NCBI GenBank assembly: GCA_036785375.1 | Contig: JAWMAR010000116.1 | Span: 1-64,000 of the forward strand | Source: Leucoraja ocellata | Taxonomy: Eukaryota | Direction of reading: 5' to 3' | Length of the DNA stretch: 64,000 bases | Notes under the pieces: model-generated | What the model saw: the letters and a program-made list of their open reading frames with translations, nothing else | Told to the model about the DNA's origin: nothing | The model's database searches: none | Part shown: one piece after another, positions 1 to 64,000 of the stretch | Position numbering within the stretch: the first letter of the stretch is position 1 | Layout of the letters: each line of letters begins with the position of its first letter | Made by a program: the position numbers and the translations under genes

Positions 1-300
1 GATCCAAAACGTCACCTATTTATTTTCTCCAGAAATGCAACCCGACCCGCTGAGTTACTCCAGCATTTTGTGTAGTTCCTTGGTCATGAGTTAAATGTGA
101 ACATGTAATCTCCACATCATTAAGTAGGGATCAGGGGGTTTGTTCTTATAGGATTAATACTGGATTTTATGGTAAACATTGTAGTTATCATTCTGCGTGA
201 TGTGATACTTGATTAATTGCTGGCTGCTGGATTGATGGCTGCAATAGTTTGCAGTAATGACCTGATCAGCCTGTATAAACATGCTACGCCTTGCTGTACT

Positions 301-870
301 TGTTACGACTCCCGAATGCAGGTACTTCAGAGCCGCGTAACACAAGGCAAAAACCAGGTTCAAGTTCAAAAATAGTTTTAATTATTCAATGGAACACAAA
401 ACCCAAACCTGATTTAAACAACCCAGTCAGGGATATGGATGAACTGACAAACAATTTAACAATGCTCCAGCCAGCCATGTGATGGACCGTCGAACCGGAG
501 ACTCTAAAACCTGCCTAAAGAGATATAACCCTGAAACAAAATACACAAAAACACTAAGGTCAGCCCTTATCCGTCCCAATTCAATATTTGTTACCAAGGA
601 ATGGTAAAGTACACAAAGTTCTATGCCATGTGGCCAGGCCTCCCTCGGTTCACACCAGCCGTCTGCTCATCAGTCAGGGTTGACGAAGAAGAGAGAGAAT
701 CCTGAGAAGCTCTGGTATTTAAGCTTCAGATGAGTCACCCGTCTTGGCCAATCGGGTACAGGAGCCTTTAACCCCTTGATTCCAGACTCACAGCCACGAG
801 GCCTGTACTCGGGAGAGAAACAGAGAAAGGTAAGTACATAGCATTCACCAGAAGGGGGAAGCGCCTAACA
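301..870 (-). mobile_element. Solo LTR (570 bp) of an LTR retrotransposon or ERV
   Basis: Ends TGTTA...TAACA; flanked by GTACT (296-300) and GTACA (871-875), a 5-bp TSD with 1 mismatch; TATA-like (about 715-723) and polyA-like (about 376-386) signals read on the - strand; no coding content. Confidence 0.6.
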
Positions 871-1142
871 GTACAGATGAGGAAGCTAGGTGGAACTGGC
901 CAAACAAGAGGGTTCAGTTTGGCTCAACGCTGGAATTTAAATGACTGGTAGGATTGCATTTTTTTTTAATGATATCAGTGACTCATTGAATATTTATGCC
1001 ATAATGTCATATACAGCTGGGAAACAGGCCCTTTGGCCCACTTAGTCCATACCAGAGGTTAAGTACCAACCTGTAATATTCCTATTTGGTGCTCGTCTAA
1101 ATGCTTCTTAAAAGTTGTGAGAGGACTTCAGCTACTGTCCAC

Positions 1143-3165
1143 TAAGGGCAGTTGATGGCAGCCTCTGCCTACAGTCTTTCTATCTTTTTAAAAAAATTAA
1201 AAAATTGTTTTAAAAGTGTGTTTTGGAGGTTTCTTTAGTTTTTCTATGTGGGGGAGGGAGGTAGGGTAAGGGGGAAACCGTTTCCCAGTCACTTGATATG
1301 CGATATGCCATTTATTGTCACTATACATGTACAGTGAAACTGAAAGCTGCTCGTACTCAGTGCATACATACAATTTAGCACAAAAAACAAGAAACAGAAA
1401 AAACAAAAAACAGAAGGGAGATGGGGGGGGGGGGGGGGAAATAGGTGCACAAATTCTGCGGCGCTACATACATATATACATATATACAGATGGAAGTCCG
1501 TGTTGGGCGGTGTAGTCAGTGCATGTGTGAATTTGAATTTATAGTAGATATAATTCTCGGAAAGCAACTATTCCTGAGTCTGTTTGTCCTGGATTTGATG
1601 CACCTATAGCGCCTTCCAGAGGGCAGCAGGTCGAACAGTCCAAACGCAGGATGGGAGCTGTTTCTGATGATCTTCTTTGCCCTGCTAAGGCAGCGGGAGG
1701 TGTAGATGTCCATCAGGGAGGGGAGAGGGCAGCCAATGATCCTCTGCGCTGTCCTGGTTACCCTCTGAAGCCTCTCCCTGTCTGCCATGGTGCAGCTGCC
1801 ATACCATGCTGTAATGCAGTATGTCAGCAGGCTCTCGATGGACGAGCGGTAGAAGGTCAGCAGCAGGTTAGAGTCCAGGTTGTGCTTCCTGAGGACCCTC
1901 AGGAAGTGCAGCCGCTGCTGAGCCTTCTTGATGACCGCTGTCGTGTTGTCCGTCCAGGAGATGTCAGCAGCGATATGGACGCCGAGAAACCGGAAGGTGT
2001 TGACCCTCTCCACACATTCGCCGTTGATGTGTAGGGGGGCTAAGTCGGTGCTGTGCCTCATGAAGTCGACAATGAGCTCTTTTGTTTTCCTGGTGTTCAG
2101 AGCCAGATTGTTTTCTGAGCACCAGGTTGTCAACTTCAGGACTTCCTCTCTGTAGGCTGCCTCGTCTCCCTTCGAAATAAGTCCGACCACAGTAGTGTCG
2201 TCAGCAAATTTGACGATGCGGTTGTTGTTGTGGGCCGGGCTACAGTCGTAGGTGTAGAGACAGTATAAGAGGGGGCTTAGCACACAGCCCTGTGGGGAAC
2301 CGGTACTCAACCTGCGAGTGGAGGAGAGGTGGGGGCCGAGTCTCACAGTCTGGGGCCGGTTGGTGAGGAAATCCTTTATCCAGGCACATGTGACAGTGGG
2401 GAGCCCGAGAGTGACCAGTTTACCAATGAGAATGTCCGGAATGATTGTATTAAAGGCTGAACATCGACTTCCTGGTGAGGATGCGACTATTCTCCGAGTC
2501 GTATCCTCGCCCCCCCCCCCCCCCCCCCCCCCCCCTCGTGGCCTACCAACTGGATTGGTGTGGCCTTTCCTGCCGGGGACCAGCCAAAGCTTCAGCTGTG
2601 GCGGCGCAGGCGATGCCTACCTGGATCACCGTTTGAAGCTCCGGAGTGCTGGGCCTGCTGTTTCAACATCGCAGAGCTGGGGTTTGTAGAGCTCACAGCG
2701 CGGGCGGTGCTGACCTCAACATCACGGAGTCCTGGGACCTTTTGCCGAGGGCTGCCAACGTGAATCTCTGCCCAGCGCAGCCGGTGGATTTCGGGAGCTG
2801 CTGTCTCCGATAGGAAGTGGCCGATTCGGATGTCCAAGCCGTTGAGGTGGTTCTCCCGTTCCGACGTCGGAGTTCCATCATTCCAGCGAGAGGGCCTGAA
2901 CATCGGGCCGCCTGTAGCGGCGACTGCGAGGGATTCGTGAGTCCCCTAACCACGGGTGAACAACAGAGGACAGAGGATGATGACTGAATTTTGGAGCCTT
3001 CCCTCACAGTGGGAAACTTTGATTCCGCTGTGTGGGGATGTCTGTGTTAAAGACTATCGTGTTCTGTGTTCTTGATTATTTGTATGGCTGTATGGTGACC
3101 ACGCATTTCACTGTACCAATTGGTACATGTGACAAATAAATGTATCTTGTATCTTTTATCTTGTA
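1143..3165 (+). mobile_element. GC-rich non-autonomous non-LTR element with Rex1-like 3' tail, split by a Rex1 insertion (1143-1294 and 2467-3165)
   Basis: Sequence reads through ...cccagtcACTT / ACTTcctggtg...; 3' end catttcactgtacc-aatt-ggtacatgtgacaaataaa followed by (tatcttg)-type repeats; same layout as 32429-33313. Confidence 0.55.
1295..2466 (-). mobile_element. Rex1/Babar LINE, 5'-truncated; reverse transcriptase C-terminal half plus 3' UTR
   Basis: ORF 1516-2346 (frame open upstream to about 2460) with [44 protein letters not shown] and [10 protein letters not shown]; 3' tail tgacaataaa-(gcatatc)n; ACTT repeated at both junctions. Confidence 0.9.
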
Positions 3166-3535
3166 TCCCTGAGAAGTTCATTCCACATTTCAAACATTCT
3201 ATGGATGAAGAACTCCTTCCTCAAATCCCCTCTAATCTTTTACTCCTTAATGTAAATCTGTGCCCTCTGGTTCTAACCACCTCTGTCAAGAAGTTTTTTT
3301 CAGTCTCTATCCTATTTATGCCCCTCATAATGTCGTAAACCTCAGTCAGGTCCCCCATCAGCTCCATGGAAAACAAACCTTGCCGATCAAGTCTGTCATT
3401 CGAAATGCTCCATCCCAGGCAGTCTTGATGAATTCCCTTGGCACCATCTCCATTGTAACCATGTCCCTCCTAGAGTGTCCCAGCCAGAACGGCATATATT
3501 ACTTCAGGTGTGGCCTAACTAATGTTTTATATACG

Positions 3536-3700
3536 TAGGAAAGAACTGCAATTGCTGGTTTAAATCAAATGAAGACATAAAATGCTGGAGTAACTCAGCG
3601 GGACTTCAGACTGAAAAAGGGTCTCCACCCGAAACGTCACCCATTCATTCATTCCAGAGATGCTGCCTGTCCCACTGAGTTACTCCAGCATTTTGTGTCT
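3536..3700. repeat. Penelope-derived fold-back repeat with degenerate hammerhead motif
   Basis: aaaatgctggagtaactcagcgggac is inverted later as gtcccactgagttactccagcatttt; centre ctgaaaaagggtctccacccgaaacgtc. Confidence 0.7.
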
Positions 3701-4355
3701 CCCTTTTCTATCCATTTATCCATCTACCCATCTCTAACAGTCTCATTTTGTATGTATGTATGTATGTTCCCAAAATATAGCCAAACGGTAAACGATAGCG
3801 CAACAATTTTAGGGGTGCCTTACTCACCATTCGCCTGCGGTGTGCAGTTTTGTTATATTTTAAAAGGTAATTCACTTAATAAACTTTAATGAACTTTATA
3901 TTGTGAATGGAACAAGTTTCAATGTGGCAGTCGAGCCTGCGCAGTGCGCTCCACTTGCCGGGCCCGTCAACCCCGCCTGCACAGTTCGGAGAGGGTTGCC
4001 AGGCCCGGTGTCCACGCGTGCGCGCAGAAGGAATGAAGAGACGGAACTCGAAATAACTGAACATCTCGAGGATCCAACACTAGAGGGCATAGCTATAAGG
4101 TGAGAGGGGGAAAGCTTAATTGAGATGTGTGGGGCAAGTTTTGTTATGCATAGTAGTGGGTGCCTGCTGTAGAGGTGGGGGCAGATGCCATAATGGCACT
4201 TACTGTAAGAGGTTTATAGATAGGCATGTGGGAGTGCCAGTAATAGAGGGTTATGGATCATGTACAGGCAGATGAGATTAGTTTAATTTGGCATCATGTT
4301 CAACACAGATATCATGGGCTGAGGTGCCTGTTCCAGTACTGTATTGATCTATGTT

Positions 4356-4652
4356 TAGTTTAGTTTTTAGATACACAGCTTGGAAACAGGCTCTTTGGCC
4401 GACCGAGTCCGCGCCAACTAGCAATCACCTATACACTAGTTCTATTCTACGCAGAAACCAATTAACCTACAGAAATTTACAGAAGCCAATTAACCTACAA
4501 ATCTGCACATCTTTGGAATGTGGGAGGAAACTGGAGCACCCGGATAAAACACAAGCAGTCACCGTACAAACTCCATACAGACAGCACCCGTAGTAAGGAT
4601 CGAACCTGGGTCTCTGGTGCTGTAAGACAGCAACTCTACCACAGCGCCGTCC
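4356..4652 (-). mobile_element. HE1-type tRNA-derived V-SINE
   Basis: tRNA-like head, V-domain (gggttttatccgggtgctccagtttcctcccaca on -), CR1-type tail and (taaac)n. Confidence 0.85.
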
Positions 4653-4679
4653 CTAATTGTTCTCTGTGCAATTTGAATG

Positions 4680-5220
4680 TGACCGAAGATGCCATGGTTA
4701 GTAAATTTGTGGATGAATCTAATATTAGTGGCATATCGAGCAGTGAAATAGGTTATCTAAGATTAAAACGGGATTGTGGTCAACTGGGCCAATGGGCTGA
4801 AGAATGGCAAATGGAGTTTAATTCGGATAAATGTGAGCGGTTGCATTTTGGTAGGCCAGACCAGGGCAGGATTTACACTGTAAATGTTGGGGCCTTGGGG
4901 AATCTTGGAAAACGAGACACCTAGAGGTATGCAATCAACCTGGCATGCACAATCAAATAAGATCAAATAGAACAAGTTGTCCTACAACTTTAGGCTGTGC
5001 CCGCCATACGCAAGAAGAAGCAGAGCATAGGTTCGTCCTGTTTCCATTGATTATCCTTGAGATGTTTCTACAACTTGATTGGAGTCCACCATCTGGAGGA
5101 TCTCTCATGTAGTTGCATGAAAGTGCATCGCAGGGAGACAGGGCAGTGAAGAAAGCATTTGGCACTCTTGCTTTAATCGGTCGGGGTAATGAGTATAGGC
5201 GTTGGGACGTCACATTACAG
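4680..5220 (+). mobile_element. Degenerate CR1 LINE RT fragment
   Basis: SKFVDE, QWAEEWQMEFNSDKC..LHFG and VKKAFGTLALI in ORFs 4520-4924 and 5113-5334. Confidence 0.75.
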
Positions 5221-5544
5221 TTGACTCTGTTTTTCTTTCCTCAGATGCTGCCTGACCTGCTGCGTATTTCCAGCATTTTCTATTTTAATTCAATATACAG
5301 TACACAGCTTTTTGATTCTCAAAACAAGAACTAAATACATGACCTGGATAACTTTCAGTCGTGAACTGATAAGTGGAAAATAATTTATAAGAATTCTGTG
5401 CCTGTCGTTGACTATAGTCGAAGCCATCACTGATATTCGAAGATATTTCAATCACCCTGATTATCAATATCTGAGGTATCACCATTGGCCAGAAAACAAA
5501 CTACACCAGCTTCATAAATACCATGGGTACAAAAATCAGCACTG

Positions 5545-5840
5545 GGGCATAGCTAGTAGAGTTGCTGCCTCACAGTGCCAGAGACCCTGTTCGATTCTGA
5601 CCTCGGGTGCTGCCTGTGTGGAGTTTGCACGTTCTCGCGGTGCCCGCCATGGGTTTCCTCCGGGTGCTCCACTTTCCTCCGACATCCCAAAGATGCGCAG
5701 GTTTGTAGGTTAATTGGCCTCTGTAAATTGCCTCTTGTAAGGAGTGGATGTGTAAATGAGATAATATGGAATCTTTGTGATGGTCAGCATGGACTCGATG
5801 GGCCGAAGGGCTGGTTTCCATGCTGCATCTCTAAGACTAA
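5545..5840 (+). mobile_element. HE1-type V-SINE
   Basis: tRNA head, V-domain and gggccgaagggctggtttcc tail. Confidence 0.85.
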
Positions 5841-8800
5841 CAAGAGCAAAAGCAAGTCAGAGGCTGGGTATTCTACCAGAAGTGACTCACTCCAAATACC
5901 CCTGAACCTTTCCACCACCTGCAAGTAGTGTGATGGTATAATTGGCTGGATTAGTGTAGCTCCAACATCCAGGATAAAGCAGTAACAAGAAACTGTAAAT
6001 GCTAGTTTTTCCCAGAGAAAGGCATAAAGTGCTGGAGTAATTTAGCGGGTCAGGCAGCATCTGGAGAACATGGACAGGTGATGTTTCAGGTCAGGACCCT
6101 TCTTCAGACACTGAAAAACTCAATCTCACAATGTATGTAAGATCCAATTATCATTCCCATGCCTGTGATTCAACCTACTGAAAAGGAATAAATCTGCAGA
6201 TTGCAACATTTCTTTAGGGATTTTCCCAACCCCCCCCCTGTCAAGGTTACAGATGGAGAATGGGTGGAAGTTCTCCACTATCAGCACAATATCACTATGT
6301 TACTCTCTTCCTTACCCTCTCCCCAACCTCTGATGAAGTTAAAACAACCTCCCAGGGGACAATACACATGTATGAATCACATATATTTATGTCGGCGATC
6401 ACAAAACCAGAAAAGATCATGACAGTGGAGTGATTTTATAATGTTGAAAAGGATTTTGAAATCCAATCATGAACCGACGTAGGTTAGTGAGCACAAGGAT
6501 GAAGGATGAAGGAGATTTGCTGCGTTAGGTGGGTAGGGGTGGAGTTCCTGGTTGCAGAGAGTGAAGAGGTCCACAAGTAAAGCATTCAATTTAGAGGTAT
6601 GGATGATGTGGGTGCGAGAACTCATTGAATTCAAACTCATTGAAGGCAGGTATGCATGAGCACTTAATTACAGTTAAATAATATCACCTATCCATGACTA
6701 CTTTCAATACAATCAATACCCTTCTGATTACGCTTAAATGCCCTCAAATGACTGCATAACGCTTATTCCAGTTGGTGCGACTATGTATAATACAATCAAA
6801 AATAAAAATACTGCAGATGCTGGAAGTAAAATAAAGACGAAAATGCTGGAAATATACAGCAGGTCATGCCAGACGGGTCTTCCTGGTCAGCTAACCCCCC
6901 CCGATAATCCCCCCCGATAATCTAACCACTAACCTGAGACTGAAGCCTGATTCCTCCACAGGCCTGCTCCTCTGGTATCTTTGGGCCTGACCCATTGAGT
7001 TCCTCCAGCATTGTGTGTTTTGCTCAGGATTCCATCATCTGCTGTTTCTTCTGTTGAACAGATAATCTTGTTCACAATTTATATCCATGGTCATCCTAGA
7101 TTTACCCTATCAGACAATCCCTCTTCCTCACTCATCCGCTAGCTTCCATCCTTATTTCAAACTCTTTGGCTTTTCATTTCTGGCCTTGGTCAAACTATCT
7201 ACCTATCATACCCCCTCAACTATCACTCACCAGGCTTTGTCTTGCCCCTCCTCTGTTCCAGTTTTCTCTTCCCTCCCCCCCCCCCCCCCCCCCCACCCCA
7301 CCCCACCCCAAAACAATCATTCTGCCGATGAGTCCCCAACTTGAAATGTCACCTCTCTATTTTCTTCACAGATGCTGCCCGACCTGCTGAGTTACTCCAG
7401 CACTTTGTGTCTTTTGTTGGTAAACCTGCATATTCAGTTCTTTGTGTCTTCAAGCTAACTTTGTCTCTATACACAAATTCTTCTGAGTACTATCAGTACT
7501 TTTTGCTTTACTTTGATATTTGTATGTCTTCCTTAATATTGTGTTTGTCTAGAATCAAGCGTTTTTATTTGTCATATGCATCGGATATGAACGGAAACAA
7601 TTAAATTCTTACTCGCTGCAGCATTGCAGGGTCATAAGTGCATCAACAATGGTAAATTATGCATTGGGCATCCATGTTTGTCTGTAAATGTTCCAATTAA
7701 AAGCCTTGGAAAGCTAAAGCCACAATATAAACGCAATTAATTATTACTAGTGCTTTTGAGATCTTACATTGTCAAACATCTGCAGGACTCAGATAAGGTG
7801 AAATCACTTTTGTGGAAAACCTATAAAGACAATTTTTTCCACCCATGCAGGAGAATGTTGGATGGGGTTGGAAATGAGACATAACAACCAAAATTGTTTA
7901 ATGAATGTGAAAAATAAAACCAATGAAGGAATTGATTCAGCATGTGATTAAAACATTAGGCATTAATGCCCCTTGATAGTCTATTTTTAAAAAGGGGTTA
8001 GATAGCTGATCAGACTGTTTTTAATTTGTTTGCATCACCACAATGATGGAAAATGTTAATGTATTTAATAACTTAATAAGGGCAACTAAAGCAAACATAT
8101 TTACGTAGCAGCATTCAGTCGCGTGTGTCAACTTCTGATTTCAGTCATATTAATCATTTATATTTGAGTCTCCAGTCAGCGATATACTTAGTCGGACGCA
8201 TGTTTGATAGAAGGAGTGTTAAGTCCTCAAAGGAAAGGTCCGTTGTTATTCATCTCACGCTTTATCATTGTTAGTTGTGTTCAGTGTGGAAAGTGAACAG
8301 AAAAGCACAATGAGTGGAGAGTACAGATAGATACATTATTAAGCGAATACTTGCCATTGTTGCAGTGTTAATATCAGGAAAATCAGAGATGCAGAGAAAT
8401 TGTGGCACTGTGTGCTTCCTCCCATATGTGCTGAATCAAAGGGCAATTAAGTGTCACAAGATGTATTTGTGGGTCTGTTTTCTTAAAGGGACAGTCTGAT
8501 ATGCATGTGAATCATCTAAAATCTTTTTTTTTTTCAAAATCCATTGACAATATATAAGCAAAATCGTAGAGGTTTACTTGTATGACAGCATGATTACTAT
8601 TTAATGTAAACTCTTGATGCAAGCTTAATGTTTGAAGGAGTGTTTTAGAAGCAAACATACCAGATGAATAAACTGTCCAAAAAAAATGGCAACATAAATA
8701 AACACATGGATGCAGAAAAAAAAATTGTTAGTTCCATATTTTAAAGTCAACATCTCTGCTTGCAAAAATAAAACTGATGGTGGAACTCAGCCTGAAGAAG

Positions 8801-9889
8801 GGTCTCGACCCGAAACAACACCCATTCCTTCTCTCCAGAGATGCTACCTGTCCCGCTGAATTACTCCAGCTTTTTGTGTCTATGGTAGGAAGTGGAGTTG
8901 GTTTTGTAAATGGGTGAACTGCAGACGAGGTGGGGGCGGTGGAATGGAACAAAACTGGGTGACATGGTATAGGCTGGCAAAAGGGGCTTGAGGGGGGGAA
9001 GATTAGGAGAGATGTTTTCACTGGGAGCAGCACCATTATGTAACACATCAAACCCTAAAGCTTCCAATTTAAATTATAATAAACCTAGGCACAAGGTGGT
9101 CACTTCAATGCTTCATTGGTTCAATGGTGCTTATTTGTCACATATGCAACTACATAGCAAAATTCTTTTTGCATAGATTACACATGCAGGCGCCGCCATC
9201 TTGTGGCACCATTTCCAAAGTGTGAACGATATGTACTGTATGATGACTTAGTCTTCAATCTTATACTTGGTCAAGACGCACGTGGTGTGCTGGTGGTGGA
9301 TTTCATTACCGAAAAATTAATAATATTGGTAGCTGAACATGTAAGCCAGTGGTATAATATTGCTGTGTCATTGTCTTCAACAATTGGGCTGCAAGATGAA
9401 GACAGGAGGGTATGGAACTGAGTACCTGGGACGCCAGATATCATCGTTGAGCCCTCTGGAAGCGTTGTGGGCTTATCAATGAAACGTCACGAAGGAGAGT
9501 GCCCACCTGACGACACTGATGAAGTACCTACCTTACCTTTCACCAATCCCACTGCCAATATCAAGAGTGCCGACTTACTAAAGCGATTGAAACATCAAGT
9601 CCTATTAGCTCTACTGCTCTTCTTTTAAAGAAAGAGGCTTGTTTATTTTAAAATGACCAATAGAGTTATCCATTAATATAACAACATTAGAAATTAGATC
9701 GACTCTTTGCTGCTGTACTGAAGGTTTTGTTTCAATATTGAGGAATAATCTTCTTTTGCATTGTGTTTACTAATAAACCAACACAAGATGCCCCTGAAGT
9801 TTCTACATGCATTCCTTAGGTTAGAGTTTGGTTGAATACAGTTAGACCCATCAGCCAAGATCAAAGGACCACCCTTGTTTCTATCTTCA

Positions 9890-10245
9890 TATAGAAGAGT
9901 ATAAAATCATGCGGGGAATAGATAGAGTGAATGCAATATATTTTACCCATGAAAGGGGAATCACGAACACATACGTTTCAGGTCAGTGCAATTTAAGACA
10001 AACCTGAGGGGCAACTTTGTCACTCAGAGGACAATGGGTGTATGGTATGTGCTGCCAAAGGAGGTAGTTGAGGCAGGTACTAAAATTGTATTTAAAAGGC
10101 ACTTGGACGGGTGCATGGATAGGAAAGGTTTAGAGGGATATGGGCCAAATATGGGCAAGACGGTAGTAACTTAGATGGGCCATCCTGGTTGGCAAGGACG
10201 AGATGGACTGAAGGTCCCTGTTTCTCAGCAGTATGATTCTATGGC
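9890..10245 (+). mobile_element. CR1 LINE 3' fragment
   Basis: LRGNFVTQR..GVW..LPKEVVEAGT...FKRHLD..MDRKGLEGYG C-terminal motif plus CR1 3' UTR. Confidence 0.8.
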
Positions 10246-10274
10246 TCAATGATGGGAAAGGTTTGGAGGGATAG

Positions 10275-12337
10275 AAACATAGAAATATAGAAAATAGGTG
10301 CAGGAGTAGGGCATTCGTCCCTTCGAGCCTGACCGCCATTCAATATGTAATGGCTGATCATCCAACTCAGTATCCCGTACCTGCCTTCTCTCCATACCCC
10401 CTGATCCCTCTAGCCACAAGGGCCACATCTAACTCCCTCTTAAATATAGCCAATGAACTGGCCTCAACTACCCTCTGTGGCAGAGAGTTCCAGAGATTCA
10501 CTCTCTCTGTGTGAAAAATGTTCTTCTCATCTCGGTTCTAAAGGATTTCCCCTCTATCCTTAAGCTGTGACCCCTTGTACTGGACTTCCCCAACATCGGG
10601 AACAATCTTCCTGCATCTAGCCTGTCCAATCCCTTAAGAATTTTGTAAGTTTCTATAAGATCCCCCCTCATTCTCCTAAATTCTAGCGAGAACAATCCAA
10701 GTCTATCCAGTCTTTCTTCATAAGAAACTCCTGACATCCCAGGTATCAATCTGGTGAACCTTCTCTGCACTCCCTCTATGGCAATAATGTCCTTCCTCAG
10801 ATTTGGAGACCAAAACTGTACGCAATACTCCAGGTGTGGTCTCACCAAGACCCTGTACAACTGCAGCAGAACCTCCCTGTTCCTATACTCAAATTATTTT
10901 GCTATGAATGCCAACATACCATTCGCTTTCTTTACTGCCTGCTGCACCTGCATGCCTACTTTCATTGACTGGTGTACCATGACACCCAGGTCTCATTGCA
11001 TCTCCCCTTTTCCTAATCGGCCACCATTTAGATAATAGTCAGCTTTCCTGTTTTTGCCACCAAAGTGGATAACCTCACATTTATCCACATTATACTGCAT
11101 TTGCCATGCATTTGCCCACTCATCCAGCCTATCCAAGTCACCTTGCAGCCTCCTAACATCCTCCTCACAGCTAACACTGCCCCCCAGCTTCTTGTCATCT
11201 GCAAACATGGAGATGTTGCATTCAATTCCCTCGTCCAAATCATTAATATATATTGTAAATAGCTGGTACCCCACTAGTCACTGCCTGCCATTCTGAAAAG
11301 GACCCGTTTACTACTACTCTTTGCTTCCTGTTTGCCAGCCAGTTCTCTATCCACATCAATACTGAACCCCCAATACCGTGTGCTTTAAGTTTGTATACTA
11401 ATCTCTTATGTGGGACCTTGTCGAAAGCCTTCTGAAAGTCCAGATATAACACATCCACTGGTTCTCCCCTATCCACTCTACTAGTTACATCCTCGAAAAA
11501 TTCTATAAGATTCGTCAGACATGATTTACCCTTCATAAATCCATGCTGACTTTGTCCAATGATTTCACCACTTTCCAAATGTGCTGCTATCCCATCTTTA
11601 ATAACTGACTAGCAGTTTCCTCACTACCGATGTTAGACTAACCGATCTGTAATTCCCCGTTTTTTCTCTCCCTCCCTTTTTAAAAAGTGGGGTTACATTA
11701 GCTACCTTCCCATCCTCAGGAACTACTCCAGAATCTAAAGAGTTTTGAAAAATTATCACTAATGCATCCACTATTTCTGGAGCTACTTCCTTAAGTACTC
11801 TGGGATGCAGCCTATCTGGCCCTGGGGATTTATCGGCCTTTAATCCATTCAATTTACCTAACACCACTTCCCGGCTAACCTGGATTTCACTCAGTTCCCC
11901 CATCTCATTTGATCCGCGGTCCCCTGCCATTCCCGGCAGATTATTTATGTCTTCCTTGGTGAAGGCGGAACCAAAGTAGTTATTCAATTGGTCCACCATG
12001 TCCTTGATCCCCATGATCAATTCACCTGTTTCTGACTGCAAGGGACCTACATTTGTTTTTACTAATCTCTTTCTCTTCACGTATCTATAAAAACATTTGC
12101 AGTCAGTTTTTATGTTCCCTGCCCGTTTTCATTCATAATCTATTTTCCCTTTCCTAATTAAGCCCTTTGTCCTCCTCTGCTGGTCTCTGAATTTCTCCCA
12201 GTCCTCTGGTAGGCTGCTTTTTCTGGATAATTTGTCGCTTCATCATTTGCTTTGATACTATCCCTGATTTCCCTTGTTATCCACGGATGCACTACCTTCC
12301 CTGATTTATTATTTTGCCAAACTGGGATGAACAATTT
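10275..12337 (-). mobile_element. CR1 (HER1-type) LINE, 5'-truncated, frameshifted ORF2
   Basis: ORFs 11598-12080, 11243-11578, 10993-11274 and 10498-10860 carry KSPGPD.LHPRVLKE, QHGFMKGKSCLTNL, YLDFQKAFDKVPH, FADD and RPHLEYCVQFW; the PQGSVLGP motif is deleted near 11267; (ttctatgt)-type tail; GGATAG duplicated at 10269-10274 and 12338-12343. Confidence 0.93.
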
Positions 12338-12429
12338 GGATAGTTTATAAACAGTGATAAATGGGACTAGCATATTAAGGCATCTTGCTGAGCATTGATC
12401 AGCTGGGGCCCTGTTTCCTTGCTCTATGA

Positions 12430-12940
12430 CTATAAGTTATAGAATTATAAGGTGCAGAAGTGGTTCCTTCAGCCCAACTTGCCCATGCCGGCAAACATGT
12501 CCCATTTACTCTGGTCCCACTTGCCCACATTTGGCCCATATCCTTTTAAACCTATTGTATCCATATACTGTCCAAATGTGTTTATACATTGTGATAGTAC
12601 TCACCTCAACTACGTCTGGTAGCTTGTTCCAAAAACTTACCACCATTTATGAAAAAAATTGCCCTTCTGGTTCATATTAAATCTTTCCCCCCTCACCTTT
12701 AACAAAAGGCCTATCGTTTTTAATTCCCCACTCTGGATAAAAGACTCTGTGCATTTATCCTATCTGCTCCTCTCATGTTCTTATGACCCCTATAAGATCA
12801 CCTCTCACCCTCTTACGCTCCAAGGAATAAAGTCGTAGCCTGCCCAACCACTCCCTATAGCTCAGGCTCTTGAGTCCTGGCAACATCCTGGCAAATCTTC
12901 TCTGCACGCTTTCCAGCTTTACGACATCTTTCATATAACG
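12430..12940 (-). mobile_element. CR1 LINE 3' fragment
   Basis: Similar to the other CR1 3' ends in the window (for example 36021-36487). Confidence 0.75.
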
Positions 12941-13740
12941 CTAACACCTTTCCTAAAAAACATATTTTCTGTAATGTAGCACAAACTATATATTAGCATC
13001 AGCAAATGTACAAACTTCATACTGCTTCTGAAGTCAGGATCAAACCTGGATCTCTGATGCTGTGAGACAGCAGCTGTATCCTCATAAGTTCATGTTATCG
13101 GAGCAGAATTAGGCCATTCGGCCCATTAAGTCTACTCCGCTATTCAATCATGGCTGATTTATCTATTTTTCCCTCTCAACCCCATTCTCCTGCCTTCTCG
13201 CCATCACCCCTGACACCCATACTAATCAAGAATCTATCAATCTCTGCGTTAAAAATATCCATTGGCTTGAACAATGAATCCCACAGATTCACCACCCTCT
13301 GACTATCATGCACCACTGTCAATCATGAGAAGGTTGAGTAGCTGCTCAGCTTAGCCGTATTCAATTCACTGGCAGATCAGGCCTGTGAGAGCCAAATGTC
13401 TGATCTTTCTGTCCTAAAATCCAGTCAACGAAGCAGTGGCAAGGAGCCATGCTGCATATTGGGAAGGTTTATTCTTTCAAATGAAAGCTAAATCTGTGTC
13501 TAGATTGAAGCCAACCATATCTGAAAAGGGTAATTTTTCAAGTCCTTTCAATGATCTTCTGAACGGAGTGGGTTACATAGGACTTGGCTGGATTTTTTAA
13601 TTCCCGAATTACCACGGGTTTTAACCCCGCGGTGGCCTCGTAGCTTTGATTCAGCTCAAGGGCGCACACTTTATGAGACGTAGTCAAGTGAGACAGGAGA
13701 TATTTTACTTTTCCACCATGGTTCACACCTTCACACTGAG

Positions 13741-14010
13741 GCGGCATGGTGGTGCAGGGCCAGAGATCCGGGTTCGACCCTGACTACAGGTGCTGTCGGT
13801 CCAGAGTTTTTGTACATTCTCCCTGTGACCACGTGGGTTTCCTCCGGGTGCTTCAGTTTCCTCCCACACTCCAAAGACGTACACGTTTGTAGATTAATTG
13901 GCTTCAGTAAATTGTCCCCAGTGTGTGGTATAGTGTTAGTGTGCAGCGATCGCTGGTCGCCGTGGACTGAAGGGCCTGTTTCCGCGCCGTATCACTAAAC
14001 TAAACTAAAT
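13741..14010 (+). mobile_element. HE1-type V-SINE
   Basis: B-box gggttcgaccc, V-domain and (taaac)n tail. Confidence 0.85.
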
Positions 14011-14629
14011 TAAGTCTGAGGAAGGGTCTCGACCTGAAATGTCACCCATTCCTTCTCCCAGAGATGCTGCCTGTCCCGCTAAGTTACTCCAGCTTTTTGT
14101 GCCTATCTTAAATTAGTCCTTTAATACTTTTTGCAAACATTCCCGACGCATAATTTTAATTTCAAGTTCTCAATCTTTCCCCTTGCCCCTGAATGAATAA
14201 GCATTGCTAACATTAATATTTCCCTTGACCCTCTCCACGAGGAGGAATGTTCTTCCGCAACATATATTTAGTGCGCGAAGGTCATTGCAGAAAGGTAAAC
14301 ATCATTAACTCTGCAGAACGCAGTCTGGTTTCCTGTCACCAGGGCTCTTTTGACTACCAGTAATTTCCATATGTTGCATTGCTGAAAGTGTTTGGGGGGG
14401 GGGGATACAGTTAGGACCAATTATCCTATCAGCCACAATTTTATTGACTAGCATAGCAGGCTTCAAGGGCCATATCCCATTCCTGTTCCTTATGTATTCA
14501 TATCAACAATTGGAAGGTGATATCAGTTTTTATGACATCACTTTAAGGTGTGTACTGCATCTACGAAAAATCTTCATATGGAAGGAACCTAATTTAAAGT
14601 CTGAGTGAAAAAAAGAAATCTTATCAGGG

Positions 14630-14965
14630 ACTGCGTACAAAATCATGAGAGGAATAGATCGGGTAAATGCACAGTCTCTTGCCCAGAGTAGGAGAATCGA
14701 GAACTGGAGTGTAAGGGGGGGGGAAGATTTTATAGGAACCTGATGGCTAACTTTTTTAAACAAAGGGTGGTGGGTCTGTGGAAAGAGTGCCGGTGGAGGT
14801 AGTTGAGGCAGGTACTATCATTTAGACAGATACATGGATAGGATAAGTTTCGAAGGGCATGGGCCAAACACAGGCAAGTGGGACATGCAGATGGGACATG
14901 ATGGTCGGTGTGGGCAAATTGGACTGAAGGGTCTGTTTCCATGCTGTATGGCTATAATTCTATGC
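14630..14965 (+). mobile_element. CR1 LINE 3' fragment
   Basis: tacaaaatcatgagaggaatagat ... gaagggtctgtttccatgctgtat, matching the other CR1 ends. Confidence 0.75.
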
Positions 14966-15870
14966 CTATATTAAACCTATACCATAAATTGGTGCTTAAG
15001 TAGTTCATACTGCAGGTGGGAGGTTGAAATATAATAGAAAACAGTGTTACAGTCTTAAGCACACATTTCAGCTGGAAGTATGGAATTAGTGTACTATATA
15101 ATTTAATCTTATGGTGATATTCTTACCAGTACAGCAGAGGGCATTCTTTCCATGCTGCAGCAGTGTAGGACAAGCTTAACTTTGCATCCAGCTTGTGTTA
15201 TACCAGAGGTCAATTTATGAAATCTTCTCCCTGGGGACGTGTGGGCAATTCAGATGCACTGCTTCCACGCTTTGCTATCTGCTGACATGGCTGAGTGGGA
15301 GTATTCTCAATCCACTGCTGGAGTGAAACGCCTCAATAGCTCCAAGATTGCTGAAAATTGCTTCCCATTCAAATCTTCCCCAATTTAAATTTGGAAAAGT
15401 TTAAATTAAAAAACTAAATGGCTTAACGCGGGCAATCCTTCTGTTCCACAGCACACGTAATGCTTCATATAATTACAGTATATCAGTTTAATAACATCCA
15501 AGACAAAGCAGCCTGCTTGATTGGCACTCTGCCATTGCCCACAACTCACACTTGCTCCATCACTTGTGCACAGTAGCTACAGTACGCACCATCCATACGA
15601 TTTCCTGCAGTTAATGGCCTAAACCAACAAAAGCTCCTAAAGCCCTAACTACCCCGGCACCAGGGTGAAGAGCTTCCAGTCTTAAATTGAACCATATTCA
15701 TATTATTTTGTCTCTAAGTTTAACTCCTGCAAATCCCTGCCTGTCGCCATTTTCAGAACACTTCCTCCAAAAGCATAATAGCGCTTAGCTCATCTCCACC
15801 TTCTCAAGGCCAATTGGGGATAGGCAATAAATGCTTGTCTGGCCAGAGATGCACACGTCTGGTAAAATGA

Positions 15871-16245
15871 ATAAGGGTCCTGACCTGAAACGTTACCTAT
15901 CCCAGTCTGAATAAAAGTCCTGATCTGAAATGTCACTTATCCATGTTCTCTCCAGGATTGCTGCCTGACCCGCTGAGTTACTTTGGTATTTTGTGTAAAT
16001 TAGAGAAATTACCCAGCGGTATGAACATTGACTTCTCCAATTTCAGATGGTCCTTGCTTTCTACTTCCTTCCCCTCCCCTTCCCAGCTCTCCCACAACCT
16101 ACTGTCTCCGCCTCTTTCTTTCTTTTTCCTGTCACCCTCCCCCCTGACATCAGTCTGAAGAAGGGTCTCGACCCGAAACATCGCCTATTCCTTCTCTCCA
16201 TAGATGATGCCTCACCTGCTTCATTCCCCCAGCATTTTTGTCTAC
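15871..16245 (+). mobile_element. Penelope-like 3' fragments with tandem degenerate hammerhead motifs
   Basis: Two adjacent gtcctga..tgaaa.gt.ac units at 15871-15940; GIY-YIG C-terminus PSGMNIDFSNFR followed by CTGAAGA-stem-GAAAC near 16155. Confidence 0.75.
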
Positions 16246-16274
16246 GTTGGATTTTTCTGTAACGTTTTTTTAAG

Positions 16275-16563
16275 TTCAGTCTAGAAATACTGTATGGAAA
16301 CAGGACCTTCAGGCCACTGGGTCCATGCCAACGACCAATTGGTTCTATCCAACACTAGGGACAATTTACAATTTACAGAAGGCAATTAACCTACAAACCT
16401 CGACGTCTTTGGGATGTGGGAGGAAACCGGAGCAACCGAAGACAACCCATGTGGTCACAGGGAGAAAATACCAATTACATACAGAGAACACCCATAGTTA
16501 GAATTGAATCTGTGTGCCTGGCGCTGTAAGGCAGCAAATCTACCGCTGCGCCACTGTGCCGCC
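16275..16563 (-). mobile_element. HE1-type V-SINE
   Basis: tRNA head ends cgctgcgccactgtgccgccc on +; V-domain present. Confidence 0.85.
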
Positions 16564-16670
16564 CATAATGGTTGAATGGTTCACATTGCCAAGGAATGGC
16601 CAAACTAAACATTACTATTATTGTTACACTGATGTGATATATTTCAGCTAAACCCAGATTCCAGGAGAGA

Positions 16671-16975
16671 GCCATAGAGTCAAACAGCATGGAAACAGGC
16701 CCTTCGACCCAATTTACCCACACAGACCAACGTGTCCCATCTACACTAGTCCCACTTGCCTGTGTTTGGCCCATAACTCTCTAAACCTGTCATATCCATG
16801 TACCTGACTAGTTGTTTCTTAAACATTGCAATTGTCCCTGCCTCAGTTACTTGCTCGCAGCTCATTCCATACACCCACCACTCTTTGTGTGAAAAGGTTA
16901 CCCCTCAGATTCCTATTAAATCTTTCCCCCTTCACCTTAAGCCTATGCCCTCTGGTTCTCGATTCCTCTACTCTG
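16671..16975 (-). mobile_element. CR1 LINE 3' fragment
   Basis: CR1 3' UTR and ORF2 end in reverse orientation. Confidence 0.8.
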
Positions 16976-17684
16976 CACAGGGATTTAAATTTGACTGCTG
17001 ACAGTGGTGAATGTTAAACAGATGCATATTATACACATAAGTGCAAATGCATTCATCCTTAATATACTTAATGACAATGGAGTGGGAGAAGGGAGCGCTG
17101 TACTCCTGTTGACTGCACTTTACATGTGCCAATTCCCAAATTGATTAAAGAACGCACATTGCTTAGTACTGCTGATGTAGAAAATAATATATTTATGTTC
17201 ACTGCCATCCGCTTCCTTTGACTGAGGCCTTGTACAGAATTACTGTGCTCAGTGCATTACTAATACAAGGATGGGTGCACACAATTATTACAGATAGATT
17301 ATTGGCGATGGAATGCTTAGCAGGCGTTTGCTGAAGGTAAGTGAATCACTGCATCAAGGCAGGAATTAAATAAAGTCCTAGCATCATTAGGTCGATGTGA
17401 TGGCTGAAGATCCACAGGGATGCTCAATTGTCCAGATCGCTTTTAGATTGTCTCTCATCAATACTGATAATACTGGCGAATGATGGCTCCCGTTGGCTGC
17501 TTCTCAGCGGTGGTGATCTGGCCTCTGTGTCAGAACGTTTTGTATTCAAGACCCTTCCAGAGAACTGTTCTCCACGTGGACGCATCACTGGAGCGTTGAT
17601 GAGGTCAGTAGTTTAAGAAAATCTGCCTTTCAAATTAACTCTCCCTCAACCCAATAAAACATTCTTCTGATTGTCATCTATGCT

Positions 17685-18310
17685 GGGCGGCACAGTAACA
17701 CAGCGTGTAGAACTGCAACCTCACAGTGCCAGGCATCTGGGTTTGATCCTGACCTTCATAAGTTCATAAGTCATAGGAGCAGAATTAGGCCATTCAGCCC
17801 ATCAAGTCTACTCCACTATTCAATCATGGCAGATCTATCTTTCCCTCTCAACCACATTCTCGCCTTCTTCCCATAACCCCTGGCACACTTACTAATCAAG
17901 AATCTTTATAAATACCCAATGACTTGGCTTCCACAGCCATCTGTGGCAATGAATTCCACAGATTCACTACCCTCTGACTATAGAAATTTGTCCTCATCTC
18001 CTTTCTAAAGATATGTCCTTTTCCTCTGAGACTATGCCTTATGACCCTAGACTCTCCCACTTGTGGAAACATCCTCTCAGCATCCACTATCCAGGCCTTT
18101 GGGTGCTGTCTGTGTGAAGTTTGCACGTTCTTCCTGGGTCCACGTGGGATTGCAACCAGCTGTCTCTCACATCCCAAAGATGTGCATGTTTGTGGGTTCA
18201 TTGGTCTCTGCACCATTGCTCCCTGGTGTGCAGGAAGTGAATTGGTAATTGATGGTTGGTGTGACTTGGTGGGCCAAGTGCCCTGTTTCCATGCTGTATC
18301 TTTAAATTAA
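17685..18310 (+). mobile_element. HE1-type V-SINE split by a - strand CR1 3' fragment (about 17756-18097)
   Basis: SINE head at 17685-17755 resumes at gggtgctgtctgtg (18101); the insert encodes NFYSQRVVNLWNSLP on -. Confidence 0.8.
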
Positions 18311-19282
18311 ATAATATTGCTGGTTGTGGGAACACTCCATTTCCCAACACTATATTTAATGTGCAATTAACTGTATTGTGCAATTAATGTTTCTGTCTGT
18401 TTTCTGGACAGACATTGACTTGCAAGTACAGTTCTCACCAAAGAGGCTTCCTCCGAGTCCAGAGAGATAATTTAGCTTGTAACGAGCACACATTATATGT
18501 TAGACTAAGCTGAAAGGTCACCAGGGTGTATTTAGGGAGAGCTCTGGAGAAAAAATGAAGCAATCCAGAAGGAGCAAGGCAAATTAGACCCTGGTGAAGG
18601 AAGGTATGCAACGTGGTCTGACTTTACTTCAATTAGCAGAACGTCATAAAGGCCAGGTGAACCCTAATTACCTGGGTTTTAATTTTCCAATTCCTGGCTT
18701 GCACTTTGTTCAGCACAAAGTGCCATATAATATCTGATCACAATTCTGGATTTCTTCAAAGCTAAGTACTTCCACTGCCAGGTCTGTGATTGTTTCCTGA
18801 AATGCACTGTGATTACCCTTTCAATGTACACAATTAGCTGCAAGAAGCTTTTCTGACATCCTGAGATTGTGAAAGATGAGCATAAACGAAATACCTTTTT
18901 AATGGGTGAATGATAAACTCACCTGTAGCCATCTTTCTTACTGTTACTGAACCGTTTCTATCTGTGAATATGTTGCATACCACCATACAAAGATCTGTTC
19001 CAGGCGATTCCAAAATTATTGACTCTAACAAATATAAGGGACTAAGGAAGATCCACCTCAAACTTCTTGGCCTCAAAAATGTATCATCAAGCTTTTTCTG
19101 CCCCATGATAACAAGTAACGCATAATCAGTTCTGGATTTTGCAGGGACCCAACCTCTGTATATTGGGGTTAAGTAAGGCTGTGCTCCTGCACCTACCACC
19201 CTTCTGAATCTTTTTCACTGCAAGGTTACACCTCGTTTTCAGTGAGCTCCCTGTCACGAGAGACTAATATACATAATAAAAG

Positions 19283-19872
19283 AGAAAGTTACTTTTTCGA
19301 CCCGCCTGGAAAGCCCGTTTTGCCTGCTGCGGACCGGGGGCCCGCCCAGAAGAGGCGAGAGTTGGCGAAGGTGGTCGAGAGGTGCAAGGCTGATCATCTC
19401 TTCACGGCAGAAGGCCTGGCTCACCTGCCCGTAGAGGAGGAAGTCGGATGGAGGGCCACTCAGCAGACCGGCTGTGGGAGCCAGTGCAGTGCCACGACGG
19501 TGGAGTGGGCCGCTGGACATCCTGCAACAGCCAGGGGCTTGGCTGGACGAGGCCTAGCTCGTGGGCCGGACGTGGCCTGCAGTGGTGGAGGGCACCATGG
19601 CTACGCTTGGCCAGGCCGACTCTACAATGCTGACAAGACAACAGGCCTTCATGGACAGGCCAAGAACCTTGCACATACAACTGGGACTTGAAAATGGCCC
19701 CAAAACTGGCAACTCTGTACACTGTCTCAGCGTACAGTGATACACTTGTAGTGTATCAGAGATGCTTATCTAAGAGGCATCTAAGTGTTCATGTACAGTG
19801 ATACTTGTACTGAACTGTATACAAAAAAAATCACTGTACATGTGACAATAAAGTACCATTAAACCATTGAAC
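19283..19872 (+). mobile_element. GC-rich non-autonomous element with Rex1-like 3' tail
   Basis: GC-rich body; ends cactgtacatgtgacaataaa-gtaccatt-aaaccattgaacca. Confidence 0.5.
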
Positions 19873-20496
19873 CAAGATCATAACAATTTTATTCCTCAGG
19901 TTGTAGCATGCAAGTGTCACTTATATTTGTTCATAATTGGAGGCCAAGTTCCAAACCATTGCTGATTCCTTCACCAAAGCTTGCGAGAGGATAGGCTTTA
20001 CAATCAACATTCAATAGATAAAGGTTTGACCAATCTGACTCCATGGCACGAGGCCACTCCACAATATTGATGATTCATGACGCGATCCTGATTAATTGGG
20101 ACAAGTTCGCAGATTTTGGAATTTGTCCTTCTTATGTCATGGGGGACAACCACTGTTGACAAAACCCACTACAGGAATTGTTATCCATTGCCTGAGGAAA
20201 AGAGTATTTGAAGATTTTTGTCTAGTCTTATATTCTATTCCATATATATAATGTTCTGTACCATGGGTGCCGGAATAAGGACAGATAGGTCACTGGAAAT
20301 GAAAGCTGGAAGATCCATGCATTTGCCTTGATTATTATAACCTCTATCCCAATGTCAACCAGAAGAATTACAGCAAGATGATCATCAGAGGGCACCATTG
20401 AGTTGGCACAACTATTGCAATTTTGACCCTGGGGAAATTCAGCGCTGGAGAAAGCTTGATAAAAACCTGAAGGAAAAAAATAGTATGTAGATAGTA

Positions 20497-20728
20497 TAGA
20501 AACATAGAAAATAGGTGCAGGAGTAGGCCATTCTGCCCTTCGAGCCTGCACCGCCATTCAATATGATCATGGCTGATCATCCAACTCAGTATCCTGTACC
20601 TGCCTTCTCTCCATACCCCCTGATCCCTTTAGCCACAAGGGCCACATCTAACTCCCTCTTAAATATAGCCAATGAACTGGCCTCAACTACCTTCTGTGGC
20701 AGAGAATTCCAGAGATTCAGCACTCTCT
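20497..20728 (-). mobile_element. CR1 3' end, same subfamily as 10275-12337
   Basis: Near-identical to 10275-10510; QRVLNLWNSLPQKVVEASSLAIFKRELD. Confidence 0.9.
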
Positions 20729-21676
20729 GGTGGTAGAGGTAGAGAACTGTGCAATGGGAGCAAGCTATATCAAAGAACTGGCTCAGACATTGGGTGAGAA
20801 AGACCTTGTTCCATGTAACATTAAACTCTGCTGCTTTGATTCTACTAACCTGTCTTTGTTGTTCTTGCGTCATGCCATCTCAACAGCAATTTATTTTAAA
20901 TGTTTTTAATTCTAGGTAGTATCCTTGAATTGGATAAGTTGATTAAGCTTTTCAGAGGGTAGTTAAGAACTAACCGTGAAGACACACTGTTGTCAACCAT
21001 TATGTTAACTCCCCTCCCCATTCCCACACTGATCTTTCCATCCTTGGTCTCCTCCATTGCCAGAGTGAGGCCATGCGCATACTGGAAATTCAGTCCTTAT
21101 AATTGTTTTTAGGCAAAGAAATGTGTTATGGGAGCTTGCAATGGCGCTTTCCTTTGGATTAGGAGGGGCTTTGCAATGATTTGTAGAAATCTTCATGTTG
21201 CAAGAATTTGACCTGAAGGTAAAATCAGTAAAAAGAAAAACCTTCAAGCTGCCATGTTTCTTGAATTATGGGTTGAAATTACATTGTGTGTTATTAATAG
21301 TGAATGGGATGTATGCGCTAAATCGCCATTATTAAATAAAGGTCTTGGCCTTTTCCATTCAAATTCTGATTAACGTTGCCGTAAAAATAATGGACAGAAT
21401 TTCCTTCAGCATATTTACTAATACATTAGGATTAACACAGCTTTTTGCTAATGTTGCACTCCGAGACTTCAGAGGTTATCTTCTAATCTCATACTCTAAA
21501 TCAGCAATGCTAAGCAAAATACAGACCTTCTAACAAGCCCACAATCTTGCTATTTAGCAAAGTATGCAGCAAACTGTCACCTTGATCCCCCTTGGATGCA
21601 GCTTTATTGATTTCTCAGGCACTATTTTGAAAATCTGATGTGCAAAGAGTTTCCTGGCGTCTTCTTTGGCAAGAGT

Positions 21677-22230
21677 TTTAGAGTTTAGAGATACTGCATG
21701 AAAACAGGGCCTTCAGCCACCAAATCCATGCTGACTCATTTACACTAGTTCTATGCTATCTAATTTTCTCATCCACTCCCCACGTATGTGGGGCAATTTA
21801 CAGAGGCTAGTTAACCCACAAATCCGCACGTCTTTGAGATTTGGGAGTAAACCCAGAGCACCCGGAGGAAACCCATGCGGTCATAGGGAGAACATGCAAA
21901 CTCCACACATACATAATCGGAGGTCAAGATCAAACCCGTGTCTCTGGCGCCGTGAGGCGGCAGTTCTACCAACTGTGCTGATCTGACATGAGGTCTTTGA
22001 TCTGAAGCATTTATTCTTTCCACAGACATTCCCCGACTTATTGAGCATTCATAGCATTTCTTGTCTTTATTTCAGATTTCCAGCACCTGCAGTTGTTTCT
22101 TCATGTTTTCACAGGGAACACATCACAGGGAGAATGTGGAAATTGCACACAACCAGCAGCCGAGGTCAGGATCGGACTCAGGTCTCTGGTTGCTGTGAGG
22201 CAGCAGCTCTACCTGCTGTGCCACTGTGCC
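21677..22230 (-). mobile_element. Two HE1-type SINE copies or fragments
   Basis: SINE tail and V-domain at 21677-21978; head fragment at 22123-22230. Confidence 0.75.
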
Positions 22231-22237
22231 TCCCACT

Positions 22238-22670
22238 GGTTGGGGTACCACGCAGCTATACAAGACATCGGTGAGGCCGCACTTCGAGTATTATGTTCAG
22301 TTTTAGTCATACTGTGACAGGAAAGATGCCATTAAGCTGGAAAAAGGGCAGAGGAGATTTACAGAGAATGTTGCCAGGGCTTGAGGGCCTAGCTATAGGG
22401 GAAGGCTGGGCAGGCTAGGACTTTATTCCTTGGTGTGGGCTAGGACTTTATTCCTTCGAGGAGTGATCTTATACAGGCATGTAAAATCGAGGGGAATAGA
22501 AAGGTTGAATACAAAGTCTTTTTCTGAGGGTGGGGGGAATCAAGAAGCTGAGAACATAGGTTTAAGGTCAGAGGGGAAAAATGTATAAAGAACCTAAACA
22601 ACAACTTTTTCACACAGAGGGTAGTAGGTATATGAACCGAACGGCCAGAGGAAGTAATTGAAGTAGGCAT
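22238..22670 (+). mobile_element. CR1 LINE fragment
   Basis: gtgaggccgcacttcgagtattatgttcagtttt (degenerate RPHLEYCVQF) running to NNFFTQRVV. Confidence 0.75.
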
Positions 22671-23412
22671 GTTAGTGTTAGATAGTGTTAGTGGTTGGGA
22701 ATTGGCCTGTTTACGCGCTGTATCTCTAAACTAAATAAAACTAAGCCAGTTGGAGATTAGGATTGTTTTGAGAGTTGGCATTGCCTGAATAGACCAAATG
22801 TCCTCCTAAGTCGTAAGAAAATATGAGAATTACTAATTGTGATAACATGTCTTATACTTGGACTACTAACTGGGTTAAGAAGTTCATTTTTAATCTGATA
22901 GTGATTTATTATTGACTATCTTATATTTATAGGCCTGATACCTGGACCACCTGACAAGCTGAAATATTTCCCCTTCATCTGGGTATGATGAGTGCAATTT
23001 CTTTAAGAGTGATTGTTGTTTTGCAACAAGTTTGTGACAAGGTTCTGCAGCAGTGGATTTATTATGAGTTTTATCATGAGCTCAACAAAGCAAGACAGTT
23101 TTTTCAGCAGAAGTTTTATGGCATTATGGCATCAGCTTGGCTCTCGTTTCCAAGTCGAGATATATCACTCGCTCAAACTCTTCTCCTGTAATCGCAAGGG
23201 AAAGTGTTGTCATTCACTGTAGATGTGGAACGATTCCCAGGAAATTTCTTGATGCAAGACAGGAGTTTTTTCCGGCGTGCCATTCAAGTCTCCTCCGTCT
23301 GAAAAGAAGGATGCTGACACCAAAACATCCCCTATGGCTGCTGCTTGACACTTTGTGTTTTGCTCAGGATCCCATTGCCAACAGTTCCTTGTGCCTTCAA
23401 GATGCAGTGTAA

Positions 23413-23725
23413 CGACAGTGCAGCAGCAGAGTTGCTGCATTACTGCGCCAGAGACCCGGGTTCTATCCCGACTACGGATGCTCATCTGCACAGGGTTTGA
23501 ACGTGCTCCCCATGACCTGCGTGGGTTTTCTCCAAGAAGTTCCGGTTTCTTCCAACACTCCAAAGTCAGACAGGTTTGTAGGCTAATTAGCTTGGTATAA
23601 ATGCAAATTGTCCCTAGAGTGTACAGCATAGTGTTAGTGTGCGGGGGTTGCTGGTCAGCGCGGACTCTGGGGCAAAGGGCCTGTTTCCGCGCTGTATCTC
23701 AACACTAAACTAAACGAAACTGAAC
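23413..23725 (+). mobile_element. HE1-type V-SINE
   Basis: Head, V-domain and (taaac)n tail. Confidence 0.85.
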
Positions 23726-25432
23726 CTCCTTTGGCAATCTGACCAAAATCAGAATAACTAGTCAACTATCTCACTGTGGTCCCTGGAATCTGAACATATC
23801 AGAATCAGAATAAATGGTGAGAAACCAGGAACCATTGAGGAGCAAGGTTGTTTGGGCATCCATGTATGTAACAGCACAATCAAGATCTACATTTTCCACA
23901 CAAAAGGCATGGGGAAATAAGGGCCAGGCTGCTAGCCAACTACCAAAGAGAAAACCTTTGCCGAGTACAACTCCTTTAAACGTTGCTCCTCTCACCTCAC
24001 GCTAGGTCAACTTATACTGTGATGTTTGAGAAGATTGTGATATTAACATAGAAAAGTACAGCACAGGAACAGGCCCTTGGTCCTGGAATATTTGCATCAA
24101 ATATGATTCCAAGTTAAACTAATCTCCGAAGACAGACACAAAAAGCTGGAGTAACTCAGCAGGTCAGGCAGCATCCCTGTAGAAAAGAAATAGGTGACGT
24201 TTTGGGTCGAAACCCACTGATTTACTCCATCTTATTGTGTCTGTTTCCAGTTTAAACCAGCATCTGCAGATCCTTCCTACACATTTAAACTAATCTCATC
24301 TGCCTGCACGTGATCCATATCCCTTCTTTCCCTGCATATACATGTGCCTAACTAAAAGTCTTTTAAATGCGACTATCATATCTGCCTCCACCACCAACAC
24401 TTAGAAGCACGTTCCACCACACTCTGTGTAAAAGAACTTGCCGAGCACAACTCCTTTAAACGTTGCCCCTCTCACCTTTAAGCTGTGGCCTCTAGTCTCT
24501 GACACTTCCAGGTACTTTGGTATTGAGTGATAAGGCAAGTTAATAGAATTGTGATGTGGCTCAGGCATGATGTGTTTTTGGCCTGTGTGCTAATGGGATG
24601 GCCATGGCTCTGGTTTGCGTGGGAATGAATCCTCCGTGTCAATGGGGCAGCCGTAGACCTTGACTTGAGTTTTTGCGATTCAATTACCACTTTCTGAGTG
24701 AGAAAGTGAGTTGTACAGCACTAAAAAAGACTTCTGGGACGTGAAATTCTCCCTCAGTTAAAGGAGAATTAATGGGAAAGCTATACATCTTCAACTTTGC
24801 AACAATGAGGCCTTATCCCATAAATATTCACACCAGGGCCAACTGTGCACTCCAGGGGTAGAATAAAAGATCTTCAAATATTTGCTACACCGAACTGTAG
24901 AGCACAGAAATGGGCCCTTCCGGCTCATCTTGTCCATACCGATCATGATGCCTCTCTTCACCAATCCCTCTTGCCTGCCTCAGGCTCATATCCCTCTATG
25001 CCTTTCCTGTCTGTATCTGTTCACGTGCATTTTAAACACTGCAGACGTATCTGCCTTTACTACCTCCTGCAGCAGCTCATCCCAGATAGCCACCCACTCT
25101 GTGTGTGAAAAACCTACTCCTCAGACTGCTTTAAATTTTGTCCTTCTCATCTTAAACCTGTGCCCTCTAGTTCTAGACACTACTGCCCTAGAAAAAAGAA
25201 TTTAACTATCCTATCTGTACCGTTCATAATTTGCTACGCCTTTACAAGATCATTCCTCAACTTCCTAGGTTCCAGTGAAAGGAACCTCAGCCTATTTAAT
25301 CTCTCCTTACAACTGCAGTTCTTCATTCCCGATGACATCCCAATGAATCTCCTCTACATTGCCTCCATTGCCACACCTCCTCCCTGCCCTGTAATGAGCA
25401 AAATACTTCAAACACAATCCAAACAATCTTTT

Positions 25433-25523
25433 GAAGACGGGTTTCGGCCCGAAACGTCGCCTATTTCCTTCGCTCCATAGATGCTGCTGCACCCGCTGAG
25501 TTTCTCCAGCAATTTTGTGTACC
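25433..25523 (+). mobile_element. 91-bp Penelope-derived mini-insertion
   Basis: Flanked by the perfect 15-bp TSD TCCAAACAATCTTTT (25418-25432 and 25524-25538). Confidence 0.85.
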
Positions 25524-26365
25524 TCCAAACAATCTTTTCCCGTTTTCCCTCCCCTGCTACGATCAGTCTGAAGAGGAACCCTAGCCCAAAACATCACCCA
25601 TCCAAAACATCACACATCACCCATCCATTCCCTCCACAGATGCTGCCTGACCTAGCGAGTTATCTCGTGTTTAGGATAATTTGTACAATGTTTTGTACAA
25701 CTGCAACATGACGTCCAGACTTCTATCCTTGATGCCTATGAAGGCTTTTACCACAGCTATAGTACCTGCAACAATCTCAGTGGTTCATCGCCATTTGTAA
25801 TATATATACTGTAAATGCCTTCATAGGCTAGGGTAATAAGAATAGTCGAGAAAATATCCATCCACCACTAACCCTTGCCTCCAATACTAAGCCAATGTTG
25901 GCTCCAGTTAAGTAATGCAGGGTGCAGGAAGGAACTGCAGATGCTGGTTTACACCGAAGATGGACATAACATGCTGGAGTAACTCAGCGGGACAGACAGT
26001 ATCTCTGGAGAGAAGAAATGAGTGACGTTTCTTCAGTTTGTTGTAACCAATTCCTTCTCTCCCAAATAATGCAGAGGCTCTTTAGCAAGGATTAAAATAA
26101 ACAACTGAAGCTTCACACCCGTTTTGGAATGGTTTGAATGATTTTATGATCCATTTTTAAATGTAGTTATTGCTTTACTGGAAGGAAAGATGATTGTTGA
26201 AGGCAATTGTCAGTAGCCAATGCTTTTTTTTCATTATCTGGATCCTTGGGAATAGCACATTTGAAAAGCACTTATTTTCTACTTTTCATTCGTGAGTTAT
26301 CAATCAAAACAAAATCAGCTCAAGCACTTATTACATCATAGGAAGGGAAGGTATTACCAGTAGGT

Positions 26366-27246
26366 GCAGCAGCATCTATGGAGCGAAGGAAATAGGCGAC
26401 GTTTCGGGCCGAAACCCTTCTTCAGACTGATGGGGGGTGGGGGGGAGAAGGAAGGAAAAAGGGAGGAGGAGGAGCCTGAGGGCGGGGGGATGGGAGGAGA
26501 CAGCTCGAGGGTTAAGGAAGGGGAGGAGACAGCAAGGGCGAGCAAAATTGGGAGAATTCAACATTCATGCCATCCGGACGCAAGCAACCCAGGCGGAATA
26601 TGAGGTGCTATTCCTCCAATGTCCGGTGCTGCTCACTCTGGCAATGGAGGAGACCCAGGACAGAGAGGTCGGACCGATGTAAATCAGCTGACATCTAGAG
26701 CAGCGGATGCAGTAGATGAAGTTGGAGGAGATACACCTGTATCTAGATGTCAGCTGATTTACATCGGGGAGACTAAGCGGAGGTTGGGTGATCGTTTCGC
26801 CGAACACCTCTGCTCAGTCCGCAATAACCTACCTGAACTCCCGGTGGCTCAGCACTTCAACTCCCCCTCCCATTCCCAATCCGACCTCTCTGTCCTGGGT
26901 CTCCTCCATTGCCAGAGTGAGCAACACCGGAAACTGGAGGAACAGCACCTTATATTCCGCCTGGGTTGCTTGCGTCCGGATGGCATGAACGTTGAATTCT
27001 CCCAGTTTTGCTAGCCCTTGCTGTCTCCTCCCCTTCCTTAACCCTCGAGCTGTCTCCTCCCATCCCCCCGCCCTTGGGCTCCTCCTCCTCCCTTTTTCCT
27101 TCCTTCTCCCCCCCACCCCCATCAGACGTTTTGGCCCGAAACGTCGCCTATTTCCTTTGCTCCATAGATGCTGCTGCACCCGCTGAGTTTCTCCAGCATT
27201 TTTGTGTACCTTCGATCTTCCAGCATCTGCAGTTCCTTCTTGAACA
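26366..27246. mobile_element. Penelope-like element with inverted arms (GIY-YIG C-terminus plus 3' region in both orientations)
   Basis: ORF 26619-27014 has C..IYIGETKRRLGDRFAEH...VAQHFN...LEEQHLIFRLG.L.P.GMN; the left arm is the reverse complement of the right; 15-bp TSD GTATTACCAGTAGGT at 26351-26365 and 27247-27261. Confidence 0.9.
26398..26425 (-). ncRNA. Minimal hammerhead ribozyme core (Penelope type), intact catalytic motifs
   Basis: - strand CUGAAGA-A-GGGUU-UC-GGCCC-GAAAC-GUC; palindromic ACGU helix III; helix I weak. Confidence 0.6.
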
Positions 27247-30200
27247 GTATTACCAGTAGGTATTGGTGTGTGTCATGCACTTAGTGGGTGGTTAGTTAAA
27301 TATTAAACCTTGATTTAGTTTCTGTAGACTTTAGCCTCTAACATGCTCACACAAATAATCACTTTATATCAGATGTTGATAAGATTCAGTTTTCACACGT
27401 CATTGGAGGAGCCTGTTAAGTCAAAACTCATTTCCAATACTAGGAGTATTTTTCCCCCTCTGTCCGATATTTGTTGCCTTGTGATTTGACTTTGTTTATT
27501 CTGCGGACTGTCTACACTTTTCCGTGTGGCTGAAAACTGCTCTTGTTTCTGCCTGCGATTTTTTTTTTGAAAAAGGCCAGGCTTTCACCCAAGGTTTACG
27601 GATGATTGCTGCTCGTGGCTCAATCGGGAGTGGACTGGGACGTTCTTGAATGAGTTGCAGGAATATTGTGCTGAAGCTTTAGCAAAGGACTTCCTCCATA
27701 TCCAGGCCATTGAACAGATCAGAGGTACACTTAATTTTCTCACCAGTTCCCTACTGTTTGGAATGCAGTTAATTCTTTAACAAAAAAGGTGGGACGTAGA
27801 AGCAATTGGATCTGGGCCTATACTCGGCCCCGGTGCAGGAGGCTGAGCACGTAGCCTTGAAGTGCACCTGTGTTGATGGTCAGTAAGGAGGAGTATCTTC
27901 CTGAGGAAGTGAAGGAAGCGGTTGCAAAGGCACGTTCAGAGGTCTTGAAACTTGGTCATGAGTTTGTAGGGGTTGATTATGTTGAACACAGTTTTTCTCC
28001 TCATCTCCTTCCTAAAAGAACATCTGTTACTTCTGAGGCTATACCTTCTATTGCTAGACTCTCCCACTCGTGGAAAATTCCTCTCCACATCCACTATATC
28101 CAAGCCTTTCACTATTCTGTATGTTTTAATGAGGTCCCCCCCATTCTTCTAAACTCCAGCGAGTACAGGCCCAGTGCCGACAAATGTTCATCATAGGTTT
28201 AAGGCCCTCCTTGAAACCTATCTCCTTGACTAAATAATTGGTCATTCCTCCTAACCTTTTGGTCTTTGAAAAGGAGCTGGGGCATTATACCTGCACCTAG
28301 AATATACATAGCCCTCTCTTAACTTTGCGGAAAACTCCACAACCGAGCTTGCCAGTGTTGTTGTCATATTGCTGCCTGTGGAAGCTTACTGGGCACAATT
28401 TGGCTGCTGTGTTTCCTACATTGCAACAGTGCCAATGCTCCGAAAGTTGTTTGGTAGCTGTGGGAGTTTTATTGCATGAATTAAATACATTCAGCCTTTA
28501 TTTTTCTATGTTAACAATGATATGCAAGTGCAAGTGCAAGTTGCTACTGTTGGTGTTTTTGCCCTCATTTGTTTAGCTTAGTTTAATTTTGTTTATTATT
28601 GTCACGTGTACCGAGATGCAGTCAAACGTTTTTTGTTGCCAGCTATCCAGTCGACAGTTACAATCAGATACTCCACAGTGTGCAGATACAGGAGAAGGGG
28701 TATAACGTTTACTATAAGATAAAGTACAATAAAGTCCGATTGAAGATAGATGGGAGGTCAGGACTGCTCTCTAGTTGGTAATAGGATGGTTCAGTTGCCT
28801 GATAACAACACTGCAGTTTTGAGGAAAAAAGGGCGGATTTAAACGTCAAAATCTCCAGTCATTGTGTGGAGGGTGTGGCTCCTCTCCCGAATGAACCTAA
28901 CTGGGAGTCAACAATGCTGTCACCAGTTGGAGCCTGAAAGTTAAGGGCCGTGGTGACCTTGACAGCTGGAAGCAGTTCAGTCGATTCTCTGGTTTGTCGT
29001 CTGGCAGATCTGCAGCGGGGGATGGAGTTCGGCAAGGCCCCGCCTGAGGAAATAAATGGATCAGTTATATTTGGCCTGGATTTTATGCTGGAGAGGAGGG
29101 GGATGATTTTCCAAAGGTCCCTCAGGATTTAACTGAAGGTGCTCCTTAGCAAGGTTCAAAGAACGTTAGGAGCTGATTGACAAGCTGGAAGTCTTCCCGG
29201 CATGAAACCTTTTCATTAATCTAAACGCTGGAAGAGAAGGTAGGTAGGAAGAAGGTTCATGTTAATAAGTTATAGGGGCATTCAGTCATGACTGATGTAT
29301 CGTTCCCTCTCAATCCCATTCTCCTGCCTTCTCCCCATAATCCCTGACACCCTTATTAATCAAGAATCTATCAATCTCTGCCTTAAAAATATATATTGAC
29401 GACCTTCACAGCCTTCCACAGATTCACCACCTTCTGACTAAAGAAATTCCTCCTCAGCTCCTTTCTAAAGTTACGTCCTTTTATTCTATGGCCTCTGGCC
29501 CTAGACTCTCCCACTAGTGGAAACATCCTCTCCACATTCATTCTATCCAGGCCTGAGGCTATTTGGACCCTCGGTTGGTACCTAGAATCTAGAGGGGCTG
29601 TTTGGATCATGGCCATAGTAAACAGTCTGTAGGTGTCCAGTGATGGCCAGGAGGGGAGGTCTTGCCTGTGGTAGGCTACTGACTGCTGTCCAGTTTGTTA
29701 ATTGTGAGGCACTGTCCAGTTGATGGTTGGGAGATCTGACTATTAATAATAGAAATGTAGAGCGTCCAAAGGCTACTCTGCCCATCTTGCCCATGCTGGC
29801 AGGAAATGGATAACACCACTCTGAATTTCCACCTATTCCTCACTGACCCTGCCGCTTATGGCCACACTCATGCCCTCAGACTGTGAGTTCCAGACTTCAT
29901 TACATCTATTACGTTTCCATGCTACCCACCCCAGTACCATCACATCCTTCCTGAAATGCAGTGGCCATACTGGTGCGCAGTAATTCCGCATTGTACTTTG
30001 CAGTACACACACATTTATCACAGTAGACCCAAAATGCTCGAGTAACTCAGTGAATATCATAAAGTGCTGGAGTAACTCGGTGAATCAGGCAGCATCTCTG
30101 GAGCACATGAATAGGCAACATTTTGGGTCAAGACCTAACATCAGACCTGTCCATTTCGATGTTTTAGGTCGGGACCCTTTTTTCAGACTCTGTGGAAGGG

Positions 30201-30994
30201 CCCCAATCCGAAAGGTCACCTATGCATGTCTTCCAGACATGCTGCCTGATTCACTGAGTTACTCCAGCACTTTATAATATACACAAGATTCCAGCCTTTG
30301 CAGTTCCATGTGCCTCCACATTTTGCACAGATTTTACACAGTCTAGGTGGGGCATGTTGGTTAGAGCCTGTTTCCAGACTGCTATACTGTATGACTCTAA
30401 CTCCAGATTCTACCACACAACTAGGCAATAACGGCAACTTACAATAGCCGACCTTCTTCAGCAGCTACATAATGATCTTTTCATGACAAATTGGTGGCAT
30501 GCCTTTGTTACGTGAGAAGAAACTGAAGCGCAAGGAAGAAACCCACGTGATACAGGGTGGACATAAAAACTCGAGGTCAGGATTGAACCCAGATAGAGGC
30601 AGCAGCCCTGCTAGCTGTGCCGCTGTGTCCAAGTGCTTTAATCCCCACCAATGAAGCAAGAATCCTGTGTGTCCTTTTTTATAACTTTATTCATCTGTTC
30701 TGCTATCCCCAGAGATTCATGAACAAAGTCGGTTTGTTTGTCTACTTAATATTTTATCACTCTTGTCTTCCTTACCCTTCCCGAATGCTTTTTATTTTCT
30801 CGATAAAGTCATTCTCTGTGATCTGGGTGTCCCCGGCAAGGCCAACATTTATTGTCCACCGCAGTCCTTCAGATGAAGATACTCTGACAATGACCTTTGG
30901 GAGGGAGACTTAGTATTTAAACTGAAAGACGCTAAAGGAACAGCTATATATTTCCAGTTAAGGATGGTGTGCAACTTGGAGAGAAGCTGTAGGT

Positions 30995-31226
30995 CAGGGG
31001 TTCCCAACCTTTTTCATCCCGTTTACTCCTGGCAACTTTAATAGCACATAACAATGTTATTTCACTTATTTATGAACAACTAATGATGAACAGATGCCGG
31101 TATACCAGAACCAAACACAGTCAGTCAATGAGAAAAAATATGTACAAATCCAGATCAACAAATTTACCCCCTGGGTAAGCAAAATTTACCCCCCGGGGTA
31201 AATTTACCCCAGGTTGGGAACCCTTG
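30995..31226. mobile_element. hAT-family MITE (232 bp)
   Basis: TIR CAGGGGTTCCCAACCT / AGGTTGGGAACCCTTG; perfect 8-bp TSD CTGTAGGT (30987-30994 and 31227-31234); subterminal aatttacccc/ggggtaaatt repeats. Confidence 0.92.
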
Positions 31227-31322
31227 CTGTAGGTGGTGGTGTTCGGATTGGGTCCAATGCCCTTGCCATTGTTGGTGGTGGAGATTGTGGGTTTGGGTGG
31301 TGCCGTCAGAGCAACCTGGGCC

Positions 31323-31690
31323 TTCTTAGGCCCCCCTCGGTCATGGCTGACCATGGGTGTGTTCAGGGTTGGAGGACGCCTGTGCATGACTTTGTTTAAC
31401 GTGGGGAGACTGATGGACAGACAGCCACCACACGGTCCTTGACAGATCTGGGTCAGGATCCAGTGGCACAGAGTCCAAGACGACCGGAGACCCTTTTCTG
31501 CTGCAGCCTTCATCCGCCTTCCCAGCTGTTGTGAAGCTCCACTAAGGTCAGCCATCGTCCTCTGCCTGTCCACTGTTAAGGTTTTGGTTGGATTGCTCTT
31601 TGTCAGGGACCTCCCCCTCGACCTTACCACCATAGGTGGCCCTACCAGGAGCATAGCTCCAGACGGCATCGCTCTCAGGATCTCAGGCTC
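31323..31690 (-). mobile_element. Non-autonomous RTE-derived element (Expander/Rex3-like 5' UTR joined to a short 3' tail)
   Basis: - strand gagctatgctcctggtagggccacc...gacaaagagc resembles RTE/Expander 5' UTRs; ends in aagaa; 12-bp TSD GCA(A/G)CCTGGGCC. Confidence 0.65.
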
Positions 31691-31842
31691 GCAGCCTGGG
31701 CCATACCAGCACATTTCATAGATGGTAGATAGATGGGCTTATTTCTCCAAGATGGTGTTGAGCTTCCAAAGAATTGTTGGAGCTGTATTCATTCGAGCAA
31801 GTGGAGAATACTGACCACATTTGTGGCATGCCCAACAGATAG

Positions 31843-32140
31843 TTTTAGTTTTTAGTTTCAGAGATACTGTGCGGAAACTGGCCCTTCGGCCCACCGAGTC
31901 CGCACTGACCAACGATCACCCCTACGCTACTTCTATCTTAGACAATAGTGATGATCTACAGAAGCCAATTAACCTACGAACCCGCACGTCTTTTGAAAGT
32001 GGGAGGGAACCGGAGCGCGCGGAGGAAGCCTATGCGGTCATAGGGAGAACGTTCAAACTCCACACAGACAAGCACCCGTAGACAGGATCGAACCCGGGTC
32101 TCTGGAGCTGTAAGGCAGCAACTCTACCACTGCGTCACTA
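31843..32140 (-). mobile_element. HE1-type V-SINE
   Basis: Tail (tttag)n, V-domain and tRNA head. Confidence 0.85.
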
Positions 32141-32237
32141 GATGCTGGAAAGACGTTAGGGTGTCTCGAAGTGAGTCACTCACAATAGAATTCCCAGCCT
32201 CCGACCTGCTCTTGTAACCACAGTCGACACGTGGGTC

Positions 32238-32752
32238 ATATAACCATATAACCATATAACCATATAACAATTACAGCACGGAAACAGGCCATCTCGGCCC
32301 TACAAGTCCGTGCCGAACAAATTGTTTTCCCCCTTAGTCCCACCTGCCTGCATTCATACCATAACCAGTGGAAGTGGTGGAGGCAGGTTCATTGGTATCA
32401 TTTAAAAATAAATTGGATAGGCATATGGTGGGCGGCGCGACTCTCGTCAGCAGCGGCCTCTGCAGTCTGTCCGCGGTTTATTATTTTTTGTCTGTGTTTT
32501 AATGTAGTTTTTGTTATTTTTTGTTGGGGTGTGTGTGTGTGGGGGGGTGGGGGTGGGGTGGGAGGGAGGGGGAAACTTTTTAAATCTCTCCCTGCACTGG
32601 AGACCCGACCTTTTTTCGTCGGGTTTCCGTTGTCGTTGGGGCCGCAACGAGGAGCGGCCTCCAACAGGAAGAGACCGGGGACTCTGGTGGTACAACTCAC
32701 CGTCACCGTCGCGGGGCTGGCCGAGTCTGGAGCGGGTGGAGCGGTGGAGGAG

Positions 32753-32785
<33 letters not shown>

Positions 32786-33492
32786 AGCTGCTGCTGCTGC
32801 TACCGGAGAGTCGGAGGCTCCAACGGCAGGTCTGTGGACGGTGGCACCGGGAGCCCGCGGCTCCCTGGAGGGAGACCGCTTTTCAGGGCTCTCGCAACGG
32901 CGACTTCCCCCGCCCGAGTTGCGGGGTTGAAGAGCTCCTGGAGCGGGGCCTTTACAGCACCGCCCCGCGAGGCTTGGAATGGCCTCGGGACTCTGCGAGC
33001 GCACGCCGGGGGCTCTAACACCAAGACCCGGTGTGCGACCTCGCATCACCCGGCGTGGCTTTAATGGCCGCGGGACAATCGCCATCGCCAGCCGGGGGCT
33101 TTGACTTTGACTCTGACATCGTGGGGGGGGAGAGTGCAGTGGAGAGATAAGTGTTTTTGGCCTTCCATCACAATGATGTGATGGATGTTTATGTAAATTA
33201 TGTTGTGTTGTTGTGTCTTGGGTCTATTTGTTTGTAATGTATGGCTGCAGAAACGGCATTTCGTTTGGACCTCAAGGGGTCCAAATGACAATTAAATGTA
33301 TCTTGTATCTTGTATATGGATGAGAAGGGAATGGAGGGTTATGGTACGAATGCAGGCAGGTGGGACTAAGGGGAAAAACAATTTGTTCGGCATGGACTTG
33401 TAGGGCCGAGATGGCCTGTTTCCGTGCTGTAATTGTTATATGGTTATATGGTTATAACCCTCCATTCCCTTCTCATCCATATGCCTATCCAA
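32238..33492. mobile_element. Two opposite-orientation copies of one CR1 subfamily 3' end, one inside the other
   Basis: - copy 32238-32366 resumes at about 33453; + copy from 32367 to about 33455; both carry (tatggtta)n tails; ATAACC repeated at the junctions. Confidence 0.75.
32429..33313 (+). mobile_element. 885-bp GC-rich non-autonomous non-LTR element with Rex1-like tail and internal (GCT)n
   Basis: 6-bp TSD ATATGG (32423-32428 and 33314-33319); ends catttcgtttggacc..ggtccaaatgacaattaaa-(tgtatct)n. Confidence 0.75.
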
Positions 33493-33649
33493 ACTGAATC
33501 TCTAAGATGTTAACGTTGGAAGTCTTGATCGCAATATTCAATGTTAAGTGTAGGTGGTTTGATTCACTCTTGTTGAAAACACACCTTGTCTGACACTTTT
33601 ACTTTGCAAAGATTACCTGCTACTTATTAGCCAATGTTTAGTTTAGTTT

Positions 33650-34235
33650 AAGGTAGACAAAAATGCTGGAGGAACTCAGCGGGTGAGGCAGCATCTATGG
33701 AAAGAAGAAATAGGCAACGTTTTGGGTCGAGACCCTTCTTCAGACTGATGTTGGGGGGGTGGGGGGGGGAAGAAAGGAAGAGGCAGAGACAGTAGGCTTG
33801 TGGGAGAACTGGGAAGGGGGAGGGGAAGAAGGGAGAATGCAAGGACTATCTGAAATTGGAGAAGTCAATGTTCATACCGCTGGGGTGTAAACTACTTAAG
33901 CGAAATATGAGGTGCTGTTCCTCCAAATTGCGCTGGGCCTCACTCTGGCCATGGAGGAGGCCCAGGCCAGAAAGGTCAGATTCGGAATCGGAGAGGGAGT
34001 TGAAGTGCTGAGCCACCGGGAGATCCAATTGGTTAGTGCGAACTGAGCGGAGGTGTTGGGCAAAGCGATCGCCGAGCCTGCGCTTGGTCTCGCCGATGTA
34101 GCGAAGTTGACACCTGGAACAGCAGATGCAGTAGATGAGGTTGGAAGAGGTGCAGGTAAACCTCTGCCTCACCTGGAAAGACTGCTTGGGTCCTTGGATG
34201 GAGTTGAGGGGGGAGGTAAAGCGACAAGTGTAGCA
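33650..34235 (-). mobile_element. Penelope-like element, GIY-YIG endonuclease C-terminus plus 3' region
   Basis: ORF 33846-34172 FTCTSSNLIYCI.CSRC..RYIGETKRRLGDRF.QH...GMNIDFSNFR; inserted in the tail of the SINE at 34276-34562. Confidence 0.9.
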
Positions 34236-34275
34236 AGGGGGTGGGTGGTTTCAGTGGGAAGGGATGAATTGACCG

Positions 34276-34562
34276 GAGAGATACAGCATGGAAACAAGCA
34301 CTTTGGCCCAATGAGTCAACGCTGACCAGCAATCACCAGTACGTTAGTTCTATCTTATCCATTAGGGACAATTTACAAAATCCACAAACCTGCAAACCTA
34401 TAAACGTTTTTGGAATGTGGAAGGAAAGCAGAACACCTGGAAGAAACCCACATGGTCACAGGGAGAACGTACAAACTCCACATAGCCAACACCTGTAGTC
34501 AGGATCGAACTCCCTCCTCTGGCGTTGTAAGGCAGCAACTCCACTGCTGTGCTGCTGTGCCG
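34276..34562 (-). mobile_element. HE1-type V-SINE
   Basis: V-domain and tRNA head; its tail is displaced to about 33636-33649. Confidence 0.8.
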
Positions 34563-35380
34563 TTCCACTGTGTTGCCATGGGTCTTGCTGCATATAGGCA
34601 TAGACAGCCTCATTTGCTGAGGTTTTGAAAATGGAAGTGAAAATTGTGCAATCATCAATGAAGCACCCCACTTCTGACCTTAAGATGGGAGGAACATCAT
34701 TGAGAATCAGCTGAAGATGTTTGAGCCCAGCGCACTGCCCTGAGGAACAGCTGAAGTGCTGTCCTGAGTTGCGATGTTGGCCCTCCAACAACCAAAAGCA
34801 TTTTCCCTTGTGCGATGTATAAACCCTGTTATTGAAGCATCTTCCTCTTGGTGTCCATTGAATTCCGTTCTACCAGGGATCCTTGATGCTGCACTCAATC
34901 AAATGCGTCCTTGATGTCAAAGGCATTAGCCACAGTCCATCTCTGGAATTTAGCTCTTTGGGCCTTGGTCCAAGACTGTGATCATGGCCTGAGAGATATC
35001 CAAACTTGGCATCGCTGAGCAGGTGATGGATAAGTGCTGTTTGATGAAAATTTCCATCACTTTGTTGATGAATGAGACAAATAAATTAGTAATTAGCCGG
35101 GTTAGATATGTTCTGCTTCTGGAAACAGAAGATACCTGGGCAGTTTTCCAAATTGTTGGGTTGAGGCCAATGGTTGTACTTGGACCAAGATTTGGTAAGT
35201 CTTTGCTGCACGCAGGTGAGGTGCTAGATGACTGAATGACAGTAAATATCATTGTCTTTATTGAAACAGGGCAGCAGAGTTAAGCCAGGTAATTACAGTC
35301 CAGTGAGTTGAATGTTAGTGGAAGGGAATTTATTGATAAAAAATGCTGAAGGACAAATTAATCTGCACCAGTAAATACTG

Positions 35381-35702
35381 CGGTCATGGTGGTGCAGTGG
35401 TAGAAATGCTGCCTTACAGCGAATGCAGCGCTGGAGACCCGGGTTCGATCCCGAAGACGGGTGCTGTCTGTACGGAGTTTGTATGGTTTCCCCGTGATCT
35501 GCGTGGGTTTTCTCCGAGATCTTCGGTTTCCTCCCACACTCCAAAGGCGTACAGGTTTGTAGATTAATTGGCTTGGTGAACGTAAAAAAGATTTGTCCCT
35601 ATAGGATAGTGTTAATGTGCAGGGATCGCTGGTCGGCGCAGACCCTGTGGGCCGAAGGGCCTGTTTCCTTGCTGTATCTCTAAACTAAACTAAACTAAAC
35701 AA
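35381..35702 (+). mobile_element. HE1-type V-SINE, full length
   Basis: A box (tggtgcagtgg), B box (gggttcgatccc), V-domain and (taaac)n. Confidence 0.9.
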
Positions 35703-36020
35703 AGGGTAGTCAGGGATAGCACAATGTCATTGGTGAAATTTCCTGCCTACCTTCAATGAGTATTTTGAAAAACAAATCGCAAGATATATTGATGAGTGCA
35801 GCACGGTTACTTTGTCTGCATTAAGTTCAGATGCCTGATCGGATACAGCATTCCAGTTTTAGAGTATAATGCATACAGAAAATGAAACTCAGCAGGACTG
35901 GCCAGATCAGTAGAAAGAAAAACAGAGTTAAACAGAGTTGCCCGACAAGAAATCTTCAACCTGAAACATTAGTTCTATTTCTGTTTCTGCTGACACTGCC
36001 TGATCTGCCGATCATTTAGA

Positions 36021-36487
36021 TCATAGAGTGATACCGTGTGGAAACAGGCCCTTCGGCCCAACTTGCCCACACCGGCCAACATGTCCCAGCTACACTAGTC
36101 CCACCTGCCTGTACTTGGTCCATATCCCTCCAAACTTGATCTATCCATATACCTGTCTAACTGTTTCTTAAACTTTGGGATAGTCCCAGCATCAATTACC
36201 TCTTCTGGCAGCTTGTTCCATACACCCACCTGGAACATTGTTCCATACACATGTGTGAAAAAGTAACCCCTCAGATTCCTATTCAATCTTTTCCCCTTCA
36301 CCTTGAATCTATGTCCTCTGGTCCTCGATTCCCCTACTCTGGGCAAGAAATTCTGTGCATCTATTCCTGTCTTGATATTATACACCTCTATAAGATTACC
36401 CCTCATCCTCCAGCTCTCCAAGGAATAGAGACCCAGCCCACTCAACCTATCTGTAAAGCTCAGACCCTCTTGTCCTGGCAACATCTT
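36021..36487 (-). mobile_element. CR1 LINE 3' fragment
   Basis: ORF 36095-36484 MLPG...LGLYSLE..RMRG.LIEVY...WNKLPEEVIDAGT..FKKQLDRYM. Confidence 0.9.
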
Positions 36488-36932
36488 TGTGAATTCTGGA
36501 ATTTCTCCTTTTATTTAACATACAGGATCTACAGCTTGTGGGTTTTTATGGTATGTGTATGTGCTGCCTATCCACATGTTGGATATCTGTTCACCTGTTC
36601 TACAATATACAGCCGGATGGCAGGACTGATCCCCTCTCTATCTACTTTACTCAGTAGGGAGTCTTGCCTGAACACTAGAGTTCACTGCAGATTACTTATC
36701 TGCTACTGTCTGGGGAATGAGATTTGTCCTGTTAAATTAATATTCGGTAATTCTTGCCAAAGACAAACTTCCTGCATGCATTGTTTATCTTGAGTTATGG
36801 CAATTTTTTTTTAACGAGCCAAAATTATGATGTAATTGAGCATTAGTGTAGGTTATTGTTATATTTCTTTTAATAATCCAGGTTTTTATTGTATTTCAGG
36901 CACAGCCTTTGACGTGAAGTTCATGGTACATC

Positions 36933-36978
36933 ATGGTAACTGTTCGAAGAGTACTAGCATTATTTAGCATATCATTAG
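36933..36978 (+). CDS. IGSF5: IGSF5-like, first coding exon (signal peptide MVTVRRVLALFSISL-G); exon begins at about 36900
   Basis: Acceptor tttcag ends at 36899; ATG in strong context (A-3, G+4); donor AG|GTAAGT at 36978/36979; phase 1 joins G+GT in frame to the IgV exon and completes a signal peptide (...LALFSISLGVCLSA). Confidence 0.7.
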
Positions 36979-37212
36979 GTAAGTAGTCTGCCCATAGAAG
37001 CACTTTTTATACGGCTGCAGTGAAATAATTTCCTTCAAATGAAATTCCTTCTTTGAAACTCATCCCTTCAAATTTCCCCCTCCTTTAGACTTCAGACTTT
37101 ATAGAGATACAGCGTGGAAACAGGCCCTTCGGCCCACCGAGTCCATGCTGACCATCGATCACCTGTTGTCACTAGTTCTATGTTATCCCACTTTCGCATC
37201 CTACACACTAAG

Positions 37213-38074
37213 TAGCAATGTTACAAAATTTTGAGATTTAAAAAATCAAGTCTGCAATTTATCCCATCAGATAAAGCATAACAATAAGTTTAATTTGACA
37301 CCAAATTCACTGTCATATCTCAAGTATTAAAAAAATTATGGCCATTTTCATACTCGGAAATTAGCATCTTGTTCCCTATTGATTTTCAATGGACATTACA
37401 AAAAAGCTGTGATCTTGGATAGTCAAAAGCCCATTTCTTAAGGAAAGATTAACATTTTTAAATAGCCTAAGTGTCCAAAGATTATTCACAAATAATTCAC
37501 AATATAACATGATTTTTATATCTAATTTACATTAATTTATAGGCCAAATGGAAGGAATTTAGTGTTCAATTGCTGTAAATAAATGCCCATTTAAATTGGC
37601 TTTCTAGTGGGTTCATGTGAACGCGCTGGTTTAGAACGTTCGCATCGCGCTGGATTAGTGCCCTCAAATGCCGAGAAAAATACTGCGGGATATAAAAAGC
37701 CCAAAATGAACTACTCGCTATAGATAACTTTAATTACAGGGTTATATATATTCCCCATTTAATGTAAAAATAAGGTACATACCTTTAATTGTTTGCTTTA
37801 TAAAACCCTGGGGCTGCGAGAGGTTGCGGAATTATAGAGTAATTTTAAAACTATTATAACTATATTATCGAGGCCTATAAAACTAATAATACCTTTTGCG
37901 ACCGGGTCTTGCAGCGATTTTTCGTTAATGATTTACTAGGCTGAACATCTGCGATTAGAACAGCCTAGTAAAAATCGCGTTTTAAACCCGCCCCCTCCAA
38001 ACAGCGCCAAAATCGCGGACATGGCTGTGGGCAGATTCCCAATGACGATTCAGGTAGGTTTTGTAACATACCTA
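37213..38074. mobile_element. Non-autonomous DNA transposon (about 860 bp), superfamily uncertain, inserted in an HE1 SINE
   Basis: Imperfect TIR TAGCAATGTTACAAAA / TTTTGTAACATACCTA; CACTAAG duplicated (37206-37212 and 38075-38081); host SINE reads through 37084-37212 and 38075-38140. Confidence 0.75.
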
Positions 38075-38159
38075 CACTAAGGGCAATTTGCAGAGGAGAA
38101 TTGACCTACAAATCTGCTTGCCTTTGGAATGTGGAATGCTGTATCTCTCTAACGTTCCT

Positions 38160-38450
38160 CTGAGAGATACAGCATGGAAACAGGCCCTTCGCTCCACCGA
38201 GTCCATGCCGGTCAGCGATCACTCCGTACACTAACACTGCCCTACATAGCAGGGACAATTTACAGAAGCCAATTAATATACAAACTTGTAAGTCTTTGGA
38301 CTGTTGGAGGAAGCCGGAGCACCTGGAGAAAACCCACGCAGTCACAGAGAGAACGTACAAACTCTGTACTGACAGCACCCATAGTCAGAATTGAACCCGG
38401 GACTCAGGCGCTGTAAGGCAACAACTCTACCAGTGCGCCACTGTGCCGTC
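38160..38450 (-). mobile_element. HE1-type V-SINE
   Basis: Full head, V-domain and tail. Confidence 0.85.
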
Positions 38451-38611
38451 CTTCTGGTTATGTTATAGGTTCCAAAAATTCCAAAGCATCCTTAAGTGGC
38501 TATAGTCTCAGGTGAGACTTTAAATAGATTGATCAGATCAGCAGATTGCCAGCTCACCGACATCCTTCAGAGACAATCTCTGCTGCCCTTGCGTTGCCTG
38601 GCCTACATATA

Positions 38612-40203
38612 CAGTGGCTTGCAAAAGTTTTCATACCCCTTGAACTTTTCCACATTTTGTCACGTTACAACCACAAACGTAAATGTACTTTATTGGGATT
38701 TTATGTGATAGACCAACACAAAGTGGTGCATAATTGTGAAGTGGAAGGAAAATGATACATGGTTTTCAAATCTTTTTACAAATTAAAAACTGAAAAGTGT
38801 GGCATGCAAAAGTATTCAGCCCCCCTGAGTTAATACTTTGTAGAACCACCTTTCGCTGCAATTACAGCTGCAAGTCTTTTGGGGTATGTCTCTACGAGCT
38901 TTGCACAACTAGAGACTGAAATCTTTGCCCATTCTTCTTTGCAAAATAGCTCAAGATCAGTCAGATTGGATGGAGAGCGTCTGTGAACAGCAATTTTCAA
39001 GTCTTGCCAGAGATTCTCAATTGGATTTAGGTCTGGACTTTGACTGGGCCATTCTAACACATGAATATGCTTTGATCTAAACCATTCCATTGTAGCTCTG
39101 GCTGGAAGGTGAACCTCCGCCTCAGTGTCAAGTCTTTTGCAGACTCTAACAGGTTTTCTTCCAAGATTGCCCTGTACTTGGCTCCATCCATCTTCCCATC
39201 AACTCTGACCAGCTTCCCTGTCCCTGCTGAAGAAAAATATCCCCACAGCATGATGCTGCCACTACCATGTTTTACAGTGGGGATGGTGTGTTCAGGGTGA
39301 TGTGCAGTGTTAGTTTTCCGCCACACATAGCGTTTTGCATTTAGGCCAGAAACTTCAATTTTGGTCTCATCTGACCAGAGCACCTTCCTCCACATGTTTG
39401 CTGTGTCCCCCATATGGCTTGTGGCAAACTGCAAACGGGACTTCTTATGGCTTTTTTTCAACAATGGCTTTCTTCTTGCCACTCTTCCATAAAGGCCCGA
39501 TTTGTGGAGTGCACGACTAATAGTTGTCCTGTGGACAGATTCTCCCACCTGAGCTGTGGATCTCTGCAGCTCCTCCAGAGTTACCATGGGCCTCTTGGCT
39601 GCTTCTCTGATCAATGCTCTCCTTGCCCGGCTTGTCAGTTTAGGTGGACGGCCATGTCTTGGTAGGTTTGCAGTTGTGCCATACTCTTTCCATTTTCGGA
39701 TGATGGATTGAACAGTGCTCCGTGAGATGTTCAAATCTTGGGATATTTTTTTATAATCTAACCCTGCTTTAAACTTCTCCACAACTTTATCCCTGACCTG
39801 TCTGGTGTGTTCCTTGGGCTTCATGATGCTGTTTGTTCACTAATGTTCACTAACAAACCTCTGAGACCTTCACAGAACAGCTGTATTTATACTGAGATTA
39901 GATTACACCCAAGTGGACTCTATTTACTAATTAGGTGACTTCTGAAGGCAATTGGTTGCACTGGATTTTATTTAGGGGTATCAGAGTAAAGGGGGCTGAA
40001 TACTTTTGCACGCCACACTTTTCAGTTTTTTATTTGTAAAAAAATTTGAAAACCATGTATCATTTTCCTCCCACTTCACAATTATGCGCCACTTTGTGTT
40101 GGTCTATCACATAAAATCCCAATAAAATAAATTTACGTTTGTGGTTGTAACGTGACACAATGTGGAAAAGTTCAAGGGGTATGAATACTTTTGCAAGCCA
40201 CTG
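38612..40203 (-). mobile_element. Tc1/mariner DNA transposon, Passport-like (IR/DR type), near full length
   Basis: TA on both sides; 213-bp TIRs (38612-38824 and 39991-40203) starting CAGTGGCTTGCAAAAG, with internal direct repeats. Confidence 0.95.
38830..39824 (-). pseudogene. Tc1 transposase broken by one frameshifting deletion
   Basis: MKPKEHTRQVRDKVVEKFKAG...GRPPKL...WSDETK...FTFQ then MEWF...[15 protein letters not shown]...KGGSTKY; the QDNDPKH segment with the second catalytic Asp is missing at about 39100. Confidence 0.93.
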
Positions 40204-40389
40204 TACCTGTAACTCCAGGTCCATTAATGTGATTCACTCTTCCTCTCCAGCAGCTCAGCTAGGACTGGTACAGTGAATCTGGTTTAGTCAGTGATGTTCA
40301 CCTTCTGTGTGTAAATTAAAAAATAATTATGCAACCAGCTTAATCAAACAAAGGCCAGAAAACAAAACATTTATTTTTTGCTCTCCTAG

Positions 40390-40740
40390 AATTGTGAAAG
40401 GCTTGAATACAGTGGATGCGGAGAGGGAGAGTGGGAGAGTCTAGGACTAGAAGTCATAGCTTCAAAATTAAAGAACATTCTTTTAGGAAGGAGATGAGGA
40501 GAAATTTCTTTAGTCAGAGGGTGGTGAATCTGTGAAATTCTTTGCCTGTGGAGGCCAAGTCAGTGGATATATTTAAGGCTGAGATAGATAGATTCTTGAT
40601 TAGTATGGGTGTCAGAGGTTATGGGGAGAAGTCAGGAGAATGGGGTTAGGAGGGAGAGATAGATCAGCCATGATTGAATGGCAGAATAGACGATGGGTCG
40701 AATGGCCTAATTCTACTCCTGTCACTTATGATCTTATGAT
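40390..40740 (+). mobile_element. CR1 LINE 3' fragment
   Basis: EMRRNFFSQRVVNL motif and CR1 3' UTR. Confidence 0.8.
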
Positions 40741-40784
40741 CTCTCCCTGATTATGAGGTAACATATTTTTTAAATGCAAACGCA

Positions 40785-41500
40785 GTTGCACAATGGTAGC
40801 ACTGCTGCCTCACAGTGCTAGAGACCCTGATGTTAACACGGGTGCTGTCTGTGTGTGTTTCGTGTGACCGTGTAGGTTTTCACTGGGTGCCCCGTTTTCC
40901 TCCCATATCCCAAAGATGTGCAGGTTTGTAGGTTAATTAGCTCTTGTAAATTGTGCCTGGTGTAGATGCATAAGTGGGTTAACATGGATATTGTGTGGAT
41001 GGGTGGCCGATGGTCGGCCTGGACTCTGTGAATACTTCCTAAATGTTATGATTTCCCCATCCCTGCAGCCAGTGTGTACCAGATCTCAACAGCACAGTGG
41101 GTGTTGTAAACGTTTTCCTTCAAGTCACCTCGAAATCTTCGACCCCCTCAACTTAAACCTGCGCCCTCTGGTCATGAACATCTTTCTGGGTGGAAACGTT
41201 CCTCACTACTTTTGGGCAGCACAGTGGCGCAGCGGTAGAGCTTCTGCCTCGTAGCACCAGAGACCCGGGTTTGATTCTGACTGTGGGTACTGTCTGTATG
41301 GACTTTGAACGTACTCCCTGTGACTGCGTTGGATTTCTCCTGGTGCTGCGGTTTCCTCCCACATTCCGAAGACGTACAGATTTGTAGGTTAATTGGCTTT
41401 GGTAAAATTGTAAATTGTCCGTAGTGTGTGTGGGGTGATCGCTGTGTCAGCGTGGACCCATAGGGCCTGTTTCCACGCTGTATCTCTAAAGTAAAGTAAA
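40785..41500 (+). mobile_element. Two HE1-type V-SINEs (about 40785-41020 and 41214-41500)
   Basis: tRNA heads, V-domains and tails. Confidence 0.8.
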
Positions 41501-43244
41501 TTCTTCACCGACAGTTACACTTTTGATTGCCTTTATTTGAACATCTGGAATCCCTTCCATAAATCTGTCCACTTTGCTCTCTTTCCTCAGAAATGTCTCC
41601 TAAAACATCTAATGCATGACTTATTTTGTTTAATAGCAACTTTGGGGCATTAACAGCCTACGAAACATCTCAAATATTTTGTTACATTAAAAGGTTTACA
41701 ATAGAAAGTGTTTGTGCTGTTAGTTACCAGTGATTCATCATTTAGTTCTGTGTCAACATTCAACCTACACTGGTGTGATGGGAGTCCAATCTGTCAGCTA
41801 CAATCATATGTTAAATAAGGCTTGACTATCCCAATCTGCTTCTAAGGGGATAGAGGGCTGTGGCAGTACACTGCTCACTCTTGGCAATGTCGCCGATAGG
41901 CCTAAGGTACTAAGCGTGGGCAGTGAATATAAGTGTCACACTGGAACAATACAAGATCTTCTTCCAAATTAGAGGGTGTGGAGAATAAGCATAGGTTTGA
42001 TCTGCGAACTGTATTTGACCTGGGAAATGCCAGGTGCTAAGCTGAAAATTGGGAAGAATTTAGTTTTTTTAGTTTTAGAGATACATAGAAAATAGGTGCA
42101 GGAGTAGGCCATTCCTCCCTTCGAGCCAGCACCGCCATTAAATATGATCATGGCTGATCATCGACAATCAGTAGCCGGCTTTCTACTTTCTCCTAGAAGG
42201 GTTTTGGCCCAAAACGTTGCCTATTTCCTTCGCTCCATAGGTGCTGCCGCACCCGTTGAGTTTCACCAGCAATTTTGTCTACCTTCTCCCCATATCCCTT
42301 GATTCCATTAGCCCTAAGAGCTCTATATAACTCTCTCTTGAATACACCGTGGATATAGGCTGTTTCCACGCTGTATCCCTAAAAACGAAACAGTAATTAT
42401 TTTTAATCTATCCATTTATAACGCCCTGTACAGTGCCTAATATTTCCAGGTAAGTATTGTCAACAGTTATCTCTCCCCAGAGAAATTACATAGAATTGTC
42501 AGGGTCTAGACTTCTGTGTTTATTTCCCTGCAATAAGACTTGAAATACATTTTCTGAGTCAGAGGCGAGAGTGTTCCCAACTGAACTATAACTGGTCTTA
42601 ATAGTTCAGATTCTTTGATCTTCAATGTCCATTTCTCCTTCATCACATTATTCCATTGGAGACAATGCGTTGTGGGTGTTGTGTAACCTACTATCAAGTG
42701 CAAATGTCACATCCTGTTATTTATTGGGGACTGAGATGAAGAAGGGTCTCGACCCAAAAATGTCACCCATTCCTTCTATCCAGAGATGCTGCCTGTCCCG
42801 CTGAGTTACTCCAGCATTTTGTGTCTATCTTCGGTGTAAACCAACATCTGCAGTTCCTTCCTTTACATTTTCCAATAGGTTCCGTTGCCTTTCAGATGTG
42901 AGTTGCGTTCAGACATCACCAGATACTCCCATACACCAAAAAATTGTCACAGGCCTATTTATAGGCCTCTGTGCTTGAATAGCTTTCCTCTCTTAAAATT
43001 AGACAATCTTATATATTTGACATTGGCTACATTTCACAGTAGTGTAGTTAGATTCACATTGCCTTTGAAGTCTCCACTTAATGATACCCAGACCCTGTGG
43101 AAAATTTACGAGTGCAGTACGACTGTTATGGACTTGAAAGTCAAGAGTACTTTTAATGTCAATTTTTTTCCCCCTTTCTTTCAGATTCATCCTGTAGATT
43201 GACTGAATTGTACTGTTACTCACTATCAACTGTTTATCTTTTAG

Positions 43245-43559
43245 GTGTGTGTTTATCGGCTACAATCATAGAAGGTCCAAAAGATGCCTTTGCTTTGGTT
43301 CACTCTGATGCCGCATTCAACTGCACAGTATCATTGAATTGGAAAATTATCATCTGGATGATAGGGCGCATACCCATCCTTACCGTTGTAAAAGAAGGAC
43401 CAATTGAAACAAATCCCCAGTTTGGACATCAGAACTACTCAACTACGACCACATTTATTTCCGAACTCATCATCTCAAGGGTAACCATGCGAAACAATAT
43501 GACAGTACAGTGCAACATTCAAACCGACGAAATTCGACAGGCATTTCTGTTTGTACAAG
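43245..43559 (+). CDS. IGSF5: IGSF5-like exon, N-terminal Ig V-type domain
   Basis: ttttag acceptor; IIEGPKDAFALVHSDAAFNCTVSLNWKIIIW...FISELII...QCNIQ...AFLFVQ matches the recalled IGSF5/JAM4 pattern (IEGP.....L..S.A.FNCTVS..WK.I.W; F.SE.II); donor G|GTCAGT, phase 1. Confidence 0.88.
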
Positions 43560-43571
43560 GTCAGTATAATT

Positions 43572-43985
43572 TTCACTGCACACCTCCGCTCAGTCCGCAT
43601 GAACCTACCCGATGTCCCGGTGGCCCAGCACTTCAACTCCTCCTCCCATTCCCAATCTGACCTTTCAGTCCTGGGCCTCCTCCATTGTTAGAGTGAGGCC
43701 CAGTGAAAATTGGAGGAACAGCACCTCATATTTCACTTGCGTAGTTTAGACCCCGGTGGTATCAACATTGACTTCTCTAACTTCAGATAGCCCTTGCTTT
43801 CTCTCTCCAGCTCCTTCCCCTTCACAGTTCTCCCACTAGTCTTACTGTCTCCAACTACATTCTATCTTTGTCCCACCCCTTCCCCTGACATCAGTCTGAA
43901 GAAGGGTCTCGACCTGAAACGGCGCCCATTCCTTCTCTCCAGAGATGCTGCCTGACCTGCTGAGTTACTCCAGCATTTTGTATCC
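43572..43985 (+). mobile_element. Penelope-like fragment immediately after the IgV donor
   Basis: Encodes degenerate HLRS...PVAQHFNS...EEQHLIF..GINIDFSNFR; hammerhead-like motif at about 43896; TSD AGGTCAGT(A/G)TAATT. Confidence 0.88.
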
Positions 43986-44297
43986 AGGTCAGTGTAATTC
44001 TTTGGTGCAAATAAACAACTTCTACTTTCTAAACTTAGAGTTATAGAGTCATAGAGTCATACAGCATGTGAGAAGGCTCTTCATCCCAACTTGCCCAGGC
44101 CAACCAAGATGCGCCATCTATACTAGTCCCATCTGCCTGTGTTTAGCCCATATCCCTCTAAACCCTTCTTATCTATGTACCTGTCCAAATGTCTGTTAAA
44201 TGTTCTTATGGTACTTGCATCGACCACCTCCTCTGGCAGCATGTTCCCACCACCATCTATGTGAAGAAGTTGCCCCTCAGGTTCCTATTAAATCTTT

Positions 44298-44444
44298 AAA
44301 GTAGGCTGGCCAGGAATTTTTGATTGAAGAGGATCTTCCGGCAGATGAAATATAGTTGTGGGTTTCGGCCCGAAACGTTGCCTATTTCCTTCGCTCCATA
44401 GATGCTGCTGCACCTGCTGAGTTTCTGCAGCATTTTTGTGTACC
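44298..44444 (+). mobile_element. Penelope mini-insertion with 62 bp of foreign 5' sequence, inside a CR1 fragment (44040-44535, -)
   Basis: 15-bp TSD TCCTATTAAATCTTT at 44283-44297 and 44445-44459. Confidence 0.8.
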
Positions 44445-46091
44445 TCCTATTAAATCTTTTCCCACTCACCATGTTCTCTGGTTCTTGATTCCCCTATTTT
44501 GGGTAAAGGATTCTGTGCATTCAACATATCTATTCCAGAATAGATAGTGTAGATGCACAGTATTTCTTGAGTCAGAATCTGGAATCTGGGACTGTTGTCT
44601 GTTGACCAGAGATAGTTAATGGAATGATTAATAATCTATTCAACCCCCTTTTTAACAATCCCTGTTCAAATTGTGAAGGGTTTAACAGAGAAGACAAGGT
44701 CATCAATGATGAATATTTTAATAAGAGGACCGGATTTTTTTTACTAAAGTATGTTGTTTGATCTGAACACATTACCTGAACGAGTGTTTGGAGCAGCTTA
44801 AATAATATTTTCCAAAGGGAATTGGAGAAATTCTTAAGAAACCATTTTCAGAATATTGAGTGGAGTGGATTGGGACAATTTTTTTTTCTGAAAGGAACAA
44901 TTGGTGAAAGTAGGAACAAAGACCTACAGATGCTGTTTTCATAAGTTCATAAATGATAGGGGCAGAATTAGGCCCATCAAGTCTACTCCTCCATTCAATC
45001 ATGGCTGATCTATCTCTCCCTCTTAACCCCATTCTCCTGCCTTCTCCCCATAACCTCTGACACCTCTTAAATAAAAAGACACACGTGCAGCACCGCTGGA
45101 GAACATGGATAGGTGACGTTTCGCGTCGGGTCGGAAAATTGTATGATTCCTGGAAAACTGAAAATGCAATTATATTTGGAGATTAGAGAGCATTGATAGG
45201 AAAGAGATTTCAGATTTGGTGACTATATCCTTTCATTGGAAATAGAAGCTATTTGATTTGAACAAGTTTCAACAAGACTGCATGGTCCAAGGGCACGATG
45301 GCCTGCAGAGGGGAGATGATAGAGTAATTATCCTTTTAATCAAGCTTGGTGGCTACAAACGGCTCACATTAATTTTATGTACTTGGTTTCCATATGACTA
45401 TCATTATTTTCGACACATTTTCTGAAAGAATTACCAAGTTATTTTATTAGAAAAAAGGTTGTAGTTTATGTGCTCATTTCTCCACTCTATAAAGGGAGGA
45501 AAGAACAAAAGGGTTGATTAGATGTGATTAATTGACCGAAGGCATGCTGATGCAGGAGAAAGTGACAGGAAAAAAGGAAATGATAAAAAGATGGATGCAG
45601 AGAAGGTGACAATGATCACAGGAGCATTGCTGTATGTTTGGAAAGTCAGGCAAAGGTTGGAAATGCACAATTTACTAGTTTTGATGATATGCCACCTCTT
45701 AGTATTTTCAGCATGATATTTCCTTGTGTATTTCATTCCAATTCTCTCTCCTTTCCCTCTTTTTTGTTATTGCGTATGAATAGGGAGCAGGCAAAAGATA
45801 CTCAGACCCTCTTGCCTGCTCAGCCATTTTATAACTTCATGGCTGATCTGTACCAACCAACAGAAAAGAACATTGGAGACACAAGGAATTGCAGATACTG
45901 GAATCCTGAGTGAAATACAAAGTACAGGAGCAACTCAGCGGGTCAGGCGGCGTCTGCAGAGGAAATGGACAGACGCATTTTGGGATGGGACTGTAGAAGG
46001 GTCTGAAGAAGGGTCCCAACCTGTAATATTGTCCGTCCATTTCAATCATATTTGTTGTTTAAGAAGGAACTGCAGATGCTCGAAAATTGAA

Positions 46092-46242
46092 GGTGCACAA
46101 AAATGCTGGAGAAACTCAGCGGGTGCAGCAGCATCTATGGAGCGAAGGAAATAGGCAACGTTTCGGGCCGAAACGTTGCCTATTTCCTTCGCTCCATAGA
46201 TGCTGCTGCACCCGCTGAGTTTCTCCAGCATTTTTGTGTACC
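46092..46242. repeat. 151-bp near-perfect palindrome made of two head-to-head Penelope 3' fragments
   Basis: Centre at 46167 (tttcgg-g-ccgaaa); 75-bp arms with one G/T mismatch. Confidence 0.95.
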
Positions 46243-46321
46243 ATCGTATTTGCTGCCTGACCCGCTGAATTATTCCAGCACTTTATGCTTTGAGAAAAGA
46301 ACATTCAATTGCAGCTCTGAA

Positions 46322-46590
46322 TTTAGAGATACAGTGTGGAAACAGGCCCTTTTTGCCCACGATTCCAGCACATTAACACTATCCTACAAACACTAAGGAC
46401 AATTTACATTTATACCAAGCCAATTAACCTACAAACCTGGACGCCTTTGGAGTGTGGGAGAAACCCGAAGATCTCGGAGAAAAACCATACAGGTCAGGAG
46501 GAGGAGGTAATACTCCGTACAGACAAGCACCCGTAGTCAGGATCTGACCCGGAGATCTGACGCTGTAAGGCACCAACTCCTCCGCTGCAT
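46322..46590 (-). mobile_element. HE1-type V-SINE
   Basis: Tail, V-domain and head. Confidence 0.8.
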
Positions 46591-47339
46591 CAACGTTTAA
46601 AATAAAGTTCACCCTGGATTCCTTCTGTGGCTTAAAAACTAATTTTACAACATTTTACTTGGCTGTTAAAATATTTTCTCTTCTTTCATCTTGTTCATTA
46701 TTTCTAATACAGCTTTGGTTCTGTCTAGTAAATTGTTTTGACCTCTGCTTCGAACCAACAAAGCACCTCCTCATTATTTATGTCAGGATGGTTTAAAGAT
46801 AAGCGGCAACGTGAGCTCATTATTTTAGGTTCTGCATTGCGGCCGACCCGCAGTTCAAATGTGATGTGACGATCAAACCGCTCTTTCATCTAACAAGATC
46901 AGAGGTTCGAGTGGAAGATGTAGTAGAGAAGGGAGCAAAAACAGGGGGGGTTACAGGGACTATCCGAAATATCAAAAGAAATGCATCATGACAGTTGCCT
47001 GTACTAGACTGATGGCAATCCTTTGCAATCGCCCCCTTGGTTTGCTTTTCATCTTTTGTGCTTTGATTTTGTGTGTGTGTGTACAGTTCTGTTCACACTC
47101 TCCAGACACATGAGAAGGTTTTTTTTAAAAATCCTACTTTGTCCTTTTTATTTACTCTCACATACACAATCACAAACATCCATTCCCCAGTGGGTACGCA
47201 AGCAGCGCTATATGTTTCCACTCGCAGCTTGCATTAATGCAGTAAGGAGGTCTAAGGTGCTTTGTGGGAACGTTAAACCCGGAACTACATAAGGGTGCAT
47301 TAAGCATGGTTAAGGAAGTGGAACGTTTAGATTTTTTTA

Positions 47340-48350
47340 GTTCAGAGATAATGCTAAAGCAAGCCCTTCGGACCACTGAGTCCGCGCTGACCAGCGATCC
47401 CCATACACTAGCCCCAACCAACACATTGGGGACAATTTGCGATTTTTACCAAAGTCACTTAGCCTACAAACCTGCACATTTTTGGTGTGTGAGACAAAAC
47501 CAGAACACCCAGGGAAAACCCATGTGGTCACGTGGAGAACGTACAACTCTGTACAGACAGCATCCGTAGTCAGGATCGAACTCCAGTGTCTGCCGCTGTA
47601 AGGCAGCAACTCTGCCACTGCACCAGCACACACACCACACTGTGCCGACATAAGTTGAACAATTATGCTTGAAAATTGGATGATGTATCCACACTTTTTA
47701 GATGTCAAAATCACATTTTTTTCCAAATTTAATCTGGAGTAAAAAGAAAAGGAACTGTAGATGCTGGTTATAAAACAAAAATACATAAAGTGCTGGAGTA
47801 ACTCAACAAGTCAGGCAGCATCTCTGGAGATAATGGATTGGTAATGTTTTGAGTTGGGACTCTTCTTGAGATTGAAAACCTTCTTCAGTCCTGACCCCAA
47901 AACGTCACCTACCCATGTTCTTCAGAGGTGCTGCATTACCCGCTGAGTTACACCAGCACTTCGTGTCCTATTTTTACTTTGGAGTAGATTGTGCTGACAA
48001 TCATTTCAAGGTGAAATTGTACCATCTGCAAAATAATACTGCCTCTCTACTGTTGCCACAGTGGCGCAGTGGTAGAGCTGCTGCCTTACAGCGCCAGAGA
48101 AAACCGGGTTTGATCCTGACTACAGATGCTGTCTGTACGGAGTTTGTACGTTCTCCCCGCGACCGCCTGGGTTTTATCCAGATGCTTTGGTTTCCTCCCA
48201 CACTCAAAAGATGTGCAGGTTTGGAGGTTAATTTGGCTTCGGTAAAAATTGTAAATTGTCCTTAGTGCTTAGTGCTAGTGTATGGGTTGATCGGTAGGCA
48301 GCGCGGACCTGATGGACTGAAGGGCCTGTTTCCGCACTGTATCTAGAAAA
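47340..48350. mobile_element. Inverted pair of HE1-type SINEs (47340-47650 -, 48055-48350 +) around a Penelope fold-back (47751-47970)
   Basis: Recognisable SINE heads and V-domains in opposite orientation. Confidence 0.8.
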
Positions 48351-48852
48351 ATTTAAAGCCTAAAGAACTGGGCACTTAGCTGTGTGATCCATACAAACAC
48401 TCCTGACATTTGCCAACATTCAATACACCATGATGACATGGCTGCACTAGCAGCTGGTGTCTTTTGCCAATAAAGGCAGAAATTGGAGCTCAAAGTTCCA
48501 AATTGTGATGGTTATGGAATAGTCTCCTTTGAGCGTGAGCACATCGCTGGTCTACTTGTTATTTAGTGGACACTGTGCTGGCATGGTGTTATTTCAGAAT
48601 TGATTGCGAGTCGCACAAATGTATTCTAAAATTCACAGCGTGCTCCAGAGCTACCAAGGAGTATTTCACACGTCACATATCTGCTGAGCTATTCAGCAGT
48701 TCCACTGTTGGCAGCACTGAAGGAGAAAGTAAACTGTGTGGGTCAGTGGTGATGTGGCAGGAAGCAATATCATATCAGTTGCAACTTTTAGAAAATCTCA
48801 AGAGACGGTATAACCTACCTGGACCTCACTGATGAATTATTAATTCAAAGCT

Positions 48853-49290
48853 GTGTGTAGGATGGAACTGCAGAGGCTGGTTGACACAGAAGTTGGACAC
48901 AAAATGCTGATTGACTCAGCGGGACAGGCAGCATCTCTGGAGAAAAGGAATGGGTGCTATTTTGGGTTGAGACCCTTTCTCACACTGAGAGTCAGGGGAG
49001 AGGGAGACATAGAGATATGGAAGGGAATGGTGTGAAAACGAGAGATCAAGAGATCGAGCAGGGAAAGCAAGGGTTACTTGAAGTTAGAGAAGTCAATATT
49101 CATATCGCTGGGTTGTAAGCTGCTCAAGTGAAATTTGAGCTGCTGTTCCTCCACACCTTACCCTTCAAAATCTCTATGCCTCCCTCTCCCCTGACTCTCA
49201 GTCTGAAGAAGGGTCTCGACCCGAAATGTCACCCATTCCTTCTCTCCAGAGATGTTGCCTGATCCGCTGTTACTCCACCATTTTGTGTCT
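48853..49290. repeat. Penelope-derived fold-back with inverted arms
   Basis: ctgagagtcaggggagagggagacatagag is inverted as ctctatgcctccctctcccctgactctcag; hammerhead-like motif at 49203. Confidence 0.8.
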
Positions 49291-50245
49291 ACTTTCAACG
49301 CCAAATGTGGCATTCCGCACCTGTGACTGAACTTCTCTCTCCATCGTCAAGGTCAAAGGGATTCTCAGATTCCTTGCCATCAGATCTGCCCGAGTGACCA
49401 CGTTAGATCTCTTCCGCGTCCCACCATTTTCTGCTAAGCACAAATTCGAACAGGTCACCCAAGGAAGTGATTTTTTTTATCCATCCCTTTTGGCTTCACT
49501 GAGCACCCAGCGGCACCTCAGAAAATGGGATTTGATGGCTTCCCATGAATGCAAAAAAGATACGGATTGCACTCGCCTGTCCAAATGTCCCACGCCAGTC
49601 ATTGCTTCTTCTCCTTTGTCCTGCTCGGCAGAAAGTACAGAACCTTGAAAGCACGCATCACCAGACCAAGGAACAGCTTCTTTCCCTCTGTTTGCAGTCT
49701 GCTATGTCTGAAGGCGACCAGGTTTTCTCATGAGCATGTTGAGCTCCTGACATTATAACCTTTGTATCCTTTCTAGGTAAGGCATTGCAAACCCTCTTAT
49801 CCTTGTGACACTCTTGTAGTCACAGCCTCCCAACCCTGAAAGGACCTGTTTATTTCCACTCCCTGTGTTCTGTCAGCTAACCAATCCTCAATCCGTCCAA
49901 GTATGTTATCCTGCAATACTGTGCAATCTTTATCTCTTTTAATACTCTCTATGTGACAACTTCGTGAAGGCCTCTGAAATATCAAATGCTCCAGATCAAC
50001 TTGTTTGCCCTTGTCTATTCTGCCAGTTACTACCTCAAAATACTTCGAGACTTGTCAAACATGATTTCCCTTTCATAAATCCACAGTGACTCTGAGCAAT
50101 CTTATTATTATTTTCTAGATGCCCTAGTGTTGCTTCTTTAGTAACCAATTTCAGCATGTTTCCCACAGCTGACATGAGACTGACTGATCTGAAGTTCCCT
50201 CTCTTGCCTTTCTATAAGTGTGTTATGTTTGCTGCCTTCCAGTCC

Positions 50246-50550
50246 TTAGTTTTAATTTAGAGATACAGCACAAAAACAGGCCCTTCAGTCCACTGAGTCC
50301 GCACCAACGTATCACCCCATACACTAGCACTATCCTACACACTAGGGATAATTTACAATCTTTGCCGAAGCCAATTAACCCACAAACCTGTACGTCTTGG
50401 GAGCGTGGGAGAAAACCGGAGCACCTAGAGAAAACCCACGTGGTCACAGGGAGAACGTACAAACTCCTTACAGATGGAACCCGCAGTCAGGATCGAACGC
50501 TGGTCTCTAGCGCTAGGCAGCACCTCTACCACTGCGCCACTGTGCGGCCC
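50246..50550 (-). mobile_element. HE1-type V-SINE inserted in an older CR1 fragment (about 49790-50700, -)
   Basis: SINE head, V-domain and tail; flanking CR1 RT remnants (ILGRIEDWLADR.Q.V.IN). Confidence 0.8.
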
Positions 50551-50907
50551 CGTCTGACAGAGTTATTTCAGAATTTATGGAATTTTAGAAGATGACAACC
50601 AGGACCTCCACTATCACCATGGCGACATCCTTCAATTTTCTTGGATGCAACTACTGCAGATCCATCATTGTTAAGTCTCATTAATGTCTCCGCTGCTTGG
50701 TTTTTACTATTTACCTTGAGCTCCTCATTCATTGTAGACATACAATTATTTACTGCTCTCAAAAAGCTTTGTGTCTCTTCCGTGAATTCAAGCAAAAAAT
50801 ACACGTTTGATTTCTTGTTAGCTATGGCTTGCCCACTTTTTTACCTTGATTTTTGTTTTATGTTGAAGATATATATAAAATACACATAAATCATTGGTGA
50901 CACCGGT

Positions 50908-52415
50908 AGACAGATGTGGAGAGGATGTTTTCACTAATGGGAGATTCTGGGACTAGGGGTCATGGCCTCAGAATTAAAGGATGCTCTTTTAGTAAGGTGA
51001 TGAGGAGAAATTTATTTTGTTGGAGGGTGGTGAATCTGTGGAATTCTTTGCCACATAAGGCTGTGGAGGCCAAGTCAGTGGATATTTTTAAGGCAGCGAT
51101 AGATTCTTGATTAGTGCGGGTGTCAGATGTTATTGGGAGAAGGCAGGAGAATAGGGTTAGAAGGGAAAGATAGATCAGCCATGATTGAATGGCGAAGTAA
51201 ACTTAGGTCAGAATGGCCTAATTCTACTCCTATCACTTATGACCATGTGACCTTATGACAGGGTGGTGCAGAAAGTGTTACATACATATATATACACATA
51301 TATATACACACACATACACACTCACAAACGCACACATACGTGCACATAAAAGCAAACAAAAACACACATAAAAGCACACATAAAAGCAAACAAAAACATA
51401 ATAGTTCAGTAATACCAATAATAGTCTATAATAGTCTATGTAGTTCAGGGCTTATTGGAGGTTGTAGTGTAGTCATTGATGAGACTACTCAGAGGCATTG
51501 AGTATAGGAGTTGGGATATTCCTGATTACATTTGTACAAGCCATTGGTGAGACCACACTTGGACTATTGTGGCTTGCATTATAATGGGAGTCTCGATAGT
51601 CTGGACAACTTCTTCCTGGAATGTAGGAGACCTTATGGAGGTATGTAAAGTCATGAGGAACATAAATGAGATGGATGGTCACTGCTCATTTTGCAGGTTA
51701 AGAGAATTTGAAATTAGAGGACATTTAAGGTGAAAAAGGAAATATTTAAAGGGGACCTGAAGGGCAACGTACATACCCTGGTGGGATGTGGAACAAGATG
51801 CCAGAGGAAGTGGTAATGACTGGTACAATCACAATGTTTCAAATATATTTAAACAGGTGTAGATAGGGTATAGATTGGCACAGAGAGGTTAATAGTCAGA
51901 ACCTTGTTCCTGGGTGGGAATGTCCAAGACCAGAAGGCAAGGCTTTAAGATGAGAGGTGCAAAGCTTAAAGAAGATGTGCAGGAAAGGATTTTTTACACA
52001 GAGAGTGGTGGGTGACAGGGGTGGCGGTGGAGGTCGATACGATAGGGGCAATTAAGAGGCTTACAGACAGGCACATGGATATGCAGTGAATGGAAGGATA
52101 TGGATCACATGCAGGAAGAGCAGATTAGTTTAACTTGACACCATGTTCGCCTTGGACACTGTGGGTCGATGGACCCGTTCCTGTACAGTTCTACGTTCTG
52201 TGCCTTATCTATTCATGTGCCTTTCTAGGTGCCTCTTGATTGTAGTGAATGCATCACACCAGCTCCACCAGCATGCCAATCACTCTCTGTTCAAAACACT
52301 TCCTCGTCACATCCTTTCAAATCTCTTTCCTCTCATCTTAAACCTGTGCCATCCTGTTTTTTTTATACCCGCTATCATGGGAAAGAATACCTACCCTATA
52401 TACACCTCATGTATT
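50908..52415. mobile_element. Cluster of CR1 3' fragments
   Basis: ORF 50916-51110 RRNLF..RVVNLWNSLP.KAVEA; further CR1 ends at 51480-52200 (+) and 52205-52415 (-). Confidence 0.75.
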
Positions 52416-52446
52416 TAATAGAAGGGCAAAAAGGAGCCACAATGAT

Positions 52447-52875
52447 TTTTTTTTCTTTTGGTTTAAAAAATATATACTTTTATTAGAAGCATATACATAT
52501 AATAGCAAAACGCGATTTGCTTACCAATTACATATATACAAAGCTTCTATTTTTTAGAAAAAATGTTTTGAAAGATAGAGCTGTAGAGAGAAAAAGAAGT
52601 AAGAGAGAGAAAAAAAAGAAACTATAAACTAATTGAGAGGGGAGGGAAAAAACAAAGGAAATTACCAGTAGCACAATTTTAGAGATAGGTCGGTAGATTA
52701 TAAGGTGTCATTATAAGATTCATCCAGTCCTGGACTCAAGTTTCAGTCCGGCTTCCATGTTGAACCAATTTACCTTTTTAGAAAAGCAATAAATGGAGAC
52801 CGTATTCTAGCAAATAGTTCTGATTTATCAATTAAGACAAGTCTAATAAGGTCTCGGACATTTCCGTAATTCACT
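52447..52875 (-). mobile_element. L1/Tx1-clade LINE 3' end
   Basis: - strand RLVLIDKSELFARIRSPFIAFLKR* resembles the L1 ORF2 C-terminal F.KIW.PF motif; followed by a pyrimidine-rich UTR, AATAAA and an A-rich tail. Confidence 0.6.
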
Positions 52876-53095
52876 TTTGTGGCAGAGCATTCCGCTCCTG
52901 GGTGGTAATCTCTCGACATGCCATGTCTTCTAATACATCAGTAGCATCCTGTTACTAGACGAGCAGCTTCACCTTGCTCCTCTAGGACCATGAGCTCCTC
53001 ATGGCTACACGCCTGAGATCAATCAGAGCAGCAATTGAACTAGAGGAATGGTTTGCACGTGATTGCTGTCTCCCCGCTCAGAAGACAGACGGCAC

Positions 53096-53415
53096 GTCCT
53101 GGGCCTCCTCCATGGCCAGAGCGAGCAACACCGGAAATTGGAGGAACAGCACCTCATATTCTGCTTGGGGAGTCTGCATCCTGGGGGCATGAACATTGAA
53201 TTCTCCCAATTTTGTTAGCCCTTGCTGTCTCCTCCCCTTCCCACCTCTCCCTCAGCCCTCGGGCTCCTCCTCCTCCTTTTTCCTTTCTTCTCCCCGCCCG
53301 ACCCCCAACCCCCATCAGTCTGAAGAAGGGTTTCGGCCCGAAACATTGCCTATTTCCTTCGCTCTGTAGATGCTGCTGCACCCGCTGAGTTTTTTCCAGC
53401 ATTTTTGTGTTCCTT
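53096..53415 (+). mobile_element. Penelope-like 3' fragment
   Basis: LEEQHLIF.LGSLHPGGMNIEFSQFC followed by CTGAAGA-stem-GAAAC at about 53320. Confidence 0.88.
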
Positions 53416-54059
53416 GATATCTCCGCTGTCTTCCTTTCGAGCGTCTTGCTTGCCATAGAGTCATGGAGTTATTCAGCATGGAAACAGGCCCTTCAGCCCT
53501 ACTAATCCATGCCAGCCAATGCTGACCCCCAGCTAGTGAGATCTGATGGACACAGAAAGGTCTTCTGTGGCCTGTATATGGGCCACCTCTGCCCATTGCC
53601 TGAACCAGTAGTTGCTGTGTGATGGGATTGGTGTGGACCCCTTACAAAGAAATACACATGACCTTCAGAATGGAGTCCATGGTCTCCCATTGCTGCCGAA
53701 CCTCCTGCAAGAACATAGAGCTTAGCTCCTCGATGCTCCTTGTTATCTCCAGTGTTCAGCCAGGCAGTCCTGATGCCCCATTCACCAACTCATTGTCGAT
53801 ATGCGTCAGTTCCCAAGGCAGGTTAAGAATTAGCATTGCATTCTTAAATATCTAGAAATAAGAATTTGGAAATGCGACCATAAAAGTGTTGGATTCTAAC
53901 AATCCTTCCGTCTGTTTAAGGAGAGAAATCTTTTATCCTACATGACATTGGGGTTACGTATGACCCCACGCCCACAATAAGGCAATTGACTCTAAACCAC
54001 CATCTGAAGACATTCAGCTTGTCACTCAGTTATATCCAAGTACTATGGAGTGCTTGAAG

Positions 54060-54462
54060 TGGTCACAGGGAGAACGTGCAAACTCCATACAGACAGTACC
54101 CGAGGTTAGTATCGAACCTGGGTATCTGGTGATGTGAGGCAGGAACTCTACCATTTGCACCACTGTGCCACCATAACTGTGTTCTATAACAAGGGAAATT
54201 AGAGTTGCTGCCTTACAGCGCGAGAGCCGGGTTCGATCCTGACTACGGGTGCTGCCTGGACAGAATTTTTATGTTCTCCCTGGGTTTTCTCCGGGTGCTC
54301 CAGTTTCCCCCCACATTCCAAAGACGTGAAAGTTGTAGGTTAATCGGCTTTGGTTAAATTATAAATTGTAGGATTGTGCTAGTGTACAGGGTGATCGCTG
54401 ATCGGCGCAGACTCGATGGACGAAGGGCCTGTTTCCGTACTACATCTCCACAGTCTAAAGTA
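54060..54462. mobile_element. HE1-type SINE fragments (54060-54172 -, 54200-54462 +)
   Basis: SINE head and V-domain motifs. Confidence 0.75.
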
Positions 54463-54583
54463 AAGAAAAATAAGACATTTTAAGAGTTGTTTTAATTCAT
54501 GGGCATTTATCAGCTTAAAGGACATGTTCATCACTATTAAGGCAGTGCATAAAACACAATGTCTGTTCTTATTATCCCCACAG

Positions 54584-54883
54584 TTGAAGGCCAGCTATCT
54601 TTTGCGACGGACATTTCATCTATTGAGCAAAACCGTGTCTTCGTCATTGTCTGTAAGGCAGAAGGCTGGTATCCTGCACCAGCTATCCTATGGAAAAAAA
54701 ACAACACAACCATTGATTCAAAAATGTACTCCACCACTGTCCATCAGTCTTCAGAAAATCGCTACAATACCTTCAGCACTTTAAACCTTACCCTTAGTGT
54801 CAGCTCTAAGATTACGTGTCTGGCCAACATTAAAGCTCTTCCTCAGCCTAGAACTACTGCGCTATTCATCACAGTGAAGCCAA
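54584..54883 (+). CDS. IGSF5: IGSF5-like exon, second (C-type) Ig domain
   Basis: cccacag acceptor; G+TT gives V, then EGQL...VCKAEGWYPAPAILW...STLNL....ITCLANIKAL...LFITVKP; donor A|GTAAGT, phase 1. Confidence 0.88.
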
Positions 54884-55155
54884 GTAAGTATAAATGCCTT
54901 GTGTACTGGAGTGAAGCAGGGTTTATTTAATGCCACGATTTACTGATGGGTCACAATTTATATCAAACGCAGTCCGTGAGAAGGTTACAGATAGATGTCA
55001 TGTTGGGAGTAATACTGAGCAGGGATGTCTCAATTATTGTAGTAGACTCGTTTGTGGGCTGTGGTGTCCTTGGACCAGGGAAATGAAGAATATTAATTTT
55101 TCTGAAGTGTTTACATGGTGTGGGGGGGACAATAACTAACAGCAATATGGTGACC

Positions 55156-55433
55156 AGTGGCGCAGTAGTAGAGTTGCTGCCTTACAATGGCAGAGACCCG
55201 GGTTCGAACCTGACTTCGGGTGCTGTCTAAATGGAGTTTGTACGTTTTCACCAGCTGCTCCAATTTCCTCCCACATTCCAAAGATGGACAGCTTTGTAGG
55301 TTAATTGGATTTGGGAAAAATTGTAAATTGTCCCTAGTGTGTAGCGGAGTGCTAGAGTATGGGGATCGCTGGTCTGCGCGGACATGGTGGACTGAAGGGC
55401 CTGTTTCCGTGCTGAATCTCTAAACTAAACTAA
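55156..55433 (+). mobile_element. HE1-type V-SINE
   Basis: Head, partly deleted V-domain and (taaac)n. Confidence 0.8.
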
Positions 55434-56195
55434 CGGCAGAATTAGGTCCATGTTTATCCAAGCCTCCTGCCACCATTTTCCCTCTGAGTTAACAAATAAA
55501 AAATAGTTTACAGAAGGAACAGGTGTCCACAGTATTAAATTGTGACCTTGTTGACAAAGGAGACATTTGTATAAGGAAAGACACAGATGCTGAAGTGTCT
55601 CAGTGAGTCAGGCAGTATCTCTGGAGAACATGGATAGGTGACGTATCGGGTCAGGACCCTTCTTCGAACTAGCATCTGCAGTTGCCGACTGAAATAGGTT
55701 TCTACGGACAATTGTAGAAACCTATTTCAGACTTTGGATTGATTTATAATGGATTGTCTATTTAAAGTAAGCTCCACCTCATAATGAGGACAATAGAACC
55801 ATATTTCTTAAATACACAATTCTAAAACACTAATTGGTGACCATTAATGATTTTGACCCTGATTTTTTATATTCATACTTCAAAGAATTCTGTAACTATT
55901 TTAATTGGTACAATTTTTTAGAGGTGTGTATCAATGAACCACTAGAGCTAAATGAGGTTGCTGGAAAAGGTCAGGTGAATCCATTGTCCTTCTCCAAAAT
56001 CAAGAAGGCATCTAAAACACTCAGTCGCCTTGTTTCAAACAACAGTTTGAACTGTTTTACTGTTATAATGTTATTTTTACAAACCATGTTTCTCGGGGTA
56101 TCTAAATCTAAATTTTATTAGTTATTTAAGTATGACATCGGATGGAAGCTGCAAACCCAAATCATGTTGCACTTATGTGCAATACCAATAAAATA

Positions 56196-56196
<1 letters not shown>

Positions 56197-56244
<48 letters not shown>
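56197..56244 (+). repeat. (ATT)16 microsatellite, tail of a short LINE 3' fragment
   Basis: Preceded by the gttgcac-ttat-gtgcaat hairpin and AATAAA. Confidence 0.9.
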
Positions 56245-56246
<2 letters not shown>

Positions 56247-56756
56247 TGAATATATATCTGCATGCTTAATTTGTATATGCTTATTAACATGTAGATAGCT
56301 TATTACGGAATATGGAGTTAGTTATTGTCCCATAGTATAAGTCTATGTCGGCAGTTTAGATACTACTTTGGCATTGGGCTTGGTTTTTTTTTTGATAAGC
56401 GCTCATCCTGATGTTATGGCAGAAGTATTTTGTTTATCAGTAATGAAATGTTCCCCATTAAAGTTATCAATCAATCAGTCCTCTCTCCCTTATAATGGTA
56501 TGAGGTAATCGATACAATTTTTGTAGGCTTACTCTCTTGATGTACTCGAATTTCGCAGTCTTATAGTTTGTTCGTCTTTTCCCAAATCTAAAATCAATTG
56601 ATAGTGTTTAACAGCAATTTGCTAATTCTCCAATAAATTGTATTCCCATAAAAAGGGGGTGAGTTATGGACAAACTTCAAAACTAATCAATCTGTTGAAA
56701 TATGAAAAATATGTCTGTGATAAAATTAACAATAGTGGCCTCCACATTGACAATGA

Positions 56757-57044
56757 CACGGTATGGTGGTGCAGTGGTAGAGGTGTAGCCTTACAGCACC
56801 TGAGACTCGGGTTCGATCTTAACGGTGCTGTCTGTACGGAGTTTGTATGTACTGCCTGTGATCTACGTGGGTTTTCTCCGGGATCTCCGGTTTCTTCCCA
56901 CATTCCAAAGACAGACAGGCTTGGTATAATCGTAAATTGTCTCCAGTGTGTGAAGGATAGTGTAAGCATGCGGGGATCGCTGGTCGGCATGAAGTCGGTG
57001 GGCCGAAGGGCTTGTTTCCGCACTATATCTTTAAACTAAACTAA
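56757..57044 (+). mobile_element. HE1-type V-SINE
   Basis: Head, V-domain and tail. Confidence 0.85.
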
Positions 57045-57991
57045 GATACTAGTAATTGCTCCAATATAACTCTGATCAATATCAAAATCTATCAACATGT
57101 ATGATAGTAGAATACATTAATTGGTAATATATGACTTTTATAAAATATTTCTAATGTTATAGTTTACTTTAACAGCCAAATCTCCTTACATTATATGATC
57201 ATGTCAAACTACAGTTATTGCAGAATATTTTACTGAAGACATATCAAGCCTGCAATATTCAGGAAAAAAAAAGATTTATTATGTTATTATTACGATTGTT
57301 ATAAATGGACATAGAATGCCTTGATCTGAGAACATTTCAAGGCATATTGACATTACTATTATTTTTAAATTATTAGTCGGCACTAAACTGGATAATTTTT
57401 TAATAAATGCATAATATAAATTATTCCAGTAGCTCAGGGGATAGGTGCAGCCAGACCAAGATGATTTTGGATTCTGTTTGATAGTATGTCAGATGTGTGA
57501 TGGTGAAGCTACAAGAATTGATCTGAACCTCCTTAGAGGGAGCCTGACTATCGACCGATATCAAGGCTGTGCATGTAGACATTGGGCAACAACAGTTTGG
57601 AGCCTCTAATTGCAAACTCAATGCCAGTCAACCTCCTGAAAATCAGGTTTAGATAAAAATGCACAGAAAAGAAAACCCAGAGTCTGTGACTGAAATCCAA
57701 GTCCGAGGCAAAAGTTCGGGTGGGGAGAATTAAATCATGACTTGTATTTCATTCTCATAGTTTGCCTGTTGTACCCTTGTAGTTAGCTTATTATTAGTTT
57801 AGAGAAACAGGGCGAAAACAGGCCCTTCGGCACACCGAGTCCGTACCGACCAGCGATCCCCGCACACTAATGTCACATCTTCGCTTACGATGTGGAATAA
57901 TAATACTGACACAATATTTACAGGTTACATTCCTTTATCTCTATGTTTATTATCTCCCCCGGCCATGGCCTCCTGCCTTGGCTTACACAGC

Positions 57992-60078
57992 ACACCTGTG
58001 ACAGATCTTGACTAATCTTTTGGCATCTTTCTCACAACCTGGCCACCACACTTGTAAATGCTCTGTAAATTCTGTTTGGTACAGACGATGCCTAAATGTC
58101 TGTCATGAGCCAATGACACGATCCTTGGTCGTAGTGCCTGCGGGATCTTCAATCTGCTACCTCTCTGCACACACTGACCAATTAGACAAAATTCATCTTT
58201 TATGGGAACATATACTTTGTAAGGGCATTGATCCCATTGCCCACTGTGTATACGCTCTCTGATATCTTTGAGTTCAGGATCATGTTCCGATTCCCTTTCA
58301 ACTTCCTTCATTGTCACGGCTCTTGGCGTTGACTGAATTATAATGAAGTGCACAAAGTTCTCTGCTTCCATCTCTAGCGTGGATGTTGCTCCCAGCTGTT
58401 CATCCTTCAACAGTCTCGATGGCGGGTCTGCGATGTTTGCTTTCCCAGCTACTGTACTGTTGGAGTCTTAGCACCCATCGTTTTATTCTGGCACATGGCT
58501 TCGACCTTGTCAAATAGATCACTTCCAGCGGCTTGTGATTTGTAATGAGTTCGAATTCGATTTCACTTTAGCCCTTCACTTGTGAGTCCGTGGCCCATGA
58601 AATCGATCTCAGAGACGTCAAACTTGTACTTTTCTTCATTCACGGTGAGTCCTGCTTCTTGAAGTTTAGTCAACACTAGCTTCAACCTCCTGCCATGCTC
58701 TTCACGAATTAGTGCATGGACGATGATGTCATCTGATACGTTTGCTGCTCCTGGTACACCTTGAATCACTCTGTGGATTTCGTACTGATAGATCTCGGGG
58801 GCAGCATTGATTCCGAACATCAGTCTTTTGTACCGATACAATCCACAGTGAGTGACATATGTTGTCACCTCTCTTGACTCTGGATGTTATTCCAATTGAT
58901 GATATCCCCACTTGAGATCAATTTTGGAGACCACTTTACTGGTTGATAACTCTTGTAGCACCTCATCAACCTTAGGAATTGGGTGTCTTTCTCTGATTAT
59001 TACCTCATTGGCTCTCCTCATGTCAACACACAATCTGATGTCATCATTGGTTTTCGGCACAATCACCACTGGACCCATCCATGGTGTCGAACGTCCAACT
59101 GGCTCAATAATGACCTGATCAATCAACTCCCTGAGTTTAGCTTCTACTTTTCCCCAAAGTCCAAATGGCGTTTTCATCACCGGTTGAGCTATCGGCTTGA
59201 CATTTTCATCAATGGCAAACTTCACTTGCCGGCCTTTCAATTTTCCAACCCCTTAGAATACTGAGTGAAATTCCTGCCTCATGTCATCATATGACTGCAC
59301 TGAATTGACTTGCACTCCGATGTGAGGCAGTCCCAGCTCTCGAGCTGTATTGCTACTCAGCGAAGGTTCTCCCCTCTCCTCTATCAACATGAATTCTGCT
59401 TCAGTTTTTCTATCTCCAACTTCTACTTTAGCCGTGAAACATCCAATCGTCTGCAATGGTTCAGTTGCGCTATATGGATATAACTTCCTGCTACACCTCC
59501 TTGACGTGCACTTGATCTTCTGCTTTTTCAAGCATTCCCAAAGTAATCTGCCAATTATGTTACTGTCGCTACCAGAATTTACAATCACTGGCACTGTAAC
59601 ACTTCCGATGGTCACTGCAACTTTCACGTGATGGCTATCATTCAATGCAAACTGATAATTCATTTTAACAGCATGCTCACCAGCTTCATCACTGTCTTCA
59701 TCACGTCCAAAATCATCTTCCACGTGACGGACGTGACCCTTCTTTTTCTGCCAAGGTCTATCTTTCTTTTCACTGGACTTCCCTTGTTGTAATCACTTGT
59801 CTTGTCCCTGGCCTGACTTTTACATTTCTTTGCGAAATGATCTTTATCTCCACATTTCCTACATTTTCTACCTTTTGCTGTCAACATGCATCTTTCCCTA
59901 TGTGACCCTTGTTGTAACACCTGTAACACTCGATCTCTTGTTCAGGCTAATTTCTTGGACTACCGTAGGACAGCCAGTTAACTTGCCCAGTCTTTGAATC
60001 TTTCAATTTCATGCTGTGAAATTGTCCCTCAACAGATTCCAGTGCCGCTGCAATCGACAAAGCATCATTAAGGTTTAA
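57992..60078 (-). pseudogene. Gypsy gag C-terminus, protease, RT, RNase H remnant and integrase zinc finger (degenerate)
   Basis: CRKCGDKDHFAKKC knuckle; VIVNSGSDSNII (protease, D to N); PVVIVPK..DIRLCVDMR, KIDLKWGYHQ, YKRLMFGINAAPEIYQ, VSDDIIV; ITNHKPL..RIKRWVLRLQ; AHDRHLG...VWWPGCEKDAKRLVKICHRC. Confidence 0.9.
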
Positions 60079-61036
60079 CTAAGCAGGAGCAACCCACCAG
60101 AACCAATTAGAAGTACAAAGTTGACAACAGGACCAAGGGTTGACGTAGCTGTTGACTTTCTTGGACCACTTCCAACAGGTGAATCAATTATGGTTGTGGT
60201 AGACTACTATAGTAGGTTCTACGAGTATGCAGTGATGAAGTCAACTACAGCAGAAAAGACGGTACAGGCATTAGCAGAGATCTTCGCCAGACACGGGTTG
60301 CCAGTTACACTGTACTCCGACAATGAGCCACAGTTTGCTTCTGAGATGTTTGCTGAATACATAAGAATCACAGGCATCCATCATCACAAGGTGACTCCTA
60401 AATGGCCACAAGCTAACGGAGAAGTAGAGAGACAAAACCAGTCCATAGAGAAGAAGATACGAACCTCCCATGCTGAAGGGAAAAACTGGAAGGAGGCACT
60501 GGTAGCATACGTACCTGTATATCGGGCGATCACTCACTCAACGTCAGGGAAAGGCCCAGCAGATCCCTTGATTGGAAGGAAAATATGCACAAAAATACCA
60601 GAAGTGCAAGTGATCACGGAGGACCAGGAGCTGAGAGACTGTGATGCCGAAAAGAAAGGTGCAGCAAAATGTTATTCCGACTTGAAACAAGGAGCCAGGC
60701 ACTCTGAAATAATGACTGGTGATGACGTGCTTGTGAGGCGAGATGATGGCGGTAAGGTGGACACTCCTTACCATTACTGGATCGAGGACTGGCAGCGTGG
60801 TGGCAGTCAAGTCTCCAGAAGGTGTTACCTACAAAAATGTATCGAGTGGCAAAAAGTACATGTCCAGAGACACTCAAAGCGAGGTGGCCCAAAATCCACC
60901 GAGAGCCACTGATTCAGAGGGGCCAGACGACATCCCTGAGGCAGTGACCAGTGCTCCTGAGACAACCAGCATTTCCGAGGTGGTGACCATTCCAGAGGCT
61001 GCAGGCTGCAACTTGGAGGACAGGTCGTGTGTGCAT
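60079..61036 (+). pseudogene. Gypsy integrase catalytic core and C-terminus
   Basis: SRSNPPEPIRST, VAVDFLGPLP, VVVDYYSRF, LYSDNEPQF and PQANGEVERQN in or just before ORF 60121-60912; frameshifted tail in ORF 60743-61108. Confidence 0.92.
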
Positions 61037-61501
61037 TGTGTAAGCCAAGGCAGGAGGCCATGGCCGGGGGAGATAATAAACACAGAGACAAAGGAATGTA
61101 ACCTGTAGATATTGTGCCAGTATTATTATTCCACATCTTAGGCGAAGATGTGACAACTAACACTATACTACACACACTAGGGACAATTTTACACTGATAT
61201 CAAGCCACAAACGTACAAACCTGTACCTATTTGGAGTGTAGGAGGAAACCAAAGATTTCAGAAAGAACCCATGTGGTCATGGTGAGAACGTACAAAATGC
61301 GTACAGGTAGCACCCGTGGCCGGGATCGAACCTGGGTCTCTGGCGCTGCAAAGCAGCAACTCTACCGCTGTGTCACCATACTGCCCTACTTGGACTACGT
61401 GTACTATTTTGTCTATTAACCTCAAAAAGGTTCTATTGTCAGGAACGATGGTGCCACTGGTTATCGACTGTTCACTAATTCATTGAAATATTTGACTTCA
61501 G

Positions 61502-61621
61502 CTGCTGACGGGAATCAGTCTTGGCTAATTATTGCCATTGTGGTGCCCATTGCTGTGGCCATCCTGCTTATAATACTCATCATTGTGATTGTTATCTGCC
61601 TAAAACGAAGAAAACGCTATG
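61502..61621 (+). CDS. IGSF5: IGSF5-like exon, transmembrane helix plus basic stop-transfer segment
   Basis: gacttcag acceptor; A+CT gives T, then ADGNQSWLIIAIVVPIAVAILLIILIIVIVICLKRRKRY; donor G|GTCAGT, phase 1. Confidence 0.88.
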
Positions 61622-62123
61622 GTCAGTGCCAACATTCTCTTTATCCTTTATTTACATACAGCTTTAATTTAATTTTAAAGATGTACACAAAATGCTGGAT
61701 TAACACAACGGGTCAGGCAGCATCTCTGGAGAAAAGGAATAAGTGACGTCTCGAGTCGGGTCCCTACTTCCGACTGAAAGATACACATGGGGGATGGGGG
61801 GGGGGGGTGGGGGGGGGGGGGGGTGGAAGAAAAAACTGGTGGCGAGAAAAGGCCAGAACAAATCATGGGCCAGCAACAGATGACCTTGGGATGGGTGGGG
61901 TCCATAATGGCCCATTGTTGGCTGGGGAAGAGAGAGGGATATAAGGATGTGAACAATGGAACTCGTAGAACGACTAGGGGTGGAGGAGGTGGTGGAGGTA
62001 AGAGAGGGAGGGGGAGGGAATGTGTAGGAAGGAACTGCAGTTGCTGGTTTAAACTGAAGATGGACACAAAATGCTTGAGTAACACAGGGGGACGGGCAAC
62101 ATCCCTGGAGAGAAGGAATGGAT

Positions 62124-62151
62124 GACGTTTCGGGTCAAGACCCTTCTTCAG
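62124..62151 (-). ncRNA. Minimal hammerhead ribozyme core, intact motifs
   Basis: - strand CUGAAGA-A-GGGUC-UU-GACCC-GAAAC-GUC. Confidence 0.55.
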
Positions 62152-62502
62152 ACTAGTCAGGGGAAAAGGAAACGAAAGGGGGAGGAAATGCAGGAGTTAC
62201 TTGAAATGAGAGAAGTTCATACTGCTGGGTTGTAACCAGCCCAAGCGAAATATGAGGTGCTGTTCTTCCAATTTGCATGTGACCTCACACTGACAGCGGG
62301 GGAGGCCCAGGACAGAATGGGAAGGGCGAGTTAAAATGTTTAGCAACCAGGAGATCGCGTAGGCGAATGCGGTTGTTTTGTATAAGAAGGAACTGCAGAT
62401 GCTGGTTTAAACCAAAGATCGACCCAAAAAAGCTGGAGTAACTCAGCGGGACAGGCAGCATCTCTGGAGAGAAGGAATGGGTGAAGTTTCGGGTCGAGAA
62501 CT

Positions 62503-62530
62503 CTGAAGAAGGGTCTCGATCCGAAACGTC
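62503..62530 (+). ncRNA. Minimal hammerhead ribozyme core, sense to the IGSF5-like intron
   Basis: CUGAAGA-A-GGGUC-UC-GAUCC-GAAAC-GUC; helix I essentially absent. Confidence 0.45.
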
Positions 62531-63055
62531 ACACATGCCTCCTCTCCAGGGATGCTGCCTGCCCCGCTGAGTTACTCCAGCTTTTTGTGTCTATCTGCGG
62601 TTCTTTTGTATATGTTTTGAATTATATTCATAAATGTGCAGAGTGATTTGGCATGTTACTCGAGGGTCTTAGACCAGACAATGCCAGACTTTGGGCCAGT
62701 ATTTGACGGATTGTATCTGTGCTAACTGAGCCATTGAAGGCTATCCAATCAAGTGAGCTGGAGTGATTTATATTATTTGACTTTACCGTAAGAAATTAAA
62801 TTCCAAGAATGATAATAACAAGTAAAGGCATGGAGGAGGAAAAACCTTGTGATGTCCTTGAGAAACTAATTCTCAATTGATCCCTCTGTTAAAAACTTAC
62901 CTTGAGTTTGCCAAGGTTATAAACTATCCTGCGTTATACATTTCTTTGTGGGTAATGTGTTTCGTTTGTTTATTGCTCTGTGTGTGAAATAATCAAACCT
63001 AGATGATTCAGATTCTCCAGAAATTGTCAAAAGAACTGGAGATAATTACAACTGT

Positions 63056-63795
63056 GGGCTGTGGAGGTCAGGTCAATGGATGTTTTTAAGGTGGAGATTG
63101 ATTGATTCTTGATTAGTACGGGTGTCAGGGGTTGTGGGGAGAAGGCAGGAGTATGGGGTTGAGAGGGAAAGATAGATCAGCCGTGATTGAATGGCGGAGG
63201 AGACTTGATGGGCCGATCGGCCTAATTCTGCTCCTGCAACTTATTAACTTATGAATTAATTTTGTTAAAAGAAGATACCGTATAAGCTGCATTTCAAATG
63301 GTGTCCCAAGATGGGCTAAAAGGGATTGCACTAACTTCTGTGCAGCACATTGGGGTTGCTACGTTGGCTAAAAACCACAATAGCAAACGCTACTATGTCT
63401 TTTAAAATCCATTGTGTGGTCTTCCCTCCATCATGTTTCGCCCCTATATGTGGAACTCCCCTGGGAAGCCATTCTATGTCCATTTCACAGGTTACTATGA
63501 CCCAAGCTCAGGATCTTCCAACCTTTAGACCACAATATCCCGTGTTTTTCAGCTCCAGTGGTGTCCTGCATTAATGTCTTTGCTCATTCAGCTGGAAGAT
63601 ATACCTGAAAGAACAGACACTTTATCCCCCTCTTCCGCTAACCCTTCTGGACATATATCAATTAGACAGGTACATGGATGGATAGGACAGGTTTAGAAGG
63701 ATATGGGCAAAAGCAGGCAGGTGCGACTAGTGTAGATATGACATGCTGGTTGGTATGGGCAATTTGGGCCAAAGGGCCTGTTTCCACACTGTATG
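63056..63795 (+). mobile_element. CR1 3' fragments (63056-63250 and 63661-63795)
   Basis: Match the other CR1 3' UTRs in the window. Confidence 0.75.
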
Positions 63796-64000
63796 AGTAT
63801 TTGATTTGATTTGATTCAACTTTATTGTCATTGCACAAATACGAGTACAGGTACAACAAAATGCAGTTTAGCGTCTGGTCAGAGTGCAAGATAGTAGAAA
63901 TAAAAAATACTGGTTAAACAATATGTCCACTGTGGATGAATTAAACTGGTACACAGTTAAAATAAAAGGTAGACACAAAATGCTGGAGTAACTCAGCAGG

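What the first reader, a model, noticed from the sequence alone, without database searches (positions are those of the whole stretch)
57866..61160. Gypsy retroelement with inverted termini and divergent gag-pol halves: a twin-priming-like product, or a TIR-bearing Gypsy derivative
Seen: the 3285-bp insert has a perfect 5-bp TSD (ACTAA) and TG...CA ends, and it splits a SINE cleanly, as expected of an integrase reaction. Its ends are not direct LTRs. They are 119-bp inverted copies (6 mismatches) of one LTR-end-like sequence containing AATAAA. Gag-PR-RT-RH-IN(zinc finger) runs leftward on - and stops at ...VKICHRC, directly against the left repeat. The residues expected next (SRSNPPEPIRST, then the DDE core) start at about 60080 on + and run into the right repeat with no visible polypurine tract or U3. 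The two halves are therefore contiguous in the ancestral pol frame, yet each ends in the same LTR end. Established: Gypsy elements have direct LTRs; DIRS have inverted repeats but use a tyrosine recombinase and make no such TSD; Ginger transposons have TIRs and a Gypsy-like integrase but no RT; L1 twin priming gives this contiguous-inversion geometry. Inference: two minus-strand strong-stop DNAs (R-U5, about 120 nt) jumped to internal sites on one RNA. The first cDNA stopped where the second was primed, their 3' ends joined, and a cDNA with two U5 ends was integrated. Alternatively this is one copy of a family that moves with TIRs, a possible Gypsy-to-Ginger-like intermediate.
Basis: partly seen in the sequence, partly recalled or inferred. 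Interest (0 to 1): 0.85.

Follow-up and report, generated by a model that had tools for sequence, protein, structure and literature searches.

The report
Gypsy copy with two U5 ends
A single dead copy of an ordinary Gypsy retrotransposon family has the same LTR end at both termini, an exact 5-base insertion footprint and a flipped front half; it is likely a reverse-transcription accident in which two primers copied one RNA, though scrambling after insertion is a close rival, and it is not a new mobile family.

Summary
Observation confirmed. The 3285-bp insert has an exact 5-bp TSD in a SINE (41 of 43 other SINE matches show the same 5-bp overlap) and 113/119 inverted arms. Its parents are ordinary Gypsy elements with direct ~205-bp LTRs; both ends here are the U5 end. 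The inverted and forward halves meet the parental integrase frame within 8-14 nt. The structure occurs at one locus only, assembled twice with shared flanks (likely two haplotypes), so it is neither a TIR family nor a likely assembly error. Of 22 family copies with interior and both ends resolved, only this one is U5/U5. Corrections: the LTR-derived parts are unequal (~125 and ~147 nt), R-U5 could not be mapped, and loss of PPT/U3 is common in this family. Best reading (0.45): two tRNA-primed minus strands on one RNA primed each other, and integrase inserted two U5 ends. Main rival (0.33): template switching after insertion; 6 of ~72 family loci carry inversion junctions and a seventh inversion demonstrably followed insertion. 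The scan's notes hold no U5/U5 case, only other scrambled fungal LTR copies.

The parts
57794..57865 (.). First piece of the SINE that was split by the insertion
   Evidence: 85% match to a second SINE copy at 56969-57039; continuity with the right flank in 41 of 43 paired matches
57866..57870 (.). Left target-site duplication ACTAA
   Evidence: 5-bp TSDs are the family norm
57871..57995 (-). Left arm: last ~125 nt of the family LTR (U5 end pointing outward); 57871-57989 is the gap-free inverted repeat
   Evidence: this LTR end is followed by the PBS in relatives
57996..58561 (-). End of RNase H and integrase zinc-finger region, broken by stops and frameshifts; joins the left arm over a 3-6 nt microhomology
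58562..58566 (-). Joint of an internal 410-450-bp deletion (RT end to RNase H) at a short direct microhomology
58567..60080 (-). 5'-truncated gag (zinc knuckle), degraded protease region and RT, with in-frame stops; PBS, leader and gag start absent
60080..60081 (.). Central head-to-head joint of inverted gag to forward integrase core; no exact overlap at the joint, a 6-of-7 inverted match directly beside it
   Evidence: joint spanned only at C116 and C722 among 40 of 182 candidates scored
60081..61007 (+). Integrase catalytic core and truncated C-terminal part, without zinc finger or any upstream start; frameshifted downstream
   Evidence: rve E 3.8e-09
61008..61155 (+). Right arm: last 145-148 nt of the family LTR (U5 end); PPT and first ~58 nt of U3 absent; 61037-61155 is the inverted repeat
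61156..61160 (.). Right target-site duplication ACTAA
61161..61381 (.). Second piece of the split SINE
   Evidence: (I3)

Best explanation
This is one dead, single-locus copy of an ordinary direct-LTR Gypsy family whose two ends are both the U5 end, and it was likely made before integration by twin priming: two tRNA-primed minus strands likely copied adjacent parts of one RNA, likely annealed at their 3' ends and extended each other, so that integrase would have inserted a DNA with two U5 ends. Shown: both ends are U5; exact 5-bp TSD; one locus; halves abut within 8-14 nt in the parental frame; short homologies at the joints. Inferred: (1) one nascent minus strand carrying ~125 nt of LTR end switched by microhomology to the integrase zinc-finger region and copied back into gag; (2) a second minus strand came from the 3' side and stopped where the first had started; (3) the two 3' ends paired at a short inverted match and primed each other, which needs neither PPT nor plus-strand strong-stop DNA; (4) both ends, each made from a tRNA primer, were normal integrase substrates. 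The RT/RNase H deletion and the loss of PPT/U3 on the right may be later, unrelated deletions.
For: One event explains four things at once: U5 at both ends, the exact TSD, near-exact contiguity of the two halves, and independence from a PPT. In relatives a single base separates the stretch resembling the LTR switch point from the stretch resembling the inverted gag breakpoint. The arms differ at 5 positions in both assembled copies, four of them rare states in the family, and both arms are closest to the same subfamily, as expected if identical at insertion; their 95% identity lies inside the range of 16 family LTR pairs (85-96%, median 93%). None of the 6 other loci with tight inversion junctions shows this contiguity (at the four deletion-inversion types 150 bp is duplicated or about 300-1000 bp lost; two are templated insertions that return to their origin). 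A random switch would have to pick the LTR terminal repeat out of 733 inverted 7-mer pairs in a real copy, 87 within 250 bp. Twin priming with microhomology is described for L1 (PMC2912911, passages); misaligned minus-strand transfer giving asymmetric LTRs and inverted proviruses (2 of 78) is described for HIV-1 (PMC9278108, passages).
Against: n = 1: no second U5/U5 copy among 22 resolved copies or 15 further stretches, so there is no U5/U5 versus U3/U3 asymmetry to test. The arms are unequal and the transcription start is unknown, so neither can be shown to be strong-stop DNA. Interior-to-LTR joints (7 other loci, some at the LTR start) and LTR-to-interior joints (7) are about equally common, so missing PPT/U3 is uninformative. 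Inversions are common here (6 of ~72 loci with interior sequence) and one more, L138, provably followed insertion. The TSD ends in AA, which lengthens the 5-bp LTR terminal repeat to 7 bp against the PBS side; 0 of 24 other TSDs end in AA, which favours the post-insertion rival by a few-fold. The central joint lacks 3 nt of the adjacent match, so it is not a clean annealing joint.
Confidence: 0.45

Rival explanations
1. An ordinary provirus was rearranged after insertion by host repair or replication template switching: a switch at the LTR terminal inverted repeat replaced the U3 end by ~125 nt of inverted U5, and a break in integrase flipped the gag-pol piece, in one complex event or two.
For: Mixed orientation in 11 other of 157 stretches = 8 loci; tight inversion junctions at 6 loci; L138 carries its TSD and ~1.5 kb of neighbouring DNA inside the inverted block, so it flipped after insertion; L195 and L196, two copies of one locus, differ by extra inverted pieces. 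TSD-end AA gives a 7-bp inverted match at exactly the needed place; 0 of 24 other TSDs end in AA. One break in integrase repaired at microhomologies on both sides would also give contiguity.
Against: Needs the switch to land exactly on the LTR terminus (1 of 87-733 equally long inverted matches) and a near-lossless second breakpoint, which 0 of 6 other inverted loci show; the 3 of those 6 with both ends resolved keep U3+U5 ends.
Confidence: 0.33
2. Integrase inserted one U5 end from each of two separate cDNAs; the host joined their free ends head to head and later deletions trimmed the resulting palindrome until no long inverted repeat was left.
For: Explains U5/U5 and the exact TSD; large deletions are frequent in the family; the two halves share no interior sequence, as palindrome trimming would favour. 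Two-donor concerted integration in vitro is recalled, not from a call.
Against: Contiguity within 8-14 nt would be a coincidence of roughly 1 in 100 unless cutting at a stem-loop boundary is assumed; no sign of two different donors in the arms.
Confidence: 0.13
3. Integrase joined only one end and a host polymerase rebuilt the other by copying nearby element DNA.
For: Described for HIV-1 with one bad end: the free 3' end primes on nearby host or viral DNA (PMC5041404, passages).
Against: Such junctions are described as duplicated, deleted or inverted; here the duplication is exactly the family's 5 bp and both termini are complete.
Confidence: 0.04
4. It is a member of a mobile TIR-bearing Gypsy derivative (Gypsy-to-Ginger intermediate).
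For: TGT...ACA termini, 119-bp TIR and a DDE core fit the Ginger1 size range (PMC2836005, passages).
Against: All junctions occur only at this locus and its flank-sharing duplicate; the integrase is split over two strands and broken; TSD is 5 bp, not the 4-bp CCGG/CCGT of Ginger1; arms have drifted 5% like old LTR pairs.
Confidence: 0.02
5. Assembly artefact.
For: Raw reads were not examined.
Against: A second contig (C722) holds the same junctions at 97.8% identity with its own substitutions and matches the flanks at 98-99.6% over the ~22 kb fetched.
Confidence: 0.02

Closest known systems
Twin-primed (5'-inverted) L1 insertions (PMC2912911, passages read; original Ostertag and Kazazian 2001 recalled, not held)
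   Same: Front part inverted, the two parts abut in the template with a few bases lost, short homologies at the outer and inner joints, exact TSD.
   Different: L1 primers are the two cut host DNA ends; here each half ends in a U5 LTR end, so the primers would be tRNA-primed minus strands and insertion would be by a DDE integrase. About one in five L1 insertions (recalled) versus 1 of 22 resolved copies here.
Ordinary Ty3/Gypsy (Metaviridae) LTR retrotransposon family of this genome
   Same: All 3285 bp map to it at about 81-94%: gag knuckle, RT, RNase H, H2C2-DDE integrase order, TG...CA, 5-bp TSD.
   Different: No U3 end, PBS or PPT; U5 end at both termini in inverted orientation; gag-to-zinc-finger half flipped.
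Defective HIV-1 proviruses with asymmetric LTRs or inversions (PMC9278108) and one-end aberrant integrations (PMC5041404); passages read
   Same: Deletions running from the interior into the 3' LTR ascribed to minus-strand misalignment; rare inverted genomes.
   Different: The passages read describe no provirus with two U5 ends and an exact TSD; that assay starts from a normal 5' LTR junction.
Ginger1 DNA transposons (PMC2836005, passages and Discussion read)
   Same: TGT termini, TIR of 40-270 bp, Gypsy-type integrase core between them.
   Different: Ginger1 are multi-copy, lack RT, make 4-bp CCGG/CCGT TSDs and encode a whole transposase; this copy is single, RT-bearing, 5-bp TSD, split integrase.
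DIRS1-like retrotransposons (features recalled; search listing only)
   Same: RT-bearing element with inverted termini.
   Different: DDE integrase remnant and exact TSD; no room for a tyrosine recombinase or internal complementary region, since the whole insert maps to the Gypsy parent.

Membership tests
Ty3/Gypsy LTR retrotransposon | RT-RNase H-integrase order in pol | tested here: met
   RVT_1, RT_RNaseH, Integrase_H2C2 in order on minus, rve core next in the parental frame; relatives are collinear
Ty3/Gypsy LTR retrotransposon | TG...CA termini and 4-6 bp TSD | tested here: met
   15 of 21 other resolved copies have a 5-bp TSD matching at 4 or 5 positions
Ty3/Gypsy LTR retrotransposon | Direct LTRs with PBS and PPT | tested here: not met
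   Met by relatives, not by this copy: U5/U5, no PBS, no PPT. It is a derivative, not a canonical member
Twin-priming product | Inverted 5' part contiguous with the forward part in the template | tested here: met
   8-14 nt missing
Twin-priming product | Microhomology at the internal priming site | tested here: met
   3-6 nt shared by LTR and zinc-finger region at ~57995; this length is also common by chance
Twin-priming product | Microhomology at the joint of the two cDNAs | tested here: inconclusive
   6-of-7 inverted match beside the joint, 3 nt of it absent in both assembled copies
Twin-priming product | Arms equal to, or within, R-U5 strong-stop DNA | not testable with these tools
   Arms ~125 and ~147 nt of a ~205-nt LTR; no transcript ends available
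Twin-priming product | Structure present from the moment of insertion | not testable with these tools
   No related genomes held; both assembled copies share it; arm divergence matches family LTR pairs
Ginger1 | Several copies with the same TIR ends and different TSDs | tested here: not met
Ginger1 | 4-bp CCGG/CCGT TSD | tested here: not met
   ACTAA, 5 bp versus PMC2836005
Ginger1 | Whole H2C2-DDE-GPY/F transposase, no RT | tested here: not met
   Zinc finger and core on opposite strands, RT present
DIRS | Tyrosine recombinase, no integrase, no TSD (recalled) | tested here: not met
   rve core and exact TSD; insert fully accounted for by Gypsy segments
Autointegration inversion circle | Intact LTR termini at the internal joints with a 5-bp duplication (recalled) | tested here: not met
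   Internal joints fall inside the LTR or between coding parts, with loss rather than duplication

The most novel reading that the evidence does not exclude
LTR retrotransposons have their own twin-priming pathway: two tRNA-primed minus strands prime each other without a PPT and give integrase a DNA with two U5 ends, turning an LTR element into a TIR-bounded, TSD-flanked unit in one step. This is a fossil of that pathway and offers the missing route from Gypsy to Ginger-like DNA transposons.
Probability: 0.4. Interest if true: 0.75.

Novelty: new variant of a known kind. Interest (0 to 1): 0.47.

Why it matters
If made before integration, it shows that a Gypsy integrase accepts two U5 ends in vivo and that reverse transcription can finish without PPT priming or the second strand transfer. 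Bao et al. (PMC2836005, Discussion read) call the chain of events from an LTR retrotransposon to a TIR DNA transposon unclear and suggest two separately inserted LTRs in opposite orientation; a single-step route with a built-in TSD would be a simpler alternative, and it is testable by counting U5/U5 against U3/U3 copies, which LTR finders that demand direct repeats would miss (inference). If made after insertion, it is a well-mapped case of host repair mimicking a TIR transposon. Either way this copy is dead and single, which limits its weight.

Tried and rejected
Mobile TIR family: whole-element and junction searches gave only C116 and C722 (40 of 378, 182 and 188 candidates scored); exact mid-LTR pattern (all 47 matches listed) gave no other outward-facing inverted pair. 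Palindromic parental LTR making both ends normal: rejected, only 5 bp terminal repeat. Autointegration circle, DIRS, Ginger: see membership tests. Two donor subfamilies: not seen. Arms younger than the insertion (later copying from the 3' LTR): not seen. Using LTR breakpoints to locate the transcription start: breakpoints of both deletion types scatter over LTR positions 18-142, no usable cluster. A second U5/U5 or any U3/U3 copy: none in 172 stretches; 63 of 163 U5-end and 60 of 160 U3-start pattern matches were not listed, so the survey is incomplete. Raw reads and other individuals were not examined. Literature: searches (listings only, open-licence library) showed no paper on two-U5-ended insertions or twin priming by LTR elements; subscription papers and supplements were not seen and may hold precedents. 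Scan notes by sequence: nothing.
Full report
OBSERVATION. The insert runs from TG at 57871 to CA at 61155 between two copies of ACTAA. The arms 57871-57989 and 61037-61155 are inverted copies, 113 of 119 identical. The flanks are one SINE: searched separately against fetched loci, the end of the left flank and the start of the right flank overlap by exactly 5 bp in 41 of 43 paired matches, so the TSD duplicates a pre-existing pentamer. Pfam finds a zinc knuckle, RT, RNase H and the integrase zinc finger on the minus strand and the integrase core on the plus strand from 60079; only RT and the core pass the curated cut-offs, and the protease-region frame has no match. All frames are broken.

IS IT REAL, AND IS IT A FAMILY? 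A search of the genome with the whole insert gave two full-length matches among 40 of 378 candidates scored: the window and C722. C722 has the same TSD and SINE and matches the window's surroundings at 98-99.6% over the ~22 kb fetched, 97.8% across the element. Many other family loci also come in flank-sharing pairs, so this is most simply the second haplotype (inference). Probes across the central and left junctions are spanned only by these two places (40 of 182 and 40 of 188 scored). The structure is therefore one locus assembled twice with separate substitutions: not a TIR family, and unlikely to be an assembly error. Raw reads were not examined.

THE PARENT. Relatives are ordinary Gypsy elements of about 4.7-4.8 kb with direct LTRs of 197-206 bp, a PBS after the LTR end, a purine tract before the 3' LTR and 5-bp TSDs. 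About 160 matches were counted for each LTR terminus. The end found at both termini of the window's copy is the one followed by the PBS, i.e. U5. The LTR has only a 5-bp terminal inverted repeat, so both ends cannot be normal. Against one real copy as a ruler, the insert reads: LTR 79-206 inverted, interior 3129-2556 and 2104-594 inverted, interior 3143-4014 forward, LTR 62-206 forward. With the second assembled copy the LTR parts are about 125 nt left and 145-148 nt right, so the 119-bp repeat is only their overlap and the claim that both equal one R-U5 length is not met.

JUNCTIONS. Relatives have 14 nt between the last sure base of the left half and the first of the right half. The first six of these resemble the LTR sequence at the left joint (3-6 nt microhomology), leaving 8 nt unaccounted for. 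The last seven match, 6 of 7, the inverted gag sequence just beyond the central joint, but three of them are absent in both assembled copies, so the joint itself has no exact overlap. One base separates the two stretches. The RT/RNase H deletion has a short direct microhomology; the right interior-to-LTR joint has 2 nt exact.

FAMILY SURVEY AS A CONTROL. I mapped 157 stretches and 15 more. The 157 collapse to about 94 loci, about 72 with over 500 bp of interior; flank clustering over-merged some through shared repeats. Of 44 de-duplicated pairs of outer ends, 22 enclose interior sequence: 21 are U3+U5, one (this) is U5/U5, none U3/U3; the other 22 pairs are LTR-sized and were not used for this count. 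Mixed orientation appears in 11 other stretches, 8 loci, six with tight inversion junctions, none in the 15 later stretches. L138 has the same pentamer before its 5' LTR and beyond its flipped 3' LTR, with about 1.5 kb between, so it inverted after insertion. Interior-to-LTR joints (7 other loci) and LTR-to-interior joints (7) are about equally common. This cuts both ways: the missing PPT and U3 say nothing about mechanism and later inversion is a real process here; but none of the six other inverted loci shows a near-lossless breakpoint of this kind, and the three with resolved ends keep U3+U5.

AGE AND DONOR. The arms differ at five positions in both assembled copies; four are rare states among 181 family LTR matches, one is a variable site. 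Both arms are closest to the same few loci. Their 95% identity lies within 16 family LTR pairs (85-96%, median 93%). This fits arms that were identical at or near insertion; it does not separate the two leading models.

MECHANISM. Twin priming explains U5/U5, the exact TSD and the contiguity in one event: a nascent minus strand with ~125 nt of LTR end moves to the zinc-finger region and copies back into gag; a second minus strand coming from the 3' side stops where the first began; their 3' ends pair and extend each other; both DNA ends then come from tRNA priming and suit integrase, with no PPT needed. All of these steps are inferred. The arms need not be strong-stop DNA: a normal first jump followed by a copy-choice switch gives the same result. 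The post-insertion rival needs a switch exactly at the LTR terminal repeat plus a near-lossless break. A real copy holds 733 inverted 7-mer pairs, 87 within 250 bp, so hitting the terminus is roughly a 1-in-100 to 1-in-700 event on top of an inversion rate near 8% per locus. In its favour, the TSD ends in AA, lengthening the match to 7 bp against the PBS side, while 0 of 24 other TSDs do (rows with at least 4 of 5 matches). My rough product is 1e-5 to 1e-4 per copy, small but reachable in a genome-wide scan, and the rate of twin priming is unknown. I give twin priming 0.45, post-insertion switching 0.33, two-cDNA integration with later trimming 0.13, one-end integration with host repair 0.04, TIR family 0.02, artefact 0.02. 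Integrase insertion of two U5 ends by either route is thus about 0.58.

COMPARISON. It works like a twin-primed L1 in geometry (PMC2912911, passages) but with LTR-derived primers. HIV-1 proviruses show interior-to-3'-LTR deletions ascribed to minus-strand misalignment and rare inversions (PMC9278108, abstract and passages), and one-end integrations are completed by host polymerases (PMC5041404, passages). PMC6894440 (passages) gave only the standard strand-transfer scheme. It fails membership of Ginger1 (PMC2836005, passages and Discussion), of DIRS and of autointegration circles (features recalled). Searches (listings only) showed no report of a TSD-flanked LTR element with two U5 ends; the library omits most subscription papers, and no supplements were read. 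The scan's own notes held no such case; two fungal notes on scrambled LTR copies were leads only.

VERDICT. A real and unusual structure, a one-off dead derivative of an ordinary Gypsy family. New variant of a known kind. The twin-priming reading leads but is not established, and the test that would settle it, U5/U5 versus U3/U3 counts across families, is simple. Interest 0.47.

Noticed in passing
L079 1838-5718 (G000:C23:8532837-8536717; duplicate L152): Family copy with normal U3 and U5 ends and a 4-of-5 TSD whose whole interior (ruler 523-4198) is inverted between two part-LTRs.
   Followed up: partly
L138 2536-5524 (G000:C502:~643400-646400): Family copy whose 3' LTR, TSD and ~1.5 kb of adjoining DNA are inverted; same pentamer at both LTR ends shows inversion after insertion.
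   Followed up: yes
L195 5000-8538 and L196 1396-5024 (C968): Two copies of one locus share a 190-bp inverted templated insertion, and one has further inverted pieces; either haplotype-specific template switching or an assembly error.
   Followed up: partly
L075, L127, L128, L170/L181: Further small deletion-inversion or templated-inversion events; inversions affect roughly 8-10% of this family's loci, which seems high.
   Followed up: partly
L101 5935-6022: An 88-bp piece of LTR (positions 33-120) sits inside the interior in direct orientation, replacing about 190 bp.
   Followed up: no
L110-L113 (G000:C111:1.151-1.221 Mb): One fragmented family copy appears twice in mirror image over about 60 kb: a large inverted duplication or merged haplotypes.
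   Followed up: no
L067 1301-1350 (family LTR, first 50 nt): U3 holds motifs that look like an AP-1 site, an octamer (POU) site and a nuclear-receptor half-site (motifs recalled); all are lost from the window's copy.
   Followed up: no
window 61500-61620 (+): Probable host exon coding a single transmembrane helix followed by a basic stretch; only generic sub-threshold Pfam matches. The element would then lie in an intron.
   Followed up: partly
window 61678-62499: Three copies of a common short repeat at 360-380-bp spacing and G-rich runs; ordinary interspersed repeats.
   Followed up: no
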